Shown here: positions 1-64,000 of the stretch, piece after piece
Numbering within the stretch: position 1 is the stretch's first letter
Layout: each line of letters opens with the position of its first letter
DNA from: Nitrososphaeraceae archaeon
GTDB lineage: Archaea; Thermoproteota; Nitrososphaeria; Nitrososphaerales; Nitrososphaeraceae
Direction of reading: 5' to 3'
DNA length: 64,000 nucleotides
NCBI GenBank assembly: GCA_044870765.1
Contig: JBIOZG010000002.1
Location: forward strand, 1-64,000
Made by a program: the position numbers and the translations under genes
Notes under the pieces: model-generated
Told to the model about the DNA's origin: nothing
What the model saw: only the letters and a program-made list of their open reading frames with translations
The model's database searches: none

Positions 1-2
1 AA

Positions 3-530
3 TTTAACAGGGTAAAGCCAGACTTTATTCATATTAAAGATGTATCATTGGATTTGAATGAAAAATATGATGTAATATTTGTAGGATGGATGGACCCTGG
101 AGTTGATTTTAGAAAAGCAGTGGCAAGTAAAACAGATGTCATAGTAACAACTCTTGACCAAGGAATTAGTTTGGGAGCTGAGTTCGAGGAGTTTGGTTTT
201 GAAAGGATAGCTTGGTGGAGAACTCCATCTTGGATAGATGTAAACCACGAGATTATGAATAAATATTATACCAAGATGTCAAAGGAATTGTACGATTACC
301 TATTTGAACTACGCGGGGCACACAATCTATGGTATGTTTACACAAAGAATTTAGATCATATTGGAAAAATTAGAGATGCGTTAACTCATAACCAAAAACA
401 GGACCAGACCAGGTATGATTTTGAAGCGATAATGGATGAATGTGGATACGGATATTTTGAAAATCAACTTTCCAAAAATATGGTGATCAAATCCAATTTA
501 GTTTCCTTATGGAGAATTGAATTTGGATAA
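3..530 (+). CDS. Hypothetical protein, 5'-truncated by the window edge (possible SAM-dependent methyltransferase-like fold)
   Basis: Frame of ORF 48..530 stays open back to position 3 (FNRVKPDFIHIKDVS...); KYDVIFVGW resembles a methyltransferase strand motif, weak. Confidence 0.5.
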   Translation, partial: FNRVKPDFIHIKDVSLDLNEKYDVIFVGWMDPGVDFRKAVASKTDVIVTTLDQGISLGAEFEEFGFERIAWWRTPSWIDVNHEIMNKYYTKMSKELYDYLFELRGAHNLWYVYTKNLDHIGKIRDALTHNQKQDQTRYDFEAIMDECGYGYFENQLSKNMVIKSNLVSLWRIEFG

Positions 531-574
531 GAAACATGACATATACAAAGATGCGTTTTGGAATGTGATTTATG

Positions 575-1450
575 TTACCATTTTTTATTTTTGATATTTC
601 GAATGTGGTAATAGAGATACTGTTGGGCATAGCCGCCGTATTTACCAAAATGCTTTCTCATTATTTCTGATAAAACTGAATATTGGTTATTGCTTAGTTT
701 CTTGTTTTCGTTCATAAACGTGACTTTTCTGTCGATTAATTTTTTGTAGTACATTACTATTGCACGGCCCATCCACACATCAATTGGAAATGCCTCCGTC
801 TTTTCTAGAGAAAACAACAATATACAGTCGGCAATTTTGTTTCCAATTCCATAAATACTTGTAAGTAATGCTCTGGCCTCATCATATTTACAGCGATTTA
901 ATTCATCAATTGTTAGCTGTCCTGAGACAATTTTTTCTGCAATAGATTTAATAGCTTTTGCTCTATACCCAACACTACAGGAACACAATTCGTTGATGGA
1001 TGCGTTGTACAGATTCTTCATTGAGGGAAAGGTAAAGAATATTTGATTATCAATCTCTTTTTTCGTACCAAATTTCATAGACAAATTTTTTAGCATAGTA
1101 CGTATCATTGAAATGTTTGTATTACTTGAACATGCAAAAGAAATCATGCATTGGTAGGGATCCTGACGCAACAGACGTAATCCGTTATATTTTTTAACTA
1201 ATTTAAGCAGAAAAGTATCATTGGAAAAGTTGGAAAAAATATTGTGAATATTATCATCTAACCTAAAAATGAAATGTTCCCAATTATCAAATCTTGGTGT
1301 TGAATAGAATATTACTTTATTATTTTTAAATGAAAATTTCAGAACATGTTCTCCATAGATTCCATACCATGTATTTTCATGTTTTTCCCATAAAAACATC
1401 TGTCCACTATTGATACTAATTTCAGGATTAAATTTTGAATTTATCAGCAT
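575..1450 (-). CDS. 8-oxoguanine DNA glycosylase / HhH-GPD family DNA glycosylase (OGG1-like)
   Basis: SGQMFLW N-terminus, GLRLLRQDP, HhH motif IYGIGNKIADC, AFPIDVW, GYAQQYLY. Confidence 0.9.
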   Translation of the reverse strand: MLINSKFNPEISINSGQMFLWEKHENTWYGIYGEHVLKFSFKNNKVIFYSTPRFDNWEHFIFRLDDNIHNIFSNFSNDTFLLKLVKKYNGLRLLRQDPYQCMISFACSSNTNISMIRTMLKNLSMKFGTKKEIDNQIFFTFPSMKNLYNASINELCSCSVGYRAKAIKSIAEKIVSGQLTIDELNRCKYDEARALLTSIYGIGNKIADCILLFSLEKTEAFPIDVWMGRAIVMYYKKLIDRKVTFMNENKKLSNNQYSVLSEIMRKHFGKYGGYAQQYLYYHIRNIKNKKW

Positions 1451-1462
1451 ATGGGTTTGTAA

Positions 1463-1678
1463 TTAAACGGAATTTGTATCTGAATTTAGCAATCCTCTTG
1501 TTTTCTCCAAATCCGCTTCTAGAACTTCAATTATTTTGGGAATTTCTTTCAGTGAACAATTCAAGCATATACATTGTAATGAAAGTGGATACGTAAAATA
1601 TTTTTCTTGGAGTGGAATTTCTTTCTTACATATTATGCATTTTCTTATTTTATATGGATCAGTATTTTTTACTATCAT
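1463..1678 (-). CDS. Small zinc-finger protein
   Basis: 71 aa with CIIC and CLNC pairs; 12 bp upstream of and co-oriented with the glycosylase. Confidence 0.7.
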   Translation of the reverse strand: MIVKNTDPYKIRKCIICKKEIPLQEKYFTYPLSLQCICLNCSLKEIPKIIEVLEADLEKTRGLLNSDTNSV

Positions 1679-1736
1679 GAGAAATCAGGGTGATGCATTT
1701 TACTCAATCAAAAATAAATTATATTATTTCGTTGTA

Positions 1737-2984
1737 TCATTGACTCTCTTGACTAGGTTGATTACCATAATTACTGTCTAATGCAATCTTCAATTGTTTA
1801 AAATATTTGTTAGTAACTATATCCCCGTTGTCGCCTACAGAAATCAAATTAAAATTCGGAGTTGGTTGTGAAACATAGTCCCATTTCCAGTAAGCTAGTC
1901 CCCAAATACCAAGATCCTTGAAAATCTTTACAAACTGATTCGCTTCCTGTTGATTAATGTCACTCTCAAAAGGATTTATCTCAAATACTGCTGCTCCTTC
2001 TTCATTAATGATTTGCTCTCGTAGAACATTGTTCCATTCTCCTATGTATAGGGGAACACCTGTCATATTTGAAGCCTGGAGAAAAGTAGTCAACCTTTGT
2101 TGTTGATATGAGCCTGTTGGTAGTCCATATATGCTTATCTTAAAAACTACGTTTGTACTGTTTTGTGGCTTCATTTTAGCCAAGTTTTCTGGTGTCAAGT
2201 TTATTGGGCTTTTCAAATCTACTGGAATATTCATACTATAAGCAATTACTTTGTCCGTGAATTTTCTCAATTCATTAACAATAAATGTATTGTATTGGCC
2301 AATCTTTTCCCACTGGTCGGCATTGTGGACTTGTGGTTCGCTAAGAATTTCGTAACCTAAAGTGCTTTTATGACTGTCTAAAGTATTAACTATTTTCTCC
2401 AAGAATTGAGCTTGTAGAGTCCATCCGTCAGTACCATTTGCATCTTTAACAGCTCGATTCCACCAATCTGTCCACCAGAGCTTTGCGGGTTCGTATTTAG
2501 GTCCACCACCGTTGTCAGCAATATAAGATGCGTTGTTTTGAAAGAGCAATGAAGGGAATCCCGTTCCTTTTCTTGAATTAAACCATGAAGAGGTGTGAAA
2601 TTGGTGGTTATCATAAATTACATTAATGTTATGTTTATCCGCAGCTTGTGCGACAGATTGCAATTCGAGCATGAAATTCGTGGGATCTTTTACATAGGAT
2701 TCCCAATAAAATACAAAACGCACATGATTCATACCGGATTCTGAAATTAGCTTAAAGCTATCGTCAAAATAGTTCGGTGGCATAATACTTCCTATAGTTC
2801 TGCTCTGTGGCATGCTTGTATAGTATCCTTTCATATTTACACCAAAAAATATTTGATTTGTCTCCAAACCGTGTGAGACGAGTATGAATGAATTAGTTAG
2901 CAATATGCTGAATATTGCGATCATTAAAGCAATCTTAAAATTAAATAGGTATTTTGTTAAATTAGTTAAATTAGAAGTTTGCAT
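1737..2984 (-). CDS. Secreted or membrane-anchored glycoside hydrolase, GH5 (cellulase-like) family
   Basis: N-terminal hydrophobic segment; GMNHVRF, YDNHQ, GYEILSEP (acid/base Glu), PLYIGEW (nucleophile Glu), AYWKW. Confidence 0.8.
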   Translation of the reverse strand: MQTSNLTNLTKYLFNFKIALMIAIFSILLTNSFILVSHGLETNQIFFGVNMKGYYTSMPQSRTIGSIMPPNYFDDSFKLISESGMNHVRFVFYWESYVKDPTNFMLELQSVAQAADKHNINVIYDNHQFHTSSWFNSRKGTGFPSLLFQNNASYIADNGGGPKYEPAKLWWTDWWNRAVKDANGTDGWTLQAQFLEKIVNTLDSHKSTLGYEILSEPQVHNADQWEKIGQYNTFIVNELRKFTDKVIAYSMNIPVDLKSPINLTPENLAKMKPQNSTNVVFKISIYGLPTGSYQQQRLTTFLQASNMTGVPLYIGEWNNVLREQIINEEGAAVFEINPFESDINQQEANQFVKIFKDLGIWGLAYWKWDYVSQPTPNFNLISVGDNGDIVTNKYFKQLKIALDSNYGNQPSQESQ

Positions 2985-3071
2985 TCAATTAGAATATATA
3001 TCAACATTATAAAATAGTTTCCAGCCAATATCTCCCATTGCATCAGATCCAGATTGGACTTTATATTTTTC

Positions 3072-4334
3072 CTAATTTACTTCTAGAATTTGCCCGTTGT
3101 CTGGAGCTATAGCATCAAATCCATACTTTTCTTTGATTTCATTGGCAAACATGGTACATGACATATCGTCCCCATGAACTGTAAAAACTTTGGGATTGCC
3201 TTTGATTTTGCCAACTATTTCAAACAGTTCCCTTCTGCTACTGTGCCCTGAGAATTCGAAATGTTTTACTTCAGCGAGACTATTTTTCGTTCTTCCATTA
3301 TACGATACAAGTCTTTTTTCAAGTAAAAGTCGACCTGGAGTACCTTTACCTTGGTACGAAACTAAAGCTATACCATTATTAGGACTTTTTGCAATTTCCT
3401 GTAAATAGAACAGCGCTGTTCCACCTACCAGCATTCCTGCAGGAGAGATTATTACTCCAGGTTCTTTTATCAACTGTTTTCGTCTATGCCATCCCTGCAC
3501 CCATTCAATCTCTGACAGGATTTTTTTGAACATTTCTGGATCCCTTAGAAATGATGGATTTCTTAACATTATTTCATTTGCTTTCAATGCCATCCCGTCC
3601 ATAGCCACTTTGTATTTGAAATTACCGGCCTTCAAAACAGATGCAATCTCTTGTGCTCTTTCAACGGAAAACGCGGGTATGAAAAGGGTTCCTCCTCTTT
3701 CAACAACGTCATGAGCAAACTCCACCAGAGCCTTATCAGATTGGTCTCGTGGTGTCTGTTCTGTTTGAGAATACGTACTTTCAACTATTAAGACATCAAC
3801 TTCGGGCAAATCCAAGTCCGCTGATCTCAGTAATTTTGATCCCCTGCTGTTTATATCACCCGTATAAAAAATTCGCTTACCCTCACTTTTAACAAGTATC
3901 GATGAGCCTCCTATAATATGCCCGGATTCGTGCAAGGTAATTTCCATGTCATTTATTAAGTACTTTTCCTTATATTGCATGGTTTTTGAATGATTCATCA
4001 TATTATTCAAACCTGCATGATCAAACGGCAGATAATCTCGGGAGATTTTGATCATATCCTCGATAAGTAAATTGGAAAGTTCAAAGGTTGGATTTGTTCC
4101 TAAGACGGAGATGTTGGCATTGGATAAAAAAAGCGATGGAATAAATCCGGAATGATCCAAATGAGCGTGGGTAAGAACAACAGTACTGATATCTTTTGGT
4201 CTGATGTGAATTGGAAATATCGGCTCTTTCTTTAACAACACTCCATAGTCTAACAAGATATTGGAACCATCTGATGTTACCATAAATCCAGAACGTCCTA
4301 CTTCTTTACCGGAACCTAAAACCGTTATTTTCAT
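3072..4334 (-). CDS. Beta-CASP metallo-beta-lactamase-fold ribonuclease (aCPSF-like, no KH domains)
   Basis: GSGKEVGRS, THAHLDHSG, SGHIIG, YTGD, ESTY, FSGH, VHGD motifs. Confidence 0.9.
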   Translation of the reverse strand: MKITVLGSGKEVGRSGFMVTSDGSNILLDYGVLLKKEPIFPIHIRPKDISTVVLTHAHLDHSGFIPSLFLSNANISVLGTNPTFELSNLLIEDMIKISRDYLPFDHAGLNNMMNHSKTMQYKEKYLINDMEITLHESGHIIGGSSILVKSEGKRIFYTGDINSRGSKLLRSADLDLPEVDVLIVESTYSQTEQTPRDQSDKALVEFAHDVVERGGTLFIPAFSVERAQEIASVLKAGNFKYKVAMDGMALKANEIMLRNPSFLRDPEMFKKILSEIEWVQGWHRRKQLIKEPGVIISPAGMLVGGTALFYLQEIAKSPNNGIALVSYQGKGTPGRLLLEKRLVSYNGRTKNSLAEVKHFEFSGHSSRRELFEIVGKIKGNPKVFTVHGDDMSCTMFANEIKEKYGFDAIAPDNGQILEVN

Positions 4335-4447
4335 ATAATAATAACCTGTTTAAGCATACATGTTTTAAGTCTTTCATTTTTCTATGTGGGATATTTTAAC
4401 AAAATTAAAACGACAGGATAAAATTAGAGTTACGCTTATCTCAACAG

Positions 4448-5020
4448 TTGTCAAGAATTGTCGTTACAGGAAATCCAGGAGTTGGAAAACGTACACTCAG
4501 TAGTATGCTTTCAAAAAGATTAGGATTTAGAATAATCAATTTAAATGAATTTGTTATAAAAAATAGGCTTGTATTCACAGATAAGACATTAGACGTCTAT
4601 GATGTCTACCTAAAAAAGGCAACACTAATGCTTAGAAGGGAAATAAAGCAATATCAGGACGTAATTATTACGGGACACCTTGCTCCTTATTTGTTAATGC
4701 CCGATCAGGTTGATTTGGTCGTAGTTTTACGGTGTTCACCCGAAAATCTCTTGCAAACTTTTAAGAAAAGAAATTATGATTTGAGGAAAATAAGGGAAAA
4801 CATAACAAGCGAAATTCTAGGTATAACTTTGTATGATAGTATAAAAAAATTTGGTAAAGAAAAGATAATCGAGTTTGATACTACTACAACGCCCAGTAAA
4901 GAGACAATCAAACATTTAATCGAGGCTTTGAGTGATAAATCAAAAAGGAAAACTGAAAATATCGATTGGATGCCTACTTTAAAAGACAGGCAGGAAATAT
5001 TAAAATTAGTATCATATTAA
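4448..5020 (+). CDS. Adenylate kinase, AK6/Fap7 family
   Basis: VTGNPGVGK P-loop, IITGH motif, VVVLRC, KIRENITSEI, C-terminal IDW. Confidence 0.85.
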   Translation: MSRIVVTGNPGVGKRTLSSMLSKRLGFRIINLNEFVIKNRLVFTDKTLDVYDVYLKKATLMLRREIKQYQDVIITGHLAPYLLMPDQVDLVVVLRCSPENLLQTFKKRNYDLRKIRENITSEILGITLYDSIKKFGKEKIIEFDTTTTPSKETIKHLIEALSDKSKRKTENIDWMPTLKDRQEILKLVSY

Positions 5021-5127
5021 ATCCAGCAAAAAGTGTGATTGCAATATTAAAGAAATAGCTTTATGACGCCAAAATCTAACAGGATTTAAATAATAAGTGA
5101 TGTTGAAAAAAATATCATGCGGTTTTT

Positions 5128-7248
5128 GTGATGAGTAGAATAAGAATTGGTGTTGATGTTGGAGGCACCTTTACAAAATCAGTAGCAATGGATATGGATA
5201 CCGGCCGGATAGTAGGAAAAGTTACGGTTCCCACGTCACATTTCTCAGACGAGGGTGTATCAACGGGTATTGTAGAATCCTTAATCAAACTCATAAACAA
5301 AGAGCGCATTAACAAATCAAACATTGAATTAATTTCTCATAGTACAACACAGGCTGTTAATGCATTATTGGAAGGAGACACTGCAAAGGTAGGAATAATT
5401 GGTATGGGAGTAAGTTTGGAAAAAAATGATATCGTTAAAAGAACAAATTTAGGCGACATTAAACTCGGACCTAATAAGTATCTAAAAAGTTGCTACAAAT
5501 TCCTGGATACTTCAAAGTTCTTAGATAGTCAAGAAATCACTCAAATAATAAATGAATTGAAGGAGGAAGGCGCAAGAGTCCTTATAGTTAGCGAGGCTTA
5601 TGGTGTCGATGATCCAAGTAATGAATTATATGTCATGCAAAAATCAGATCTACCAGCAACTGCAGGACACGAACTGACAGGAATATATGGTCTTGAAATA
5701 AGGACCCTGACCGCTGCGATAAATGCAAGCATATTACCAAAAGCTATTGGTACTGCAAAATATGTAGAAAAGGCTGTCCGAGAGCAAAAAATCTCTGCAC
5801 CAATCACAATAATGAAGGGAGATGGAGGTTTAACTGATATGAATACTTTTAAAACTAAACCGATTTTGACTGTTTTATCCGGACCGGCGGCAAGCGTCGC
5901 AGGAGCATTACTACACTTAAGAATACTCAATGGAATTTTTATTGAAGTTGGCGGTACTTCAACAAACATTTGTGTTATAAAAAATGGTAAACCTGAAGTT
6001 AAATACGTCACAATCATGGACCATCCGACATGTATAAAGTCCCTAGATGTGAGAGTAGTCGGAATTGCTGGGGGTTCTCTTGTGAGATGGTCAGGTAAAA
6101 AGATAACCGATGTTGGGCCTAGATCGGCGCATATCTCCGGTTTGAAATATTCATGTTTTGCTGAACCTCAAGATTTAGAAGGAGGACAAATAGTAACATT
6201 TATGCCCAAAGAAGGAGATCCGATTGATTATATAGGAATTGAAGTTGGGGCTGGAAAGAGATTTGCGATAACCACTACTTGTGCAGCCAATGCATTAGGA
6301 CTTATCCCGAATAATGATTATGCAAAAGGTAACAGACAATCTGCACAATTAGCGTTATCAATTTTAGGACAGAGATTAGGTATGAATATGGAAGATGTAG
6401 CAGACAAAATTCTTGATTTATCAACGAGAAAGATATTGCAAACAATTAGAAATTTACTAAAGGAATATAAAATAAAAGATGAAAAATTTGTCCTAATTGG
6501 CGGTGGAGGAGGTGCTTCGGTTCTTGTACCATTAGTTGCAGACAAATTAAATGCTCAATATAGAATTGCTGACAACTCAGAAGTCATCTCATCTATTGGT
6601 GTTTGTACAGCATCTATACGAGAGGAAAGGGAAAAATTAATAGATAATCCTAGTCCTCACGACATATCAGTTTTTATTCAGGAAGTTGAAAAAATCGCTA
6701 TTTCAAAAGGAGCTCTTCCTGAATCAATTTCTACTCAATCTGAATATATTAGCGAAAAGTCTCTCTTACGCGTTACTGTTTACGGCAATATGAAGTTAGA
6801 TGTTGGAGGAAGTGATACAAAAGAAATTGATGATGAGGAAGCAGAAATATTGGCTTGCGAGTTATTTGGTATCAATGAAGGAGTACATAGAATTTTTGAT
6901 ATGAAGGATTACTACATATTTGCCTGTGAAATCCATAAAAAGAAATTATTTTTAAAATCAAAAAAGCAACCTGTTTTAGTTCTTGATAAATACGGTCATG
7001 TAAGAGTGTCAATTGAGAATGCAGAGGTATACAGTGGTGATCCCAAAGAAATGAAATTTAAGATTCAAAAGTTAATTAAAGAACGTGGTCTCTCCAAAGA
7101 TGAGCTTGCTCCACAGATTCATATCGTTGATGGAAAAAGGTTATTGGATTTTTCCAGTTTGTCGTCTACGACACATGTCCTAAAAGCAGTAACTGAAGAG
7201 CTTGATAGAACTCTCAACAATCAAGTTACAATTATTATAAAAGTTTGA
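5128..7248 (+). CDS. Hydantoinase A / oxoprolinase family protein
   Basis: IGVDVGGTFT, HSTT..NALLEG, SGPAAS, EVGGTST, VGPRSA. Confidence 0.85.
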   Translation: MMSRIRIGVDVGGTFTKSVAMDMDTGRIVGKVTVPTSHFSDEGVSTGIVESLIKLINKERINKSNIELISHSTTQAVNALLEGDTAKVGIIGMGVSLEKNDIVKRTNLGDIKLGPNKYLKSCYKFLDTSKFLDSQEITQIINELKEEGARVLIVSEAYGVDDPSNELYVMQKSDLPATAGHELTGIYGLEIRTLTAAINASILPKAIGTAKYVEKAVREQKISAPITIMKGDGGLTDMNTFKTKPILTVLSGPAASVAGALLHLRILNGIFIEVGGTSTNICVIKNGKPEVKYVTIMDHPTCIKSLDVRVVGIAGGSLVRWSGKKITDVGPRSAHISGLKYSCFAEPQDLEGGQIVTFMPKEGDPIDYIGIEVGAGKRFAITTTCAANALGLIPNNDYAKGNRQSAQLALSILGQRLGMNMEDVADKILDLSTRKILQTIRNLLKEYKIKDEKFVLIGGGGGASVLVPLVADKLNAQYRIADNSEVISSIGVCTASIREEREKLIDNPSPHDISVFIQEVEKIAISKGALPESISTQSEYISEKSLLRVTVYGNMKLDVGGSDTKEIDDEEAEILACELFGINEGVHRIFDMKDYYIFACEIHKKKLFLKSKKQPVLVLDKYGHVRVSIENAEVYSGDPKEMKFKIQKLIKERGLSKDELAPQIHIVDGKRLLDFSSLSSTTHVLKAVTEELDRTLNNQVTIIIKV

Positions 7249-7276
7249 AGCTGTTTTCGAATTTAATTACTTTCAA

Positions 7277-8167
7277 TTAATGATTTGAAAAATAATCTGA
7301 TATAACACCACTTAAATCAACTTTGGCAAACTCATTTGGGATTGAATTTGTAGATATTAGTTCCTTGATATCAGCTTGGAGTAATTTTTCCTTCGCATCA
7401 TCGAGTAGGAGCGCGTGAGTACACAAAACATACACATTAGCAATATTATTTTTTTTCAATATTTCAGTAGCCTTTACTATACTACTACCGGTACTTATCA
7501 TATCGTCTACAATGAGGGCGTCTCTTTTATTCACAGATTGTTGATCATCAATTGAGATTGATATATCGCCGGTGAATCTATCTCGTGTCTTGTTTAGAGA
7601 CAGCATATTTGTATTGATTATCTCTGCGAATTTCTTGGCCCTTTGTATTCCCCCTTCATCAGGTGAAATGACTATAGGGTTGTTTAGTCTGAAATTTTTT
7701 TTAGCAAAATTTGCTAGAGATGGAATGGCGGTAAGATCTATTGTTTCATAAGAGTTATTAACTGCACTTGGATTGTGGCTGTCAATAGTTATCAATTTTG
7801 TAGTTCCTAATGTTGCTAGAATTTCTCCGACTAAATTATTAGTTACTATCTCTCCTTCGACAAATACCTTATCCTGTCTTGTATATGCTAAATATGGACT
7901 CACTACACAAATATCACTGGCGCCGTCTTGTTTGCATTTATAGATAATCATGAACAATTGCATGAGATGTCTGTCAGTTGGAGGATACGTAGAATTTATG
8001 ATTATACAGTTGTTTCCGGTTACCTTTTCTAGCCTAATTTTGCTTTCTCCATCAGCAAATAAGCGCAATTGCGCGTTCTTGTAATCTACGTTCAAGTCTA
8101 ACGAGATCTTTTTTGCAAGGGAAGAATTTCGATCATCCGAAATTATTACAGTATTATTTTTTTGCAA
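7277..8167 (-). CDS. prs: Ribose-phosphate pyrophosphokinase
   Basis: FADGE, PYLAYTRQDK, SPDEGG, IVDDMISTGSS, TNSI. Confidence 0.95.
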   Translation of the reverse strand: MQKNNTVIISDDRNSSLAKKISLDLNVDYKNAQLRLFADGESKIRLEKVTGNNCIIINSTYPPTDRHLMQLFMIIYKCKQDGASDICVVSPYLAYTRQDKVFVEGEIVTNNLVGEILATLGTTKLITIDSHNPSAVNNSYETIDLTAIPSLANFAKKNFRLNNPIVISPDEGGIQRAKKFAEIINTNMLSLNKTRDRFTGDISISIDDQQSVNKRDALIVDDMISTGSSIVKATEILKKNNIANVYVLCTHALLLDDAKEKLLQADIKELISTNSIPNEFAKVDLSGVISDYFSNH

Positions 8168-8239
8168 TGTAAGAATATGAAAATATTTTCAACGACTATT
8201 TAAAAGTGTTAAAAGTGTTAAATTAAGTATACCGAATTG

Positions 8240-9160
8240 TTATACCGCATATGGAACGTAAAAGGTTTTCATATCTTCTGCTAAATCTACATTAGCATGG
8301 ATGTCTCTAGCTTCATCCAAAAGAATTGCCGGATCATTGTATCTTGAACTAAAATGTGTGAGAATAAGCTTGATGCAATTTGACTCTTTGGCGAGTAGAG
8401 CAGCCTCTGCAGATGTGGAATGGAATGTCTCAATTGCCTTTTGTTGGTAATCGTGAGCATAAGTTGACTCGAAAATTAGGATATCGCATAAATCAAAAAA
8501 ATTTCTTAATTCGAAAGACGGACGCGTGTCTCCAGATATTCCTATTTTACGGCCTTTTCTTTTGGGTCCAACTACTTCGTCTGATTTTACTAATTTACCA
8601 TTTACAATTACATCTTCACCATTTTGCAACTTGTGATATAATTCTCCTTTAGGAATGCCCAATTTCGTTGCTTTATCTATATTGAATATACCTGGCCTTT
8701 GATGCTCTTCAATACAATAAGAGAAAGCTGGTACTGAATGGTCGGCTCTACAGCAGCTGATTTGGTAATCATTTTCGTTTGCAATAATACCTTCCCCCTC
8801 TATCGTGTGAATATCAATTTCGTATGAAAGTTCAATATTTATAATGTGAAAATTCTGGTTGATGAATTCTTTTAATCTTGATTCGCCATATACATCAATT
8901 TTTTTTGTGCGTCCCAGAAGGGACATTGTTTGAAAAAATCCTAAGAGCCCTAAACAATGATCAATATGTAAATGTGTTATGAATACTTTCATTTTCTTAT
9001 TAACTCCAAGTTTGGCTTGAAGGAAATTTTTTTGCATTCCTTCACCGACATCAAATATTAACAGCTCACCAGCTCTTTTGAGGACAATTGAAGACAAACT
9101 TCTCTTTAGAGTTGGAATAGCTGCTGAGGTTCCAAGAAAAACAATCTTCATGTCGACCAT
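8240..9160 (-). CDS. rnz: Ribonuclease Z
   Basis: FLGTSAAIPT, DVGEG, THLHIDH, exosite, SGDTRP, HST, THFSSRY. Confidence 0.95.
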   Translation of the reverse strand: MVDMKIVFLGTSAAIPTLKRSLSSIVLKRAGELLIFDVGEGMQKNFLQAKLGVNKKMKVFITHLHIDHCLGLLGFFQTMSLLGRTKKIDVYGESRLKEFINQNFHIINIELSYEIDIHTIEGEGIIANENDYQISCCRADHSVPAFSYCIEEHQRPGIFNIDKATKLGIPKGELYHKLQNGEDVIVNGKLVKSDEVVGPKRKGRKIGISGDTRPSFELRNFFDLCDILIFESTYAHDYQQKAIETFHSTSAEAALLAKESNCIKLILTHFSSRYNDPAILLDEARDIHANVDLAEDMKTFYVPYAV

Positions 9161-9352
9161 AAATAATATATCATTAATTAATTTGGTAAATTATAAGCGT
9201 TTGTTTGAACGGTAACGTGAAATGAATTTTTTGGATCGCAGTAATTTAATCTGTTATGATATTCATAAATAAATAAAATTACTGAGAAACTGAGCATTAA
9301 AGGATTAACGGTATGGTAAGCACTAATAAATGAAAAGTAGTCATCAAGTTCA

Positions 9353-10030
9353 TTAGCTTATTATTTCGAAAAAATCTTTTAGTAGCACTTTTTGGTTTTG
9401 AGACAGCACATCGTACGATTCGACAAACTCTCTTTCTATGCTTATCTGTTCTTTCAATACAGAACGAAATTTATCGATAGTTATCGGAGTTATGTTATCA
9501 ATTTCACCAGTGGTGTAAGCGTAAATATATGCACTAATAATTTTTATTACAAAAGATGGTATTGTTTTTAATAGTAGTAAAATACTTTTTTTCATAATAT
9601 CATTACCAGAGGAACTATTATTCATAGAATTGAAATAGGATTCTAGGACTTTCATTCTAATATTTCCCAATTCCTCAATTGATGATGCAACCAAAATTCC
9701 GGTTTCTGTTAATTCATAGAAGGGAACTCCCTCTAATTGTAGTGCCTTGGGACCTCGTCTTAATGGCAGACGGCCTCCTTCTTTGACTACTCCTGATGGT
9801 ATCAAAACTTCATCGAGATCTTTGAATATTCCAGAGTAGATATTTTGCCATAATATACCGTTATTTTTTGCTATTGCATGGGCAATTGATGTTCTTGTTC
9901 TAAGCTCTGGATTTTTTTCTAAAACAAGGTGCGTAATAATACCTCTCTGCCTTTTGGCTTCACCTGTAAATTTATTTTTCTTTGTTTTAAAAGTGTCAAA
10001 TATAGCAATGTGAGCTGTTTTCTGCTTCAA
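9353..10030 (-). CDS. Conserved hypothetical protein, possibly winged-helix DNA-binding
   Basis: Long ORF; RTRTSIAHAIA...YELTETG resembles a wHTH recognition helix and wing. Confidence 0.6.
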   Translation of the reverse strand: MKQKTAHIAIFDTFKTKKNKFTGEAKRQRGIITHLVLEKNPELRTRTSIAHAIAKNNGILWQNIYSGIFKDLDEVLIPSGVVKEGGRLPLRRGPKALQLEGVPFYELTETGILVASSIEELGNIRMKVLESYFNSMNNSSSGNDIMKKSILLLLKTIPSFVIKIISAYIYAYTTGEIDNITPITIDKFRSVLKEQISIEREFVESYDVLSQNQKVLLKDFFEIIS

Positions 10031-10088
10031 AAAGCGCTTTCACCATCTATTGTCAGCATATTTTCCAATTACCTAATCAGTGTTTTAT

Positions 10089-10323
10089 ATTCTAATTGCA
10101 TGATTTTTGATTTTTGATTATTTCTAATTTGTGTCGTAATTAGCAAAATATCCGAATTCTATGATTTTTGATTATTCTTATTGCGTAGGTAACAAGTTTC
10201 CAATTCGTGTTATTTTAGGCGTGAAAATAGTCGAGTATCCTGAACGCAACATTTCAAGTCTGTCCAGAAGTTTAGAGTCAAATTTTTAAAATTCTAATTA
10301 CATAATTTTTCTTATTATTTCTA
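10089..10323. repeat. Degenerate direct repeat ATTCTAATTRCATRATTTTT...ATTATTTCTA in intergenic DNA
   Basis: Copies at 10089-10126 and 10291-10323, partial copy near 10157-10178. Confidence 0.5.
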
Positions 10324-10361
10324 TCCTCCATATGATCATACGGTTTCAGAAATCAATTGAG

Positions 10362-13300
10362 CTAAATGAAATCGATAATTGTGTGCTGATCTTTTATGTT
10401 TTGTTTAAAAAGTAAATTTAGTTCTGTTTGTAATGTGTTAATCCTGCTTGTCAGATATTCGTTTATCTTAAATTCAGAACAGATATTCAATGCAGTCTGT
10501 ACATATTTTTCAACGGACCCCCGTGTGACAGTTTGTAGCAATACATTATGACATTCCAGACATCGACCTGCAAGTGGCATTCGTCTGTATTTTTGTCCAC
10601 ATTTGGTACACCTAAATGATTGTGATGAATAAGCCCTTAAATTTCCCATTATATCCGGTAAAATATGGGTCGTTAATACCATGGACATTACTTCATCCGC
10701 GTCTACTGCGTTGATTAGTTTGGCTGTGCTTATCTGCATCTGTAGTTTTTCTTCCATAGTGCTCAGGGTTGAATACAAACTGTGTGATTCATCTAGCATA
10801 ATATTGTCCGTAGTATGAGTGAATTTATAATCAAAGAATTGATTTGGATGACCTAATCTTTTTTTGACAAGATCAATGTTGTCAAATAGAGTGGTTTTTT
10901 CCATATTCCAAGAAGATGTATAGAAATCCAATGGGTATCTTTCATCGACATCTATGTTATGGGCCTGCCTTTGAACTTCATGTGGAAATACCAGAGGTTG
11001 AATAAGTAAAGGTGCGTCCATTAGGCCACCAATTCTATCTGGCAAATATTCCTTTGAAAAGTTTAGAAAAATATCCATTAGTAACATTATAGAATCTGCG
11101 TCACCATCACAGTCTCTTCGTTTGGCAGAATGCCAGATTGGTGAACCTAGGCATACTTGGGAATTGACGAATCCAATTACTCTTCCGATTATACCTACCG
11201 ATGTGTGCGGTGCTAAACCAATAATAAAGTGTCCAATCAAGTCGTCAATTGAATCTATTTTATAAAACGCATCAAGTCCATAGAATCTAATGAGTTCTTC
11301 ATCTACGAACTGTGCAATTTTTACCAGGTGTTCAGCAGCGTGAATTGGGATTATTACATCCTGTATGAATAATTCTAGCAGTTGATCAGTTGACTCCAAG
11401 TTATTTCCTACATGGTCTCTATGATATCCCAGATCTCTTAATTTTGTAAAATCTGTCTTAATCCATTTGGGCTTAAAATGAGTTAGAGGTTCGTTTGTAG
11501 CATCGAAGCGTATAGTTCCATCCTTAAAAGTATACAAATTGTGCTTTTGCCTTAAGATACCTTTCTCTATCGGCTCTGCACATCGATTTTTGCCCATCAG
11601 GGATTTGACGCCTTTAAGTGGCTCTACTGGTTGTATTTCCAGATGTCTTTTGGCTTTTTCAACCGCTGCTTTTAGAGGATAATTGGTAGGCGAGTGTGTT
11701 TTTAGACGATTCCCGCAAATAGGACAATGTCCACTTGACTCCTCATCATTAACTTCATACCTACAAGTTGAGCACATTATTCGAATAGGTGTTTTAGAGA
11801 GACAATCTTGACAGACAACAGATATCGATGGAGATTTACAGTTGCTGCAAAATCTGTTAGCAATTTCAATATATAGTGGTCTTTGCATCGCTTTTAAAAT
11901 ATCCCTAGTTGGTCCGCCGTTTGTCCCAATTGGGAATAAGACATGAACAGGAGGTTTCATTTTCCTTTCTGCAGCCTTTTCCGGGCGTCCAACACGAACC
12001 GCGATTGAAGAAGAAAATTTTTCTTTTATACTAACATTTAGTAATTGGGAGATGACATATAAAATATGTGTCTTGGTAGAGTTTGGATCAGTGTCCAAGA
12101 CAAAGCTTGATTCCAAGAGTTTATTGATTTTTGATCCATAATCGATACACTTTACTATCAATTCCCTGAGTATGTAGAGTTGATCAGGATCGTCTATCGT
12201 TATTCTGTTGCCCTTAAGAGAAAGCGAATGAATTATCCCAAGTTTTTCAAGAGTTTCTTTTAGTTCGGAATCACAAAGTAAAGAAGCTCTCTCATTTGTA
12301 TTTTTTATCGACTCTCCACTTTCCATCAATTTCGTTATTAAATGGTTAAATTCATCTGGAGTTAACGCAGTCCAATAAAAAACATATCCAGGATAAAGAG
12401 GTATTTCGAAAAATTGACTAATCTTAAATGCTTCAATAATTGATGGTTTCTTTTCTAATGGATATTGGACTAATTCGGTTAGCCTTTCCCTATCAAATAT
12501 TTTAAAATATGAATCAGGGTCCTTGCTGGCAAGCTTACCTTCTAATTCCAGAGCCCAAATCTCTTCAACGTATGATGAAGGAAGAAGCTGGGTATTGTTT
12601 TCAAGAAAATCGCCGTAGCTTACTAGAATATCGCCTAGGTAAAGAATTTTTGTAACCTTACTTGCTATGGTTTTTGCTTGATTTAATGTTTCTATTTTCA
12701 TAACGCTTCCATCATTGAGTTTTACTATTGGTGGCTCGATACTGTCTACTAGCGCAATAGTGGAGGCCTTTCCTGGTGCGTCAATTTTTATTTGTGTGCC
12801 TACGGCAATTGCGTAGTTTAATAATATTGGAATGGTTGGGTGTATTCCGATTGTGGCAAATCCAGTATTGCAGCATCGACCATACCGTAATCTAAAACCG
12901 CCGATCTTTTTCTGCATTGAAAGAACAGGTCTTCCAGTGATGACTTCAGTCATCCTGTGGGATACAGTATCATCCTCTGCAGTTTGAATTGCTCCTTCAA
13001 GAGTTTTGAGCCACTCCCATCCTTCCAGTTTCAGGGTCTCTACAATCTTCAATAATTTTCTGCTTCTACCTATCAAGCCATCATTCATTACCCTTAATGC
13101 ACCTCCACGAACTCTGTTGGTAGAAACCCTTTGAAGATTCCGATGGCCCACGACTTCTACAGGATCCGTGTCAACACCATCAATTTCTACGGGAAGAGAA
13201 CTTACGCAATGGATGACATCCTTGTCTGAAACCTTAAACTGGAAACTTCCTACTTCTCTTTCATAAATCCTTAATTCTTCAACGTATCTACTAATTTCAT

Positions 13301-13859
13301 CGTCAAATGAATTTGCAATGTACTTGTCTAATCCTACAATTCTTCTGACGTGATCAGCTATCAGCATAGTTACGGCAGCTTCGGTTCCACCTGCGGATCT
13401 TATTGGACCAGCAAAAGAAACTGATAAATATTCAGATTTATTGGCATTTGTTTTTATTTTAACATCGTAGATTCCTTGTAGAGGAGCTACAGTAACACCT
13501 TCAGTTACAACGGATAGTCCGACTCTTACCGCATTGTTTAGTCTTTCTTCAATAGTGATTCCTCCGTATTTTCCAAGTACAATTTCCTCGGCTATCTTTA
13601 ATGCGGTTAATTCTTTTCCCAGTTCTGGCAGCAGTATTCTTAATCTACTGGAAATATCAATTTCGTGTATCTTTGCTATCCTGTCAGGTAAGTCATAACC
13701 TATCGGTGATTCAACTTTATCAGAAATATCGAGACCCTTTTTTTTAGCTTCTTGGGCTACAGAAACGGCGTCTTCAATATATTTTGAAATTTTTTGGTGA
13801 TATTTTATATAATATGATGGAATTTGAGTGTCCTGGTTATCTTTAGTATGATTAGTCAA
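10362..13859 (-). CDS. polC: DNA polymerase D large subunit DP2
   Basis: AGPIRSAGGT, GGFRLRYGR, HSAKRRDCDGDAD catalytic motif, GGLMDAPL, C-terminal Zn finger; no intein evident. Confidence 0.98.
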   Translation of the reverse strand: MTNHTKDNQDTQIPSYYIKYHQKISKYIEDAVSVAQEAKKKGLDISDKVESPIGYDLPDRIAKIHEIDISSRLRILLPELGKELTALKIAEEIVLGKYGGITIEERLNNAVRVGLSVVTEGVTVAPLQGIYDVKIKTNANKSEYLSVSFAGPIRSAGGTEAAVTMLIADHVRRIVGLDKYIANSFDDEISRYVEELRIYEREVGSFQFKVSDKDVIHCVSSLPVEIDGVDTDPVEVVGHRNLQRVSTNRVRGGALRVMNDGLIGRSRKLLKIVETLKLEGWEWLKTLEGAIQTAEDDTVSHRMTEVITGRPVLSMQKKIGGFRLRYGRCCNTGFATIGIHPTIPILLNYAIAVGTQIKIDAPGKASTIALVDSIEPPIVKLNDGSVMKIETLNQAKTIASKVTKILYLGDILVSYGDFLENNTQLLPSSYVEEIWALELEGKLASKDPDSYFKIFDRERLTELVQYPLEKKPSIIEAFKISQFFEIPLYPGYVFYWTALTPDEFNHLITKLMESGESIKNTNERASLLCDSELKETLEKLGIIHSLSLKGNRITIDDPDQLYILRELIVKCIDYGSKINKLLESSFVLDTDPNSTKTHILYVISQLLNVSIKEKFSSSIAVRVGRPEKAAERKMKPPVHVLFPIGTNGGPTRDILKAMQRPLYIEIANRFCSNCKSPSISVVCQDCLSKTPIRIMCSTCRYEVNDEESSGHCPICGNRLKTHSPTNYPLKAAVEKAKRHLEIQPVEPLKGVKSLMGKNRCAEPIEKGILRQKHNLYTFKDGTIRFDATNEPLTHFKPKWIKTDFTKLRDLGYHRDHVGNNLESTDQLLELFIQDVIIPIHAAEHLVKIAQFVDEELIRFYGLDAFYKIDSIDDLIGHFIIGLAPHTSVGIIGRVIGFVNSQVCLGSPIWHSAKRRDCDGDADSIMLLMDIFLNFSKEYLPDRIGGLMDAPLLIQPLVFPHEVQRQAHNIDVDERYPLDFYTSSWNMEKTTLFDNIDLVKKRLGHPNQFFDYKFTHTTDNIMLDESHSLYSTLSTMEEKLQMQISTAKLINAVDADEVMSMVLTTHILPDIMGNLRAYSSQSFRCTKCGQKYRRMPLAGRCLECHNVLLQTVTRGSVEKYVQTALNICSEFKINEYLTSRINTLQTELNLLFKQNIKDQHTIIDFI

Positions 13860-14602
13860 TTTCTTAATGTTTTGATGATGTTAGCAAATTCTGACTCCCA
13901 GTCTTTTTCTCTTTCAATCATAGTACCAATAACTATGATGTCTGCCCCCGCATCAGATATTTTTTTTGCCGTTTCCGCAGAATTAATCCCACCACCAACT
14001 ATCAATATTCCTTTATAGAATTTTTTTACGGTGCTTACCATTTCTGGTGGAATATTTTGTGATGCGCCGGATCCAGCTTCAAGATATAGAAATCGCATGC
14101 CCATATACAGAGCAGCCAGAGCGTACATTACTGCAATATTTGATTTGTTAAATGGGATGGACTTGGCTTGACCTATGAACCAGGCAGTAGACCCATCTCC
14201 AATTATGAGATAGCCGGTCGGAATGGCTTCTATATGATATTTATTTACAACTAAGGCTCCTTGCGCTTGGGCGCCTGTGATATAATATGGATTTTCGGAG
14301 TTTAGTAATGAGCTGAATAAAATTGCGTCCGCCGCTGGTGATATTCCTGTGATATTTCCTGGAAATAAAATAACAGGAATCTTGACATTCTTCTTTAATT
14401 CCGTCACAAAACTAGACAATTCAATTTGATCTGAAGTTGATGAGCCACCAACTAAAATTGCTGAAGCTCCTAGCTGTTCCAATTTTTTTGCTAGCTCTAT
14501 AGTCTTCGAGGAGTTTTCAGAGTCTATAAGTGGAAAACATAAAGTCTTTTGTCTCTTGATTTCATTCAAAATGTATTGTTCTGTGCTTTGTATTTCCATC
14601 AT
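13856..14602 (-). CDS. Geranylgeranylglyceryl phosphate synthase (GGGPS)
   Basis: ILVGGS, PVILFPG, LLNS, YLEAGSGA, VGGGI, GADIIVIGT. Confidence 0.95.
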   Translation of the reverse strand: MMEIQSTEQYILNEIKRQKTLCFPLIDSENSSKTIELAKKLEQLGASAILVGGSSTSDQIELSSFVTELKKNVKIPVILFPGNITGISPAADAILFSSLLNSENPYYITGAQAQGALVVNKYHIEAIPTGYLIIGDGSTAWFIGQAKSIPFNKSNIAVMYALAALYMGMRFLYLEAGSGASQNIPPEMVSTVKKFYKGILIVGGGINSAETAKKISDAGADIIVIGTMIEREKDWESEFANIIKTLRN

Positions 14603-14732
14603 TTCTCAAACTATTTACTCGTATAATAATAATCTCATCAGAGAATGTAGACAAGTCTTATACTCAACAGATATGACTCAAGGAATACAGTAAAATAAAT
14701 TAATTAGAGTACTATACAAATTAGTATAGTAT

Positions 14733-15101
14733 ATGGAAAACGACAATCTTAATTATACCTCAATTTTCAATCATTTTATTGAAAATTCTATATTTACAAA
14801 GAAACAAACATCAATTATTTATAATAAAATACTGCATGAAAAACGTGCCGGAAACATCTCTGCAGGTGCGTATTATCGACAATTAGGCCAGTGTAGAAAC
14901 AAGGTAAAAAGGACTGTTTACACACTATTGCTATTGCGACTGCTTAATGTGGTAGATGTGGAAACCTTTGCGATACTGAATCAATTGAACGACCAATTGA
15001 ATGTGATATTAAATAAACCTAGTCACGAAATTGATAACTCTACATTAAGTAATGTGATATCCTTGATGGATAATGTGATAAGAAAACTAGTTTTAATATA
15101 G
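14733..15101 (+). CDS. Hypothetical protein, HTH-like
   Basis: 122 aa ORF; FTKKQ...ISAGAYYRQLGQCRNKV resembles a LuxR/Tfx-type HTH. Confidence 0.65.
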   Translation: MENDNLNYTSIFNHFIENSIFTKKQTSIIYNKILHEKRAGNISAGAYYRQLGQCRNKVKRTVYTLLLLRLLNVVDVETFAILNQLNDQLNVILNKPSHEIDNSTLSNVISLMDNVIRKLVLI

Positions 15102-15143
15102 AAAAAATTTAATAAATGTCCATGTTTAATCACATGATATCAC

Positions 15144-15779
15144 ATGAATATATTGGGCTTCAATTTGGATTATTCATTATCCGATACTTTGATTTCAATG
15201 ATATTTTTAGTATTGTCCTTTTTCACCTTTTTGTATATTGGTTATTTCAGAGATATCAAAAGCCGGGATGAACGAGATTATAAGATGAAAGATATGTTGA
15301 TAGAGGGATATTTACACAAGTTCGATGAATATAACGAGATTATTTCCGAACTACGAAGTAAATTGGATGTGATTGATCAGAAGATCAATTCTGAAAAATA
15401 CATAATTAAGAAAAACGAACTTGCGGCAACTAACAAGTCTAGTGATACGGCCAATGATAGGTCACATAAAGCGATATCACATAATAGCATACCTGTGACT
15501 AAGAATTTGAATGTCACAGGAGAGGATATAGCATCTGAAGAGGAAGATTCCTCACGGGCGAATACAGTGGATTCGATTCTAAGGATGTTGGAAGTACCGT
15601 TAACTTCCAGAGAGATTCAAAGAAAAATTAACAAATCGCGTGAACATACCTCCAGATTGCTCAAAAGATTGTATTCGGAAAATATTGTCATGAGAGATGA
15701 GAGTGTCAGGCCTTACAAATATAAAATCACAGATGAAGGTCGTAGACTGTTGGAACAGGCAACAATTTCGGATGGTTAG
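15144..15779 (+). CDS. Membrane-anchored winged-helix (MarR-like) protein
   Basis: N-terminal TM (LISMIFLVLSFFTFLYIGYF), coiled coil, polar linker, C-terminal LTSREIQRKINKSREHTSRLLKRLYSENIV...YKITDEG. Confidence 0.8.
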   Translation: MNILGFNLDYSLSDTLISMIFLVLSFFTFLYIGYFRDIKSRDERDYKMKDMLIEGYLHKFDEYNEIISELRSKLDVIDQKINSEKYIIKKNELAATNKSSDTANDRSHKAISHNSIPVTKNLNVTGEDIASEEEDSSRANTVDSILRMLEVPLTSREIQRKINKSREHTSRLLKRLYSENIVMRDESVRPYKYKITDEGRRLLEQATISDG

Positions 15780-16248
15780 ATTTTTCTAAATATTCGCCAA
15801 TGTTGTTTTGGCTTTCTTTAACAACGGCATAAACCCATTGTTTGCCATTTTTTGATCTCGTAAGCTGTTTTTTCAGATAAAATCGTGACAAGTAGATAGA
15901 GGCGACACTTAGTTGGATAGAATCATAGTACATATCCTTGTAAATTTTTGCTAGATCAGAAGAGGTAAAGGTGTGATATCTAAAGTTCTCAGCAATCAAA
16001 TTCCATAACTTTGAGGCTAATTTTGTCTCGCCTTCTCTATGCTCTGAACTGGTATTAATAGAATTTTTTTCGAAGAGATGCACAAATTCAATTAGATTCA
16101 TTATCTTTTCTTTTGATAAAGTCCCTTGGAGAGTCAAGTTGTATTTTTCCCCATTTTCATCCTCCAGTTCGATTCTAATCTTTTTTCTTGAGACGGACAG
16201 AATGGGATTTGAAATCACATCACACTTAACATTTAAAGTGATTAACAA
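15727..16248 (-). CDS. Hypothetical winged-helix protein
   Basis: FTSSDLAKIY...LSVASIYLSRF...LTRSKNGKQWVY wHTH pattern; start uncertain. Confidence 0.7.
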   Translation of the reverse strand: MLITLNVKCDVISNPILSVSRKKIRIELEDENGEKYNLTLQGTLSKEKIMNLIEFVHLFEKNSINTSSEHREGETKLASKLWNLIAENFRYHTFTSSDLAKIYKDMYYDSIQLSVASIYLSRFYLKKQLTRSKNGKQWVYAVVKESQNNIGEYLEKSNHPKLLPVPTVYDLHL

Positions 16249-16320
16249 GCTAACAAAGAGCTCAGCTTTTGTTAACTAATTATCACGCAGTATTCGATCA
16301 TCATCATTGATGCAATTGTA

Positions 16321-16670
16321 GTTATCAATTTTGTGATAACCTTTATCAAATATTTTCCAGTAGAAATAAAGGGGTCATGTTGCTGTCTTTACATTGTAGA
16401 TATCTGTTAATCAGTCTGCATTGGAAATAAAGGGGTCATATCATGGAGTTTTTTCTACTTTTGAATTAACGAACATTAACAGTAATTAAGGCAGTTACTC
16501 CACCCCTGCATTTCTCATTGAAATTTTATTTGTCTCTCAACAAATAATAGAAATGATCAGAATTAACAAATAAATAAAAGAAAATTGATTTAGGCGTTTT
16601 TATTTTATATACATACCACTTACTAAATGAGTTTATTGTATTGAGATACAGGAGAAAAAGAGGGGTGCCG
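16321..16670. other. Replication origin oriC with ORB elements
   Basis: ORB-like TTCCAGTAGAAATAAAGGGGT (16355-16375, +), CTGCATTGGAAATAAAGGGGT (16416-16436, +), TTCAATGAGAAATGCAGGGGT (16502-16522, -), TACAGGAGAAAAAGAGGGGT (16647-16666, +); AT-rich spacers; directly upstream of cdc6. Confidence 0.88.
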
Positions 16671-16683
16671 GAGGCGTCTGTAA

Positions 16684-17916
16684 TTGGATGATGATGATGA
16701 TATATTAGATACTATTTTCGATAGCGCAATTAAGAATAAGAATATTATAAAAAACAGGCAAGTCCTGACTATAGATTATGTTCCTGATAAGCTATTATTC
16801 CGAACTAAGGAAAGCACTGCAATCGCACAATCCCTGTCTGTCATACTTAAAAAAGGGCGTCCGTCTAATTTGTTGATTTTTGGAAAACCTGGAACAGGAA
16901 AGACAGCTGTAGTAAAAAACGTTATTGACCACCTTTATAACAAGACCAAGCAACTTGACATTAACCTCCAAGTGCCATTTATTAACGCAAAGAATTCAAA
17001 CACACCGTATAAGATACTATATGAAATCGCTGAATTGCTTGGCATAAATAAAGAAGAAAAAAAAATGCAAGTTTTTTTTACAGGCCTGTCCATGAGCGAA
17101 GCCACTGACAGAATACTTGACTTCATAAAACGCAAGTCGATCAAGATTGTCCTTGTCATAGATGAAATAGATTCACTTGTCAATAAAAAAGGCGACGATA
17201 TTTTATATAACTTTACAAGAGCTAATGAAAGAATTTCTTCAGAACAATTCATTAGCTTGATTGGTATTTCGAATAGCTTAACTTTTAAGGATAAACTAGA
17301 CCCAAGAGTCAAGAGTAGTTTAAGCGAAGAAGAACTGGTTTTCAACCCATACACAATAGAACAATTAAAACAAATTTTAATTGACAGATGCAAACTTGCA
17401 TTATATGACAACGTCATTCCTAGTGGCGTTATCAATTTATGTGCTGCAATCGCCGGTAGAGAAACAGGCGATGCTCGAAAGGCCATTGACCTTTTGAGAG
17501 TTGCTGCTGAAATTGCAGAAAGATCAATGACAATGAAAATTTCAGAAGAACACATAAGACACGCGCAAAAGAAAATTGACAGCGACACCAACTTTGAGAT
17601 TTTGAGCAACTCAACTCTCCATACCAAATTGGTAATTCTTTCTACAATAAGATCTAAAAATGCAAGTACTGGAGAAATTTATTCAATCTATCAAAATTTT
17701 TGCTCAAGACTTCAACAGGAGCCATTAACTCAGAGGAGGATGACCCAAATTGTTGGAGAGTTGGATCAACTAGGATTGATAACGACCAATATTGTGAACC
17801 AGGGCCGGTACGGCAGGACCCAAAGAATAAAATTGCATATCCCCATTTCGTCTGTAAAGGAAGCTATTAGAAGTGATCCAATTCTGTCGCCTCTAATTCA
17901 TGACATTAATAATTGA
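16684..17916 (+). CDS. cdc6: Orc1/Cdc6 replication initiator
   Basis: GKPGTGKT Walker A, VIDEID Walker B, LDPRVKSSL, GDARKAIDLL, C-terminal wHTH with GRYGRT; TTG start. Confidence 0.97.
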   Translation: MDDDDDILDTIFDSAIKNKNIIKNRQVLTIDYVPDKLLFRTKESTAIAQSLSVILKKGRPSNLLIFGKPGTGKTAVVKNVIDHLYNKTKQLDINLQVPFINAKNSNTPYKILYEIAELLGINKEEKKMQVFFTGLSMSEATDRILDFIKRKSIKIVLVIDEIDSLVNKKGDDILYNFTRANERISSEQFISLIGISNSLTFKDKLDPRVKSSLSEEELVFNPYTIEQLKQILIDRCKLALYDNVIPSGVINLCAAIAGRETGDARKAIDLLRVAAEIAERSMTMKISEEHIRHAQKKIDSDTNFEILSNSTLHTKLVILSTIRSKNASTGEIYSIYQNFCSRLQQEPLTQRRMTQIVGELDQLGLITTNIVNQGRYGRTQRIKLHIPISSVKEAIRSDPILSPLIHDINN

Positions 17917-19426
17917 AATCTTTTTTAAGAGATTGAAGGGTTGCCAAATTGACTAATATACAAATCCCAGGAGTCGGCGTGATACCCATTGTTTGTTGAA
18001 ATTTTGTCTGTTTTTGCCATGCTCCAGAATTTACCATAAGCGTTCCCTTGTATCTCCCAACTTCGGTGATATGTACATGCCCGGCATGGAATATGTCAGG
18101 AACGTCATCTATCACCAACATGTCCTCGGACTCTGGAGCAATTGGAGTACGGTTGCCATATATTGGTGACAAATGTCTAGATTTCAATAAAATTTTCATT
18201 GCTTCCACAGGTTTTGAATAACTCAATCCTGGGACTGTAGCAATAACATCATCCAAACTCTGGCCATGGAACATCAACAACTTGACTTTGTTTAATTCAA
18301 CATATGAGGGGTTACCTAAAATACTAAAGTTTTCCAATGGTTGAAAATCACGCAAGTTTGTCAACGCAGTCTGCGGTAAGGCTCTTCTTCCAGGATCATG
18401 ATTACCCGGAATCAAAAACACATGCATCCTTTTGGGAATTTTTTGGAGTAGAGCCGCCGCATAAGACATTTGCTTGTTAATATTTATGTCGATTAGTTCT
18501 TTATCCTGATTAGGATAAATTCCTATTCCATCCACTATATCTCCTGCTATACAAACAAATTTGATTTTTCGTACAATTTCATCGTCATCTGAGGATAGCC
18601 AATTTACAAAGTCATTGAATTCACTCTCCATGAAATATTTGCTACCTACATGTAAATCTGAAATAAGGGCAACATACGACTCTGTTCCAGATTTTGACGC
18701 AACATGTTCTGGAATGTCGGGAAAAATAATATCTTTAATTACAAAATCAGTTGAATTCCTTTTACCAAGTGAAATTTCCAACATAAGCATTTGATCCAGG
18801 ACAAGCGTTGATGATTCATTGATAAGCTCCCTAGTTTTACATATCACGGGAATACTGCCAGTAGTATCATCAATGATCAGCTCTACATCATTTTTTCTAT
18901 TTCTCTTTGACATAACCAATCCAGCCACGAATGCAGAATCAAATGCTCTTCCCCTTTCATCCTCGCTCTCTGGAGAAGTGTACCTGGATTTATTCCTAAG
19001 ATCCTTAATTTGTTTTATTTTTCTTATTTGCCTACTTTCCGAACGTATTGATAAAATTTTCAAAGTTTTTCTGTATCGGCTATCAAATAATTTAACAAAA
19101 TCCTTGTCGTCTTGTGCGTTTATCTTATACGTAGGGTCAAAAATGATCTTGTAATTTTCGCCATTACTTTCTGAGTTAGTGTTAGCTATGACCCGTTCGT
19201 CGATATGATCGATATGATCATTATTGTCATTATCCCCAGAAATTGCACTTTTAATATCATCGATTAATATTGGTGACTTTTTTTTGAATTTATTTTTAGC
19301 ATCAACTATACTTTTGATTATTTTTTCAACATCACAATCAAGAGATTTTAGAAAGGCGAAGGCATCAGGATGAACTTGATATCCCTTATTTATCGCATAA
19401 ATCAATGCAATAGAAACTGAATCCAA
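17906..19426 (-). CDS. polB: DNA polymerase D small subunit DP1 (proofreading exonuclease)
   Basis: OB fold, SDLHVGS, GDIVDGIGIYPNQ, PGNHD, HLSP, GHVH, NSGAWQ. Confidence 0.97.
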   Translation of the reverse strand: MDSVSIALIYAINKGYQVHPDAFAFLKSLDCDVEKIIKSIVDAKNKFKKKSPILIDDIKSAISGDNDNNDHIDHIDERVIANTNSESNGENYKIIFDPTYKINAQDDKDFVKLFDSRYRKTLKILSIRSESRQIRKIKQIKDLRNKSRYTSPESEDERGRAFDSAFVAGLVMSKRNRKNDVELIIDDTTGSIPVICKTRELINESSTLVLDQMLMLEISLGKRNSTDFVIKDIIFPDIPEHVASKSGTESYVALISDLHVGSKYFMESEFNDFVNWLSSDDDEIVRKIKFVCIAGDIVDGIGIYPNQDKELIDININKQMSYAAALLQKIPKRMHVFLIPGNHDPGRRALPQTALTNLRDFQPLENFSILGNPSYVELNKVKLLMFHGQSLDDVIATVPGLSYSKPVEAMKILLKSRHLSPIYGNRTPIAPESEDMLVIDDVPDIFHAGHVHITEVGRYKGTLMVNSGAWQKQTKFQQTMGITPTPGICILVNLATLQSLKKDFNY

Positions 19427-19508
19427 GTTTTGTTATTGAACAGAACAATCATAAACGCTAAAAAGGTTTTGTTTTATTACATACATTATTAAAAAGTAAA
19501 CATTGTGA

Positions 19509-20048
19509 TTGGTATACATGTACAAGTACGACTTTAGGAAGAGGCTGCTTTATCTTGGACTTGGTATTGTTACATTTTTAATCTTTTTTATTATTGGAAC
19601 GTCTGTCACTTTAGACGAATCTACTTCAACCCTTCTAAAGGAGCAATTTCAAAACAAAATCAAAAATATTGATAATGTGGGTATATTCCTCAATAACTTT
19701 CTAATTTCAATTCTAATGTTTCTCCCAGGTATCGGAATTGCATTTGGTCTCTTTTCAGGATTCAGTACAGGCAATATTTTTATGATCTTAACACGAGATT
19801 TACCAATTCAGATACCACCACTATTTGTATTTTTAACAATATTTGGAATTATGGAGCTTGTATCTTACGGCATAGCTATATCTAGAAGTTATCTACTCTT
19901 AATTCGCATTTTAAAGAGAAGCAATATTAAAGAAAGTCTTATTCATACTGGAATTGAAATAGGAATAGTAGCTATAATTTTGTTATTTGGTGCCATTATT
20001 GAATGGGATTTTATAGTACAATCTGGAGGTATAAGTTTTTTAGAATAG
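19509..20048 (+). CDS. Membrane protein, SpoIIM/DUF95-like
   Basis: IFLNN, multiple TM helices, GIMEL, GAIIE. Confidence 0.75.
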   Translation: MVYMYKYDFRKRLLYLGLGIVTFLIFFIIGTSVTLDESTSTLLKEQFQNKIKNIDNVGIFLNNFLISILMFLPGIGIAFGLFSGFSTGNIFMILTRDLPIQIPPLFVFLTIFGIMELVSYGIAISRSYLLLIRILKRSNIKESLIHTGIEIGIVAIILLFGAIIEWDFIVQSGGISFLE

Positions 20049-20090
20049 CAAAGAATAGCAAAAGACGTACATCAGGCAAACCAATGCTTC

Positions 20091-20828
20091 TCATTCAAAC
20101 TCCAAATACGTTTTGCGACTAACCTGATCAATAACCATTACCGACAGTGGACTGAAGTTCATTTTTTCTAATTCATTCAGCCTACCTCTAAATACACGCT
20201 CTTCTTCCGTCGTCAAAAATTCAAACACCCAAACTTTCAGAGTTGATGTGTCTATGCCCTCCTTTTTTAAATATGAGGCTATTTCTGATTGCATAAAGTT
20301 TTTTTCTGCATTATTGTTCCACGGTCTAGGTACCAGGATCACACTCTTCTTATCCTTTATGGCTTCGACTAGCTCTTTCTTCTTATACTCAATATCCTCG
20401 GTAACATGGAAACTAATTACTCTAGTCTTGTCCAGAGGAATTTTTGCCTTTGAAGCAGCAACTTGAATGGAACTTATTCCAGGCATTAATTCGACATTAT
20501 CCTTACCAAAAATTTCCAGCAATCTATCAACAACTTCAGATTCTGAAAAATTTACATCACCGGTGAAAGGAATGGTACAAGTTTCATCTTTTCCCATTTT
20601 TTCATACACCTCATTATAAGTTTCATCCTGATCTCTCATGGTTACTTCATAGACCTGATGGAAATTAGGGATGATCAAATCTCTTACAATAGATAGCGTG
20701 TATTTATATCCAATCAAATATTTGGATTTTCTTATTACATTTTTTGCTATGTCTGTCAAGTATTCCGATGACCCTGGACCCACTCCGACAAGAAATAATT
20801 TCTTCCCAATGGTTCTATTTTCCATCAA
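20091..20828 (-). CDS. cbiE: Precorrin/cobalt-precorrin methyltransferase CbiE
   Basis: VGVGPGSSEYLT, TGD, PGISSIQVAA, SFH, E.LT..EER. Confidence 0.85.
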   Translation of the reverse strand: MMENRTIGKKLFLVGVGPGSSEYLTDIAKNVIRKSKYLIGYKYTLSIVRDLIIPNFHQVYEVTMRDQDETYNEVYEKMGKDETCTIPFTGDVNFSESEVVDRLLEIFGKDNVELMPGISSIQVAASKAKIPLDKTRVISFHVTEDIEYKKKELVEAIKDKKSVILVPRPWNNNAEKNFMQSEIASYLKKEGIDTSTLKVWVFEFLTTEEERVFRGRLNELEKMNFSPLSVMVIDQVSRKTYLEFE

Positions 20829-20938
20829 ATCAATCAGTAGTAGTAAGATATTATCTGTATATCTTATTACCTTTCTTTAGCAAGGGGATCATCTCTAGTT
20901 AAAACCCAAAAATGACGAAAACAAAAGTAAAGACAAAC

Positions 20939-21421
20939 TCATGACATTTTGTATAAAGCTATTATTGGATTCCAATCCACATGTTGAAACTGTACGGGAT
21001 CTTTTGCGGGATATTTCACCCAACCCTTTACAATTGCAAAGCTGTAATTTTTCTGTTTTTCCTCAAAGTTGACTTTGACTTTAAGCTCACTACCCCACCT
21101 TTTTTCAAGAAAATACATTTCTGAAATTTGAGCAAATGTAAATACAATATTTTGATCGCTTTTTTCAATATCATTCCTTAATTCAGTAATGCCATATCCT
21201 TCTAGGGGCAAAAATACCTCCTTATTCTCTTCAAATCGTAAAAGCTGACGTCGTGAATGCACGTCATGAATTCTGTATGACATATTGGTCTTGGTTATAA
21301 AAATCAGATTTCTCTCCGTTACAACAAGCATTCCTTCTTTTTTCCTCTTCATAAAACCATCCTCTCCTCCCCAAATCCACATTAGGTGAGCTTTTATCTG
21401 CTCATTCCATTCTAACAACAT
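20939..21421 (-). CDS. Hypothetical protein (possible PH-like fold)
   Basis: 160 aa ORF; GMLVVTERNLIF pattern. Confidence 0.6.
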   Translation of the reverse strand: MLLEWNEQIKAHLMWIWGGEDGFMKRKKEGMLVVTERNLIFITKTNMSYRIHDVHSRRQLLRFEENKEVFLPLEGYGITELRNDIEKSDQNIVFTFAQISEMYFLEKRWGSELKVKVNFEEKQKNYSFAIVKGWVKYPAKDPVQFQHVDWNPIIALYKMS

Positions 21422-21608
21422 TTCATTTCTTATCCATCATGGATTTATTTTTTTCATCCCAGAATTCAAACAAACGAACATTATATCCACCGATTGTTAG
21501 CAGTAGAAGGCATCTTTAGCTTCTCATACAACAACTAATTAGAATATTATTCATAGCACATATGCAAGCAAGCCTTTTAATACAAACAGTGTCAAATTAC
21601 ACATTTAG

Positions 21609-23561
21609 ATGATAGAGCAAAAAAGCTCAACAACAATATCGGATGAAGAGAACAAGACTCTAGAAATTAATCTCCAAGGTAAAATTCTACACGAAACAAG
21701 GAAAAAGGCATTAGAGAATATAGAGGAATTCTGGGCGAAGCAAGCAGACAATTTGATATGGAGTAAAAAATGGGACAAAATTTTAGACTGGCACCCACCT
21801 TTTGCAAAATGGTTTACAGGTGGATCGCTTAACGCTTCAGTAAATTGTCTCGATAAGCACATAGATAATATCAATAAAAATAAAGCTGCAATAATATGGG
21901 AAAGCGAAGCTGGGGACGTTCGTACTATTACTTACAATCAACTCTACATTGAAGTAAACAGATTCGCAAATGCTTTGCGCAATTTGGGCGTCAAAAAAGG
22001 AGATCGAGTTACGATATACCTACCAATGGTTCCTGAATTGCCGATTGCAATGCTAGCATGTAGCAGAATTGGAGCCATCCATATTGTCGTTTTTTCCGGA
22101 TTTAGCTCCCAAGCACTAACAGATCGCATAAATGATTCAAAATCTAAAGTCATTATTACTGCTGATGAAGGAATAAGACGCGGGAAAATACTTGAATTAA
22201 AAAAAATTGTCGATAGAGCAATTGAGTCAACACCCTCAATAGAAAATGTAATTGTTCTTAAAAGAGGAACGAATGACATCAACTTAAAGGACAAAGACCA
22301 TCTTTGGCACGAACTTGTACGAAAAGAAAAATTCTACTGTCAACCTGAACTTGTTGAAAGTACTCACCCGCTCTACATATTGTATACTTCCGGCACCACT
22401 GGAAAACCAAAAGGAGTATTGCATAGCACCGGAGGTTATCTTACTCATATTTATGCAACAGCCAAATGGGTATTCGATTATAAAAACGAAGATATTTTCT
22501 TATGTACCGCAGATATAGGATGGGTTACAGGACATAGCTACATGGTATATGGTCCTTTATTGCATGGAGTCACCAGTATTATCTATGAGGGAACTCCTGA
22601 CTTTCCCACACATGATAGATACTGGGCATTGGTCGAAAAGCATAGGGCAACAATTCTATACACTACTCCAACAGCATTGCGCATATACATGAAATACGAC
22701 TTGTCAATCCCTAATACTTTTGACTTGTCTTCATTGCGGCTTTTAGGGACTGTGGGTGAAGCAATAAATCCTGAAGTCTGGTTGTGGTACTTCAAAACTA
22801 TTGGAAAAGAAAGATGCCCAATAGTTGACACATGGTGGCAAACAGAAACAGGCGGAACTATGATAAGCCAATGTCTGGGTATTGATACAATACCTATGAA
22901 ACCGGGTTCAGCAACTTTTCCAGTACCTGGAATAGATATTGGATTGGTAGACGAAAACGGTATCGATGTGGAACCCAATAGTAAGGGATATTTGGTCATC
23001 AAAAAACCCTGGCCGGGGATGTTAATGACCCTATGGAACAATGATGATAAATATGTTAATACATACTGGAACAAATTTCAAGGATTTTATTATACTGGTG
23101 ATTTTGCACTTGTAGATCAAGATAACTACATCTGGTTATTGGGAAGATCAGATGATGTACTCAAAATTGCCGGACACCGATTAGGAACTATGGAACTGGA
23201 AAGCGCTTTTGTTTCGTTCAAAGCAGTAGCCGAAGCAGCTGTAATCAGTAAACCCGATGAGCAAAAAGGAGAAGCAATAATCGCATTTCTAGTTCTCAAA
23301 ACTGGGTACAAAGAGTCTCCAGAATTAAAAGCAGATCTCGTTAATCACATTCGAAAGACAGTCGGGCCAATAGCTACTCCAAATGAAATTCATTTTACAA
23401 ATAAACTGCCAAAGACTAGAAGCGGAAAAATAATGAGAAGGGTGCTAAAATCCATCAGTACAAATTCTGAGATGATTGGGGACACTAGCACACTTGAGGA
23501 TGAAGCTTCAATTGAAGAAATAAAACAAGTATATCGGGACTTTCAAGATATAACCAAATGA
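21609..23561 (+). CDS. acs: Acetate--CoA ligase (AMP-forming acyl-CoA synthetase)
   Basis: [43 protein letters not shown]. Confidence 0.95.
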
Positions 23562-23592
23562 TAATGATAACTAGATGCACAAAATTCCACAA

Positions 23593-24084
23593 CTATATAG
23601 AAATTAATTTTATCTTTGAATCATTTGTAATCTTGTGATATTTGATAAATCCAGATGTTGCTGCGAGTATGTATTTTGAAGGAATTGTATTCTTGTAGCT
23701 ACATTTAGCGGCATCTAACGTATTATTACATGGTACCGCATTTTGTTTCATGTAAACGATATTACCTGAATTATCAAGCCAAATCAAATCTAAATTGAAT
23801 TGTATGTTCAACAGCCATAGAGAATACAAATCTGGTTTGTCATATACAAGAAGAAGTGAAGAGTTAAGCGGGAGTTGTTCAGTTCTAAAAGTCAGCCACC
23901 TCTGTCGTTCAGCTGGAGTTTCAGCGATCTCAGTACTTATTGAATGATTATTAATGACTATCGTCCCTTTTGAAAAATCTAAATTCCTATTTTTTACTCC
24001 CTCTGGAATAAAGGTTAAACCCAAAATTCCCAATGTTATGCTAGCAACTATAAGAGGCACAAGTACTGTGATTTTACGAACCAC
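23593..24084 (-). CDS. DUF192 family protein with N-terminal membrane anchor
   Basis: EIAETPAER, LDLIWLD, PC...C pattern. Confidence 0.75.
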   Translation of the reverse strand: MVRKITVLVPLIVASITLGILGLTFIPEGVKNRNLDFSKGTIVINNHSISTEIAETPAERQRWLTFRTEQLPLNSSLLLVYDKPDLYSLWLLNIQFNLDLIWLDNSGNIVYMKQNAVPCNNTLDAAKCSYKNTIPSKYILAATSGFIKYHKITNDSKIKLISI

Positions 24085-24230
24085 ATTAAACCGCTTGAAA
24101 TATAGTTTCTATCTTTTGAATTTATAGTTACCCTATCCTGAGAGAAATGGAAACTAGAATTTTATATCGGTGTTATAAAATAGCGCAGTGTTTAAATAGT
24201 TTCGACTTTACTTCTTGTTAAGTGAATTAA

Positions 24231-24524
24231 ATGCCAGTAGCAATACTTCCAGATGTTAGCGAACAACATTGTATCGGTTGTGCACTATGTGTCGAAATTT
24301 GTACCGCTCTTGGTCCAGATGTATTGAGGGTAAAACCAGTTGAGGGATGGAAGAGAGGTAAAGCTTTTGTATTCTATCCTGAAAGATGCATTTCAGACGG
24401 TGCATGCATCGGCGTTTGCCCAACTAAAGCAATATTTTGGATGAGACCAATGGATTACACACCAGGTCAGCCTATCCCACTAAAGAAGAATGGTCTGTTC
24501 GTAAAAGGTTGGGAAGAAGGTTAA
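24231..24524 (+). CDS. 4Fe-4S dicluster ferredoxin
   Basis: CIGCALCVEIC and CISDGACIGVCP. Confidence 0.92.
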   Translation: MPVAILPDVSEQHCIGCALCVEICTALGPDVLRVKPVEGWKRGKAFVFYPERCISDGACIGVCPTKAIFWMRPMDYTPGQPIPLKKNGLFVKGWEEG

Positions 24525-24613
24525 ACCAATAACCCCAATATTCATTTTTTTAAAAATTTCTAATATCAAAATTTTAACGGAATTCTAATTTAATTAAAGT
24601 AGAACCTTCGTTT

Positions 24614-24916
24614 TCATAGAGTTACTTTTAACAGCGCTATAATTCCAATAAGTTCTGCCACATGTATGGCTACAAAATATGGCAACAAATCATTAGAATA
24701 AAGGGGAGCCATAACCAAGTATGCATATATAGCTATCAAATTATGAAGCATTAACATAACCGTAAAGAACATGAGTCCAATAGTAAAAACCGCTTTACTT
24801 TTGAAATATATCTTGGCATAAATCACTAACAACGTCAATAAGACAGCAACATTCAGTACACTTATGACAGTACTTATATTCATAAGCAGACTCATGATGA
24901 GAATTACAATAATCAA
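24614..24916 (-). CDS. Small membrane protein (about 3 TM)
   Basis: Hydrophobic helices; start probably at a downstream Met. Confidence 0.7.
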   Translation of the reverse strand: MIIVILIMSLLMNISTVISVLNVAVLLTLLVIYAKIYFKSKAVFTIGLMFFTVMLMLHNLIAIYAYLVMAPLYSNDLLPYFVAIHVAELIGIIALLKVTL

Positions 24917-24995
24917 ATTGCTTTATCTACTTTTTTCCAAATACTGTCCAATTTGACTCCATTAAAAGTAGAAAAAAATAAAATAGAAAAAAAAT
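24913..24995 (-). pseudogene. Possible eroded 3' remnant of an ArsR-like wHTH gene
   Basis: Frameshifted fragments read YF...MESNWTVF / WKKVDKAI-stop, with the stop overlapping the membrane-protein start; resemblance to such regulators is from memory only. Confidence 0.25.
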
Positions 24996-25026
24996 AAAAC
25001 AAAGATCATGTAATCTAATCTCATTA

Positions 25027-26055
25027 ATGGGCTTAGATCTCAAACCAATTCTGACTTATACGAACATAAAGTTAGATGATCTTACAAATAAAATAATTGC
25101 AGTTGATGCTTTCAATACTATCCACCAATTTCTATCTACAATTCGAGGATCTACCGGGGAACTTCTTACTAATTCTCAAGGAGAGGTAACCAGTCACTTG
25201 AGCGGCTTATTCTATCGTAATATCAATTTACTTGCAGAAGGTATCAAACTTGTTTATGTCTTTGACGGAGTATCTAGTCCTCTAAAAGTTAATGAAATCC
25301 AACGCAGACATCAAATTAAAGAAGTAGCTGCTGAAAAATATGAGAAAGCACTCGTCGAAGGGAAATTGGAAGAAGCAAGAAAATATAGTCAAGCAACATC
25401 AGTTCTGACCGACAAAATGATAGACGAATCTAAGAGGTTGCTCTCTTTTTTGGGAATACCAACAATACAAGCTCCGTCAGAAGGTGAAGCAACAGCGTCA
25501 AATCTAACCAACTCTGATCTAGTCCATATTTGTGCAAGTCAGGATTATGATTCCATATTATTCGGTGCAAAACGACTGGTAAGAAATGTAACAATAAGTG
25601 GTAAAAGAAAAGTTCCCAATAGGAACGCCTACATTGATGTCCCTTTAGAAATGTATTACCTTGAAGATATACTCAAGCAAACTAAATTAACAATTGAACA
25701 AATGGTTGATGTAGGAATTTTAATAGGAACGGATTATAACTTTGGCGGCATATCAGGAATAGGACCGAAGACTGCATTGAAATTAATTCAAAAATATTCA
25801 AAACTGGAAAACATAGACCAACTTCAAGAACCATTATCTAATATTCCATACGAAGAGATTAGGGAAATATTCTTGAAACCAAGAGTCGCGAATGTTAGTA
25901 CTGAAGACATTAAATTTGAGTCCGTTGGATATGACAAGATAGTACAATTTTTGTGTAGTGAAAGGAATTTCTCATTAGATCGTGTTAATTCCGCATTACA
26001 AAAAGTTCAAGATTCAGATAAGAATAAGAACCAGTCACTGGAAAAGTGGTTCTAG
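25027..26055 (+). CDS. fen: Flap endonuclease 1
   Basis: AVDAFN, TSHLSGLFYR, VFDG, APSEGEA, SQDYD, GTDYN, GIGPKTA, PIP box QSLEKWF. Confidence 0.97.
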   Translation: MGLDLKPILTYTNIKLDDLTNKIIAVDAFNTIHQFLSTIRGSTGELLTNSQGEVTSHLSGLFYRNINLLAEGIKLVYVFDGVSSPLKVNEIQRRHQIKEVAAEKYEKALVEGKLEEARKYSQATSVLTDKMIDESKRLLSFLGIPTIQAPSEGEATASNLTNSDLVHICASQDYDSILFGAKRLVRNVTISGKRKVPNRNAYIDVPLEMYYLEDILKQTKLTIEQMVDVGILIGTDYNFGGISGIGPKTALKLIQKYSKLENIDQLQEPLSNIPYEEIREIFLKPRVANVSTEDIKFESVGYDKIVQFLCSERNFSLDRVNSALQKVQDSDKNKNQSLEKWF

Positions 26056-26086
26056 TTCTAGTTTTTTTGTTTTTAGTGGAGTTTTA

Positions 26087-27736
26087 TTAATTCTTAGGAG
26101 ATAACAATTCTCTTCTCTTCATTTCTTTTCTCTTCTCAGTATCAAATCTACCAAGTTCATATTGATTCAAATCTACAAATTTCATCCCTTTGGTAAGTAG
26201 TGGATGAATATAATTGATTTTTTTATATATTTGTTGACAAATGTAGCGGTAGTCAGGATGCCCTTGTGCAATTGTACGTAATTCGATCATATGGTAAAGT
26301 TCTCTTAAATTAATTTTCATGAAATATGGATATTTATAAGCAAAATTAACCACATACTGAGCTTCAACAGGTAATGTCTTTGCAATATTTTCATAAGTAT
26401 TCTTACAAAGGGACATGCAGTCTTTGAAATCCTTCTCGAGACCCGAATCAATAATTTCTTCGGGGATGTCATATCCGTGTTTAGTTGAAAGTAATTGTCT
26501 TTCGATAGTGAGAATTCTATGACGATGTAAGTCACGGAACATCCCAAAGTTGGTAAACATTTCAAATAAATATTCGACCATCTCAAACGCTCTGCCCGGT
26601 CTATGTCTCCTATTTTCACGAAATTTTGTATAAGCCGAGATTATTTCATTTATTCTCTCTTGTGGAAAGGATCTAACCAACTTGATTATATCATGAAGTG
26701 ATTGTCCATGTGCATTTTCATACAATATTGCAGAAGCTACTTTTACTTCTGCATCTTTACTATCTACGTAATCAATCAATCTCACATCTGCAGGAGAAAA
26801 GTCAGGTTGAATCTCGCACAGATATTTATCTGTCAATTTTGAAATCTCTATATTCGTATTTTTCATAAATAACTGAAGAGATTTCCCATGTTTTTCATTT
26901 ACACGTTTAATAAAAGATGGTATAACGCAATCAAGCTCAGAATTTACTAAACGGGCCAATTCCTTGAGCTCATTTAATTCAGAACAATACAATTTTGTTA
27001 GGAGATATTCAAATGCCCTACCATTTCCTGTTATACCTAAATTGGTAAGAGTCGCTGCGGGTAACATATTACGTAGAATATCTAGAGTCTTAGATCTAAT
27101 AGTACTATTGTATACCTTCTTGGCGGATTCTATATCCTGCTCATCCGTTAGTTTAGAAAAAGGACTTTCAATTTTTGAAATTGAATCAAAATATACGAAA
27201 TCATCAATGGGTTCTATTTCCGAAATAAATTTCTGCATTACAATGATACTTTTACTATAAACATTGAACGCATAATCACAGGATTCTATATATTGATCTG
27301 CGTATTTTGATCCAAGTATCTTTTCATCCCTATAATATTTATACATGCTACCAACTTTCTGATCAAATGGTATGTACCGAGATGATTTTTCTAAATAGGA
27401 TAACCCAATCCTTTGATCCTCAATCTTTTTAGCTGCAATGTTGGACACCCACTCTATTGCGATTTGTGCTTCTCCTAATTCAGCAACAGAATCATCGCCA
27501 TATTCTGATAGGATTTTGCTATAGAACTCCTTTCCTCTATTCGGATTAGTAATAAACTCGTCCAAAAAAATCTCCCTCATCGTTTTATCTGATCTAGAAT
27601 ATCTCGACATAAGCGCCCCTCTATCGACTTGTCGAGGAGTTGTAATAGCAAATACATGCTTATCTGTATTTGAAAAATGTTGATCAAGTATTGACTTTTC
27701 TTGGTCTGAAAAATCATAAACGGAGTTGAAATTCAT
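26087..27736 (-). CDS. thyX: FAD-dependent thymidylate synthase, tandem-domain type
   Basis: YGDDSVAE, SYLEKSSRY, DLHRHR, NLREL..ELR...GH. Confidence 0.85.
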   Translation of the reverse strand: MNFNSVYDFSDQEKSILDQHFSNTDKHVFAITTPRQVDRGALMSRYSRSDKTMREIFLDEFITNPNRGKEFYSKILSEYGDDSVAELGEAQIAIEWVSNIAAKKIEDQRIGLSYLEKSSRYIPFDQKVGSMYKYYRDEKILGSKYADQYIESCDYAFNVYSKSIIVMQKFISEIEPIDDFVYFDSISKIESPFSKLTDEQDIESAKKVYNSTIRSKTLDILRNMLPAATLTNLGITGNGRAFEYLLTKLYCSELNELKELARLVNSELDCVIPSFIKRVNEKHGKSLQLFMKNTNIEISKLTDKYLCEIQPDFSPADVRLIDYVDSKDAEVKVASAILYENAHGQSLHDIIKLVRSFPQERINEIISAYTKFRENRRHRPGRAFEMVEYLFEMFTNFGMFRDLHRHRILTIERQLLSTKHGYDIPEEIIDSGLEKDFKDCMSLCKNTYENIAKTLPVEAQYVVNFAYKYPYFMKINLRELYHMIELRTIAQGHPDYRYICQQIYKKINYIHPLLTKGMKFVDLNQYELGRFDTEKRKEMKRRELLSPKN

Positions 27737-27879
27737 AATACTAATACAAAATTGTCCTTATACATATTTATTCAGTATAGTAATTTTCAAGTATCGGTTC
27801 ATCAAGTTTTAAAACATCTACTAAATTATTGATTATTTTTAACAATGCCATCATTATATCCATATATCGACACATTCTC

Positions 27880-28662
27880 ATGAGCGATATAAAGCTCGAA
27901 TTTGTAGGAAAGCAAGTAAAAGATATGTACGGTGCATACGTGGGAAAAGTAATTGGTTTAGTTACTGATATCGATGGTTCCATCGAGTCGGTCGGCGTGG
28001 ACTGTGGTTCAATCGGACTAAAACAGCTATTATATGAACAACTGCTCGTTCAAGGGGACTACGTGATTTTTATACCAAGGTGGCGTATGGAAGCACAAAA
28101 ACTGCTTAGACAGAAGAGTCTTACAATCAAGAGGGTTAAGGCGCTTGAGAACTTGGTTGAAGAAAACGATCTAATGAAAGATGATGCTGAAGTTTTGCAT
28201 TTAATATATGAGAAGAGACTCGTTGATTTGGAAAACAATGAACAAGACGTCATAAATGCTTTGAATTCAAGACTACAAGAGTTGGATTCACAGAGTACAA
28301 CTATCAAAACCATAATTTTCGATGCAAAATTGCAGTACAGAAGTAATGATATTGCTGAAGACACTTATCAACAAATCAATACAAATTCAATCGAATTACT
28401 AGATCGAATTAAGCTAGAAAAAGATGAAATAACTAGCTTTCTCTCAAGAATTACTCAACCATACATAGAAGCTCCCACTGTTGAATTTGAAGAGACAAAA
28501 ATTGAAAGTCAGGAGATTATTGACGAAGTTAGTGAGGCGGAGCCTATCTCTGAGGATATTAATAACAATGAAAAACAAGAATCAGCCACATCAGAAGATG
28601 TGCAGAATGATGAGGCGGAGAGTAATTGGCTCAATGAAGTGCTTACAAGAGATACAGCATAA
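27880..28662 (+). CDS. cdvA: Cell division protein CdvA
   Basis: FVGKQVKDMYG..GKVIG PRC-barrel N-terminus, long coiled coil, acidic tail; ATG at 27880 preferred to the ORF-track start 27829. Confidence 0.85.
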   Translation: MSDIKLEFVGKQVKDMYGAYVGKVIGLVTDIDGSIESVGVDCGSIGLKQLLYEQLLVQGDYVIFIPRWRMEAQKLLRQKSLTIKRVKALENLVEENDLMKDDAEVLHLIYEKRLVDLENNEQDVINALNSRLQELDSQSTTIKTIIFDAKLQYRSNDIAEDTYQQINTNSIELLDRIKLEKDEITSFLSRITQPYIEAPTVEFEETKIESQEIIDEVSEAEPISEDINNNEKQESATSEDVQNDEAESNWLNEVLTRDTA

Positions 28663-28838
28663 TGACCGCAGTATGAGTTGACGACTCTCAAAACTTTTTA
28701 TTCTCAATATTTATTGAAAATTTTTCAAATTCTTAAGCAAATTCAGAGCATAACAAATTAGGATGATTGAGTCAATGTATTTATGTTATAGATTATTGTG
28801 CCAATACATTAAAATAAATAAGTTTAGTGTATCTTGAT

Positions 28839-29105
28839 ATGAAATACAGAAGTAGAACAGAAATAGTAGCGATGATCCTAGAGGCAGCAAATGGTGGGGC
28901 AACAAAGACCAGAATAATGTACAAAGCTTTTCTTAGCTATGCTCAATTGAGGGAATATCTCTCCGTACTGATTGAAAATAATTTACTAGAATATTTAGAA
29001 GGCTCACAAACATACAAAACAACAGAGAAAGGATTAAACTTCTTGAAAATGCACAATGAAATCGGCGAGCTTCTACAAACTTCAGTAAAAGAATCGAGAA
29101 TATAA
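28839..29105 (+). CDS. Winged-helix transcriptional regulator (HTH_45-like)
   Basis: MKYRSRTEI..ILE, ATKTRIMYKAFLSY, YKTTEKG. Confidence 0.9.
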   Translation: MKYRSRTEIVAMILEAANGGATKTRIMYKAFLSYAQLREYLSVLIENNLLEYLEGSQTYKTTEKGLNFLKMHNEIGELLQTSVKESRI

Positions 29106-29301
29106 AAAACTCATTTTTTCCTTTTAATCTATTTTTTTATTTTTTGACTCTCCCAATAATGTTGTAGTACTCTAATCTACATTCTAGAAGATATCAGGAT
29201 TCACCTACATTAGAAAACAGATCGGGTAAGCATTTCTCAAATATCACTAGTGATATATATCTTAAAATTGTACCTTGACATTACCACTCCCAAATCTTTT
29301 C

Positions 29302-29442
29302 ATGAAATGCGGAATTTGTAAGGAAGAAATAATTAAAGAAAAACGTAGAGAGCATTTAAGGTACCATAAGTTAGATGATACATTAGTAGAATGGATAATA
29401 GAAACAGATGATGATTTGATATCTTCTTACGAAAAACACTAG
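29302..29442 (+). CDS. C2H2-type zinc-finger microprotein, 46 aa (not in ORF track)
   Basis: MKCGICKEEIIKEKRREHLRYHKLDDTLVEWIIETDDDLISSYEKH. Confidence 0.65.
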   Translation: MKCGICKEEIIKEKRREHLRYHKLDDTLVEWIIETDDDLISSYEKH

Positions 29443-29555
29443 ATATTTTCTCATAATATTTTCTCATAATATTGAGTTCAACCTTGCTTTTTGCCGATTT
29501 TCCAGATAATTAGTCAAAAGAAAGAATTAATTTGAACAGATCCAAATATACCACC

Positions 29556-29690
29556 ATGTCAAACAGTCCTCAAGTATCATGTCCTTATTGCGCATCGAAA
29601 TTTAACAATAACGAAGAGTTATCCAAACACATAGATAGAATTCATGGTGATTCTGGGTTATTAGAAGGCGACCGAAGAGGGTGGAAGTAA
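29556..29690 (+). CDS. C2H2 zinc-finger microprotein, 44 aa (not in ORF track)
   Basis: MSNSPQVSCPYCASKFNNNEELSKHIDRIHGDSGLLEGDRRGWK; C-x2-C-x3-F-x5-L-x2-H-x4-H. Confidence 0.8.
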   Translation: MSNSPQVSCPYCASKFNNNEELSKHIDRIHGDSGLLEGDRRGWK

Positions 29691-29993
29691 ACAACAGCCA
29701 GTCTAACATGGATATTCAAAAGTAACTCAAATTCCTTATTTATTTCATAATTTTGATTTCAAAATTCAAATAGGAATATAGATCAATTTATCCCACATTC
29801 TTTAATATGTTGATAGTGAATAACAACGCAATCAAAAATGTCTAAGCGACATTATATTACTATTTTATGATATCATTGAATCAAAATACATTCTTGTTCT
29901 ATTATACTACAAAGAACGGTATGTAATTTGGTATTATGATATACTAATTAAAAGAGTTATATTTCAGAATGGTCTTAATTTAGATAGATAGAA

Positions 29994-30206
29994 ATGAGTT
30001 CCCAACTAATTGGGAGAAAAAACAAGTACCATAAGCATGAGTATTTGAGAAACAGTATAGAGTTGGAATATAAAGAATGCAAGTCATGTAAAATAAGGAC
30101 ACAATTTACCTGCGTTGTTTGTGGGTTTTGCTGGAGCTGTCATTGGAAAGTAGAACAATTGGCTAAAATACCAAAATATTTACTGGAAGATGTAATTAAC
30201 GAATGA
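29994..30206 (+). CDS. Cys-rich small zinc-binding protein
   Basis: CKSC, CVVC, CWSCH in 70 aa. Confidence 0.7.
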   Translation: MSSQLIGRKNKYHKHEYLRNSIELEYKECKSCKIRTQFTCVVCGFCWSCHWKVEQLAKIPKYLLEDVINE

Positions 30207-30295
30207 CAAACAGTATTTTCGAGTAATTTTTTATCGGTCAAACACTTCAATATATAATTGGTTGAGGGACCTAATACGTATTATAAGACTTATGC

Positions 30296-31213
30296 CTATT
30301 TTATAATAGAGAAATGGTCCTTGTCCGAGTTGTCTCTGTTCTCGTAAAAGACGGCATTCAACCTTTTTCCATTTTCCGCTATATCTATATTCAAGAACCC
30401 ATGTCTCAGAAATTGAGTAATAACATAAGGAGCCTGGCCTGTAATTTCATACAAATCTTCTCCGCCGGTTCCTATAGTGACAAATATGGGCCCTTTGGGG
30501 TCATTCTCGTATTTCTCGGTGTTTCTATCTGTTATTATGGGAGTAAAAGTTTTAGTCTCATTGTAGTTTAGAGGATATGTCCTTTGATAATTATGATTAT
30601 GGGCCTGTAGTACAACATCAACGCCATATTTATCAAACAGAGGATGATAAAGATCCTGCAATTCATCAAGCCCCGGATGCGTCGTATTAGATGAATAGAA
30701 TGATCTAAATGAATATACTATTATCCAATTAACACTCTTATTATCATGCGCTTTCTTGAGATCATCTTTAACAAACTTATATTGTTCTGAAGTTTCATTG
30801 TATGGTATAACCCTATTTTTGGCTGTTGCCATTGAAAGGAAATGAACATTTCCATAATCAAATGAATAAAATGGACTATCCATATTGAAATGTTTCATAT
30901 ATTCAGTAAATTTGGCAGGAAACATCTCATTATCTCCAATCGCAATTTTTAATCTTCCATCAGTATCTAATGGAGAAACAACATGAAACCAACAATCTGC
31001 GGTTTTCTGATACGATAGGTCTCCTAACCCTATGACCACTTCTGGTTGCCTGAGTAACATATTGGTTATTGTTCTATTCGCATTCTTACCACAACCAAAG
31101 TCTCCTGCAGCTACAAAATTAAATTCAGAATTATTTGCTTGAGCCGTTCCGAATGCATAATTTACAAAGATTGTGAGGGTGCTGATGGAGAAAAACACCA
31201 TCATAAATAACAC
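30296..31213 (-). CDS. Secreted metallophosphoesterase (purple acid phosphatase-like)
   Basis: Signal peptide; AAGD, GLGDLSY, GDNE (variant of GNHE), AHNHNYQR. Confidence 0.85.
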   Translation of the reverse strand: MLFMMVFFSISTLTIFVNYAFGTAQANNSEFNFVAAGDFGCGKNANRTITNMLLRQPEVVIGLGDLSYQKTADCWFHVVSPLDTDGRLKIAIGDNEMFPAKFTEYMKHFNMDSPFYSFDYGNVHFLSMATAKNRVIPYNETSEQYKFVKDDLKKAHDNKSVNWIIVYSFRSFYSSNTTHPGLDELQDLYHPLFDKYGVDVVLQAHNHNYQRTYPLNYNETKTFTPIITDRNTEKYENDPKGPIFVTIGTGGEDLYEITGQAPYVITQFLRHGFLNIDIAENGKRLNAVFYENRDNSDKDHFSIIK

Positions 31214-31414
31214 GGAAATTTCTTTTCTAGCTAATTTAAAAATTAAAAATGAAAATAAATCTATTTTACACTCCCTTTCTTTGAGCTGTCGTGATCTATT
31301 TTAACCTAATCATATATGAAATTTTGGACGATTACAAACTTAGCGAATCAAGAGGGGCGCAGTAGATTCCAACGTCCAATTAAAGTTGATATATGTGTTT
31401 ATTGCTAATATACT

Positions 31415-31564
31415 ATGTCCAAGCTAGTTTCTTCAAACGGATATAAGGTAAATAAGAAAATACTAGAATATCAGTGTGGTTGCAAATATTCTTTCCAGGA
31501 CTACACAAAACTTGAACATGTATGTTTCACACATGAAAATGAACTAATTGCACAGTGTGGCTAG
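31415..31564 (+). CDS. Cys/His microprotein, 49 aa (not in ORF track)
   Basis: MSKLVSSNGYKVNKKILEYQCGCKYSFQDYTKLEHVCFTHENELIAQCG; TATA-like GATATA about 25 bp upstream. Confidence 0.5.
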   Translation: MSKLVSSNGYKVNKKILEYQCGCKYSFQDYTKLEHVCFTHENELIAQCG

Positions 31565-31635
31565 GAACAGAAATACTGCAATAAATCAAGTTCAATTTAA
31601 TAAATTTTAGAATTCTCACTTTTATCGCTGTTAGT

Positions 31636-31682
31636 GCGACGGGAGTGGGACTCGAACCCTTCTATTATGCTCTCGGAGTCAT
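31636..31682 (-). repeat. att-like copy of tRNA-Ser 3' end plus shared arm (copy A)
   Basis: GCGACGGGAGTGGGACTCGAACCC matches 35177-35200 at 23/24, followed by TTCTATTATGCTCTCGGAGTCAT. Confidence 0.85.
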
Positions 31683-31768
31683 AGTATTTTAATAAATGAA
31701 TACTTGCCATCACACGTCAGCCGTATTATAGGCGAAAATATCAAAAAAATTGTAAAGAGGATAGTTAG

Positions 31769-32011
31769 TTACTTTGTTCCTATCGCTTCTTTAATTTTTT
31801 CGCTGATGTTACCTAATATTCCACCTATTTTTTGACCCGCTTCACCAGTCTTATTCGTAATATTTCCTGCAGTCTCATTTGCACTTGCACTGGCATTTCC
31901 CATGGCGTTTGAAGCGTTAGTCGTCACATTTTGAGCATTAGCCACTGACACAGTAATCAGTGCAAATGCCAACACAAGCGTCACACTTCCAAAATACAAT
32001 GTTTTTTTCAT
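31769..32011 (-). CDS. Small secreted protein rich in N-glycosylation sequons
   Basis: Signal peptide ending ANA; NVT, NAS, NAS, NET, NIT, NKT, NIS. Confidence 0.75.
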   Translation of the reverse strand: MKKTLYFGSVTLVLAFALITVSVANAQNVTTNASNAMGNASASANETAGNITNKTGEAGQKIGGILGNISEKIKEAIGTK

Positions 32012-32510
32012 TATACACTGATTGGCAACGCTGCTTTAATAGTGTATAGCCTGACTTTGTTAAACTTGCACCCTTAAGTCGTACTCGAGGTCACGGAACA
32101 TTATACAATTTTGAAATTCTTATTCTGATAAAACCCCAAGGGTACCTAATGGGGTCGAATCCACTCCATGCTTATTTATTAGAAATTAGCGATTGATTAA
32201 ATAGACAATATTTAAGTTTATAGAGCAAGCAGGTTATATTCTTGTTACCGCAGGACTACTCTAAACAGAAGTACGTACCAAAAAATAAGTTTTAGTAACG
32301 TTGTTAATTCATGTGCTCTTGTTTTAAACCATATACCACCATATCAGAACACAATAATATTCTTTTTTCTGAATTTTTTGGAGTAAGAAATAGAAAAAGA
32401 CAATGTTTGCTCAGTCCTAACATGAGTAACATATTATAACCATGTGATTCTATAGATTCATCCAGAGATATAAATTTGGGAGGATATAAATCTCATATTA
32501 GTAACTTGAA

Positions 32511-33209
32511 TTGAATCAAATCTCATCATATGCTGAGACTTTTAGGTTGTATAAAGGAATATCAGAGCAATATAACGACCAGGTAATTTTGGATTCTGTC
32601 AAAAAATTAGTACCAGATAAGATACTAAAATTAACCGCCGACGAGCAATCTTTGGAGCCACTCTTAGATTGGTTCAAAAATAATTTTATGAGGTGGATGC
32701 CAAAAGAACTACAATGTCCAAGATGTAATAGACCAATGAGGGTTCAACTTGCAGATGACAATTCAGGAACATTTCGAAAAACAGAAATTCACATGTGTGA
32801 CGTATGTAGTTCAACCCAAATATTTCCACGATATGACAAAATACTGAGGATTGCAGAAACAAGAATCGGTAGGTGTAGTGAATGGTCAATACTCTTTGGT
32901 GCTATTGTAAATTCGTTATTAATTCAAACTAGAATAGTACACGATTATCTTGACCATTGCTGGAACGAATCTTTGATAAATAAAAAATGGGTACATATTG
33001 ACTCAACTTTAGACTATCCTATTTCTTTTGACCATCCTTACTATTATGAGCAAAATTGGGGAAAGAAGTATGAGTATGTATTAGCATTCTCCGCTAATAA
33101 TTTAGAGGACGTTACTACACATTATACTCAACAGTGGCTTATGGTTCAGAAAAGAAGAGGAAAGAAAGATAAAATAGAAGAATTCAAAGAGATTTATTAC
33201 AGAGCATAA
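32511..33209 (+). CDS. Peptide:N-glycanase (Png1/NGLY1)-like transglutaminase-fold protein
   Basis: LLDWFKNNFMRW, CPRC..CDVC, FPRY, TRIGRCSEW, DHCWNE, WVHID, YEQNWGKK, AFS, DVT. Confidence 0.85.
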   Translation: MNQISSYAETFRLYKGISEQYNDQVILDSVKKLVPDKILKLTADEQSLEPLLDWFKNNFMRWMPKELQCPRCNRPMRVQLADDNSGTFRKTEIHMCDVCSSTQIFPRYDKILRIAETRIGRCSEWSILFGAIVNSLLIQTRIVHDYLDHCWNESLINKKWVHIDSTLDYPISFDHPYYYEQNWGKKYEYVLAFSANNLEDVTTHYTQQWLMVQKRRGKKDKIEEFKEIYYRA

Positions 33210-33312
33210 ATCTGCGAAATCATCAATGTGCAAGCCAGCTCAGTCTGTAACCTTAATTATCATTTCTTTAAACAGTCATTAACTTTTCTTGAATCTTAAA
33301 GATTTATACTGT

Positions 33313-33344
33313 GAGTGGGACTCGAATCCTTCCATTATGGTCTC
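33313..33344 (-). repeat. att-like copy of tRNA-Ser 3' end plus shared arm (copy B)
   Basis: GAGTGGGACTCGAATCCTTCCATTATGGTCTC, 29/32 identical to copy A. Confidence 0.8.
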
Positions 33345-33392
33345 AAAACCTCTTAGACAATACTTATTTCATATGTCTTCATTTCTGAGTAT

Positions 33393-34991
33393 ATGTCCAA
33401 GGTTGTCAGACAAATAAAAGAAGAGGCAGGTCAAAATTTTCCTAAAGATACAAAACGAGCAGTGATATTTCAGGGAGGTGGAGCCATAGGAGCATATGCA
33501 GCCGGAGTGTATGCGGCTCTTTATTATTGGATGAAGAAGGATATTACAGATGCCGAAAATGTCTTTGATATAGTTGCAGGAGCTTCTGCGGGTGCCATTA
33601 ACGCTTCAATTATTGTTGGCCATGTAATGGCCAGTAAGAGTAAAAAAGTTCAGCGATGGGAAGGTTCAGTAAATAAGCTTCTAGACTTTTGGAGTTTTAT
33701 CTCTTCATCGCCCAATTTCACCAAATGGAAACCATTTTTCAGTTACTTTTGGCCTTTTTTTGGAAACGAGAAGTACTGGATTACAGTTTGGGACAACGCA
33801 AATTTTGGAAATGTTGCATCAGGTGAAGCCGCAAGGAGATATTACTCATCTAAAGAATACCTTTACAGTGGGGCACCCAACGTCTTTTCATATCAAACAA
33901 ATGAAATTGACGACAGGTTTTTCGACAATATTTGGCCAGTTACGAATGATTGGTATCGATATGACAATAACGCACTGAAAGAAAGTATTCAAGGATACGC
34001 CGATTTTCCTATAAAAACAAGTCCAGATGCAGGTGACCCAAGATTACTAATAGTAACTGTAGACGTTGAAGAAGGAGAGCAAGTAACCTTCGACAGTCAT
34101 TCGGATAATGTGGGATTTGGGTATACTGAGAAGGGTGAAAAAAAATATTCTATAGAATATAGAAAAGGTCTGATGGTAGAACATATAATGGCCAGCTCTT
34201 CGGTTCCAGTACATTACGATTATGCGTTAGTACCAGTGAAGTATGATTATACCAAACTTGGAGAATCAGAACCAAAATCAAAAAACATTGATTTCCATAA
34301 TGGAAAGTACCGAAGATTTTGGGATGGTGGTATATTGAGTAATACTCCCCTAAGAGAAGTCATTCAGGCGCACCAGGATTTGAAGGAAGGCAATATTCCG
34401 CCACCATCCTTGAAAGTGTATATTGTAGACGTTTGGCCTTCTGTGAAACATTATCCAATTGCATCAGACCATGATGGAGTAATAAATAGAAAGAACGACT
34501 TGATATATCAGGATAAAACATTTTATGAGGAAAAAGTAACTCATCTTATATCGGACTATAAGAGCTTGGTCGAAGAATTTCGCAAATTAGCAGAAAAAAA
34601 TAATCTTCAAACTCAAATTAATGACATTCTTATTATGAGTGCCCCCAGAAGTAGAAAAAGAGATGGGTCGACTAGAACCTATGGGGAATTAATCGAAACT
34701 GTATTTGATATCGATATAACAAGAATTGAAAGAACTCCTAACGAGAATGAAATCTCCTTTAAATGGTGTGATTACTCTGTACAAACTATTGACAATCTAA
34801 TAAATCAAGGAATCAAAGATACCCTGAATGTGATGATTGAGGAATCCTTACAGAGAAATAATCAAGAGAAATCAATGGCAAAGAAGGAAATACGCGCATT
34901 TATAAATTCAGTAGAGGACGAGAAACAAATACAACAATTGGATAAACGATATGCGATATTACTAATTGATGAAGCTGATGCTATATTGTGA
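33393..34991 (+). CDS. Patatin-like phospholipase
   Basis: FQGGGAIG, GASAG, ASSSVP, WDGGILSNTP. Confidence 0.92.
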   Translation: MSKVVRQIKEEAGQNFPKDTKRAVIFQGGGAIGAYAAGVYAALYYWMKKDITDAENVFDIVAGASAGAINASIIVGHVMASKSKKVQRWEGSVNKLLDFWSFISSSPNFTKWKPFFSYFWPFFGNEKYWITVWDNANFGNVASGEAARRYYSSKEYLYSGAPNVFSYQTNEIDDRFFDNIWPVTNDWYRYDNNALKESIQGYADFPIKTSPDAGDPRLLIVTVDVEEGEQVTFDSHSDNVGFGYTEKGEKKYSIEYRKGLMVEHIMASSSVPVHYDYALVPVKYDYTKLGESEPKSKNIDFHNGKYRRFWDGGILSNTPLREVIQAHQDLKEGNIPPPSLKVYIVDVWPSVKHYPIASDHDGVINRKNDLIYQDKTFYEEKVTHLISDYKSLVEEFRKLAEKNNLQTQINDILIMSAPRSRKRDGSTRTYGELIETVFDIDITRIERTPNENEISFKWCDYSVQTIDNLINQGIKDTLNVMIEESLQRNNQEKSMAKKEIRAFINSVEDEKQIQQLDKRYAILLIDEADAIL

Positions 34992-35043
34992 TTTGCGAGG
35001 GATTTACATTGCAGATTCAATCATAAAACGCGAAAGTGGCAAA

Positions 35044-35079
35044 GGGACTCGAACCCCTATATCATGCTCTTGTAATCAT
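35044..35079 (-). repeat. att-like copy of tRNA-Ser T-arm plus shared arm (copy C)
   Basis: GGGACTCGAACCCCTATATCATGCTCTTGTAATCAT aligns ungapped to copy A GGGACTCGAACCCTTCTATTATGCTCTCGGAGTCAT. Confidence 0.75.
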
Positions 35080-35177
35080 TACCCTTTAAGAGTTGATAAC
35101 ATAAAATAGCTTTCCTCTTGAGAAAGAAATAGAGCGCTATGCATCTATAAGGCTTCTGCCAGAACAGGAGACTATAG

Positions 35178-35306
35178 CGCCGGGAGTGGGACTCGAACCC
35201 ACGAGTTCTTGCGAACATCAGCTTGCGCATCGGTTTTGGTAATTTTGATCTCGAGGCTGACCCCTTTTAGGGAATCATATATCTTACCTAGCTTGGGTAC
35301 CCCGGC
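35178..35306 (-). tRNA. tRNA-Ser(CGA) with two introns (D-loop about 35266-35284; canonical 37/38 about 35224-35249)
   Basis: Spliced: GCCGGGG TA CCCAAGCTAGGTAAGGG G TCAGC CT CGA GA GCTGA, long variable arm, GTGGG TTCGAGT CCCAC TCCCGGC G; 84 nt. Confidence 0.88.
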
Positions 35307-35410
35307 AATGGATTTAGTATTGATAATCTTTATAATTCTATAAATATTGAGCCCTTGACTATTTATAAACATCAAAAATTATATAATCATCAATTCATCA
35401 ATTCCATCCT

Positions 35411-35848
35411 ATGCTGGCATCCACTGAAATAAAACCCCCATCTCCAAGTCAATTAAAAACACTAACTTTAACAGAACTGGTAATAATGAATAAATTGTCA
35501 GTCTCTATGAGAGAACAGATTAAGAAATATGTTCAAATTGATCCATTTACTACACGTGATCCATTGGAGGAAAAAGATGATTATGAATATTCTGTGATTC
35601 TAGACAAAAACAATACAAACAGGATAATCTCCATAGTTGCCATAAGCAAAGACACTAGCGTTCAATTGCCTTGGGATTCCATACTTGGAAATTACTTAGT
35701 ACGGCTATCGATAGCAAAGGCAGAAGCTGCTTTATTAAAGTATGAATTAATGCCAAAAGATACTAACAATTTCTACCCTTTTAGACAATCTGCAAAAATA
35801 GTTGGATATATTACGTTTGCATTTCAAATATGCGGTTTACATCAGTAA
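35411..35848 (+). CDS. Hypothetical protein
   Basis: 145 aa ORF with ATG start and upstream TATA-like sequence. Confidence 0.65.
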   Translation: MLASTEIKPPSPSQLKTLTLTELVIMNKLSVSMREQIKKYVQIDPFTTRDPLEEKDDYEYSVILDKNNTNRIISIVAISKDTSVQLPWDSILGNYLVRLSIAKAEAALLKYELMPKDTNNFYPFRQSAKIVGYITFAFQICGLHQ

Positions 35849-35891
35849 CTCTCAGCATACAGAACATTGAATTACACATCAAGATAATTTA

Positions 35892-36701
35892 ATGTACAGT
35901 ATTGAAATTTTATGTATTGGCAATGAGTTACTTTCTGGAATTACCTTAAACACGAATGCTCATTGGTTATCAAAAAAAATTACTAGAATTGGTGGATTCG
36001 TAAGAAAGGTCACTGTAATCAGAGATGACCTGGATGAAATCAATTTGGCATTAACAGATTCTCTTAAAAGAAAACCTAGTTGGATAATTGTTTGTGGGGG
36101 ATTGGGTCCAACGTATGACGATAAAACATTACTAGGAATTGGTAAAGTATTGAAAAAAAATTTAGTTTTGAACAATATCGCACTGGATATGGTAAAAAAA
36201 AGTTATAATGACAGGCACCAGAAGGTGAAATTAAATAAAGCAAGATTGAAGATGGCGAAAATTCCAGTCGGATCGACTCCAATTCAGAATCCTGTAGGAA
36301 ATGCCCCTGCCGTATTACTTTCTGTTAACAAAACACGGATAATATGCTTACCAGGCGTTCCAAATGAAATGAAGGCAATAGTCTTAAGAAGCATTTTACC
36401 CCCAATTAAAGAGGAAATAGGCAATTTTACAATAGCCGAGATTAATTACTTTGTCCAGGGCATTAGTGAGGCTATGATTTCGTCAAGGTTGACAAAAATA
36501 GTTGCATCTGCACCAAATGACAAACTTTATCTAAAAACCCATCCACAGGGTTACGTCAATAATAATATCCCAATGATACGAATTCAAATTGTTTCAAAGG
36601 GGACCAAAAAAGATCAAGTTGCCCGCCTGCTTGAAAAAGTTTCAAGTCAGCTCTCTACAACAATTCGAAAAAATAATGGAAAAATACTCAAAATAATATA
36701 A
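35892..36701 (+). CDS. CinA-like molybdopterin-binding-domain protein
   Basis: IGNELLSG..NTN, GGLGPTYDDKT, NPVGNAP, LPGVPNEM. Confidence 0.9.
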   Translation: MYSIEILCIGNELLSGITLNTNAHWLSKKITRIGGFVRKVTVIRDDLDEINLALTDSLKRKPSWIIVCGGLGPTYDDKTLLGIGKVLKKNLVLNNIALDMVKKSYNDRHQKVKLNKARLKMAKIPVGSTPIQNPVGNAPAVLLSVNKTRIICLPGVPNEMKAIVLRSILPPIKEEIGNFTIAEINYFVQGISEAMISSRLTKIVASAPNDKLYLKTHPQGYVNNNIPMIRIQIVSKGTKKDQVARLLEKVSSQLSTTIRKNNGKILKII

Positions 36702-36840
36702 TACGCCGGCCGTAAGTAAACTCATTAGATTTAGATTAAATAATAATCTAGCGTCATAACAGTTTTAACTAATTTTTAGAAATTTACTTTAAATAGCAAT
36801 ACTATAATTAGTATTATAGCATAATAGGAGTGAACAATTA

Positions 36841-37890
36841 TTGACAAACAAAAATATCACCCTTAATCCAGAAAGGATACTTTCTCAAACATTAGATGAA
36901 TTGCGAATAACCGATAATAAAATAAAACAGAATACTTCGTCATTAATGAAAAATCTGGCTACTTCTGACAGCGACGAATTTTGGATAAATATTATGAAAG
37001 CAATAGTTGTGACATGCGACGAAAATAATTATATTTTTTCAAAAGCCGAACTCTGTGACTTTCTAACGATTGGAGCAAGAGGTTTGGATAGTAGAAAATA
37101 CGAAACCAAAGTGAATTCTGAAAACCAGTTAATGAATAAGGTGGTCAGTGATGCTATCTTTAGTATATACAAAGATATAATGGAGAATTATGAAACTGTC
37201 GATGACGACCATAGAAACTATTATCCAAAAATTATTTTGAATGTTATTTCAATAATTAGAAGAGGTCATGATATTAGGGGAGAAAAGGTAAATCTCTTTG
37301 GATTGGAAAGATATTATCTGAAAAACAAGCACGATGCCATGAATAATAAATTAGATGTGTCTGGACCATCAGTTGCTATAGTTGAGGACTTGCAAAATAC
37401 CATCATTATCGATGAGAAAAAATCAAATGATACTAACTCCCTGCAGACCTCGCCTACTATACTGAAGGAAAATACTCTAAGCAAGAAAGACCTTGTCAAT
37501 AGCCTTAGTGTTATTACGGGTAGGAAAAAAAATGAACTGAATGAATTGCTTACAAAGATACCAGAACAAGACTACAAGAAAATAACTGATTTGTGTATAA
37601 ATTATAGTAAATTACAAAAATATTCAAAACTTATCGGAACGGCAGAGTTTAGTCATCAAATTGAAAAAGAATTGGGAAGAAAATTAAATGAAAGACAGCT
37701 GCAACACGCAACAATTTCGATTAGAAAAGTAAAGACTTATGTGGAGAATGTGTTGGACGGTAAATTCATTCCACATGGTTCGCATGGGATAAATCATGTG
37801 AAACACAATTTAGAGTACGGATATCAGTTAATGGGACTAATTGAGTACAGAAGAAGAAAGTATTCTCAATCATACGATAAGAATTCTTAA
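36841..37890 (+). CDS. Hypothetical protein ending in the first helix of a possible HD domain
   Basis: 349 aa ORF; C-terminal HGSHGINHVKHNLEY. Confidence 0.6.
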   Translation: MTNKNITLNPERILSQTLDELRITDNKIKQNTSSLMKNLATSDSDEFWINIMKAIVVTCDENNYIFSKAELCDFLTIGARGLDSRKYETKVNSENQLMNKVVSDAIFSIYKDIMENYETVDDDHRNYYPKIILNVISIIRRGHDIRGEKVNLFGLERYYLKNKHDAMNNKLDVSGPSVAIVEDLQNTIIIDEKKSNDTNSLQTSPTILKENTLSKKDLVNSLSVITGRKKNELNELLTKIPEQDYKKITDLCINYSKLQKYSKLIGTAEFSHQIEKELGRKLNERQLQHATISIRKVKTYVENVLDGKFIPHGSHGINHVKHNLEYGYQLMGLIEYRRRKYSQSYDKNS

Positions 37891-37927
37891 ATTTAGACTA
37901 GACAAATTTGGAACCAGAATTCCCAAA

Positions 37928-38209
37928 TTATGAGGTTTGATCTTTTGGGGATATCTTGTGTTTTCTTGCCATAAATAATAACAAGATCCCAAATAATATC
38001 AAAACTATCGCAAGACCCTGAGCTCCTCCTCTTGGGATCATGACAATGTAAAATAACGCAAATAAAAGACAACTTACACCCTGGAAAAAATACTTCAGTG
38101 CTTCATCTAGATTAAATTTCCTTCCTACAAAACCTATTGCAAAAAATGAAATTATAGGATAAATCGTGAGTAGGATATACGTGTCGATATCGATTCCATT
38201 GTGAGGCAA
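37928..38209 (-). CDS. Small membrane protein
   Basis: Three hydrophobic helices in 93 aa. Confidence 0.7.
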   Translation of the reverse strand: MPHNGIDIDTYILLTIYPIISFFAIGFVGRKFNLDEALKYFFQGVSCLLFALFYIVMIPRGGAQGLAIVLILFGILLLFMARKHKISPKDQTS

Positions 38210-38248
38210 GAAGACTTACTATTCAAGAAAATAAACAAGAACAAATAT

Positions 38249-38893
38249 CTATGTTTCCTTAACGTGAAATCTTGAATCATTTATTTCAATTGCAATTTTT
38301 CTTTCGATTAAAGATCTTGCATTTTCAAAGGGTAATATCGCAATATCCTCTTTAATGAATGGACCATATTTTGCCATATCAACTCCCATGAACTGATCAG
38401 TAGACTCTAAAAATCTGATTATAATCATTTTGGATCTTATGATTCTTGATATTGTATCTAAATTGTTCACATTTCCGCCAATTAAAGACTGTATGATAAG
38501 TTCCCTTCTTTGTGTAACTTTTCTTTCTTCTTCAAAAATAAACTTCTCTTCATCAGTTAATTTTGAATAGTCATCGCTAGACAATAATGAAGGATATGAC
38601 AGATGTTGACCGTTAGAACTTTCTAAGAGCTTTCGGATTCTTAATTCAAACAATGATTTTGTAGATAGTGTTAGTAATTTAATGAGTTCATGATGTACAT
38701 CCAATTCCAAGTCTTCATATTTTTGGATCGAAAGGTCCCTGATTATTTGTGCAATTTTTCTATAAGTGTCAGGTGATATGGCTTGGATATTGGGAATCTG
38801 CGTTTCTTTTTTTAAAAGTTCCAGTATAAACTCCAAGCCGATCATATTTTCGGAATTATTCTTGTTGTTGCTATTATCATCTATACTTGGCAA
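38249..38893 (-). CDS. GINS complex subunit Gins51 (Gins15)
   Basis: A-domain (LRIRKL, LTDEEK) followed by B-domain IRFLESTDQFMGVDMAKYGPFIKEDIAILPFENA. Confidence 0.85.
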   Translation of the reverse strand: MPSIDDNSNNKNNSENMIGLEFILELLKKETQIPNIQAISPDTYRKIAQIIRDLSIQKYEDLELDVHHELIKLLTLSTKSLFELRIRKLLESSNGQHLSYPSLLSSDDYSKLTDEEKFIFEEERKVTQRRELIIQSLIGGNVNNLDTISRIIRSKMIIIRFLESTDQFMGVDMAKYGPFIKEDIAILPFENARSLIERKIAIEINDSRFHVKET

Positions 38894-38979
38894 TAATTTC
38901 TACCCTTTTGGTAATTTGTATTTAAATACCAGTTAAGTAATTAACTTTTATATTAAAACGGGTTCTTAGTTTATCATAC

Positions 38980-39126
38980 GGCCCTCTGATCCCGCTGTTC
39001 ATAGTAATTGATTAGACATTCGTATAAGTTTTAAATAAGAACTTGGCACGTACCAAAACGCCTATCTTGAATTCATTGTTTAGGATTGGCGTTGGTTGGT
39101 GCTTTCTTTCACCGGATAAGGATTAG
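38980..39126 (+). ncRNA. Candidate structured non-coding RNA, family unknown
   Basis: TATA-like TTTTATA at 38946; long hairpin 39052-39100 with G-U pairs on + strand; CTGATCC (38986) can pair with GGATTAG (39120). Confidence 0.4.
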
Positions 39127-39178
39127 AAAAGTAAATTTAGTATATCCCAAACCATCAAATCCTATCGGCGTTATTAAT

Positions 39179-39481
39179 TTATATTTTAATGTGCCGTGAG
39201 GGATTTCTAGGTTCTTTCCATATTTTTCGTCGTTTTATTTTCGTTAGCGCATATTTCAAAATAACCATTTGATCCGTTAACCCATTCTTTTTCCAAACCC
39301 GTTTATAGACAACAAGCGATATCAGATACCACATTATGGAGTTAACAATTATGGTCACAACGAAGCCTAAGAAGTAAGACATTATTATTCCAGTTATTGT
39401 ACCACCTATTAGAAACGGAACTTGCCGTTTAATAGCGGACATTACCTCATGATTCATACTATAATAACTAATACACAACAT
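39179..39481 (-). CDS. Small membrane protein
   Basis: Two hydrophobic helices and basic tail. Confidence 0.6.
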   Translation of the reverse strand: MLCISYYSMNHEVMSAIKRQVPFLIGGTITGIIMSYFLGFVVTIIVNSIMWYLISLVVYKRVWKKNGLTDQMVILKYALTKIKRRKIWKEPRNPSRHIKI

Positions 39482-39616
39482 GTCTTAATAGGAAGATTTC
39501 AGATTAGTGCGATAATTTCTAACTTTCCTAGGTCCCGAATCTTATACGAATTACGTTACTTTGAGAAAGAATAGAAACGCGGTGATACCTACGTCAGAAA
39601 ATAAAAGGGTCGTCAC

Positions 39617-40102
39617 TTACGCGGACGCGGCGTTGTCTTTTGCCAACTTAGTGCATAGACTTAAATGTCTTTTTTCTTCGCTGAGAATAGATCTTACTTT
39701 CGTTCCGAACTTTTTATTTTTAACCTCTTTCGAAACCGAATTCAACACTTCATAATGCGTAACTTCAGCACCTTCTGCCAAACAAAGGAACTCTAGAGCC
39801 TCTTGAGTATTAGGTTCATCACCTAGATATGTTTTCATCATTTTTGAAGCCTTCTCTGCAGTCTCTTCGGCTTTCTCATCTATAGTTTCTTGATCAAAGC
39901 CGTAGCTCTCTACAAGATCTTTCACGATATCTTGCATTTCCTCTTCTTGCTGACTTGCTTCCTCTCTCATTTTCGATAACTTCTTCATGTGTTCTGGTTT
40001 CAGTAAACCCCTTGTATCCAAATCCTTTACAGCCTTCTGTGCTGCTTTTTCCAATCCCAAAGCTTCACCTATTTTTTCTTGTATCATTTCTTGATCTGCC
40101 AT
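39617..40102 (-). CDS. Ferritin-like four-helix-bundle protein (DUF892/YciF-like)
   Basis: EALGLEKAAQ, EGAEVTHYEVL, EEKRH; start at MADQEM preferred to ORF-track start 40222. Confidence 0.75.
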   Translation of the reverse strand: MADQEMIQEKIGEALGLEKAAQKAVKDLDTRGLLKPEHMKKLSKMREEASQQEEEMQDIVKDLVESYGFDQETIDEKAEETAEKASKMMKTYLGDEPNTQEALEFLCLAEGAEVTHYEVLNSVSKEVKNKKFGTKVRSILSEEKRHLSLCTKLAKDNAASA

Positions 40103-40323
40103 ACTAAAGTAATGCACATCATGTCTTAATACAAGGTAACAAGTTGCCGAATCAATCTGTAATATTAGACAATAAATTATGTAATTTGGACGGGATCTTC
40201 TACCAAGTATATAGATCAACAAAAAAATTGGGAAAGGAGTTTGTTGGGGTTACCAGAAATAGTAAATCTCCGAAAGTTACACCACGTTTGAAGCGTTAAA
40301 TAACTTGTTGTAGTGAGTTTATC

Positions 40324-40704
40324 ATGACTGAAGAAGAAACCGCTTTTGATAAAGTAAAAAAGGGAGTTAAGGAAGTAGTTGGTGGCACTGCAGGAGTAGT
40401 CGAAGGCACTGCACAGGGAATTAAGGAGGCAGTTGAAGAAACTACAGAAGGAGTCGAAGAGGGAGTTGAAGAAACTACAGAAGGAGTCAAAGAAACCTCA
40501 AGAGACGCAACAGACACAGACAAGCTTACATCATCATACGAAGAGACGAAAAACAGAGAATATACCGAAGCAGGGGAAGAATTGGAGGATGCAGGAGACA
40601 AGGTTAAAGCCGGTGCAAAAGCAGTTGCAAACAAAGTTCAAGATCCTGACAAGGATTTAGATAGCGAGTACCAAAAAGAAAAGATAGAAGAAAAAATGGA
40701 CTAG
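40324..40704 (+). CDS. Acidic hydrophilin / LEA-like protein with 11-aa repeats
   Basis: VEETTEGVEEG-VEETTEGVKET; 33-bp DNA repeat at 40432-40488. Confidence 0.7.
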   Translation: MTEEETAFDKVKKGVKEVVGGTAGVVEGTAQGIKEAVEETTEGVEEGVEETTEGVKETSRDATDTDKLTSSYEETKNREYTEAGEELEDAGDKVKAGAKAVANKVQDPDKDLDSEYQKEKIEEKMD

Positions 40705-40962
40705 AGTTAGTCCAATCAATTTTTATGTAAAAGACTTGGATTTTGAGTTCTACTAAAGAAATTTGTTAAAGAACTTTGAATTTGGTTGACTAGTAAATAT
40801 TCAAGTCCATCAAGTTAGATAATTCATTATTATCTTTTTGCGTATATGTATATCCATCTCACCGTGGCTGATGGGAGGACACTTGCGTCCTTTGCGGTTG
40901 GTTCCTTTCATACCTCCCACCAGATTTGAACCGATATAAGTTAATTTGAGTTGTACATCGTA

Positions 40963-41100
40963 TTGCACGTACACGAGATCTGTCTTAGTTGTGGGCACAA
41001 AAAACATGATCATAGTTCGGATGGTTCCCGCTGTAGAAGACCTTATTGCCCTTGTTTAGGATTTAAAACAACTTTCTTACAGTATAGTTCGGGCTCATAA
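40963..41100 (+). CDS. Cys/His zinc-binding microprotein, 45 aa (not in ORF track)
   Basis: TTG start; HVHEICLSCGHKKHDHSSDGSRCRRPYCPCLGF...; GATATAAG about 25 bp upstream. Confidence 0.6.
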   Translation: MHVHEICLSCGHKKHDHSSDGSRCRRPYCPCLGFKTTFLQYSSGS

Positions 41101-41110
41101 GTTCAAATTT

Positions 41111-41392
41111 CTATGATTTGTTCCAGTTTAGTATGACATCATTCATCTCGCAGGCGTGTTTTATAGCAGAAAATATGACTATCTTATACTGTCTTGATAT
41201 TTTTTTCTCGACTAAATAATTAATAATAATATTAGAAATTTCTTGTTGCTCTAATCTATGGAAGGAATCAAGGTCCATTTGACAATGTTTTAGAAACTGA
41301 GTTAGAGAGTACTCATAAACCTGTCTTGTTTGCTCCGAATTGATAGAATTTACAAAGTTTGAATATTTTTCATCAAGCACTTGCATACTCAT
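41111..41392 (-). pseudogene. N-terminal fragment of a tyrosine recombinase/integrase
   Basis: NFVNSINSEQTRQVYEYSLTQFL...SAIKHACEMNDVILNW resembles a core-binding domain; stops before any catalytic domain. Confidence 0.7.
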
Positions 41393-41583
41393 TTCACGAG
41401 AAGCGTATCTTAAAGGACTAATTATTTAATTAGTTATATCACTGGCTTAATACCAGTTTATTAAAATTTTAATCTAATAATTATCTAATAATATAAAAAG
41501 AATTTTCCAAAGTCTATACGTCAAACGATATCATATTATCTCAATTTAAAACTTAATTATGAGAATAATATAATCGGTTCTGA

Positions 41584-43065
41584 TTGCCTTATAAAATAGT
41601 TAATGGAAAAATTGAATCATTAACGTACACTACTGACGATGTTCTTCTTAAAATCAAAGAGGATGAAATAAAATATGTTGATTTGCAGTTCACCGGACTA
41701 TTCGGAAGATTTCACCATACCACAATGGCGTCTAATATGCTGAGAGAGGACGATTTTAAGGACGGGCTTCCCAAACTTGACGGTTCATCAATAAAGGGCT
41801 TTACAGAAATTCACGAATCTGATTTGATCATACGACCTGATCCGTCTACATACGCATTAATCCCTTGGATACAAAAGTATCCAACAGCCAGACTCATATG
41901 CGATATTCTATCCGGTGGTGAGAAAAGAGACTCCTATCTTGCCGATCCACGTGGAATTGCAAAGAATGCTGAAAAATACGTTAAAGAGAACGGTTATGAT
42001 ATTTCATACTGGGGACCTGAGGTTGAATTCTTTGTTTTTGATAAACTCCAAGTAAATACATTAACCTCATTTCATAGTCAGAGCTATGAAATAACCTCTC
42101 GTGAAGCACCTTGGTCAACTGAAAATGTTGGCTACACTCTTCGTTTGAGGGAAGGATATCTGCCAAGCCCCCCTGGAGATACCCTAATGGACTATCGTCA
42201 TGAATGTGTAGATGTTTTGAGTTCGAATTTCGGTATAATTTGTGACGCACATCATCATGAGGTAGCTACTGCAGGACAATGCGAAATTGATATTCGTTAC
42301 GACACTCTGGTTAATACCGCAGATTCAGTTCAAAGTTACAAGTACATTGTCAAAAACATTGCACAGAAACATAATATGATAGCTACAATGATGCCAAAGC
42401 CAATCGCGTTGGATAACGGTTCTGGAATGCATGTCAATGTAAGCCTCTGGAATAAAGGAGAAAATCTATTTTATGACCCAAATGACAAATACGCCGAGCT
42501 ATCTCAAACAGCGAGGTATTTTATTGGGGGAATACTGGACCACGCAAAGGCCCTGGCAGCGATCGTTGCACCCACTACAAATTCTTATAGAAGACTAATA
42601 CCCGGATACGAAGCCCCTGTTTATATTGCTTGGAGTACTGGTAACAGATCTGCAATAATTAGAATTCCAGCCCATTATAAGGGAGAAAAATTTGCACATT
42701 TGAAAAGAATAGAATTTAGAGCTCCTGATCCATCATGTAATCCATATTTAGCTTTTTCTGCAATTGTTGCTGCTGGGCTTAATGGTATAAAGAAGAGAAG
42801 TGAAACAAATGATGCCAAAATAGAGGATCATGTAGACGCTGATATATTCAAGATGACAGATGCTGAAAGAGAAAAACATAAAATTAAACAGTTACCGGCA
42901 AGTTTAAGAGAATCTATTGAGGAATTAAAATCTGACTCTGACTTCTTGAAACCAATATTTGGTAAACACGTCATTGAACGTATAGTTGACGATGCTGCAA
43001 AGCAACACATGGAACTTGCTGTTCGGCCTCACCCACATGAATTTACCATGTACGCTGATGTATGA
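41584..43065 (+). CDS. glnA: Glutamine synthetase type I
   Basis: DLQFT, DGSSI, GPEVEFF, HHEVATAGQCEI, MPKP..DNGSGMH, NSYRRL.PGYEAP, RIEFRAPDPSCNPYL. Confidence 0.98.
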   Translation: MPYKIVNGKIESLTYTTDDVLLKIKEDEIKYVDLQFTGLFGRFHHTTMASNMLREDDFKDGLPKLDGSSIKGFTEIHESDLIIRPDPSTYALIPWIQKYPTARLICDILSGGEKRDSYLADPRGIAKNAEKYVKENGYDISYWGPEVEFFVFDKLQVNTLTSFHSQSYEITSREAPWSTENVGYTLRLREGYLPSPPGDTLMDYRHECVDVLSSNFGIICDAHHHEVATAGQCEIDIRYDTLVNTADSVQSYKYIVKNIAQKHNMIATMMPKPIALDNGSGMHVNVSLWNKGENLFYDPNDKYAELSQTARYFIGGILDHAKALAAIVAPTTNSYRRLIPGYEAPVYIAWSTGNRSAIIRIPAHYKGEKFAHLKRIEFRAPDPSCNPYLAFSAIVAAGLNGIKKRSETNDAKIEDHVDADIFKMTDAEREKHKIKQLPASLRESIEELKSDSDFLKPIFGKHVIERIVDDAAKQHMELAVRPHPHEFTMYADV

Positions 43066-43126
43066 CAATCTTTTAACTTGCTAATTTTACCACCTGTAAT
43101 AATAAAACAGGCTTCCAATTTAGGTA

Positions 43127-44239
43127 TCATTTTGGAATTATAATTTTTTTATTCCTCACATCTTGAGTTAATTCAGAGAACTTTGTTTGAATATCTGCAG
43201 GAATCTTATTCTGAAATCCATGAAATGGAGCAATGTATACAATTCCATCCTCAGTAGTTGAATTCTTTGTCAATTCTAGTCCGGGAGTAAAGATCATTCC
43301 CGTAAAGTTGTTTCCATATATCATCTTAAAAATAGAATCGTATGCCTTTATCGGATCTAGGACAAAAGACGTCACTACGGTATCTGGAGCTAATTTATTC
43401 TGATCTGATACAGCTCCAAAGGCGTAGATACCTTTCTCCTTAGCTGCTTGAATTACACCTTGTCCAGACGTATCAGCTACATGCAATAGAAAGTCTGCGC
43501 CTTCTTTAATCTGAGAGAGTGCTGCTGACCTACCCTTAGACTCGTTATCCCAGTCGCCCAAGTAAGTTTCAAATACTCTGGTTGTAGAATTTACATGCAA
43601 GGCTCCCTGTCTGTAACCTTCGTAAATGTTCTTTAGATTGGGATATTTCTCATCTCCTCCAATAAAACCAATCGTATGGTTTTTTGAGAGCATACCTGCA
43701 AGCGCACCAAGAAGATAAGCTGCTTCCTGTTGTCTTGGGGAAATTGAAGCTACATTTTCAGATTTTACTTGCCCAGTGAATACAATAAATTTTATATCAG
43801 GATATTTTTGTGCTACTTTAATAACAGGATTTCCCCACTCATATCCCTGTGCTATGATAATATCATAATCTTCATCTGCATAGTCCTTGAGAGTCGTTTC
43901 TATATTAGGAATTGATACGTTATCTAGGAAACTTACTTCATATCCATACTTGGAAATTATTTCTTGACCCGCATTATAAGCAAACGCCCCCCAGCCAGCA
44001 TCGCTAAAAAGACCATCGGTTAGGTAAGCTATCTTTAATGATTGATTTGCAGAACTAGGTGTTTGAGATGATTTGTTTTGTGCCTGCGCATATGCATTTT
44101 GAAAAGAGACAGAAGAGCACATTATTATTGCAATCCAAGTAGCCAAAACGGCAGCCAAGATGACGGACATCAATATTTTTCTATTGGACAATATTTGCAT
44201 TGAATCTCTATGATGAATCCCTATCATTACGCTCAACAC
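43127..44239 (-). CDS. BMP-family (PnrA-like) substrate-binding protein
   Basis: Signal/TM, DAGWG..AYN, AYLLGALAG, IGFIGG, GVIQAAKEKG, DQ; true start may be 44200. Confidence 0.85.
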   Translation of the reverse strand: MLSVMIGIHHRDSMQILSNRKILMSVILAAVLATWIAIIMCSSVSFQNAYAQAQNKSSQTPSSANQSLKIAYLTDGLFSDAGWGAFAYNAGQEIISKYGYEVSFLDNVSIPNIETTLKDYADEDYDIIIAQGYEWGNPVIKVAQKYPDIKFIVFTGQVKSENVASISPRQQEAAYLLGALAGMLSKNHTIGFIGGDEKYPNLKNIYEGYRQGALHVNSTTRVFETYLGDWDNESKGRSAALSQIKEGADFLLHVADTSGQGVIQAAKEKGIYAFGAVSDQNKLAPDTVVTSFVLDPIKAYDSIFKMIYGNNFTGMIFTPGLELTKNSTTEDGIVYIAPFHGFQNKIPADIQTKFSELTQDVRNKKIIIPK

Positions 44240-46007
44240 TATCTTGATCTGAAAGGGGTAAAGTAAAGATAAAAGTTGCGCCTAAGTGAGAACCTGCTTC
44301 GGCCCATATGCTCCCACCATGTGCTTCAACGATGCTTTTTGCAATAAATAGACCCAGGCCAGTTCCTCTATCGGATTTTGTTACAAATTTGAAAAATAAT
44401 TTAGGAAATATTTCAGGATGTATTCCAATTCCAGTATCCTTTACGAGAACCTTAACTATATCTGATTCGAGTTGCGTTGTAACTGTAATCGATCCTTTTT
44501 TGGTAAATTTGCCAGCGTTATCAAGTAGATTTTGCATGACCTGATTTAATCTCAGCCTGTCACCTTTCACATAAATTGGTTTGTTTACACCTTCATAACT
44601 TACTATGAGATCCTTGTAGATAAACTGAATATTTCGTTTAAAATCTTCAATACTATTTTCTATTAAATCGTACAAATCAATTCTTTCATCCATTAATTTT
44701 AAAGAATGGCTCTCAATTTTAGTAACGTCTAATATGTCTTCAGCAAGTCTTCCCAATTTTTCAGTATTTCTCTTTATGATGTCCATATACTGATTTCGCT
44801 TTTGTTGGCTCAAATTTGGAGATTGAAGAAGGTAAATAGCATTAAGAATAGGTTGTATTGGAGTTCGAAGCTCATGAGCTGCTATATTGATGAATTGATT
44901 TTGCGCCTCATCCTTAGTTTTAAGGGATTCATTCGCTGCCATTAGTTTGTAATTGGATTCGTTTAAATCTCTAGTTCTTTTTTTGACCTCATCTTGCAAT
45001 ATACTGTACCATTTTCTTAAAAGGAAGACAAGAACAATTATTGCAGCTGTAGTTCCTGTGAGCAAGGAGAACATTTTTACCCCTTCGGAAAAAAGAACTG
45101 AATTTATCTTTAGATATATTCGATCTGTTGGTGTTACTATTTGAAGGAAATATACTGGTTTTGACTCCACTAGAATTGGGGCTTGAGTATTTAATCTCTC
45201 CCCCCTTCCATAATCATACATAGCATATCCAGTATTTCCCGTCAACAAATGATGGGTCAGATTGTTCAGAACCTCATTGTAATTGATAAACTGCTGGGTT
45301 TCATTCCCAAAAAAGTTCTTTCCGACAAGGTCGTTACTTGCTCCAACTGCCAAAAGGTTTCCTTTCGTATCAAACGCCACTAAAAATTGTGAATTTATAT
45401 CATTAACGTTTCCATAGTTTTTAAAAAACTGGATTGTAGGCAAACTAGCTACTACTGTTCCAATGTAATGACCATCATGTATACTAATTATCGGATAGGT
45501 TATCACTATTCTATATTTGCCATCTATCCCTGTAAAACCATTAGAATATACAGGCTGAAGACTTTCTCTGGTTTGTTTCATATATTCATTAGATGAAATA
45601 TCAATATTCACAAACGTTTTCAAACCCTTTGATACCTTCTGATTAGTTATGACCCCTTCTTCATCCGTAATTAAAAGGCTATCAACTTTAGTGACAGAGT
45701 TAAGCTGTTCAAATTTTTCTTCAAGTATTTTCGTAACATTATCTCCCGATAACATTTCATTTTGCAAATATGTGGAATCGGCCAACTGCTGAAGCATGGC
45801 AGCTACCAGCCGCAGATCAGAGCCAATATGTTGAGAAATTGAGCTAGTCGACTTTATCTGACGATCTAATTCCTGTTCGAATATACTTTCTCTTATACTC
45901 GTTTCATTGATTCTCTGAAAGAAAAAAAATAATCCATAGGAAGCGACGGCAATTATAATAACAGATATGACACCGATATACATCAGTTTACCAGAAATTA
46001 GTGTCAT
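44208..46007 (-). CDS. Membrane sensor histidine kinase with extracellular Cache-like domain
   Basis: Two TMs; H-box AAHELRTPIQPI, N-box NLLDNAGKFT, DTGIGI, GTGLGLFI. Confidence 0.93.
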   Translation of the reverse strand: MTLISGKLMYIGVISVIIIAVASYGLFFFFQRINETSIRESIFEQELDRQIKSTSSISQHIGSDLRLVAAMLQQLADSTYLQNEMLSGDNVTKILEEKFEQLNSVTKVDSLLITDEEGVITNQKVSKGLKTFVNIDISSNEYMKQTRESLQPVYSNGFTGIDGKYRIVITYPIISIHDGHYIGTVVASLPTIQFFKNYGNVNDINSQFLVAFDTKGNLLAVGASNDLVGKNFFGNETQQFINYNEVLNNLTHHLLTGNTGYAMYDYGRGERLNTQAPILVESKPVYFLQIVTPTDRIYLKINSVLFSEGVKMFSLLTGTTAAIIVLVFLLRKWYSILQDEVKKRTRDLNESNYKLMAANESLKTKDEAQNQFINIAAHELRTPIQPILNAIYLLQSPNLSQQKRNQYMDIIKRNTEKLGRLAEDILDVTKIESHSLKLMDERIDLYDLIENSIEDFKRNIQFIYKDLIVSYEGVNKPIYVKGDRLRLNQVMQNLLDNAGKFTKKGSITVTTQLESDIVKVLVKDTGIGIHPEIFPKLFFKFVTKSDRGTGLGLFIAKSIVEAHGGSIWAEAGSHLGATFIFTLPLSDQDSVERNDRDSS

Positions 46008-46136
46008 TCGATATAGTGTTGTTGTCTTGTCGTGGTATTTAATTTAATTTATTGTATTTCAATTCATGAATGCGAATTTGCTAAGACTCTGATATTACCA
46101 AATCAAATTACCAAAATAATTTAGAAAGTATCGGTA

Positions 46137-46211
46137 TGGAGGGGATGGGATTTGAACCCATGACCACCTGCGTGTAAGGCAGGTATCATAACCAGTCTAG
46201 ACCACCCCTCC
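46137..46211 (-). tRNA. tRNA-Val(TAC)
   Basis: GGAGGGG TG GTCTAGACTGGTTATGAT A CCTGC CT TAC AC GCAGG TGGTC ATGGG TTCAAAT CCCAT CCCCTCC A. Confidence 0.95.
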
Positions 46212-46374
46212 ATAACTTGAATTCTGGTTAAACAAAGTATATTATTTAGGGGCTATTTGAATTAATCAAAACAAATTGTCAGAACAACTAACTTCACATG
46301 TTTCTAAATAAAGTATTTTTAATTCCCTCTTTGTATTCAAACTTTTATAAAACTGCAATACTAATTTACTAATT

Positions 46375-46896
46375 ATGTCATTTGGAGTCGATACGCTTGG
46401 AGGTCTGAGCGAAAAGTTAAAACAATTAGTAAACGAGACTCAAGAACATTATGAATCGTTTATTGATGATACTCAACTTTACAAAAAAGGAAAAATTGGT
46501 GATAAAGAATTACTTAGCAAAATTGCAAAATTTATGATTTCCCTGTCTGCATTAAATTTTTTAGCCATTAGAGTCATATTGGAAATGAAATCTGCAACAG
46601 ATAAGGGTTCCTCAATGAAAAGTCCCACTGGTGGAATTGCACAGCCAACCTCTGGTTCTGGATTTGGAGTGAATGCATTTGTTGACAGTGGTGGAAGCAT
46701 TGGCAACAAATCAACGGATGCAGATCAATATGTTTTACCTGAACCTGAACAACTCAGCGAACCCAGACTCAGACCTGTTGATATAACAATTAAGCCTGAA
46801 GATAAAAGCCAAAATTCAAAAAAGAATTGTATCCACTGCAAATCTTCCATCCCCTTAGCTGCCAAGTTCTGTCCCAAATGCGGCAATTCGCAATAA
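46375..46896 (+). CDS. Protein with C-terminal zinc ribbon
   Basis: CIHC...KFCPKCG at C-terminus. Confidence 0.8.
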   Translation: MSFGVDTLGGLSEKLKQLVNETQEHYESFIDDTQLYKKGKIGDKELLSKIAKFMISLSALNFLAIRVILEMKSATDKGSSMKSPTGGIAQPTSGSGFGVNAFVDSGGSIGNKSTDADQYVLPEPEQLSEPRLRPVDITIKPEDKSQNSKKNCIHCKSSIPLAAKFCPKCGNSQ

Positions 46897-46925
46897 TTAA
46901 AAACTCGATATTCTTGTAATTTATC

Positions 46926-47282
46926 ATGGAGATTTTCAACGGGAGAGCTGCAACTGAAGAATATATGTCTACACATTCTCTAACTTTCTCAACTCCTGAA
47001 ATGACACTAAAAAAATTTGCGCTTTGGTTGGGTGATCAAGTAAATATTCCTGGAAAGAACGACACTGTACCTCGATTGATGACGTACATTCATGATGTAA
47101 ATAATCAATCAAACAAGGACGATTTTCTTCCAGATACTGATGACTCTTTCAAGCCAAGTGGAGCCGTAACTGATATGTTCAAAGATCTCACAGAAGTTGC
47201 ATCCGGTAACATCTGTCATAATTGTAACCATGCTCTAAAAATAGGATCAAAATTCTGTCCTAAATGTGGCTCAAAACAATAA
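46926..47282 (+). CDS. Protein with C-terminal zinc ribbon
   Basis: CHNC...KFCPKCG at C-terminus. Confidence 0.8.
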   Translation: MEIFNGRAATEEYMSTHSLTFSTPEMTLKKFALWLGDQVNIPGKNDTVPRLMTYIHDVNNQSNKDDFLPDTDDSFKPSGAVTDMFKDLTEVASGNICHNCNHALKIGSKFCPKCGSKQ

Positions 47283-47414
47283 GTGCTTGATATGAATTGG
47301 CCCCTTTCTATTCTATATGTTGCAGCTATGCGTATACGACCATTCACAACTATATATGAAGGATTTAAGATTTTCTAGATGCTTTAAATTAAAGAGACAG
47401 AGTTTATAGAAACA

Positions 47415-47981
47415 TTGCATAAGAATGTAGGAATTGAATCTAGAGTTTCCGGTTTTCTTTTCCTAGCTATTGCGATAGCAGTTCTGACTGGAACCGTTTT
47501 CAGCGAAATCTTGTCAATGTATAAAATTCCGATATATTATCAATTACTTTCATGGCTTTTGATATTTGCTTTGATTTTAGGAATTACTTTTATGAAAATG
47601 AAGGATATGTTTCACACTATAAGGAACAGAATGAAAAACAGTTTAAAATGGCCTCTGTGGGCTAAAACTATTAATGGTTTAAGTTGGGCAGGCCCTTTTT
47701 TGATGATACCTGCATTTCATTCATTTTCACAGTATCTAATACTCTTAGGTATTGGTTTTGGTAACATCTCCACTTATCTATTAATTAAGTCATATAGCAA
47801 ATACGATATTAAGGAACAATTTGTTGTTGGTATAATTGCAGTACTTATGATTCCAGTATTGTTTTCACTTGACATGTTCAGTCATTCCAACCTAGTTCAT
47901 CATCACATACTAGCACTATCTAGAATATTCGTGGCAATATCGTATGGTGTCGGAGGTATCTATGCATTAATTGAAAGATGA
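47415..47981 (+). CDS. Membrane protein (about 6 TM)
   Basis: Multiple hydrophobic helices; overlaps queC start. Confidence 0.7.
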   Translation: MHKNVGIESRVSGFLFLAIAIAVLTGTVFSEILSMYKIPIYYQLLSWLLIFALILGITFMKMKDMFHTIRNRMKNSLKWPLWAKTINGLSWAGPFLMIPAFHSFSQYLILLGIGFGNISTYLLIKSYSKYDIKEQFVVGIIAVLMIPVLFSLDMFSHSNLVHHHILALSRIFVAISYGVGGIYALIER

Positions 47982-48681
47982 AAAGATTGCAATATGTATT
48001 ATGAGTGGTGGACTGGATTCGCTTTGCGCTGCGGCTTACGTTAAAAGTTATAAGAAATATGCAATAAAGATTATCACATTTTCCTATGGTCAAAGAGCAA
48101 AACGCGAGATAGTACAATCGAAAAAGCTCGCCAAAGCCTTGAGTTCGGAAGAATACCGTATAGTAGATATTAATTTTATGAAGGATTTGTATGGTAACTC
48201 AAATGTTCTTACGAGCAATAAATTGTCAATTCCCTCCAAATTCGATGTTAGTATAGTAGTACCAATTAGAAATGCGATATTCATATCAATTGCTGCAGCA
48301 TGGGCATACAGTGTAAATTCCGATTTAATTGTATTTGGTGCACACGCTGATGATTATAATTATCCGGATTGCCGGCCGAAATTTATCAAATCAATATCAA
48401 AATCCTTGAATATTGGAGAGGAAGATAAAATCAGGAGTGGAATTAATAGAAAGATGTCTGTATGGTCACCGTCTTTAGAAGGAATGAGCAAATATGAACT
48501 GTTAAAAATAGGTCATGAGATCCTCGGAGATATCATTTTTGAATCATGGAGTTGTTATTCAAATGGGAAAAAAATACATAAAAAAATATTGCAATGCGGA
48601 GTATGCGAATCGTGTATAAATAGGAAGATGGCATTCACTAAAGCAGGTATAGAGGATAAAACAATTTATGCAAAGAACTGA
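47971..48681 (+). CDS. queC: 7-cyano-7-deazaguanine synthase
   Basis: SGGLDS, YGQR, VPIRNAIF, YPDCR, WSCY, CGVCESC. Confidence 0.96.
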   Translation: MKDEKIAICIMSGGLDSLCAAAYVKSYKKYAIKIITFSYGQRAKREIVQSKKLAKALSSEEYRIVDINFMKDLYGNSNVLTSNKLSIPSKFDVSIVVPIRNAIFISIAAAWAYSVNSDLIVFGAHADDYNYPDCRPKFIKSISKSLNIGEEDKIRSGINRKMSVWSPSLEGMSKYELLKIGHEILGDIIFESWSCYSNGKKIHKKILQCGVCESCINRKMAFTKAGIEDKTIYAKN

Positions 48682-49408
48682 AAATAAGATGAGAGTTAGG
48701 GTTAGTGAGATATTTACCAGCATTGAAGGGGAAGGGGTATTTGTCGGAACGAAGACTCTGTTTATCAGATTTTCGGGATGTCATTTAAAATGTAGATGGT
48801 GTGACACAAAATACGCATTACCATTAGACAGCGGCATTGACTATCAACTAGACGAAATTAAAGATCTCATTTTAAAACAACTTCAACCATTCACATACAA
48901 AGTAAATTTCACAGGAGGAGAACCATTACTGCAAGTTGATGCTGTAATACAACTTGCAGATTTCATAAAAAAACATACTGACCTAAAGACTTACGTAGAA
49001 TCATCATGTTTTGATTCGGAGCTATTTAGTAAAATTTTACCCTATATCGATATATGCAAAGTTGAATTCAAAACTGAGGATTCTAATGTAGTTGAAGATG
49101 CTGCTGATTATGACAATTTGCTAGAAAATGAGCTTAGATGCCTGGAATTAGCCGTACGGAATAATAAGACTACTTACATTAAAATAGTAGTAACTAATTC
49201 TACAAATCTTGATAGTTTCAAGAATTTGGTAGGCTACATTTCAAAGAAAATAAAACCTTCAGATATCATAGCTTTTATTATACAACCCAGTCATGGTTTA
49301 GATCAGCCAACTGTCAATAAACTATTGGACACTTATGATATTGCGCAACCAGTGTTTCCTGAGGTCAGGATTATACCACAGCTACATAAGGAAATAGGTG
49401 CTAGATAA
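48668..49408 (+). CDS. queE: 7-carboxy-7-deazaguanine synthase (radical SAM)
   Basis: EIFTSIEGEG, GCHLKCRWCDT, TGGEPLLQ, PQLHK. Confidence 0.95.
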   Translation: MQRTENKMRVRVSEIFTSIEGEGVFVGTKTLFIRFSGCHLKCRWCDTKYALPLDSGIDYQLDEIKDLILKQLQPFTYKVNFTGGEPLLQVDAVIQLADFIKKHTDLKTYVESSCFDSELFSKILPYIDICKVEFKTEDSNVVEDAADYDNLLENELRCLELAVRNNKTTYIKIVVTNSTNLDSFKNLVGYISKKIKPSDIIAFIIQPSHGLDQPTVNKLLDTYDIAQPVFPEVRIIPQLHKEIGAR

Positions 49409-49422
49409 TCAAAGAGAGAACA

Positions 49423-50004
49423 ATGAGAACGAAAAAGACTCCATTTAATAAAAGAAAGATTGAAAAACTCGTGAGGGAGCTGATAGTGCAACTCGGAGAA
49501 AATCCAGATCGTGAAGGGTTGATAGGAACTCCTCAAAGAATGGCAAATATGTTTGAAGAGATTTTTGCTGGTTATTGCATGAACTCTGAACTGGAAATTA
49601 GTTTTAGTGAAGAAACTGATTCAATTATTGCTAAAGACATTCACTTTTATAGCATGTGCGAACATCACATGTTGCCTTTTTTTGGCAGAATACACATTGC
49701 TTACACTCCTTCTGGTAGGGTCTTCGGGATTTCGAAACTTGCACGCCTTGTTGAAAAATATTCAAAGAGATTGCAAATTCAAGAAAGACTCACAAAGGAG
49801 ATTGCAGACGAGATAATGAATATGGGTGTAAAAGGAGTAACTGTCATTGCAGAAGGAGAACATCTTTGCATGAAGATGCGAGGAGTCAGAAACGACAGTA
49901 CAATAATTACTGTTGCAAACCGTGGTCTGGTTGACCAAAATGACGCACGATCACATCTGCTAGCTCTAATATATGATTCTAAACCTAAAATACATACAGT
50001 CTAG
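49423..50004 (+). CDS. folE: GTP cyclohydrolase I
   Basis: REGL..TP.R, SMCEHHMLPF, GISKLAR, RLQIQERLT, HLCMKMRGV. Confidence 0.97.
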   Translation: MRTKKTPFNKRKIEKLVRELIVQLGENPDREGLIGTPQRMANMFEEIFAGYCMNSELEISFSEETDSIIAKDIHFYSMCEHHMLPFFGRIHIAYTPSGRVFGISKLARLVEKYSKRLQIQERLTKEIADEIMNMGVKGVTVIAEGEHLCMKMRGVRNDSTIITVANRGLVDQNDARSHLLALIYDSKPKIHTV

Positions 50005-50056
50005 CAAAAATTACAATAATCCTTATAAAAAAGGACTATTTCAATAGGTAGGAAGA

Positions 50057-50329
50057 ATGACAAATACCATATTTAGACTCCAATCCCACAAGTTCAGTGC
50101 TGACAATATCCAAACTACTCTTGTGTGTTCAAAATGTGATGAGGTCTTTTCAAAGGAATTTCCTTTGGACCTTGAGGGGCAAACGATTGAGTTTAAATGT
50201 CCTGTATGTAATTCTGCTGGAGAAGCTGATCTTCCGTACAAAAGTGCTGAAGAAAGAGAGGAACTTGAAGAAGATATTGATGAAGTCGAAGAGGAAGATG
50301 GTGGAGAAGAGTTTGAAGATGACTACTGA
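50057..50329 (+). CDS. Small zinc-finger protein with acidic tail
   Basis: CSKC..CPVC then E/D-rich C-terminus. Confidence 0.7.
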   Translation: MTNTIFRLQSHKFSADNIQTTLVCSKCDEVFSKEFPLDLEGQTIEFKCPVCNSAGEADLPYKSAEEREELEEDIDEVEEEDGGEEFEDDY

Positions 50330-50410
50330 GATAGAACACTAGTAGTAATTTTAAAGTCAATCCGAACTGCATATAAATCAATTATTTAGAAAATAGACTA
50401 GTAAGTCATG

Positions 50411-51403
50411 CTACTGTTTAGTTCCTAGCTTTGACAACTGGGCCAAAAACGCCGTCAACTGTATATCAGAGTGCGATCCATGAGTCAAACGATAATCGTA
50501 TTCGGCTATTAAGGAAGCAAAGTCTTCAGGATGCGATAACTTTAACGAATAGACAGCTTCATATGCATATTTTAGAAAATCAAACTCAGACATTCCATAT
50601 ACTGCAGTTAATTCTAGTAACTTGATCCTGGCTTCATTAAACTTTCCTGACAGCGCCAGTTTAACTACGTCACTTACCTGTGACTTTCCAGAAAGACCTA
50701 ATGATGCAAGTACATTTGAGATAGTAATTGATCCCATTACGGATGCAGTTTGGAGTATGTTTATTGAATGACGTAGATCGCCATTCGTGGAATCAAAAAT
50801 TTGGGAAATTGCTTTATCATCATGCTTTACTCCCTCTTTTTTGCACAACAATTTTAGATGATTTTCTATTATCTCCTTTTCAATTCTCTTAAATCTAAAA
50901 ATTGCACAACGACTTTGAATGGGTTCAATAATTTGAGATAAATAATTACATATTATGATAAACCTAGTAGTTTCTGAACTGTCTTCAATTATCCTTCGCA
51001 AGGCGGTCTGAGCTTCAGATGTCATCTCATCAGCCTCGTCCAGAATTATTAGTCTAAATTTTCTTTCATCTTTGTCACTTGTCCTGATCTTCAAAACTGA
51101 TGCAAATTCTTTAACTCTCTCTCGAACCATCTTTATTCCCCTTTCATCTGATGCATTAAGCTCTAGGGTGTCTCTCCTCCAATCTTCACCAAGTAGCTGC
51201 CTTGACAGACACAATGCAGTAGTAGTTTTTCCAACTCCCGCAGGTCCCGTAAATAACAAGTGTGGCATTTCAGCAGGTTCTTTCATTAGATTCTTCAAAC
51301 TCTCCACGATTTCTTTTTGATTGACAACATCATCTAGTTTAGTAGGTCTGTATTTTTCTACCCACATTAAATCAGACAAATTTTTTGCCTCTACTTGCGG
51401 CAT
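50411..51403 (-). CDS. rfcS: Replication factor C small subunit
   Basis: WVEKYRP, GPAGVGKT, ELNASDERG, LDEAD, IQSRC. Confidence 0.97.
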   Translation of the reverse strand: MPQVEAKNLSDLMWVEKYRPTKLDDVVNQKEIVESLKNLMKEPAEMPHLLFTGPAGVGKTTTALCLSRQLLGEDWRRDTLELNASDERGIKMVRERVKEFASVLKIRTSDKDERKFRLIILDEADEMTSEAQTALRRIIEDSSETTRFIIICNYLSQIIEPIQSRCAIFRFKRIEKEIIENHLKLLCKKEGVKHDDKAISQIFDSTNGDLRHSINILQTASVMGSITISNVLASLGLSGKSQVSDVVKLALSGKFNEARIKLLELTAVYGMSEFDFLKYAYEAVYSLKLSHPEDFASLIAEYDYRLTHGSHSDIQLTAFLAQLSKLGTKQ

Positions 51404-51488
51404 AAAAGATGTTCTGATTATCAGTTATATATTCAGTCCTGTAAAGATCCAACTTAATAATATCTTGTTCTAAAACTATATTCCCAAT

Positions 51489-52025
51489 ATGTCATCAAAC
51501 AGTTCTTTTGCTCAGGGCGCATTTCAAAGCTTAAAAAACACATACTTGTTACAGTATCTTCTTGAAGAGATTAGGGTTACTTTCAAGTCTGACGTAAAAG
51601 TATCTATTAACGATATCAATATCAATGCAAAAGAAGGTGATATCTTGCTATTGCCAAGATGGCTTGCCAAAAATTTATCCAGAAAAAAATTAATTGATGT
51701 TCAAGACAATGAAACATCAAGTTATGTCTCTAAGGCGTTGAATAGAGAACGAATATCAAAACCTCATGACATATCTGGTGTAGATGTAGACTTTTACATT
51801 AGGGTCAACGATTATCTCGAAAGTCTTAATGAAAAAGAAAAAGAAACACTTTCGGTATCACTTAATTCATTTGTAATGTCTAGATTGGAAAAGATTGTGA
51901 AGCTAGCTGCTGCATCATCACTTTCTGCAGAAATGGAAACAAAATTATCAGCAGAAGAAAGGCAGCTATATAATTTCGTTCACAGTTCGTCAATGGCTTT
52001 TAAGGAATGGGTGTTAAACAGGTAA
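51489..52025 (+). CDS. GINS complex subunit Gins23
   Basis: B-domain LPRWLA then A-domain DFY...RLEKIV...LSAEE; immediately upstream of mcm. Confidence 0.85.
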   Translation: MSSNSSFAQGAFQSLKNTYLLQYLLEEIRVTFKSDVKVSINDININAKEGDILLLPRWLAKNLSRKKLIDVQDNETSSYVSKALNRERISKPHDISGVDVDFYIRVNDYLESLNEKEKETLSVSLNSFVMSRLEKIVKLAAASSLSAEMETKLSAEERQLYNFVHSSSMAFKEWVLNR

Positions 52026-54101
52026 ATGACTGAACAAAAACAACAGACTACGTCTGCAATTTCCGATGAATTAGAATCATTTCTACGTGCCTTTAAAGAC
52101 AGGGATGGACATTACAAGTATTTTAATAGAATAAACGACATGATGGCTTCAAATTCCACTCATGTCGTAGTTGATTATATCGATTTAGATACAAATAAAC
52201 CAGACCTTACAAAATTGATTACCGATACACCTGATGAAATGTTCGACGCATTTAACAAAGCTGTATATTCAATATTAAGAGAAATTCATTATGATTATGC
52301 TCAAGAAATTAAAGACAAAATTAAAGTAAGAATTGGAAATTATTCAGTTCAAAAGGGACTTAGAGAGATAAATGCTGAAGTGATCAACAAGTTGATAAGC
52401 GTACCCGGCATGGTGGTCAGAACTTCTGAAATAAAACCACTTGCTAAAAAAATAGCGTACGCATGTCTTAATTGTAACACATTGAATGAGGCTCTGCTTA
52501 AGGGTCTAACACTAAAGAAACCTATGAGATGCACACAGTGCTCTGAAAAAGAACTTGAAATGGATCCAGAAAATAGTTATTTTACAGATTTTCAGCTTGT
52601 AAGACTTCAAGAACTCCCAGAAGATTTACCAGCAGGTCAGCTTCCGCACTATGTAGAAGTCACCGTTATGGATGATCTTGTAGATCGTTGCAGACCTGGA
52701 GATAGAGTCTTACTGACTGGAATAGTCAGGATCGAACAAGAACAAACATTACAGATAAGGACAAGTTTGTTCAGACTGCGCATGGAAGGTAACAATATAG
52801 AATATCTTGGTGGGCTCGCCGGAAATAAAGATGGAAGAACAGTTGATAGAATAGCCATAAGCAGCGAGGATGAAAAACAGATATTATCTATTGCTGGTAT
52901 GCCCGATGCTTATGACAAACTGATTGCATCATTTGCTCCTCATATTTACGGACATGAAGTAATAAAAGAATCTATCCTTTTACTAATCGTAGGATCGGTA
53001 ACAAAAAAATTAGCAGACGGTTCAAATCGTAGAGGAGACATCAATATTTTCCTCGTTGGAGACCCAGGAACTGCCAAATCCGAAATGCTAAAATTTGCTG
53101 CAAAAATAGCACCAAGAGGCCTGTATACATCAGGCAGAGGTACTACTGCTGCAGGTTTGACAGCAGCGGTTATTCGTGATAAATCTGGAATTATGATGTT
53201 AGAGGCGGGCGCTGTAGTTTTGGGGGATCAAGGCCTAGTTTGTATCGATGAGTTTGACAAGATTAAATCTGAAGATAGGTCCGCACTACACGAAGTTATG
53301 GAGCAGCAAACATGTTCTGTGGCAAAAGGAGGAATAGTTGCTACACTTAATGCAAGAACATCGATCTTATCTGCAGCTAATCCTAAATATGGTAAATATG
53401 ATCCGTTTAGAAATATTACCGAAAACGTAGAACCACTTCCTATACCATTACTAACGAGATTTGATATCATTCACGTTATCAGAGATAATGCTGATTCTGA
53501 AAAAGATAATCGAATTGCGAGTCACATACTTGAAATCCACAGAGATATAGAACATGCAGCTCAGTCGGCAATTGAAATAGATCTATTTCGTAAATATCTA
53601 GCATATGCCAAACAAATTGAGCCAAAACTGACAACAGAGGCAATCGATATTCTAAGAGAATATTACTTGCAGATGAGAAATGTTGACTCTGAGGGAATGA
53701 TTACTGCAACACCTCGGCAGCTTGAAGGTCTCGTCCGTCTTGCTACTGCTAGAGCTAGATTGTTATTGAAAGACTCTGTGGATAGTGAAGATGCTGACAG
53801 AGCGATATACCTTGTTTCACAAATGCTAGAAACTGTCGGCATAGATGTTAATACTGGAAAGGTGGATCTTGGAGTACTTCATGGAAAACCCCTTAGTGAA
53901 ACTTCAAAACTTAAAACATTCACAGATGTCTTTAACGGATTATCCGGAGAAGACAAGAATGATGTTGAAGAAAAGAATTTCATTAATGAACTTGTGAAAA
54001 GTGGAAAGTTCACAGAAGATGAAGCTAAAGAATTCATAAGAAAGGCAATGCAAAATGGACAAATTTATGAAAGAAGAGCCGGGTTTTACGCAAAAGCATA
54101 G
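52026..54101 (+). CDS. mcm: MCM replicative helicase
   Basis: Zn finger, LQELPE, GDPGTAKS, IDEFDK, AANP, TRFD, TPRQLE; no intein. Confidence 0.98.
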   Translation: MTEQKQQTTSAISDELESFLRAFKDRDGHYKYFNRINDMMASNSTHVVVDYIDLDTNKPDLTKLITDTPDEMFDAFNKAVYSILREIHYDYAQEIKDKIKVRIGNYSVQKGLREINAEVINKLISVPGMVVRTSEIKPLAKKIAYACLNCNTLNEALLKGLTLKKPMRCTQCSEKELEMDPENSYFTDFQLVRLQELPEDLPAGQLPHYVEVTVMDDLVDRCRPGDRVLLTGIVRIEQEQTLQIRTSLFRLRMEGNNIEYLGGLAGNKDGRTVDRIAISSEDEKQILSIAGMPDAYDKLIASFAPHIYGHEVIKESILLLIVGSVTKKLADGSNRRGDINIFLVGDPGTAKSEMLKFAAKIAPRGLYTSGRGTTAAGLTAAVIRDKSGIMMLEAGAVVLGDQGLVCIDEFDKIKSEDRSALHEVMEQQTCSVAKGGIVATLNARTSILSAANPKYGKYDPFRNITENVEPLPIPLLTRFDIIHVIRDNADSEKDNRIASHILEIHRDIEHAAQSAIEIDLFRKYLAYAKQIEPKLTTEAIDILREYYLQMRNVDSEGMITATPRQLEGLVRLATARARLLLKDSVDSEDADRAIYLVSQMLETVGIDVNTGKVDLGVLHGKPLSETSKLKTFTDVFNGLSGEDKNDVEEKNFINELVKSGKFTEDEAKEFIRKAMQNGQIYERRAGFYAKA

Positions 54102-54378
54102 TACAAACAATACAATTTATTTTTACCAGCAACCCGTGAATGCTAACCAGAGACATTCAAATGATATTCTACTTTACTAACAAGGCGACTAAGTCCCAGA
54201 GTTATACAAGATGACTTTATGATGGATTTGTTCTTTGCCTGCAAAGATTGTAGATACTACAAAGACAAAAAATTTGATTCACAAAATGCATCTTAAAATT
54301 ATTAAATCCTAATTCACTTTAACAGAACCTGAATATTATTAATATATTAATTGGTATGAGTAAAATCAATCATATCAG

Positions 54379-56541
54379 ATGAAAGAATACTTGGATGAAC
54401 TTTTAAAATCATTAAAATATGATTCATTATACCCGCCTCAAGAGCTTGCATTATCAAAGGGTGTAATGAATGGTAACAACGTACTTGTTACGACTCCTAC
54501 ATCAAGTGGAAAGACATTAATCGGATTAATGGGTATGATAAATATTCTTAATAAGGGAAAAAAGGTAGTATACCTTACTCCGTTAAAAGCATTAGCCACA
54601 GAGAAATTTAATGAGTTTAAGGTTATAACAGATTTGAGCTGTTTTAGAAATAGGAGAGTCAATATCGGTATTTCCACAGGCGATTATGACTCTTCTGGAA
54701 GCGAATTAGTAGACAAAGATGTTATTATTTTAACAAATGAAAAAATGGACTCAATATTGAGACACGACCCAAATTGGATTTATGATGTTGGTCTATTCAT
54801 TATTGATGAAATCCATCTTCTTACTGAACGAGAACGAGGTCCAACACTGGAAATCATACTGACAAAGATCAAATTGATGCCACAAAAACCCCAGATAATC
54901 GGAATAAGTGCAACAGTATCAAATTCAGATGAAGTGGCCGAGTGGTTGACATGCGAACCAATTCAAAGTAATTGGCGTCCCACTGAATTGATAGAAGGAG
55001 TGTATAATTATGGTAAAGTTACCATGAATGATGGTATGAATTATGATATTGAAAATATTGGAATTTCTGATAATTCAAATAGCGGCATAACCAGTCTCGC
55101 AATGGATTCGATAACTAAGGATGGAGGCCAATCACTTGTTTTTGCAGAGACACGTAAACGCACCGTGTCGCTTGCAAAAAAGACATCGGAAATAGTTGCA
55201 AAGTTTCTCGACAAAACTTCAATAAAGTTAGCTCAAAAGACAGGAGTGGAAATTTTAAAGGAAGGAGATGATACAGAGCTTAATAGAACACTTTCAAGTA
55301 CAGTTGCAAAAGGCGTTGGCTTTCATCATGCAGGTTTAGGAGCAAAGAGCAGGCAGATTGTTGAAAAAGCGTTCAGAAATGGCATTGTAAAAATTCTTTT
55401 TGCTACACCGACACTTGCTGCAGGAGTCAACCTACCTGCCAGACGAGTAATTATTACGAGTATTTTTAGATATGATTATCAATATGGGGGTAATGTTCCA
55501 ATGAGTGTTCTACAATACAAGCAAATATGCGGACGTGCAGGAAGGCCTGCTTATGACAAATATGGAGAAGCAATCATTATCGCAGATTCAAGAACCAATC
55601 CAGAAGACCTGTATAATCATTTTGTATTGGGAGTACCGGAACCAATAGTCTCTCAATTAATGGATGAAAGGGCCCTGAGGGTTCATGTATTGGGAGTTAT
55701 AGCTTCAAAACCTAAAATGTTGAAATCTGAATTACTCTACTTTTTTGAACAAACATTTCTGTCTAAATATCAAGGAAATCAAATCATTAGCTTTGAAATT
55801 GAATCGCTCTTGACTTATCTAAGTGATGAAAAGTTAATAATCATGCGAAATGATTTACTTATCGCTACTAAATTTGGTAAACGCATTTCCCTGCTATATA
55901 TTGATCCAAAAACAGGAATTCAATTCAAAAACAATTTAGATACGTATAGTGGTAACAAACATAATATCCATGATATCAATTCCAACAAACATGAAAATAA
56001 TGTAATAAATTTCTTGTATTGGATTTGTGATTGTTATGATTTTTATCCAAAGCTAACATTGAGGCAAAATGAAACGGAATACTTTCAAAGGCTATTCCAG
56101 AAACATAAGCTAGGTTCATACGGACTATCAAATATTGATTATACTCTAAAGAATTTAGTTATATTATTAGAATGGATTGATGAATCAAGCGAAGCGAATT
56201 TAAATGAAAAAATTGGAGTTGAGCCCGGTGATCTTCACAGGATGGTTGAAACAACATACTGGTTGTTATATTGCCTTTATGAAATCGCAAAATTAATCGA
56301 AAGAAAAGATCTTTTACCGGAAATAAATATACTACGGCTAAGGATTAGACACGGTGTAAAATCAGAATTGATTCCACTTATACAACTTGAGGGAATTGGA
56401 AGAATCAGGGCAAGGTCTCTATATAGGGCAGGAATCACAGATGTAGCTATGATTGAAAAAATCTCAGAATCAAAATTAGGGTCCATACCAAAAATAGGGG
56501 TTAAACTCGCAAGAAAACTAAAGAGCCAGATCAAGAATTAA
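54379..56541 (+). CDS. hel308: Ski2-like helicase Hel308
   Basis: PTSSGKT, DEIH, SAT, FHHAGL, TLAAGVNLPA, GRAGR, C-terminal HhH. Confidence 0.95.
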   Translation: MKEYLDELLKSLKYDSLYPPQELALSKGVMNGNNVLVTTPTSSGKTLIGLMGMINILNKGKKVVYLTPLKALATEKFNEFKVITDLSCFRNRRVNIGISTGDYDSSGSELVDKDVIILTNEKMDSILRHDPNWIYDVGLFIIDEIHLLTERERGPTLEIILTKIKLMPQKPQIIGISATVSNSDEVAEWLTCEPIQSNWRPTELIEGVYNYGKVTMNDGMNYDIENIGISDNSNSGITSLAMDSITKDGGQSLVFAETRKRTVSLAKKTSEIVAKFLDKTSIKLAQKTGVEILKEGDDTELNRTLSSTVAKGVGFHHAGLGAKSRQIVEKAFRNGIVKILFATPTLAAGVNLPARRVIITSIFRYDYQYGGNVPMSVLQYKQICGRAGRPAYDKYGEAIIIADSRTNPEDLYNHFVLGVPEPIVSQLMDERALRVHVLGVIASKPKMLKSELLYFFEQTFLSKYQGNQIISFEIESLLTYLSDEKLIIMRNDLLIATKFGKRISLLYIDPKTGIQFKNNLDTYSGNKHNIHDINSNKHENNVINFLYWICDCYDFYPKLTLRQNETEYFQRLFQKHKLGSYGLSNIDYTLKNLVILLEWIDESSEANLNEKIGVEPGDLHRMVETTYWLLYCLYEIAKLIERKDLLPEINILRLRIRHGVKSELIPLIQLEGIGRIRARSLYRAGITDVAMIEKISESKLGSIPKIGVKLARKLKSQIKN

Positions 56542-56622
56542 AAATGAGTATCAAAGGATATCTTTTATAATTACAATAGGTGATTTGATTTACTTCTAGA
56601 TATTGCTATTCATGGAATTATT

Positions 56623-57600
56623 GTGTCTACTATTTCCTTTCTAGTCGTATTTTTTATCACACCTATTTTTATTAAATATCTAAATAAGAAAGGCCAAGTA
56701 GTAGTGGATTACCATAAGCCTGGAAAGCCAAATGTTCCCAGGCCTGCTGGGCCGGTCTTGCTCATAGGAATTGTAATTTCTGAAATAATATTATATTTTT
56801 TAATACAGGACATAAAAATAATTTCTCTTATACTATCAACAATCATCGCATTTATTATAGGATATATTGATGACAGGAAGACCATGCCAGGTTGGTTTAA
56901 ACCTGTGGCCTTGATATTTGCTGCTGTTCCAATAATAGTTTTAGGAAGTCATGGTAGTTCTCTTGGATTAATATTTGATAGTGCTTTCATACCTATATTG
57001 TATATTCCACTTATTTTAGCCATAATGCCGATAGTTGGTAATACAATAAATTCAATTGACGTGCTTAATGGTGTGGCTAGTGGATTTATTATTATCACAA
57101 TGATGCCATTATTAGTGAGTGTTATTTTATTTGGTAATATTACTGTGTTTCTCATGGGTTTGCCATTATTATTTGGCACTATCGCAATATACCAATATCA
57201 TAAATATCCAAGTAGGATTTTTCTTGGAGACTCAGGAACTTTGTTATTAGGATCAATGTATGCTGGTTTATCAATCGTGGGAAATTCGGAAATTATTGGG
57301 GTAATTGCTCTTTTACCAGCAGTAATGAATTCATTCTTGTTTCTATCTAGTGTGAAAAAAATAGTAGAACACAGGCAGGTCAAAACTAGGCCTGTCTCAA
57401 TATCCGAGGACTTTAAATTAGTGGCATCTAAAGAACGCAGCGCACCAGCGACACTAGTGAGACTTATTCTTGCTAGAGGTCCATTGTCTGAAAAGGAAAT
57501 AATAACTAAAATCCTTATATTAGCAACGTTTTCATCCGTATTGGCGTTTATTTCAACTGTTATACAATATTTCTTCATAAAGGGGATAATTTCTATATGA
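56623..57600 (+). CDS. UDP-GlcNAc:dolichyl-phosphate GlcNAc-1-phosphotransferase (AglH/ALG7-like, MraY family)
   Basis: DYHKP, GYIDD, NSIDVLNG, IFLGDSG; polytopic membrane protein. Confidence 0.85.
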   Translation: MSTISFLVVFFITPIFIKYLNKKGQVVVDYHKPGKPNVPRPAGPVLLIGIVISEIILYFLIQDIKIISLILSTIIAFIIGYIDDRKTMPGWFKPVALIFAAVPIIVLGSHGSSLGLIFDSAFIPILYIPLILAIMPIVGNTINSIDVLNGVASGFIIITMMPLLVSVILFGNITVFLMGLPLLFGTIAIYQYHKYPSRIFLGDSGTLLLGSMYAGLSIVGNSEIIGVIALLPAVMNSFLFLSSVKKIVEHRQVKTRPVSISEDFKLVASKERSAPATLVRLILARGPLSEKEIITKILILATFSSVLAFISTVIQYFFIKGIISI

Positions 57601-57836
57601 GATTATTTGATCTTTTTATGCTTATTTTTATCATGTGGATAATGATCATGATAGTATCATATTTTTTGATATTCATAATAGGACCATTACATATTGACAT
57701 ATTCCACAATTCTTCAGATAGATTGATTACCTCTATAATTAAAGCATCATCAGCCATCGGACTCGTAGTTGTGTTAATTCTATTATTGGGCATTCTCAAG
57801 ACAAAGTACTTGCAAAAAATGTTACTGAAAAAGTAA
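57597..57836 (+). CDS. Small membrane protein
   Basis: Two TM helices; ATGA overlap with the upstream gene. Confidence 0.6.
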   Translation: MRLFDLFMLIFIMWIMIMIVSYFLIFIIGPLHIDIFHNSSDRLITSIIKASSAIGLVVVLILLLGILKTKYLQKMLLKK

Positions 57837-57945
57837 AACATGAAAACCAACATCCAATTATTTTGAAAGTTCAGTGAAGTGAAATACATGCGTAATAATA
57901 AAATCTAGAATTAGATTGCATTTAATATTTAATATAAAATGAAAC

Positions 57946-58980
57946 CTATATCTTTGAAAGATTAACCAAGTCTTTGAATTTTACCTCCATTCCATACCGC
58001 TTTTCCTCATGTTTCATGTGATTGTATATCTTGAGTAACTCAACGGCATTTTTAAAGAGATTAAATTTACCATTAATTTTCATTTGAATAAACTTGAATA
58101 CGAGAGCATAAATTTGGAACTTCTTTAATACTTCTGTTCTGTATGCGTTAAAATCGGTGACATGTTTGATGAATAATTGGGCACACCATGTTGATGGAAT
58201 AATTCCTTCACCAAGCAAAGGATACACGGTCCCTATTGATTCACCAACTCCAATCGTTTTCCGACCATCGGTAAAAGGTTCGGAATCTTTCGGGGGACTT
58301 ATTCTAACAGGACGACCGACTTTCTTTATTATTTCGCATTTATGTTTTTTTAAAAATTGGTCGACAAATGCGTTGTTATTTTTTCGTTCATAATCGCCAG
58401 CGCCAATGTGCGCATAGCCATTTTCTAATGGGAAATACCAAAAATAACCCTTCATTGAAGGAAAAGCCTTCAAATAGAAATCATCAAAAGGAGTGTTGTC
58501 TTGATATTTCACCTTGTACTGTATACATGGTATCCACATTTCGTTATGTGGACGTGGTAAATAGTTACGGTGAAAACCCGTAGAATCAACTATGATATCA
58601 AACTCAGATTCAAGAATCTCTTTCTTTGGAACAACTCCAAACTGGATGTTTGTACCTCTTGTCATATCCTTGATTAATTTTATTTTGTCATAAGTAACCA
58701 TCCCTTTCAATCCAACATTAATGCTGTTGTCGGCCTTACTACTTTGACCAATATCAACCATCATTTTTTTTCCCTCATGCAAAATGTAGTCATCAAAATT
58801 AAGACCGCATTGCTTAACCAAATCTTCCATAACGTTTTCACAAGTCGCCCAGGCACAAACTGCATCATGCTCTTCAACAGGCATTCTTTCAAATCCCTTA
58901 ACGTAATTATCGTGATCATTACCGAGTCCATTCATAAGATAAGCTCCTGCAACTCCCATGCCAACGACTGCTATCTTCAT
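57946..58980 (-). CDS. FAD-dependent oxidoreductase, geranylgeranyl reductase-like
   Basis: VVGMGVAG, DSTG, GYFWYFP, VGESIG.V.PLLGEGI. Confidence 0.85.
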   Translation of the reverse strand: MKIAVVGMGVAGAYLMNGLGNDHDNYVKGFERMPVEEHDAVCAWATCENVMEDLVKQCGLNFDDYILHEGKKMMVDIGQSSKADNSINVGLKGMVTYDKIKLIKDMTRGTNIQFGVVPKKEILESEFDIIVDSTGFHRNYLPRPHNEMWIPCIQYKVKYQDNTPFDDFYLKAFPSMKGYFWYFPLENGYAHIGAGDYERKNNNAFVDQFLKKHKCEIIKKVGRPVRISPPKDSEPFTDGRKTIGVGESIGTVYPLLGEGIIPSTWCAQLFIKHVTDFNAYRTEVLKKFQIYALVFKFIQMKINGKFNLFKNAVELLKIYNHMKHEEKRYGMEVKFKDLVNLSKI

Positions 58981-59111
58981 TTGGTAACGACAAATAACAT
59001 CTTGGTAAATAAAAACGTGCTGTTTTTTGCCCGCCTATTTTATTTTAATTATTTCCTGGGTTGGGTGATAAGTTATATTGGTAATTGAAATTAGAATTTG
59101 GCAAAGAGTAA

Positions 59112-59300
59112 ATGTCAAATATTCCAAAATATGCCAGGATTGGGATGCTTCTACTAGTCATGGGAGCTATACTCGTAGGAATTGGTACTTATCTCAGCAA
59201 AGGTTCTTTATCACTTTATGGATTTTTAATGGTTATCTGTGGATTTATCATATATTTTGCCTCTTCAATCGCAGCCAGAAGGAAAAAAACGCAAATATAA
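59112..59300 (+). CDS. Small membrane protein (2 TM)
   Basis: 62 aa, two hydrophobic helices, basic tail. Confidence 0.6.
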   Translation: MSNIPKYARIGMLLLVMGAILVGIGTYLSKGSLSLYGFLMVICGFIIYFASSIAARRKKTQI

Positions 59301-59429
59301 AGACACTTGACATGAGCTAAATTATACTCGATAATACGATTTAGATTTGTGCTGCGTTTGGAAAAAAGAAATGTTTTGATTTTTAATTAAACTTATAAAT
59401 TGTAACAAGTTATCGTATGCTGAAGCTAA

Positions 59430-60095
59430 TTGGAAGGTAGTACTAAACAGAATGAAGACAATTTTGATGATCTAGACACGGTCTTTGCAGAAAAGTCAGA
59501 AATCAAGAGTGAAACTACCTCCGATATTTCAGGGAATATGGATAAAGGAGCTGAAGTGCAAGCTGACGCTTCTGAATTAGACACAAACATGGAAAAATCA
59601 GAGGGCATTGAGACAAGCACTGAAAATTCTAAAATACAGCCTGATAGTCAAGAATCAGATTCAAAATTTTTTGCAATTAGGACGACAGGTGGTCAAGAGC
59701 ATATTGTGGTAAATCTAGCACAAAATAGAATAAATTCAAAGAAAATTCCTGTGCGTTCCATATTATTACTTGATAGCTTTAAGGGATATATAATAATCGA
59801 AGCTCCAAACTCCAATATTGCCTACGACGCTCTGATTGGGGTAAGACATGTAAAAGGACAGATCCGGGGAGAGTTACCTTACAAAGACATTGAAAATTAT
59901 TTGGTGAAGAGACCGGTAGTATCCGAATTGAATATTGATGATACCGTTGAAGTCATTGCTGGCCCGTTTAAATCGATGAAGGCAAAGATAACCAGAGTTG
60001 ACTATGAGAAGCAAGAGGCAACTGTGCTTCTACTGGATTCGCCATATCAAATACCCGTGACGGTAGACGCAAATTATCTTAAAAAAGCCTCATAG
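59430..60095 (+). CDS. spt5: Transcription elongation factor Spt5 with acidic N-terminal extension
   Basis: FAIRTTGGQE NGN domain, KGYIIIEA, KOW GPFKSMKAKI. Confidence 0.93.
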   Translation: MEGSTKQNEDNFDDLDTVFAEKSEIKSETTSDISGNMDKGAEVQADASELDTNMEKSEGIETSTENSKIQPDSQESDSKFFAIRTTGGQEHIVVNLAQNRINSKKIPVRSILLLDSFKGYIIIEAPNSNIAYDALIGVRHVKGQIRGELPYKDIENYLVKRPVVSELNIDDTVEVIAGPFKSMKAKITRVDYEKQEATVLLLDSPYQIPVTVDANYLKKAS

Positions 60096-60145
60096 ACTGG
60101 TGCATACTATTAAATTAAAGAACATAACTCTAAAACTAGTCTGAC

Positions 60146-60628
60146 ATGGAACAAAAAAAGACAATTTCTGCTCTTGTAAGTGGTGGTGAGGCTAGTGCTG
60201 GTCCTCCACTTGGACCAGCCTTAGGCCCGCTGGGTATTAACGTATTGCAAGTAGTAAATACGATAAATGAAAAAACTAATGAATTTCACGGAATGAAAGT
60301 TCCTGTAAAAGTTGAGGTCGATCCAGATACAAAAAAATTTAACGTTGAGGTCGGTGTCCCACCAACTACAGCACTAGTAGCAAAGGAAGCTAATATATCT
60401 AAAGGATCAGGTACAGCAGGAAAAGACTATGTTGGAAATATTACCATGGAAGGAATTGTAAAAATAGCTAAAATGAAAATTGATGTTTCTTATGCAACCA
60501 CAATAAAATCAAGCACGAAGGAAATTATAGGTTCTTGTGTGAGCAGTGGCATCAAAGTAGAAAATAAACCAGCAAAAGAAATATACTCTGATCTGAACGA
60601 CGGAAAATTTGACCAAATACTGGTCTAA
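60146..60628 (+). CDS. rpl11: 50S ribosomal protein L11
   Basis: GGEASAGPPLGPALGP, GVPPTTAL, GSC.S.GI. Confidence 0.96.
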   Translation: MEQKKTISALVSGGEASAGPPLGPALGPLGINVLQVVNTINEKTNEFHGMKVPVKVEVDPDTKKFNVEVGVPPTTALVAKEANISKGSGTAGKDYVGNITMEGIVKIAKMKIDVSYATTIKSSTKEIIGSCVSSGIKVENKPAKEIYSDLNDGKFDQILV

Positions 60629-60713
60629 ATTCATTATTACCTTTATTTGTAGCAAGTTTAAAATATCCCAAAACTGAATTTTAGATCAAGTTTTAGGAGA
60701 TATGATACAATAA

Positions 60714-62354
60714 ATGTCAGTTCAACAAGGTTCAGCAGGCGGTATGCCTGTTTTAATATTGAAAGAAGGCGCAAGTCAAACAAAAGGACGCGATGCACAA
60801 AAAAATAACATTGCCGCTGCAAAATTGATTTCTGAAGTAGTAAAGAGCTCTTTGGGTCCAAGAGGCATGGACAAGATGTTAGTAGATGGATTAGGGGATG
60901 TAACAATTACAAATGATGGTGCAACAATACTAAAGGAAATTGATGTTCAGCATCCAGCAGCGAAAATGATGGTAGAAATAAGTAAAGCCACCGATAATGA
61001 AGTAGGTGATGGAACTTCATCAGTAGTAGTTTTAGCTGGTGCATTGATTGAAAAGGCCGAAGAATTAATCACAAAGGATGTTCATCCAACTATTATAGTC
61101 GATGGATATAGAAAGAGTGCAATAAAGAGCATTGAGATATTTAATCAAATTGCCCAAAAAATTGATGCAGGCAACAAGTCCGAGCTAATCAAAGTAGCAA
61201 AAACATCTATGCAAACTAAACTGGTTTCCAAGGAATCTAATGAACTATCCGAAATCGTTGTTAATGCTGCATTACAGGTTTCTGAATCGAACGATTCTGG
61301 ATACCTTGTAGATATTGATGATGTCAAAGTAGAAAAGAAAGCAGGCGGATCTTTACGAGATACAAAACTGATTAAAGGAATCGTGCTTGATAAGGAGGTT
61401 GTTCATGGAGGAATGCCAAAGAGAATTGAAAAGGCTAAAATTGCACTTGTCAATTCAGCCTTAGAAATCGAGAAAACTGAATTTGATGCCAAGATTAACA
61501 TTAGTTCACCAGATCAGATGAAGATGTTTCTTGAAGAAGAAAATAAGATGCTAAAGAGTATGGTAGAAAAGATAATTTCGTCCGGTGCAAATGTAACTAT
61601 CTGCCAAAAAGGCATTGATGATGTCGCTCAACACTATCTGGCAAAATCCAATATTTTGGCTGTTCGCAGAGTTAAGGAAAGTGACATGACTAAATTGGCC
61701 AGAGCTACAGGTGCACGAATTGTTAATAACCTTGAAGACTTGAGTTCCAAGGATCTTGGTTCTGCAGATCTCGTAGAGGAAAGAAAGGTTGAAACTGATA
61801 AATGGGTTTTCATTGAAGGTTGTAAACACCCAAAAGCAGTTACCATTCTCATCAGAGGAGGTTCACAGAGGGTCGTTGATGAAGCAGATCGCTCAATTCA
61901 TGACGCCCTTATGGTTACCAAAGATGTTATGGAAAAACCATTCATAGTCGCAGGTGGTGGATCCCCCGAATCTTTTGTTGCAGGAAAATTAAGGGACTGG
62001 TCCTCGACATTATCTGGAAGGGAACAATTAGCAGCAGATAAATTTGCAGAATCGCTCGAGGTTATTCCACTCGCTTTAGCAGAGAATGCTGGTATGGATC
62101 CAATAGATACACTAACGGAATTACGTTCTAAACAAGCTAAGGGATCGAAGTGGAGTGGAATTGATGCAAGAAGTGGAAAGATTGTAGATATGTCAAAACT
62201 AGATATTGTAGAACCACTCAGTGTCAAGGAACAGATTATCAAATCAGCAACAGAAGTCGCATCCATGATTCTTAGAATAGATGACGTAATAGCTTCAAGT
62301 AAGTCTGGAGCTGGCGGTCCTCCTGGTATGCCTCCAGGAATGGGAGAAATGTAG
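60714..62354 (+). CDS. ths: Thermosome (group II chaperonin) subunit
   Basis: [33 protein letters not shown] tail. Confidence 0.97.
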
Positions 62355-62382
62355 GCAATAAGAGGTATAGAAGATACAACCA

Positions 62383-62625
62383 CTATCTCTTTTTTTGTTC
62401 ATTTTTTATTTCTATTTCAATTACCTGCTTGACCCATTTTCCGGTATAACTTATTTTTTGTAATCTGTTTAGATATTCAATCCAGGAAATTTCACCATAG
62501 GACTTTTTCCAAGCTTCATAATGACCCTGGAGAGACTGTAATGCTTCATAATGATATTCACAATATTGTCGCTCGACTGCCTTCCTCATACATAGTATAC
62601 ACCTCGATTCAAGATTTCTTATCAT
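62383..62625 (-). CDS. Small hypothetical protein with CxxC...CxxH
   Basis: CILC, YCEYH; 4-bp overlap with upstream ORF. Confidence 0.65.
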   Translation of the reverse strand: MIRNLESRCILCMRKAVERQYCEYHYEALQSLQGHYEAWKKSYGEISWIEYLNRLQKISYTGKWVKQVIEIEIKNEQKKR

Positions 62626-63158
62626 TGTACCTTACCTGATATCATCCACTTCATTACAACTGCGTCGAAAGTATATGTTGTAAATTGTCTACTTGTCTCA
62701 AGATTTTTTACTTGTATGTGTATGGAATCTGTCATATGTTCAATTTTTTCAGTGGCATACTCAAACTGTGGACCGATGTCATTGGTTAGCAAAAAAACTA
62801 TCCTTGAATTTATGTCAGCCGATATTCCCGAAAAAGATAGTATTATTTTTAATCCTTTCCTACCTCTTCTGCGTTTCATTTCGTTAAATAAGGCCTTAAA
62901 TTTCTGCCAATTATCAAAACCAAATAGTCTAAAGAATTTATCATCGTAAGGCACCGGGAATTCGATTCTTAGCAGAGTTACATACTTAGATTCCTCTACC
63001 AAAATTTTTTCATCTACGGCGGAAAACTTGGACAAGGTATTATAGATTACTTCTATCTCAAATGGCGATAATCCAAAGTATTCGAATTTAGTCGCATCAT
63101 TCAATTTGATATTGATTGTATTACAACGGATTAATCTTTTGACATGGATGAATTTCAT
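62622..63158 (-). CDS. Hypothetical protein
   Basis: 178 aa ORF; start uncertain. Confidence 0.6.
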   Translation of the reverse strand: MKFIHVKRLIRCNTINIKLNDATKFEYFGLSPFEIEVIYNTLSKFSAVDEKILVEESKYVTLLRIEFPVPYDDKFFRLFGFDNWQKFKALFNEMKRRRGRKGLKIILSFSGISADINSRIVFLLTNDIGPQFEYATEKIEHMTDSIHIQVKNLETSRQFTTYTFDAVVMKWMISGKVQ

Positions 63159-63214
63159 TGTCGCAACTATTTCGGTAGATTTTTAAGTGTACGTTAATAC
63201 AATTTCGTCGACGA

Positions 63215-63865
63215 TTGAACTCAATTAAGATTCTCGAAAAGGATAATAATCATATTGAAATTGAATTTAATGATATTCCAAGACAGTATGTCAATGCATT
63301 AAGAAGATTGTCTATCAGTCAAGTTCCTACTTTTGCAATTGATGATGTAGTGATACTAGAAAACTCATCAGTCATGCATGATGAAGCTATTGCCCATAGA
63401 CTAGGACTGATTCCATTGCGAACAGATCTAGAGAGATTTGTAATGCCACACCTATGTGATTGTAAGAGCTCTCTTGGCTGTTCAAAGTGCAGAGTATTGT
63501 TAGTTCTAGATGCTGAATCTCAAGACAAAACTAAAGTTATTACTTCTGCAGACTTAATATCTGAAGATGATGTGGTGAAACCTGTCAATAATGAAATACC
63601 AATAGTTGCACTGGCACCAGGTCAAAAACTAAAGTTTGAGGCATATGCACGACTGGGAACCGGGAAAAGTCATGCAAAATGGCAGCCAACTTCCGTAGCT
63701 GTGGTGAAAGATAGCAAGAAAGAGGATGATTGCATACTGTTAATAGAAACAAATGGTGCATTAACACCAGAAGAGATTGTAATAGAAGCAGCAAAGATAC
63801 TAGGCTCAAAAATAAAGGAATTTGATAATGTTGTTCAATCTTTATCGGTACCAAAGAATATTTAG
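63215..63865 (+). CDS. rpoD: RNA polymerase subunit D (Rpo3)
   Basis: NALRR...VPTFAID, ENSS...DE.IAHRLGLIPL, Cys cluster, HAKWQP. Confidence 0.96.
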   Translation: MNSIKILEKDNNHIEIEFNDIPRQYVNALRRLSISQVPTFAIDDVVILENSSVMHDEAIAHRLGLIPLRTDLERFVMPHLCDCKSSLGCSKCRVLLVLDAESQDKTKVITSADLISEDDVVKPVNNEIPIVALAPGQKLKFEAYARLGTGKSHAKWQPTSVAVVKDSKKEDDCILLIETNGALTPEEIVIEAAKILGSKIKEFDNVVQSLSVPKNI

Positions 63866-63907
63866 ATATAGATTTATTTGGGGTTTAGAGGATAGCGAGT
63901 ATATTTC

Positions 63908-64000
63908 ATGTTTCCTGATACTTTAAACAATACGATTTGGACCCTGAGGAATGCATCAAAGCAAAATAAAGTGCCGATATGGAAAACTGTAATTAAAGAG
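63908..64000 (+). CDS. rpl18e: 50S ribosomal protein L18e, 3'-truncated by the window edge
   Basis: MFPDTLNNTIWTLRNASKQNKVPIWKTVIKE; usual position after rpoD. Confidence 0.75.
   Translation, partial: MFPDTLNNTIWTLRNASKQNKVPIWKTVIKE

What the first reader, a model, noticed from the sequence alone, without database searches (positions are those of the whole stretch)
14733..16340. Candidate origin-tethering/segregation module: membrane-anchored wHTH gene cluster carrying an ATGTGAT motif array next to oriC
Seen: three small genes abut the ORB boxes, namely an HTH-like protein, a TM + coiled-coil + C-terminal wHTH protein, and a convergent wHTH protein. Across 15001-16337 I count 15 TGTGAY/RTCACA sites in both orientations, 8 of them exact ATGTGAT/ATCACAT, against roughly 0.3 exact copies expected if GC is about 32% (my rough estimate). 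Sites cluster at the gene junction (ATCACATGATATCACATG, 15129-15146), inside the linker of the TM-wHTH gene (15462-15518, where they read as SH and VT dipeptides), and in a palindrome GTTATCA-N6-TGATAAC just before the first ORB. Known: centromere-like short-motif arrays next to their binding-protein genes typify ParABS and Sulfolobus SegAB; no ParA/SegA ATPase is visible here. Inference: a centromere-like array bound by these wHTH proteins could anchor oriC to the membrane or regulate initiation. I know of no described system of this form.
Basis: partly seen in the sequence, partly recalled or inferred. Interest (0 to 1): 0.88.

Follow-up and report, generated by a model that had tools for sequence, protein, structure and literature searches.

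The report
Membrane-anchored regulator's site array near origin
Beside the predicted replication start of a soil ammonia-oxidising archaeon, a short DNA word is packed about fifteen times around the gene of a membrane-anchored DNA-binding protein and travels with that gene across a whole phylum, which points to a self-controlling protein that would also hold origin-near DNA at the cell membrane, a role not yet described in archaea.

Summary
All counts and coordinates are right, and 15001-16337 is the densest ATGTGAT/TGTGAY field in the 2.0-Mb genome (8 and 15 copies against 0.23 and 1.07 expected). Seven of the eight exact sites are kept in place in 11-16 of 15-16 genus relatives, partly against codon bias, so the DNA itself is under selection.

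The gene order pcrB, g1, g2, g3, ORB, cdc6 is kept across the order. In 20 distant loci of the phylum the array follows g2, the TM + winged-helix gene: 5-11 sites per kb where g2 is present, 1-3 where it is absent. It does not follow g1, g3, cdc6 or the ORBs.

Best reading: this is g2's own site array. Two sites cover the g2 start and one lies just upstream of g3, so g2 probably represses both genes. Because g2 is predicted to sit in the membrane, binding would pin this origin-flanking DNA there.

A role in segregation or initiation is not shown, and no ParA/SegA gene lies nearby. Bacterial RicO/ricS is the closest working analogue. This scan met the same module before on other DNA (Bathyarchaeia, another ammonia oxidiser). 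I found no published description.

The parts
14709..14731 (.). Conserved inverted repeat (TACTATAC..GTATAGTA) just upstream of the g1 start. It is a separate operator-like site, not the ATGTGAT motif.
   Evidence: The block 14709-14719 is kept in at least 85% of genus loci (alignment). A comparable inverted repeat, TAGCTAT-N10-ATAGCTA, lies before g1 in another family (L025).
14733..15101 (+). g1, 122 aa, five predicted helices, no known family. Its 3' end carries three motif sites, each read as the tripeptide N-V-I.
   Evidence: ORF. AlphaFold2 model with pLDDT 81. No PDB fold match. No Pfam or NCBIfam family. Orthologues found across the order.
15001..15007 (+). ATGTGAT site 1, inside g1.
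   Evidence: The exact 7-mer is kept in 13 of 16 genus loci. The Val codon is GTG.
15052..15058 (+). ATGTGAT site 2, inside g1.
   Evidence: Kept in 11 of 16 loci.
15073..15079 (+). ATGTGAT site 3, inside g1.
   Evidence: Kept in 14 of 16 loci.
15108..15117 (+). TATA-like box TTTAATAAAT, about 32 bases before the g2 start. This is the putative g2 promoter (my inference).
   Evidence: Read in the sequence. The region is conserved in the genus alignment. No transcription start was mapped.
15129..15146 (-). Tandem pair of sites 10 bases apart (ATCACATGATATCACATG). The second site overlaps the g2 ATG.
   Evidence: The 7-mer at 15129 is kept in 16 of 16 loci and that at 15139 in 13 of 16; as RTCACA both are kept in 16 of 16. 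This is the longest conserved block of the locus.
15144..15779 (+). g2, 211 aa. It has about 14 residues outside, a TM segment at residues 15-33, a heptad stretch at 54-83, a low-complexity linker and a C-terminal winged helix whose recognition helix SREHTxR is invariant. It is the proposed binder of the array.
   Evidence: Kyte-Doolittle 19-residue maximum of 2.17 and heptad pattern. Sub-threshold Pfam hits to TrmB, MarR and HTH_27, with E from 4e-4 to 0.04. Invariant R166, E167, H168, T169, R171 in 24 orthologues. The array is found only where g2 is found.
15461..15518 (.). Four TGTGAY/RTCACA sites inside the g2 linker (15461 -, 15476 -, 15494 +, 15513 -), read as SH, SH, VT, VT.
   Evidence: As TGTGAY/RTCACA they are kept in 11, 14, 12 and 6 of 16 loci. 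At these peptides Ser is TCA in 30 of 31 cases and Val is GTG in 29 of 30, against 28% and 30% elsewhere in g2.
15727..16200 (-). g3, convergent with g2. The conserved core starts near ..LS(V/T)(S/A)RKKI(R/K)IELED. It has a small N-terminal beta-hairpin plus helix part and a C-terminal winged helix. The start codon is unclear.
   Evidence: Stops upstream of the core in L011, L020, L021 and L023. Model with pLDDT about 90 on the winged helix. Foldseek matches RosR, PadR and ArsR types at E about 1.5e-3. The family is found in 198 of 301 genomes of the phylum.
16214..16224 (-). Two overlapping sites (ATCACATCACA) just upstream of the g3 core, downstream of a TATA-like TTTAAAT on the g3 strand.
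   Evidence: Kept in 12 and 9 of 15 loci. Lies upstream of the translated core.
16226..16275 (.). Highly conserved g3 upstream block with three TTAACA sites (16226 +, 16242 +, 16270 -). This is a second motif family, distinct from ATGTGAT.
16322..16341 (.). GTTATCA-N6-TGATAAC palindrome. Only the left arm is conserved.
   Evidence: TGTGAT at 16332 is kept in 0 of 14 loci.
16354..16669 (.). Predicted origin. Four ORB-like boxes lie at about 16354-16378 (+), 16421-16439 (+), 16500-16521 (inverted) and 16645-16669 (+), around an AT-rich stretch. Conserved TTAACA sites are interleaved at 16405, 16476 and 16563.
   Evidence: Sequence. Genus alignment of 17 loci. TTAACA positions. Origin function is inferred from ORB-like repeats next to cdc6 and was not measured here.
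16684..17916 (+). Orc1/Cdc6 initiator gene.
   Evidence: Pfam Cdc6_lid 2e-23, Cdc6_C 2e-22 and AAA domains.

Best explanation
The ATGTGAT field (core TGTGAY) is the cognate binding-site array of g2. g2 is a single-pass membrane protein with a short outside tail, a TM segment, a heptad stretch, a flexible linker and a cytoplasmic winged helix.

The two invariant sites that cover the g2 start, and the sites just upstream of g3, lie between a TATA-like box and the gene start. Bound g2 would therefore shut off its own gene and g3, giving negative feedback.

The further conserved sites lie in the 3' end of g1 and in g2's own linker-coding DNA. They raise the local site number to about a dozen within 1.2 kb, so many g2 molecules would gather on this one locus. 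Because g2 is fixed in the membrane, that occupancy would hold this stretch at the membrane. In this order the stretch ends about 100 bases from the first ORB box.

SHOWN HERE: the array, its selection at the DNA level, its tie to g2, and its linkage to cdc6.

INFERRED: that g2 binds the sites, that it sits in the membrane, that it represses, and that it tethers. Whether tethering serves origin positioning, origin control or nothing beyond self-control is open.
For: (1) LOCAL UNIQUENESS. 8 and 15 copies against 0.23 and 1.07 expected; this is the densest place in the genome. There is no second field and no set of close site pairs elsewhere: 21 pairs within 40 bases genome-wide, 3 of them here and the other 18 scattered.

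(2) SAME RESULT IN ANOTHER FAMILY. In the complete genome G032, 6 of the 89 GATGTGATR copies lie in 408 bases at the trio.

(3) CONSERVATION IN PLACE. 7 of 8 exact sites are kept in 11-16 of 15-16 genus loci, against a mean of 20% and a median of 7% for all 1684 7-mers of the locus.

(4) SELECTION ON DNA, NOT PEPTIDE. At the three g1 sites Val is GTG in 44 of 48 cases, or 42 of 45 without the unpublished genome. GTG makes up 13.9% of Val codons in 576 long ORFs and 20 of 105 at other g1 Val positions. In the g2 linker, Ser is TCA in 30 of 31 cases and Val is GTG in 29 of 30. The same word also stands in non-coding DNA at 15129-15143 and 16214-16224.

(5) THE ARRAY FOLLOWS g2. I chose 20 loci from other families of the phylum for family spread before looking at their motif content. 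The 11 with a g2 homologue have 5-11 TGTGAY per densest kb; the 9 without have 1-3, a complete separation. The 9 without include L054 and L063, which have g1 and g3, and four loci with cdc6 plus g3. A control word does not separate the groups. In L052 and L062, g1-g2 lie about 3 kb from g3/cdc6 and the field lies with g1-g2.

(6) INVARIANT RECOGNITION HELIX. SREHTxR is invariant in 24 orthologues at 21-85% overall identity. This fits a site core that is constant across the phylum.

(7) SITE EXPANSION IN RELATIVES. L028 has four tandem 9-base units in the g2 linker that code (SDI)4. L020 has a tandem duplication of the linker stretch that carries the sites.

(8) MEMBRANE ANCHOR. A hydrophobic 19-mer scores 2.17, followed by R/K-rich sequence. 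A hydrophobic N-terminal segment is seen in all 24 aligned orthologues.

(9) LINKAGE TO THE ORIGIN. cdc6 lies next to g3 in 25 of 30 order loci. Of the other five, three are cut by contig or locus ends, one is adjacent across the end of a one-contig genome, and one lies 3 kb away.
Against: - No binding, localisation or expression experiment exists.
- Assigning the sites to g2 rests on co-occurrence among related genomes, which are not independent. Also, g1 was detected beside g2 in 9 of the 11 g2-bearing loci.
- g2's winged helix reaches no Pfam gathering score: best 20.5 bits against a cut-off of 25.6. No structure was predicted for g2.
- Most sites are single half-sites in mixed orientation rather than the palindromes that dimeric winged-helix regulators usually read.
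- Helical phasing of the five upstream sites is not significant: resultant 0.65, against a mean of 0.41 for five random points, with 0.8 reached by 3.5% of them.
- Where g1-g2 moved away from g3/cdc6 the array moved too, and 3 of 11 distant g2 loci show no cdc6 within 5 kb. An origin-directed role is therefore not required by the data.
- Sites inside strongly conserved protein segments (15726, 15972) cannot be told apart from protein constraint.
Confidence: 0.55

Rival explanations
1. This is a plain self-regulating operator cluster with no structural or origin role. g2, perhaps with g1, is an ordinary repressor of its own small regulon (g2 and g3). The many sites only sharpen the feedback. 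The membrane anchor serves regulation, for instance release by proteolysis or sequestration, and not DNA positioning.
For: The best-conserved sites lie between TATA-like boxes and the starts of g2 and g3. The genome has no other field, which fits a local autoregulator. The array follows g2 rather than the origin. 3 of 11 distant g2 loci show no cdc6 within 5 kb.
Against: Self-control needs one or two sites. Here about a dozen are kept, several inside coding DNA and against codon preference, and relatives have expanded them further. g2 has only about 14 residues outside the membrane, so no sensor domain is visible. Any membrane-fixed protein that binds DNA places that DNA at the membrane, so this rival differs from the best explanation in purpose, not in physics. 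Across the order the locus stays beside ORB/cdc6.
Confidence: 0.3
2. This is the first reader's proposal: a centromere-like array that drives or guides chromosome segregation. It would act as an archaeal counterpart of parS/ParB or SegB sites, working without a ParA-type motor by anchoring sister origins to the membrane.
For: A dense site array at the binder's own gene is typical of partition systems; SegB and AspA sites lie upstream of their own cassettes (PMC5120986, passages read). g2 combines a membrane anchor and a DNA-binding domain, as does S. aureus RicO, which anchors origins and is needed for segregation (bioRxiv 10.64898/2026.03.06.710092; abstract and section 8). Linkage to oriC holds across the order. 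CdvA, a division gene, lies 11 kb away.
Against: No ParA/SegA-type ATPase among the 24 ORFs scanned between 48 and 28662. g2 has no ParB or SegB family match; PF08775 gives E 0.95. The sites span only 1.2 kb on one side of the origin. The array keeps to g2 when g2 is displaced from cdc6. There are no functional data.
Confidence: 0.15
3. The sites are accessory origin elements read by Orc1/Cdc6 or another replication factor. They would be mini-ORB-like or ucm-like and independent of the three small genes.
For: They lie close to four ORB-like boxes. Sulfolobus origins do carry an extra essential motif, ucm, read by a non-initiator protein (PMC12141716; abstract and sections 7-8).
Against: The word has no likeness to the ORB boxes of this locus. 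No ATGTGAT lies between or beside the ORBs; the nearest conserved sites are at 16214-16224. Four distant loci with cdc6 plus g3 but no g2 have no field, while three loci with g2 but no cdc6 within 5 kb do. The motif that is interleaved with the ORBs is a different one, TTAACA.
Confidence: 0.03
4. The field is chance, or a by-product of repeated peptides (NVI, SH, VT), with no function as DNA.
For: Eleven of the 15 TGTGAY sites lie in the coding DNA of g1, g2 or g3, and the hydrophobic xVI pattern in g1 is kept as protein even in families that use other residues.
Against: P is 1.5e-10 for the best 7-mer of this interval, and only 19 of 2915 windows are more extreme for any 7-mer. Synonymous codons are fixed at the sites. 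The same word stands in non-coding DNA at both promoter-side positions and is invariant there. The field recurs in other families and in another complete genome.
Confidence: 0.01

Closest known systems
RicO / ricS of Staphylococcus aureus (bioRxiv 10.64898/2026.03.06.710092; abstract and section 8 read)
   Same: One protein joins a sequence-specific DNA-binding domain, a coiled-coil part and a membrane-binding element. Its sites lie in origin-proximal DNA, and the proposed outcome is origin DNA held at the membrane.
   Different: RicO is bacterial. Its DNA-binding domain is N-terminal and it binds the membrane through a C-terminal amphipathic helix, whereas g2 has an N-terminal TM segment and a C-terminal winged helix. 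RicO has nine sites spread over about 700 kb around oriC; here about a dozen sites lie in 1.2 kb on the binder's own gene. Homology was not tested because no RicO sequence was at hand. RicO's function is shown by experiment; g2's is not.
Partition-site binders: ParB/parS, Sulfolobus SegB, pNOB8 AspA (review PMC5120986, passages read)
   Same: Repeated specific sites lie at or in the binder's own gene cassette, and these sites may also act as operators. AspA is a winged-helix protein.
   Different: No Walker ATPase partner is nearby. g2 has no ParB or SegB family match. g2 is membrane-anchored. The sites are short half-sites in mixed orientation, not one or two long palindromes.
TrmB-family regulators and the TGM operator TATCAC-N5-GTGATA of TrmBL1/Tgr (review PMC4158304, passages read)
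   Same: Both are archaeal winged-helix DNA binders. The half-site GTGATA resembles the core here, (T)GTGAT(A). Their sites lie at or downstream of the TATA box and they autoregulate.
   Different: g2 stays below the TrmB gathering score (20.4 against 25.6 bits), lacks the C-terminal effector domain and has a TM anchor. Its sites are mostly single, not an inverted pair with a 5-base spacer. The motif likeness may be coincidence.
UBP / ucm at Sulfolobus origins (PMC12141716; abstract and sections 7-8 read)
   Same: A non-initiator protein reads a short conserved motif in or beside an archaeal origin. This compares better with g3 and the TTAACA sites interleaved with the ORBs than with g2.
   Different: UBP is a 111-aa beta-rich nucleoid protein that binds hundreds of genomic sites and contacts MCM. 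g2 and g3 are winged-helix proteins, and g2's sites form one local field.
ToxR / CadC-type bitopic membrane regulators (recalled, not checked in a paper here)
   Same: A transcription regulator fixed in the membrane by one TM segment binds promoter DNA at the membrane.
   Different: Those have an N-terminal OmpR-type winged helix, then the TM segment, then a periplasmic sensor domain. g2 has the reverse order and only about 14 residues outside, so no sensor is visible.

Membership tests
ParABS / SegAB partition cassette | A Walker-type ParA/SegA ATPase gene adjacent to the DNA-binder gene | tested here: not met
   A Pfam scan of 24 ORFs of 130 aa or more between 48 and 28662 found no CbiA/ParA/AAA_31-type ATPase. 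The only small P-loop hit is AAA_18/dNK at 4448-5020. Three overlapping antisense ORFs and all ORFs under 130 aa, apart from g1, were not scanned.
ParABS / SegAB partition cassette | The binder belongs to the ParB or SegB family | tested here: not met
   For g2 the only ParB-named Pfam hit is PF08775 at E 0.95. g1 and g3 have none. No SegB model was available as such.
ParABS / SegAB partition cassette | A cis-acting array of specific sites at the cassette | tested here: met
   15 TGTGAY sites in 1.34 kb, conserved in place.
TrmB family of archaeal regulators | An N-terminal TrmB winged helix (PF01978) above the gathering score | tested here: not met
   20.4 bits against a cut-off of 25.6, and the domain is C-terminal at residues 150-197.
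TrmB family of archaeal regulators | A C-terminal effector (sugar) binding domain | tested here: not met
   The protein ends 14 residues after the winged helix and no further domain is found.
ToxR/CadC-type bitopic regulators | The order cytoplasmic N-terminal winged helix, TM segment, outside sensor domain | tested here: not met
   The TM segment is at residues 15-33 and the winged helix at 145-205, with about 14 residues before the TM segment.
Origin-to-membrane anchors of the RicO/RacA kind (a functional class, not a sequence family) | One protein carries a specific DNA-binding domain and a membrane-binding element | tested here: inconclusive
   Both are predicted from sequence only: hydropathy 2.17, sub-threshold winged-helix hits and an invariant SREHTxR helix. 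No g2 structure was predicted and no experiment exists.
Origin-to-membrane anchors of the RicO/RacA kind (a functional class, not a sequence family) | Specific sites concentrated in origin-proximal DNA, and origin position dependent on the protein | not testable with these tools
   The sites lie 0.1-1.4 kb from the first ORB box. Dependence of origin position on g2 needs microscopy or Hi-C in a cultivated relative.
ORB / mini-ORB elements read by Orc1/Cdc6 | Sequence likeness to the locus's ORB boxes and co-occurrence with cdc6 | tested here: not met
   No likeness to the four ORB-like boxes. The field is absent from four distant loci with cdc6 and g3 but no g2, and present in three g2 loci without cdc6 within 5 kb.
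UBP (ucm-binding protein) family | A beta-rich saddle fold of about 111 aa | tested here: not met
   The g3 model is a beta-hairpin plus helices with a winged helix, and its Foldseek hits are RosR, PadR and ArsR. g1 is all-helical. The UBP fold is taken from PMC12141716, section 8.

The most novel reading that the evidence does not exclude
g2 and its site field are an archaeal origin-to-membrane anchor. It would be a motor-free, centromere-like device, conserved from ammonia oxidisers to other classes of the phylum. It would fix the oriC-flanking DNA to the membrane, which may be helped by co-translational insertion of g2 next to its own gene. Together with g3, whose candidate TTAACA sites are interleaved with the ORB boxes, it would couple origin position or firing to the cell envelope in archaea that divide with the Cdv system and have no known partition machinery.
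Probability: 0.2. Interest if true: 0.85.

Novelty: new variant of a known kind. Interest (0 to 1): 0.62.

Why it matters
How archaea other than Sulfolobus place and separate their chromosomes is unknown, and no partition system is described for ammonia-oxidising archaea. This locus is a concrete, narrowly defined candidate. It has one uncharacterised membrane protein family and one short DNA word, and a single genomic target beside the replication origin. All of this is conserved over a very wide evolutionary span, so cultivated relatives carry it too.

The question can be tested with standard tools: EMSA, DAP-seq or ChIP-seq, fractionation, and imaging of the origin.

If g2 turns out to be only a self-regulating repressor, the case is still instructive. 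It would show binding sites maintained inside coding DNA against codon bias, and a trio of origin-side DNA binders that each seem to have their own motif.

Tried and rejected
FOLDING g2 AS A PAIR. I sent residues 40-211 as two copies with a 24-row alignment. The verdict was 'no answer' (score 0.02), so it says nothing either way.

HELICAL PHASING. For the five upstream sites the resultant is 0.55-0.65 at periods of 10-11 bases, which is not beyond chance for five points. I dropped the idea.

EXPRESSION. One search for sequencing runs and one laying of contigs from four RNA-library runs. Contigs 93-100% alike cover g1 (one run only), g2 and g3. One contig also spans the non-coding origin, so DNA carry-over cannot be excluded. 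Contigs cannot show starts, so there is no evidence on transcription or start sites. Two runs have a contig ending at 16149, inside the conserved g3 core. I read that as an assembly break.

FAMILY AND FOLD SEARCHES THAT FOUND NOTHING USEFUL.
- NCBIfam for g1, g2, g3.
- PDB sequence profiles for g3, g2, g1.
- Foldseek of the g1 model.
- The protein atlas gave only 'hypothetical protein' clusters. It offered a weak Sigma70_r4 lead for g1 (score 0.84, 14% of members) and MarR/TrmB labels on Bathyarchaeota relatives of g2.

A WIDER g2 REGULON. No second field and no recurrent close pairs of sites in the genome.

THE PALINDROME BEFORE THE FIRST ORB. Its right arm is not conserved.

LITERATURE. Full-text searches found no description of this trio or motif; one search was for the TGM motif only. 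Pelve et al. 2013, the origin mapping in Nitrosopumilus, is known to me only through citations in PMC4010727 and PMC5797428.

UNPUBLISHED GENOME. G020 (locus L002) was among the loci used. The figures I rely on were recomputed without it, or I give them both ways (44 of 48 with it, 42 of 45 without).

Full report
LOCUS. The window is the start of a 71.5-kb contig of a 2,015,293-base, 59-contig genome with 36% G+C. Proteins 67-78% identical to g3 are labelled 'Nitrososphaeraceae archaeon' by their sources. The gene order is as follows.
- PolD large subunit, 10362-13859, minus strand (Pfam DP2 domains).
- PcrB/GGGP synthase, 13856-14602, minus strand.
- g1, 14733-15101, plus strand.
- g2, 15144-15779, plus strand.
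- g3, minus strand. The ORF runs 15727-16248 and the conserved core ends near 16200.
- Four ORB-like boxes around an AT-rich stretch, about 16354-16669.
- orc1/cdc6, 16684-17916, plus strand.
- PolD small subunit, 17906-19426, minus strand.

THE OBSERVATION. There are eight ATGTGAT/ATCACAT between 15001 and 16220, out of 19 in the window, and fifteen TGTGAY/RTCACA in 15001-16337.

The genome holds 344 copies of the 7-mer, so 0.23 are expected per 1340 bases. This is the densest such window in the genome, with 8 copies against a next best of 3. For TGTGAY, 1.07 copies are expected, 15 are found and the next densest place has 7.

The word was chosen after looking, so I scored every 7-mer in 2915 half-overlapping windows. 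This interval has P = 1.5e-10. Nineteen grid windows are more extreme, several of them overlapping pairs; I did not look at what those places are. The field is real and rare.

CONSERVATION. A search with g2 found it in 38 of 41 genomes: 23 of 24 in the genus and 14 of 16 other families of the order.

In the 30 loci returned, the order pcrB, g1, g2, g3, cdc6 recurs. cdc6 lies next to g3 in 25 of them. Of the other five, three are cut by contig or locus ends. One is adjacent across the end of a one-contig genome (G036: trio at the contig end, cdc6 at 151-1347). One (G032) lies 3 kb from cdc6 with two inserted genes.

In an alignment of 17 genus loci, with the unpublished G020 left out, seven of the eight exact 7-mers are kept at the same place in 11-16 of 15-16 loci. 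The mean for all 1684 7-mers of the locus is 20% and the median is 7%. The tandem pair at the g2 start is the longest conserved block of the whole locus. The site at 15367 is not conserved (1 of 16), nor is the right arm of the palindrome before the first ORB (0 of 14).

DNA-LEVEL SELECTION. Three sites in g1 read N-V-I. Their Val codon is GTG in 44 of 48 cases, or 42 of 45 without G020. GTG makes up only 13.9% of Val codons in 576 long ORFs of this genome, and 20 of 105 at other Val positions of g1.

In the otherwise variable g2 linker, the only conserved residues are those coded by sites. Ser before His or Gln is TCA in 30 of 31 cases, against 28% elsewhere in g2. Val in PV[TMAI] and [DSN]V[IM] is GTG in 29 of 30 cases, against 30% elsewhere.

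Relatives have even expanded the sites. L028 carries four tandem 9-base units that code (SDI)4, and L020 has a tandem duplication of the site-bearing linker stretch. The same word also stands in non-coding DNA. The peptide-repeat and chance readings are therefore out.

WHOSE SITES ARE THEY? A profile of g3 found relatives in 198 of 301 sampled genomes of the phylum. A second profile search found 3159 proteins at E of 1e-5 or better; of the 120 listed, every one that carries a name is called 'hypothetical protein'.

I fetched 20 loci from other families. I chose them from the hit list for family spread, before looking at their motif content.
- cdc6 lies within 5 kb in 12 of the 20.
- A g2 homologue is present in 11.
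- The 11 loci with g2 have 5-11 TGTGAY in their densest kilobase. The 9 without have 1-3. The separation is complete (Mann-Whitney P = 8e-5, overstated because relatives are not independent). A control word does not separate the groups.
- The 9 loci without g2 include two with g1 and g3 (L054, L063) and four with cdc6 and g3.
- In L052 and L062, g1-g2 lie about 3 kb from g3 and cdc6, and the field lies with g1-g2.
- In the complete genome G032, from another family of the order, 6 of the 89 GATGTGATR copies lie in 408 bases at the trio and there is no other cluster.

The array therefore belongs to g2 and not to g3, Cdc6 or the ORBs. g2's recognition helix SREHTxR is invariant in 24 orthologues that are otherwise 21-85% identical. 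This matches the constant TGTGAY core.

THE THREE PROTEINS.

g2 (211 aa) has a hydrophobic 19-mer at residues 15-33 (hydropathy 2.17) followed by R/K-rich sequence. A 28-residue stretch at 54-83 has all eight a/d heptad positions hydrophobic. A polar linker follows, then a C-terminal winged helix that gets only sub-threshold Pfam hits to TrmB, MarR and HTH_27. Only about 14 residues precede the TM segment, so no outside sensor domain is visible.

g3's model has a well-predicted C-terminal winged helix (pLDDT about 90) behind a less certain beta-hairpin plus helix. Foldseek places the winged helix with RosR, PadR and ArsR types at E about 1.5e-3.

g1's model is five helices (pLDDT 81) with no PDB match.

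None of the three has a Pfam, NCBIfam or solved relative.

WHERE THE SITES SIT. The pair ATCACATGATATCACATG lies about 12 bases downstream of a TATA-like TTTAATAAAT (15108-15117) and overlaps the g2 ATG.

On the g3 strand, ATGTGAT lies downstream of a TATA-like TTTAAAT and just upstream of the conserved g3 core. The 17 codons that the ORF call adds upstream are closed by stop codons in four relatives.

A site between the TATA box and the start is the usual place for an archaeal repressor. This is established knowledge, summarised for TrmB-type regulators in PMC4158304.

The remaining conserved sites lie in the g1 3' end (three, same orientation) and in the g2 linker DNA (four to six, mixed orientation). 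Helical phasing is not significant.

MECHANISM PROPOSED. g2 binds TGTGAY sites. It represses itself and g3, and gathers in many copies on its own locus. Being fixed in the membrane, it holds that DNA, which ends about 100 bases from the first ORB, at the membrane.

The array, its selection, its tie to g2 and the linkage to cdc6 are shown. Binding, membrane insertion, repression and tethering are inferred. Whether tethering matters for origin position, for firing or not at all is open. The fact that the array follows g2 rather than the origin, and that 3 of 11 distant g2 loci have no cdc6 within 5 kb, warns against calling it part of oriC.

OTHER MOTIFS. Two further conserved motifs are present.
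- An inverted repeat lies just before g1 (14709-14731). A comparable one is found in G032.
- TTAACA sites occur three times in the g3 upstream block and three times among the ORBs, conserved in 17 genus loci. Some distant loci also have TTAACA clusters between cdc6 and g3 (L058, L059, L046).

The picture of three binders with three motifs is attractive, but I tested it only for g2.

COMPARISON WITH KNOWN SYSTEMS. It is not a ParABS or SegAB cassette: there is no ATPase among 24 scanned ORFs and no ParB or SegB likeness. It is not a TrmB family member by Pfam's cut-off, although the TGM half-site GTGATA resembles the core. It is not ToxR-like in topology, and it is not UBP.

In working principle the nearest case is S. 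aureus RicO. That protein has a DNA-binding domain, a coiled coil and a membrane helix. It binds nine ricS sites around oriC, anchors origins and is needed for segregation. g2 differs in domain order, in using a TM segment and in having one dense field on its own gene.

EARLIER SCAN NOTES. This scan has met the same module before on other DNA, in two Bathyarchaeia genomes and another soil ammonia oxidiser, and has noted the TTAACA array. Those notes agree with what I found independently and gave me the UBP paper. I count them as leads, not support.

I found no published description in three full-text searches.

VERDICT. This is a conserved, uncharacterised, origin-side module. Its ATGTGAT field is most likely the self-operator and docking field of a membrane-anchored winged-helix protein. 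It is a new variant of known kinds (autoregulated site arrays, DNA-to-membrane anchors). It is of real interest for archaeal chromosome biology, but no function has been shown.

Noticed in passing
window 16226-16570: A second motif, (G)TTAACA, occurs three times in the conserved g3 upstream block (16226, 16242, 16270) and three times among the ORB-like boxes (16405, 16476, 16563). It is kept in 17 genus loci. Some distant loci also have TTAACA clusters between cdc6 and g3 (L058, L059, L046). It is a candidate site set for g3 in the origin itself.
   Followed up: partly
window 14709-14731; L025 about 683-706: A conserved inverted repeat lies directly upstream of the g1 start (TACTATAC..GTATAGTA). 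A different family has TAGCTAT-N10-ATAGCTA at the same place. It looks like a third, separate operator, perhaps g1's own.
   Followed up: partly
window 16197-16248; L011, L020, L021, L023: The start codon of g3 is unclear. The ORF's first 17 codons are closed by stop codons in four relatives, and no ATG, GTG or TTG lies between that stop and the conserved RKKI(K/R)IELED in L011 and L020. A CTG five codons before RKK is conserved in the genus loci aligned. Gene callers give this protein 163 to 225 aa.
   Followed up: partly
window 15727-15765 (g3 C-terminus): g3 of this genus and its nearer relatives (L021-L023, L028) ends in a conserved tail ..(P)TVYDL(H/L)(L/Q) after a variable stretch. The tail is absent from g3 of the other families. 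It could be a short docking peptide for a partner.
   Followed up: no
L028 1367-1402; L020 g2 linker: g2 sites have expanded inside the linker-coding DNA. L028 has four tandem 9-base units coding (SDI)4. L020 has a tandem duplication of about 23 codons that doubles the SH sites.
   Followed up: partly
window 27829-28662, 25027-26055, 10362-13859, 17906-19426: The origin lies in a neighbourhood of cell-cycle genes. Both PolD subunits flank it, FEN1/XPG lies at 25027-26055, and a CdvA-like division gene lies at 27829-28662.
   Followed up: no
L025 2253-3342 with L031/L032 (G032): In this one-contig genome, two genes are inserted between g3 and the ORB/cdc6 region: a small ORF and a longer ORF on the opposite strand. 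The trio therefore lies 3 kb from cdc6 rather than abutting it.
   Followed up: partly
L045 about 3695, L046 about 4484, L051 about 3075: In three distant families a different word, TGTGAA, clusters (6-10 copies per kb) right beside cdc6. These are probably that lineage's ORB-type boxes.
   Followed up: no

What the first reader, a model, noticed from the sequence alone, without database searches (positions are those of the whole stretch)
31636..35200. tRNA-Ser-anchored tandem cassette array delimited by repeated att-like sites sharing a non-tRNA arm
Seen: the T-arm/3' end of tRNA-Ser (GGGAGTGGGACTCGAACCC on +) recurs in the same orientation at 31636, 33313 and 35044, with a weaker possible copy at 32151 (GGGGTCGAATCC). 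The three clear copies continue into a shared tail (YTHYATYATGSTCTY, then ...TCAT in two) that is not in the tRNA, so they are related to each other and not just tRNA debris. The intervals are short: about 100 bp with no gene, 1.7 kb with one patatin gene, and 1.7 kb with the PNGase-like gene plus a secreted protein. No integrase lies inside. Known: tyrosine integrases duplicate tRNA 3' ends on integration. Inference: repeated insertion of one- or two-gene, integrase-less cassettes using a common attP arm and a recombinase supplied in trans, i.e. an integron-like gene-capture array at a tRNA.
Basis: partly seen in the sequence, partly recalled or inferred. Interest (0 to 1): 0.82.

Follow-up and report, generated by a model that had tools for sequence, protein, structure and literature searches.

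The report
Integrase-less gene cassette array at tRNA-Ser
In a soil ammonia-oxidising archaeon, the end of a serine tRNA gene has collected a row of one- or two-gene accessory modules, each marked by a conserved recombination site about 50 bases long, and this shows how these archaea swap small sets of genes.

Summary
The 3' end of an intron-bearing tRNA-Ser(CGA) (35178-35306, minus strand) recurs three times in direct order, at 31636, 33305 and 35032. Each copy runs into a shared arm of about 25 nt that is not tRNA. The weak copy near 32151 is also real, but it is inverted and carries a related second arm class.

The intervals hold a small secreted-protein gene plus a transglutaminase/PNGase-like gene, then a patatin gene, then a 140-bp remnant. 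None holds an integrase.

Six relatives have the site empty. Others carry different modules. The closest relative, G020 (unpublished), has a tyrosine integrase next to the same tRNA.

The core+arm site is a family. 129 of the 150 listed matches across the 40 genomes of the genus include the arm. They mostly lie in same-strand arrays spaced 0.2-9.6 kb apart, and 30 of 31 intervals lack an integrase.

Distant relatives whose flanks are about 80% identical carry this array at about 94-95% identity. The high-identity block starts exactly at the outer core.

Best reading: a tRNA-anchored accretion island built and moved by small integrase elements, now orphaned. The closest parallels are Prochlorococcus tycheposon islands and ICE/CIME accretion. 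It resembles an integron only by analogy.

The parts
35178..35306 (-). tRNA-Ser (anticodon CGA by my reading) with two insertions or introns. Its 3' 24 nt (35177-35200 on +) are the attB/core.
   Evidence: Rfam. The sequence is conserved in 18 relatives.
31565..31635 (.). Original tRNA-downstream flank, displaced to the far end of the array.
   Evidence: In empty-site relatives the left-flank alignment ends at about 31564 and the tRNA follows within 112 bp. This stretch cannot be aligned with L138, while everything from the core onward is about 95% identical.
31636..31683 (+). Site 1: core (10 of 11 of the acceptor part plus 13 of 13 of the T-loop part) followed by a class-1 arm, TTCTATTATGCTCTCGGAGTCAT.
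31684..32124 (-). Body of the small secreted-protein cassette (ORF 31769-32011, 80 aa), lying inverted in the array.
   Evidence: The same module lies in direct order next to tRNA-Ser(GCU) in G021:C49. It also occurs in G006:C74, G002:C31 and G012.
32125..32175 (-). Inverted class-2 site: a degenerate core followed by the arm ATTAGGTACCCTTGGGGTTTTAT.
   Evidence: It lies inside a 245-bp stretch that G010 and G022 lack.
32176..33304 (+). Transglutaminase/PNGase-like module (ORF 32511-33209).
   Evidence: Pfam. It is 93-94% identical in G010, G022 and G014, whose flanks are 78-80% identical.
33305..33342 (+). Site 2: core plus a class-1 arm cut short by a 117-bp deletion.
33343..35031 (+). Patatin-like phospholipase module (ORF 33393-34991).
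   Evidence: Pfam. Its right end (...gcagattcaatcataa) abuts a core that is followed by five different continuations in different genomes.
35032..35082 (+). Site 3: degenerate acceptor half, exact T-loop half, class-1 arm.
35083..35176 (.). Gene-less remnant. The first ~45 nt match the start of a Rieske-gene module in G012. The last ~40 nt (35140-35176) match the arm between the integrase start and the tRNA in G020 (unpublished), and the tRNA-proximal sequence in G012, G016 and L137.
30296..31213 (-). Left flanking core gene (metallophosphoesterase). Not part of the array.
   Evidence: Pfam. Syntenic in relatives.

Best explanation
This is a tRNA-Ser-anchored accretion island in a soil ammonia-oxidising archaeon.

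A family of small elements carries a tyrosine integrase with a C-terminal zinc ribbon. These elements integrate into the 3' 24 nt of tRNA-Ser genes, which rebuilds the tRNA. Each insertion pushes the older insertions outward.

Every insertion leaves a hybrid site at its outer end: the tRNA-derived core plus a conserved ~25-nt element arm. The modules kept here are cargo only: a secreted protein, a transglutaminase-like protein and a patatin.

The array as a block runs from site 1 to the tRNA. It has been exchanged between lineages by recombination at the outermost core and the tRNA. Most likely it travelled together with an integrase element sitting next to the tRNA (cis-mobilisation). That element was then lost by ordinary deletion, leaving the 140-bp remnant.

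In this genome the array now looks orphaned.

Shown: the sites, the variable content, the empty sites, the integrase at the same target in relatives, the block-wise identity break at the core, and the deletions.

Inferred: that the integrase acts on these sites, the cis route, and the order of events.
For: 1. Empty sites. 6 of 18 relatives examined at this locus have the two flanks within 112 bp of each other. The others carry different content.

2. Integrase at the target. G020 (unpublished, 96% identical flanks) has a 428-aa Phage_integrase/SAM-like/zinc-ribbon ORF directly next to this tRNA, and a class-1 site at the far end. Published genomes show the same layout at tRNA-Ser:
- G054:C106, G050:C146 and G051:C128 have the integrase next to tRNA-Ser.
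- G001:C5 reads tRNA-Ser, integrase, cargo, site over 6.3 kb. G050:C72 shows the same over 8.7 kb.

3. A site family. The class-1 pattern has 17 hits in 12 of 40 genus genomes and 0 hits of the reversed control pattern. The sequence model gives 164 matches. 129 of the 150 listed include the arm, and 27 of those were training sequences. 25 of 28 adjacent pairs within 10 kb lie on the same strand.

4. Integrase-free intervals. 30 of 31 intervals in the arrays examined have no integrase homolog by tblastn at E<=1e-5. Cargo genes are metabolic or accessory.

5. Block-wise identity. L137/L138 have flanks of 74-85% identity but are 91-99% identical from site 1 to the end of the patatin module. The switch falls exactly at the core. 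The transglutaminase module is 93-94% identical in G010, G022 and G014 against flanks of 78-80%.

6. Integrase loss. The remnant at 35140-35176 matches the arm beside the integrase in G020. Integrase fragments lie inside or beside arrays in G001:C5, G050:C72, G050:C126 and G018:C30.
Against: - No integrase lies in the window. The only homolog of the G020 integrase in this 96.65%-complete assembly is 44% identical (C29) and is not next to a tRNA-Ser.
- No excision product was seen. All runs were held as contigs only.
- The block-wise identity rests on metagenome contigs and draft genomes, which can be chimeric at repeats.
- The integrase at this exact locus is known only from an unpublished genome.
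- The integrase-side arm is missing at most module right ends. Only 2 of 27 junctions are strongly arm-like. The modules are therefore not complete mini-elements, and cis-mobilisation remains an inference.
- In three further contexts of the patatin gene (L140, L141/L142, L143) no site could be found upstream.
Confidence: 0.6

Rival explanations
1. A true integron-like system. Each 1-2-gene cassette is an independent unit whose core+arm site plays the role of attC. A chromosomal or element-borne integrase, supplied in trans, excises cassettes and reinserts them at the tRNA core or at any internal core, and so shuffles them among arrays.
For: - Integrase-free intervals are the rule: 30 of 31.
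- The arm and the T-loop half of the core are better kept than the acceptor half.
- The 80-aa module occurs at tRNA-Ser(CGA), at tRNA-Ser(GCU) and near tRNA-Met, in both orientations.
- Close relatives (95-96% identical: G000, G012, G016, G020) differ in cassette content but share the tRNA-proximal remnant.
- G000 keeps an intact family integrase with all catalytic motifs.
Against: - No single cassette was shown to have both boundaries at cores in two independent arrays.
- Orthologous sites decay in place; G010 has lost 2 nt.
- Many differences between strains are non-site-specific deletions: G016, G014, L137, and the 245-bp and 117-bp indels.
- The sites do not fold like attC.
- Gene orientation is mixed.
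- The integrase is not IntI-like.
Confidence: 0.2
2. Plain decay. Every module is the leftover of a separate, once-autonomous integrase element that inserted here and then lost its integrase. Nothing without an integrase has ever moved, and high identities reflect homologous recombination of the locus.
For: - Integrase loss is seen directly: the remnant at 35083-35176, and integrase fragments in other arrays.
- Illegitimate deletions are frequent.
- Reviews report integrase loss after integration in archaea (PMC8371274, passages).
Against: - 30 of 31 intervals show no integrase trace at all.
- Many intervals (0.2-1.4 kb) are shorter than an integrase gene.
- The high-identity block ends at a 24-nt core next to unalignable DNA, which leaves no homology arm on that side for homologous recombination.
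Confidence: 0.15
3. Chance similarity, tRNA debris, or a local duplication with no biological meaning.
For: T-arm-like strings are common in any genome. 10 of the 14 hits lie outside this locus, and most of them continue as tRNA sequence.
Against: - 4 copies against 0.02 expected.
- The arm is shared with more than 100 sites in other genomes, with 0 control hits.
- The intervals share no other repeat.
Confidence: 0.01

Closest known systems
Tycheposon-driven tRNA islands of Prochlorococcus (Hackl et al., bioRxiv 10.1101/2020.12.28.424599; abstract and passages read)
   Same: Tyrosine-integrase elements insert at the 3' end of particular tRNA genes. New arrivals push older ones into the island. 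Partial tRNAs and integrase fragments are scattered through the island. The integrase sits at the tRNA end and faces inward. Cargo is adaptive, and strains differ by small gene cassettes.
   Different: The host here is an archaeon. The one complete small element seen (1.8 kb, in G020) has an integrase plus one gene and no replication module. A ~25-nt element arm is conserved next to each partial tRNA. Intervals are mostly 0.2-5 kb with 1-5 genes. Whether the integrases are related was not tested.
Accretion of integrative elements with cis-mobilisable elements (CIMEs) in streptococci (recalled; the papers were seen only as a search listing)
   Same: Modules without integrase or transfer genes are flanked by att sites of an integrase-bearing element. 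They lie in tandem with it and can leave as a composite.
   Different: No conjugation genes are present anywhere here. Co-excision has not been shown. The modules keep only one arm.
Integrons (IntI, attI, attC cassettes), including those reported in Archaea (bioRxiv 10.1101/2022.02.06.479319; search listing and abstract start only)
   Same: Directional arrays of short cargo cassettes without mobility genes, each carrying a conserved recombination site.
   Different: The integrase is not IntI-type. The sites are tRNA-derived and do not fold into hairpins. There is no attI/promoter platform, and gene orientation is mixed.
Cryptic integrated elements of Thaumarchaeota (Krupovic et al. 2019, PMC6563490; passages read)
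   Same: Tyrosine-integrase elements in the 3' ends of thaumarchaeal tRNA genes, including intron-bearing ones. Tandem integration is noted.
   Different: Those elements are defined by having an integrase and measure 2.6-98 kb (median 17 kb). Integrase-less 1-2-gene modules with a conserved arm are not described in the passages I read. The supplementary tables could not be opened.
Gene capture by SSV-type 'suicidal' integrases (She et al. 2001/2004; seen only as citations within PMC8371274)
   Same: Archaeal chromosomes trap foreign genes at tRNA genes.
   Different: That mechanism splits the integrase gene into two flanking halves. No integrase halves flank these modules.

Membership tests
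Integron | IntI-type integrase | tested here: not met
   NCBIfam scan of the G000 C29 and G020 integrases gives only weak XerA/XerC/XerD similarity (36-40 bits against cut-offs of 220-335) and no match to any other model, so none specific to integron integrases.
Integron | attC sites: imperfect palindromes that fold as single-strand hairpins | tested here: not met
   DNA folds of 3 sites on both strands give z-scores from -0.62 to +0.41. The consensus fold of 27 sites has only the 3-bp T-stem and no covariation.
Integron | Platform of integrase gene, attI and promoter at the head of a co-oriented array | tested here: not met
   No integrase lies in the window. Genes in the arrays point both ways.
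tRNA-targeting integrative element with a non-split tyrosine integrase | Direct repeats of the tRNA 3' end bound the inserted DNA, and the tRNA stays intact | tested here: met
tRNA-targeting integrative element with a non-split tyrosine integrase | Empty target site in relatives | tested here: met
   6 of 18 relatives examined at this locus.
tRNA-targeting integrative element with a non-split tyrosine integrase | Integrase encoded inside the element | tested here: not met
   None lies in 31636-35176. It is met in the relatives G020 (unpublished), G001:C5 and G050:C72.
Cis-mobilisable element / accretion array | Module lacks integrase and transfer genes but carries att sequences of an integrase-bearing element | tested here: met
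Cis-mobilisable element / accretion array | Lies in tandem with the related integrase-bearing element | tested here: inconclusive
   Met in G020 (unpublished) and in G050:C126 and G001:C5. In the window only a 40-nt arm remnant is left.
Cis-mobilisable element / accretion array | Composite excision and transfer | not testable with these tools
   Only contigs were available. The block-wise identity break at the core is indirect support.
Tycheposon | Inward-facing integrase at the tRNA end | tested here: met
   Seen in relatives: G020, L106-L108, L152 and L155.
Tycheposon | Shared replication and mobility hallmark genes | tested here: not met
   The 1.8-kb G020 element holds an integrase plus one SCO4226-like gene. 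No replication genes appeared among the cargo scanned.
Tycheposon | Integrase of the tycheposon-specific lineage | not tested
   No tycheposon integrase sequence was at hand.
SSV-type suicidal integration | Integrase gene split into two halves at the element ends | tested here: not met
   tblastn with the G020 integrase finds nothing in contig C2.

The most novel reading that the evidence does not exclude
Soil ammonia-oxidising archaea of this family run a second, independently evolved cassette system. A ~50-nt site built from the tRNA-Ser 3' end plus a 25-nt arm acts as the cassette recombination site. tRNA genes act as the docking site. A zinc-ribbon tyrosine integrase supplied from elsewhere excises, reorders and spreads single 1-2-gene cassettes. 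This would be a working counterpart of the integron that uses ordinary double-strand att sites.
Probability: 0.2. Interest if true: 0.8.

Novelty: new variant of a known kind. Interest (0 to 1): 0.6.

Why it matters
Soil ammonia oxidisers are hard to grow, and no genetic tools exist for them. This work gives three things:

- a defined ~50-nt site and its likely integrase family;
- evidence that small accessory-gene blocks travel between lineages about 20% apart in sequence;
- a simple marker (core+arm) for finding the flexible genes in their genomes.

The integrase and its site could be tried as an integration tool. The parallel with Prochlorococcus islands suggests that tRNA-anchored accretion is a general way for streamlined environmental microbes to trade small gene sets.

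Tried and rejected
- The look-up of sequencing runs was unreachable three times and answered on the fourth identical request.
- Read laying had only contigs, so excised circles or rare variants could not be seen. It showed contigs diverging at 35176/35188 and at 31641. It also showed one weak joint, 34994->35176, with a side of only 21 letters. I treat these as hints only.
- ARAGORN and Rfam 'gathering' scans miss the intron-bearing tRNA-Ser. It was not reported in L013/L014 or in L136-L138. The 'no tRNA' result for the eight array loci therefore does not show that those arrays lack a tRNA anchor.
- A 'core' at G000:C29:7932 turned out to be a real 87-nt tRNA, not an att site.
- The idea that every module also keeps the integrase-side arm, and so would form a full attP when circular, was tested with a weight matrix built from 9 integrase-adjacent junctions. 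Only 2 of 27 junctions were strongly arm-like. The window's own junctions gave p=0.008 and p=0.022 uncorrected. I dropped this as a general claim.
- An inverted-repeat relation between the two arms was likewise seen at only one junction.
- The left boundary of the patatin module in L140, L141/L142 and L143 shows three different upstream contexts but no detectable site. I left this as ambiguous.
- attC-like folding was rejected.
- Split (SSV-type) integrase halves were not found.
- The contigs carrying integrases next to tRNA-Ser in G054, G050 and G051 end before any distal site.
- Supplementary tables of PMC6563490 (att sites and element lists) are closed. They might list related elements.
- No structure prediction, complex prediction or large protein search was run, because none bore on the question.
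Full report
**What is in the window**

Reading 31000-36000 shows a tRNA on the minus strand at 35178-35306. Rfam scores it as tRNA at 30.7 bits (gathering score 29), with insertions of 25 nt and 30 nt. ARAGORN does not report it. The long variable arm and the loop reading C-U-CGA make it tRNA-Ser(CGA); that is my own reading.

The 3' part of this tRNA, read on the + strand, recurs at 31636, 33305 and 35032.
- The 13-nt T-loop string has 4 matches against 0.02 expected.
- The repeat finder groups the 4 copies with spacings of 1670, 1727 and 144 nt, and finds no other repeat linking the intervals.
- Core plus tail occurs nowhere else in the 2.0-Mb assembly.
- The site HMM used was trained partly on these copies, so their scores there are by construction.

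The genome encodes archaeal AmoA. CdvA and Gins51 lie nearby. The DNA is held by soil and rhizosphere metagenomes. The host is therefore a soil ammonia-oxidising archaeon.

**Anatomy**

The array reads in this order:
1. Site 1 (31636-31683).
2. An 80-aa secreted-protein gene on the minus strand.
3. A second-class site in inverted orientation (32125-32175).
4. A transglutaminase/Rad4-like (PNGase-like) gene.
5. Site 2 (33305-33342).
6. A patatin gene.
7. Site 3 (35032-35082).
8. About 95 bp with no gene.
9. The tRNA.

No ORF in the array matches an integrase.

The arm of site 2 is cut short by a 117-bp deletion. Six metagenome contigs and one contig of run X20 keep the full arm.

The inverted site with its 80-aa gene is one module. 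It lies in direct order next to tRNA-Ser(GCU) in G021:C49. It recurs in G006:C74, G002:C31 (near tRNA-Met) and G012.

**Relatives at the same locus**

I examined 18 genus members here.
- G005, G021, G017, G019, G002 and G011 have the two flanks within 112 bp of each other. These are empty sites.
- G016 (95% identical) has 451 bp and no site.
- G015, G023 and G024 have 1.4-1.6 kb holding two small secreted-protein genes. G008 has about 1.8 kb with one such gene.
- G010 and G022 carry the first interval only.
- G014 has the transglutaminase gene, then the last 132 bp of the patatin module, then the tRNA.
- G012 has both intervals plus more modules, on two contigs.
- G013 and G007 show only one flank.
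- G020 (unpublished, 96% identical) has other genes, and a 428-aa tyrosine recombinase directly beside the tRNA. It matches Phage_integrase (1.6e-7), an N-terminal SAM-like domain and a C-terminal zinc ribbon.

Several of the differences are ordinary deletions rather than site-specific events: G016, G014, L137, and the 245-bp and 117-bp indels.

**The integrase family**

G000 has three Phage_integrase matches. Only one resembles the G020 enzyme: C29:1699-3135, at 44% identity. It keeps all conserved catalytic motifs, but it is not next to a tRNA-Ser.

Across the genus, 24 of 40 genomes have family members. Those that are 52-63% identical to the G020 enzyme sit right after a tRNA-Ser and read away from it: G054:C106, G050:C146, G051:C128 and G043:C145.

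Two published genomes show whole elements:
- G001:C5: tRNA-Ser(GCU), integrase, four cargo ORFs, site. 6.3 kb.
- G050:C72: site to tRNA-Ser. 8.7 kb, with integrase fragments.

In G050:C126 an integrase abuts an internal site. That is the layout expected if a later insertion displaced it.

The ~29 nt between the integrase start and the core are conserved among 9 such junctions. The window's last ~40 nt before the tRNA resemble the G020 version of that arm. This claim rests on the unpublished genome, although G012, G016 and L137 share the same stretch.

**The site is a family**

- 27 sites align over 51 nt. Conservation is strongest from about 5 nt before the T-loop string to the end of the arm. 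The outer acceptor part is degenerate in internal copies.
- Two arm classes are visible: TTCTATCATGGTCGTGGAGTCATA and ATTAGGTAYACTTGGGGKTTCATA. Both end in a string resembling the T-loop part of the core.
- The class-1 pattern gives 17 hits in 12 of 40 genomes and no hit of the reversed control.
- A sequence-only model gives 164 matches in 36 of 40 genomes. 129 of the 150 listed reach the arm, and 27 of those were training sequences.
- Outside the genus it is found in 2 other genera of the same family. It was not found in 120 genomes of the other 19 families sampled, at E<=1e-5.
- Sites cluster. 25 of 28 adjacent pairs within 10 kb lie on the same strand. The 3 exceptions all involve the one homologous inverted module in G000 and G012. 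Related genomes are not independent, so I give no probability for this.
- I counted 31 intervals (site to site, or site to tRNA end), from 0.14 to 9.6 kb. One holds an integrase homolog, in G020.
- Cargo includes SDR, PfkB, CBS, ferritin, hydrolases, SnoaL, HbpS-like, an M48 peptidase, MFS and P450. There are no replication, capsid or transfer genes, and gene orientation is mixed.

**Evidence for movement**

Contigs L137 and L138 come from two metagenomes. Their flanks are 74-85% identical to the window, yet they are 91-99% identical from site 1 to the end of the patatin module.

In the base-level alignment, the 70 nt of original tRNA-downstream flank cannot be aligned. High identity begins at the core.

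G010, G022 and G014 show 93-94% identity for the transglutaminase module against 78-80% for their flanks.

The right end of the patatin module meets a core that is followed by five different sequences in different genomes. This fits later insertions at the tRNA.

Together these show that an integrase-less block, bounded by a core and the tRNA, has been exchanged between lineages. Caveat: draft contigs can be chimeric at repeats.

**Which mechanism**

An element sitting next to the tRNA supplies the arm-core junction. Any outer core+arm can then serve as its partner, so a composite of the integrase element plus older modules can excise and integrate elsewhere. Later loss of the integrase leaves exactly what is seen here.

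Four observations favour this reading:
- the arm remnant next to the tRNA in array-bearing genomes;
- integrase fragments in other arrays;
- the absence of the integrase-side arm at most module ends, with only 2 of 27 strongly arm-like;
- the boundaries of the transferred block.

Independent shuffling of single cassettes in trans is not excluded, but it is not shown either.

**Comparison with known systems**

The closest match is the tycheposon model for Prochlorococcus islands (abstract and passages). It describes integration at tRNAs, older elements pushed inward, partial tRNAs and broken integrases in the islands, and an inward-facing integrase. ICE/CIME accretion in streptococci is a second parallel; this is recalled, and I saw those papers only as a search listing.

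Thaumarchaeal integrated elements described so far contain an integrase by definition and are at least 2.6 kb (passages).

Integron membership fails on the integrase type, on site folding and on the missing platform.

My searches returned no description of such arrays in ammonia-oxidising archaea. This covers only the open-access library searched and does not include supplements.

Noticed in passing
window 35178-35306: The tRNA-Ser(CGA) carries two insertions: 25 nt in the D-arm region and 30 nt in the anticodon loop. ARAGORN does not detect it, and Rfam 'gathering' scans of larger inputs also miss it.
   Followed up: partly
L025 1812-2777, L026 2151-2941, L027 1763-2735, L029 454-744, L014 (oriented) 2-841: Paralogous small secreted proteins (signal peptide followed by an N/S/T/A-rich stretch, about 75-146 aa) occupy the tRNA-Ser(CGA) locus in several relatives, often two in tandem. 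No att site could be detected beside them.
   Followed up: partly
G000:C10:3500 (-) and L044 6569 (+): A third arm class (TGCATRTATACGGTTCT...) follows a tRNA-Ser-like core. In G021:C207 it directly follows a patatin 3' fragment, 1.1 kb from tRNA-Pro(CGG).
   Followed up: no
L156 1734-3308 (G018:C57); window 46136-46212: A member of the same integrase family sits right after a tRNA-Val in G018. The window's own tRNA-Val was not examined for att repeats.
   Followed up: no
L115 8099-8863; L049 6053-6540: tRNA-Ser-type sites lie 0.4 kb from a tRNA-Met gene in two genomes. The tRNA-Met T-loop string is nearly the same as the core, which suggests secondary targets.
   Followed up: no
G000:C29 (L034) 1699-3135: The genome's only homolog of the tRNA-Ser-type integrase is 478 aa and has a long charged C-terminal extension. 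It lies between a hypothetical gene and an M24 peptidase gene, not beside a tRNA-Ser. What it targets is unknown.
   Followed up: partly
window 28700-30296: A stretch with few ORFs. Its identity to L138 is variable, falling to 54-63% around 29700-29900. It was not examined.
   Followed up: no
window 26087-27736: The ORF with the ThyX (Thy1) domain is 549 aa. The best-matched stretch covers residues 319-512, and a second matched stretch was not shown. The long N-terminal part may be an over-called start or an extra domain.
   Followed up: no
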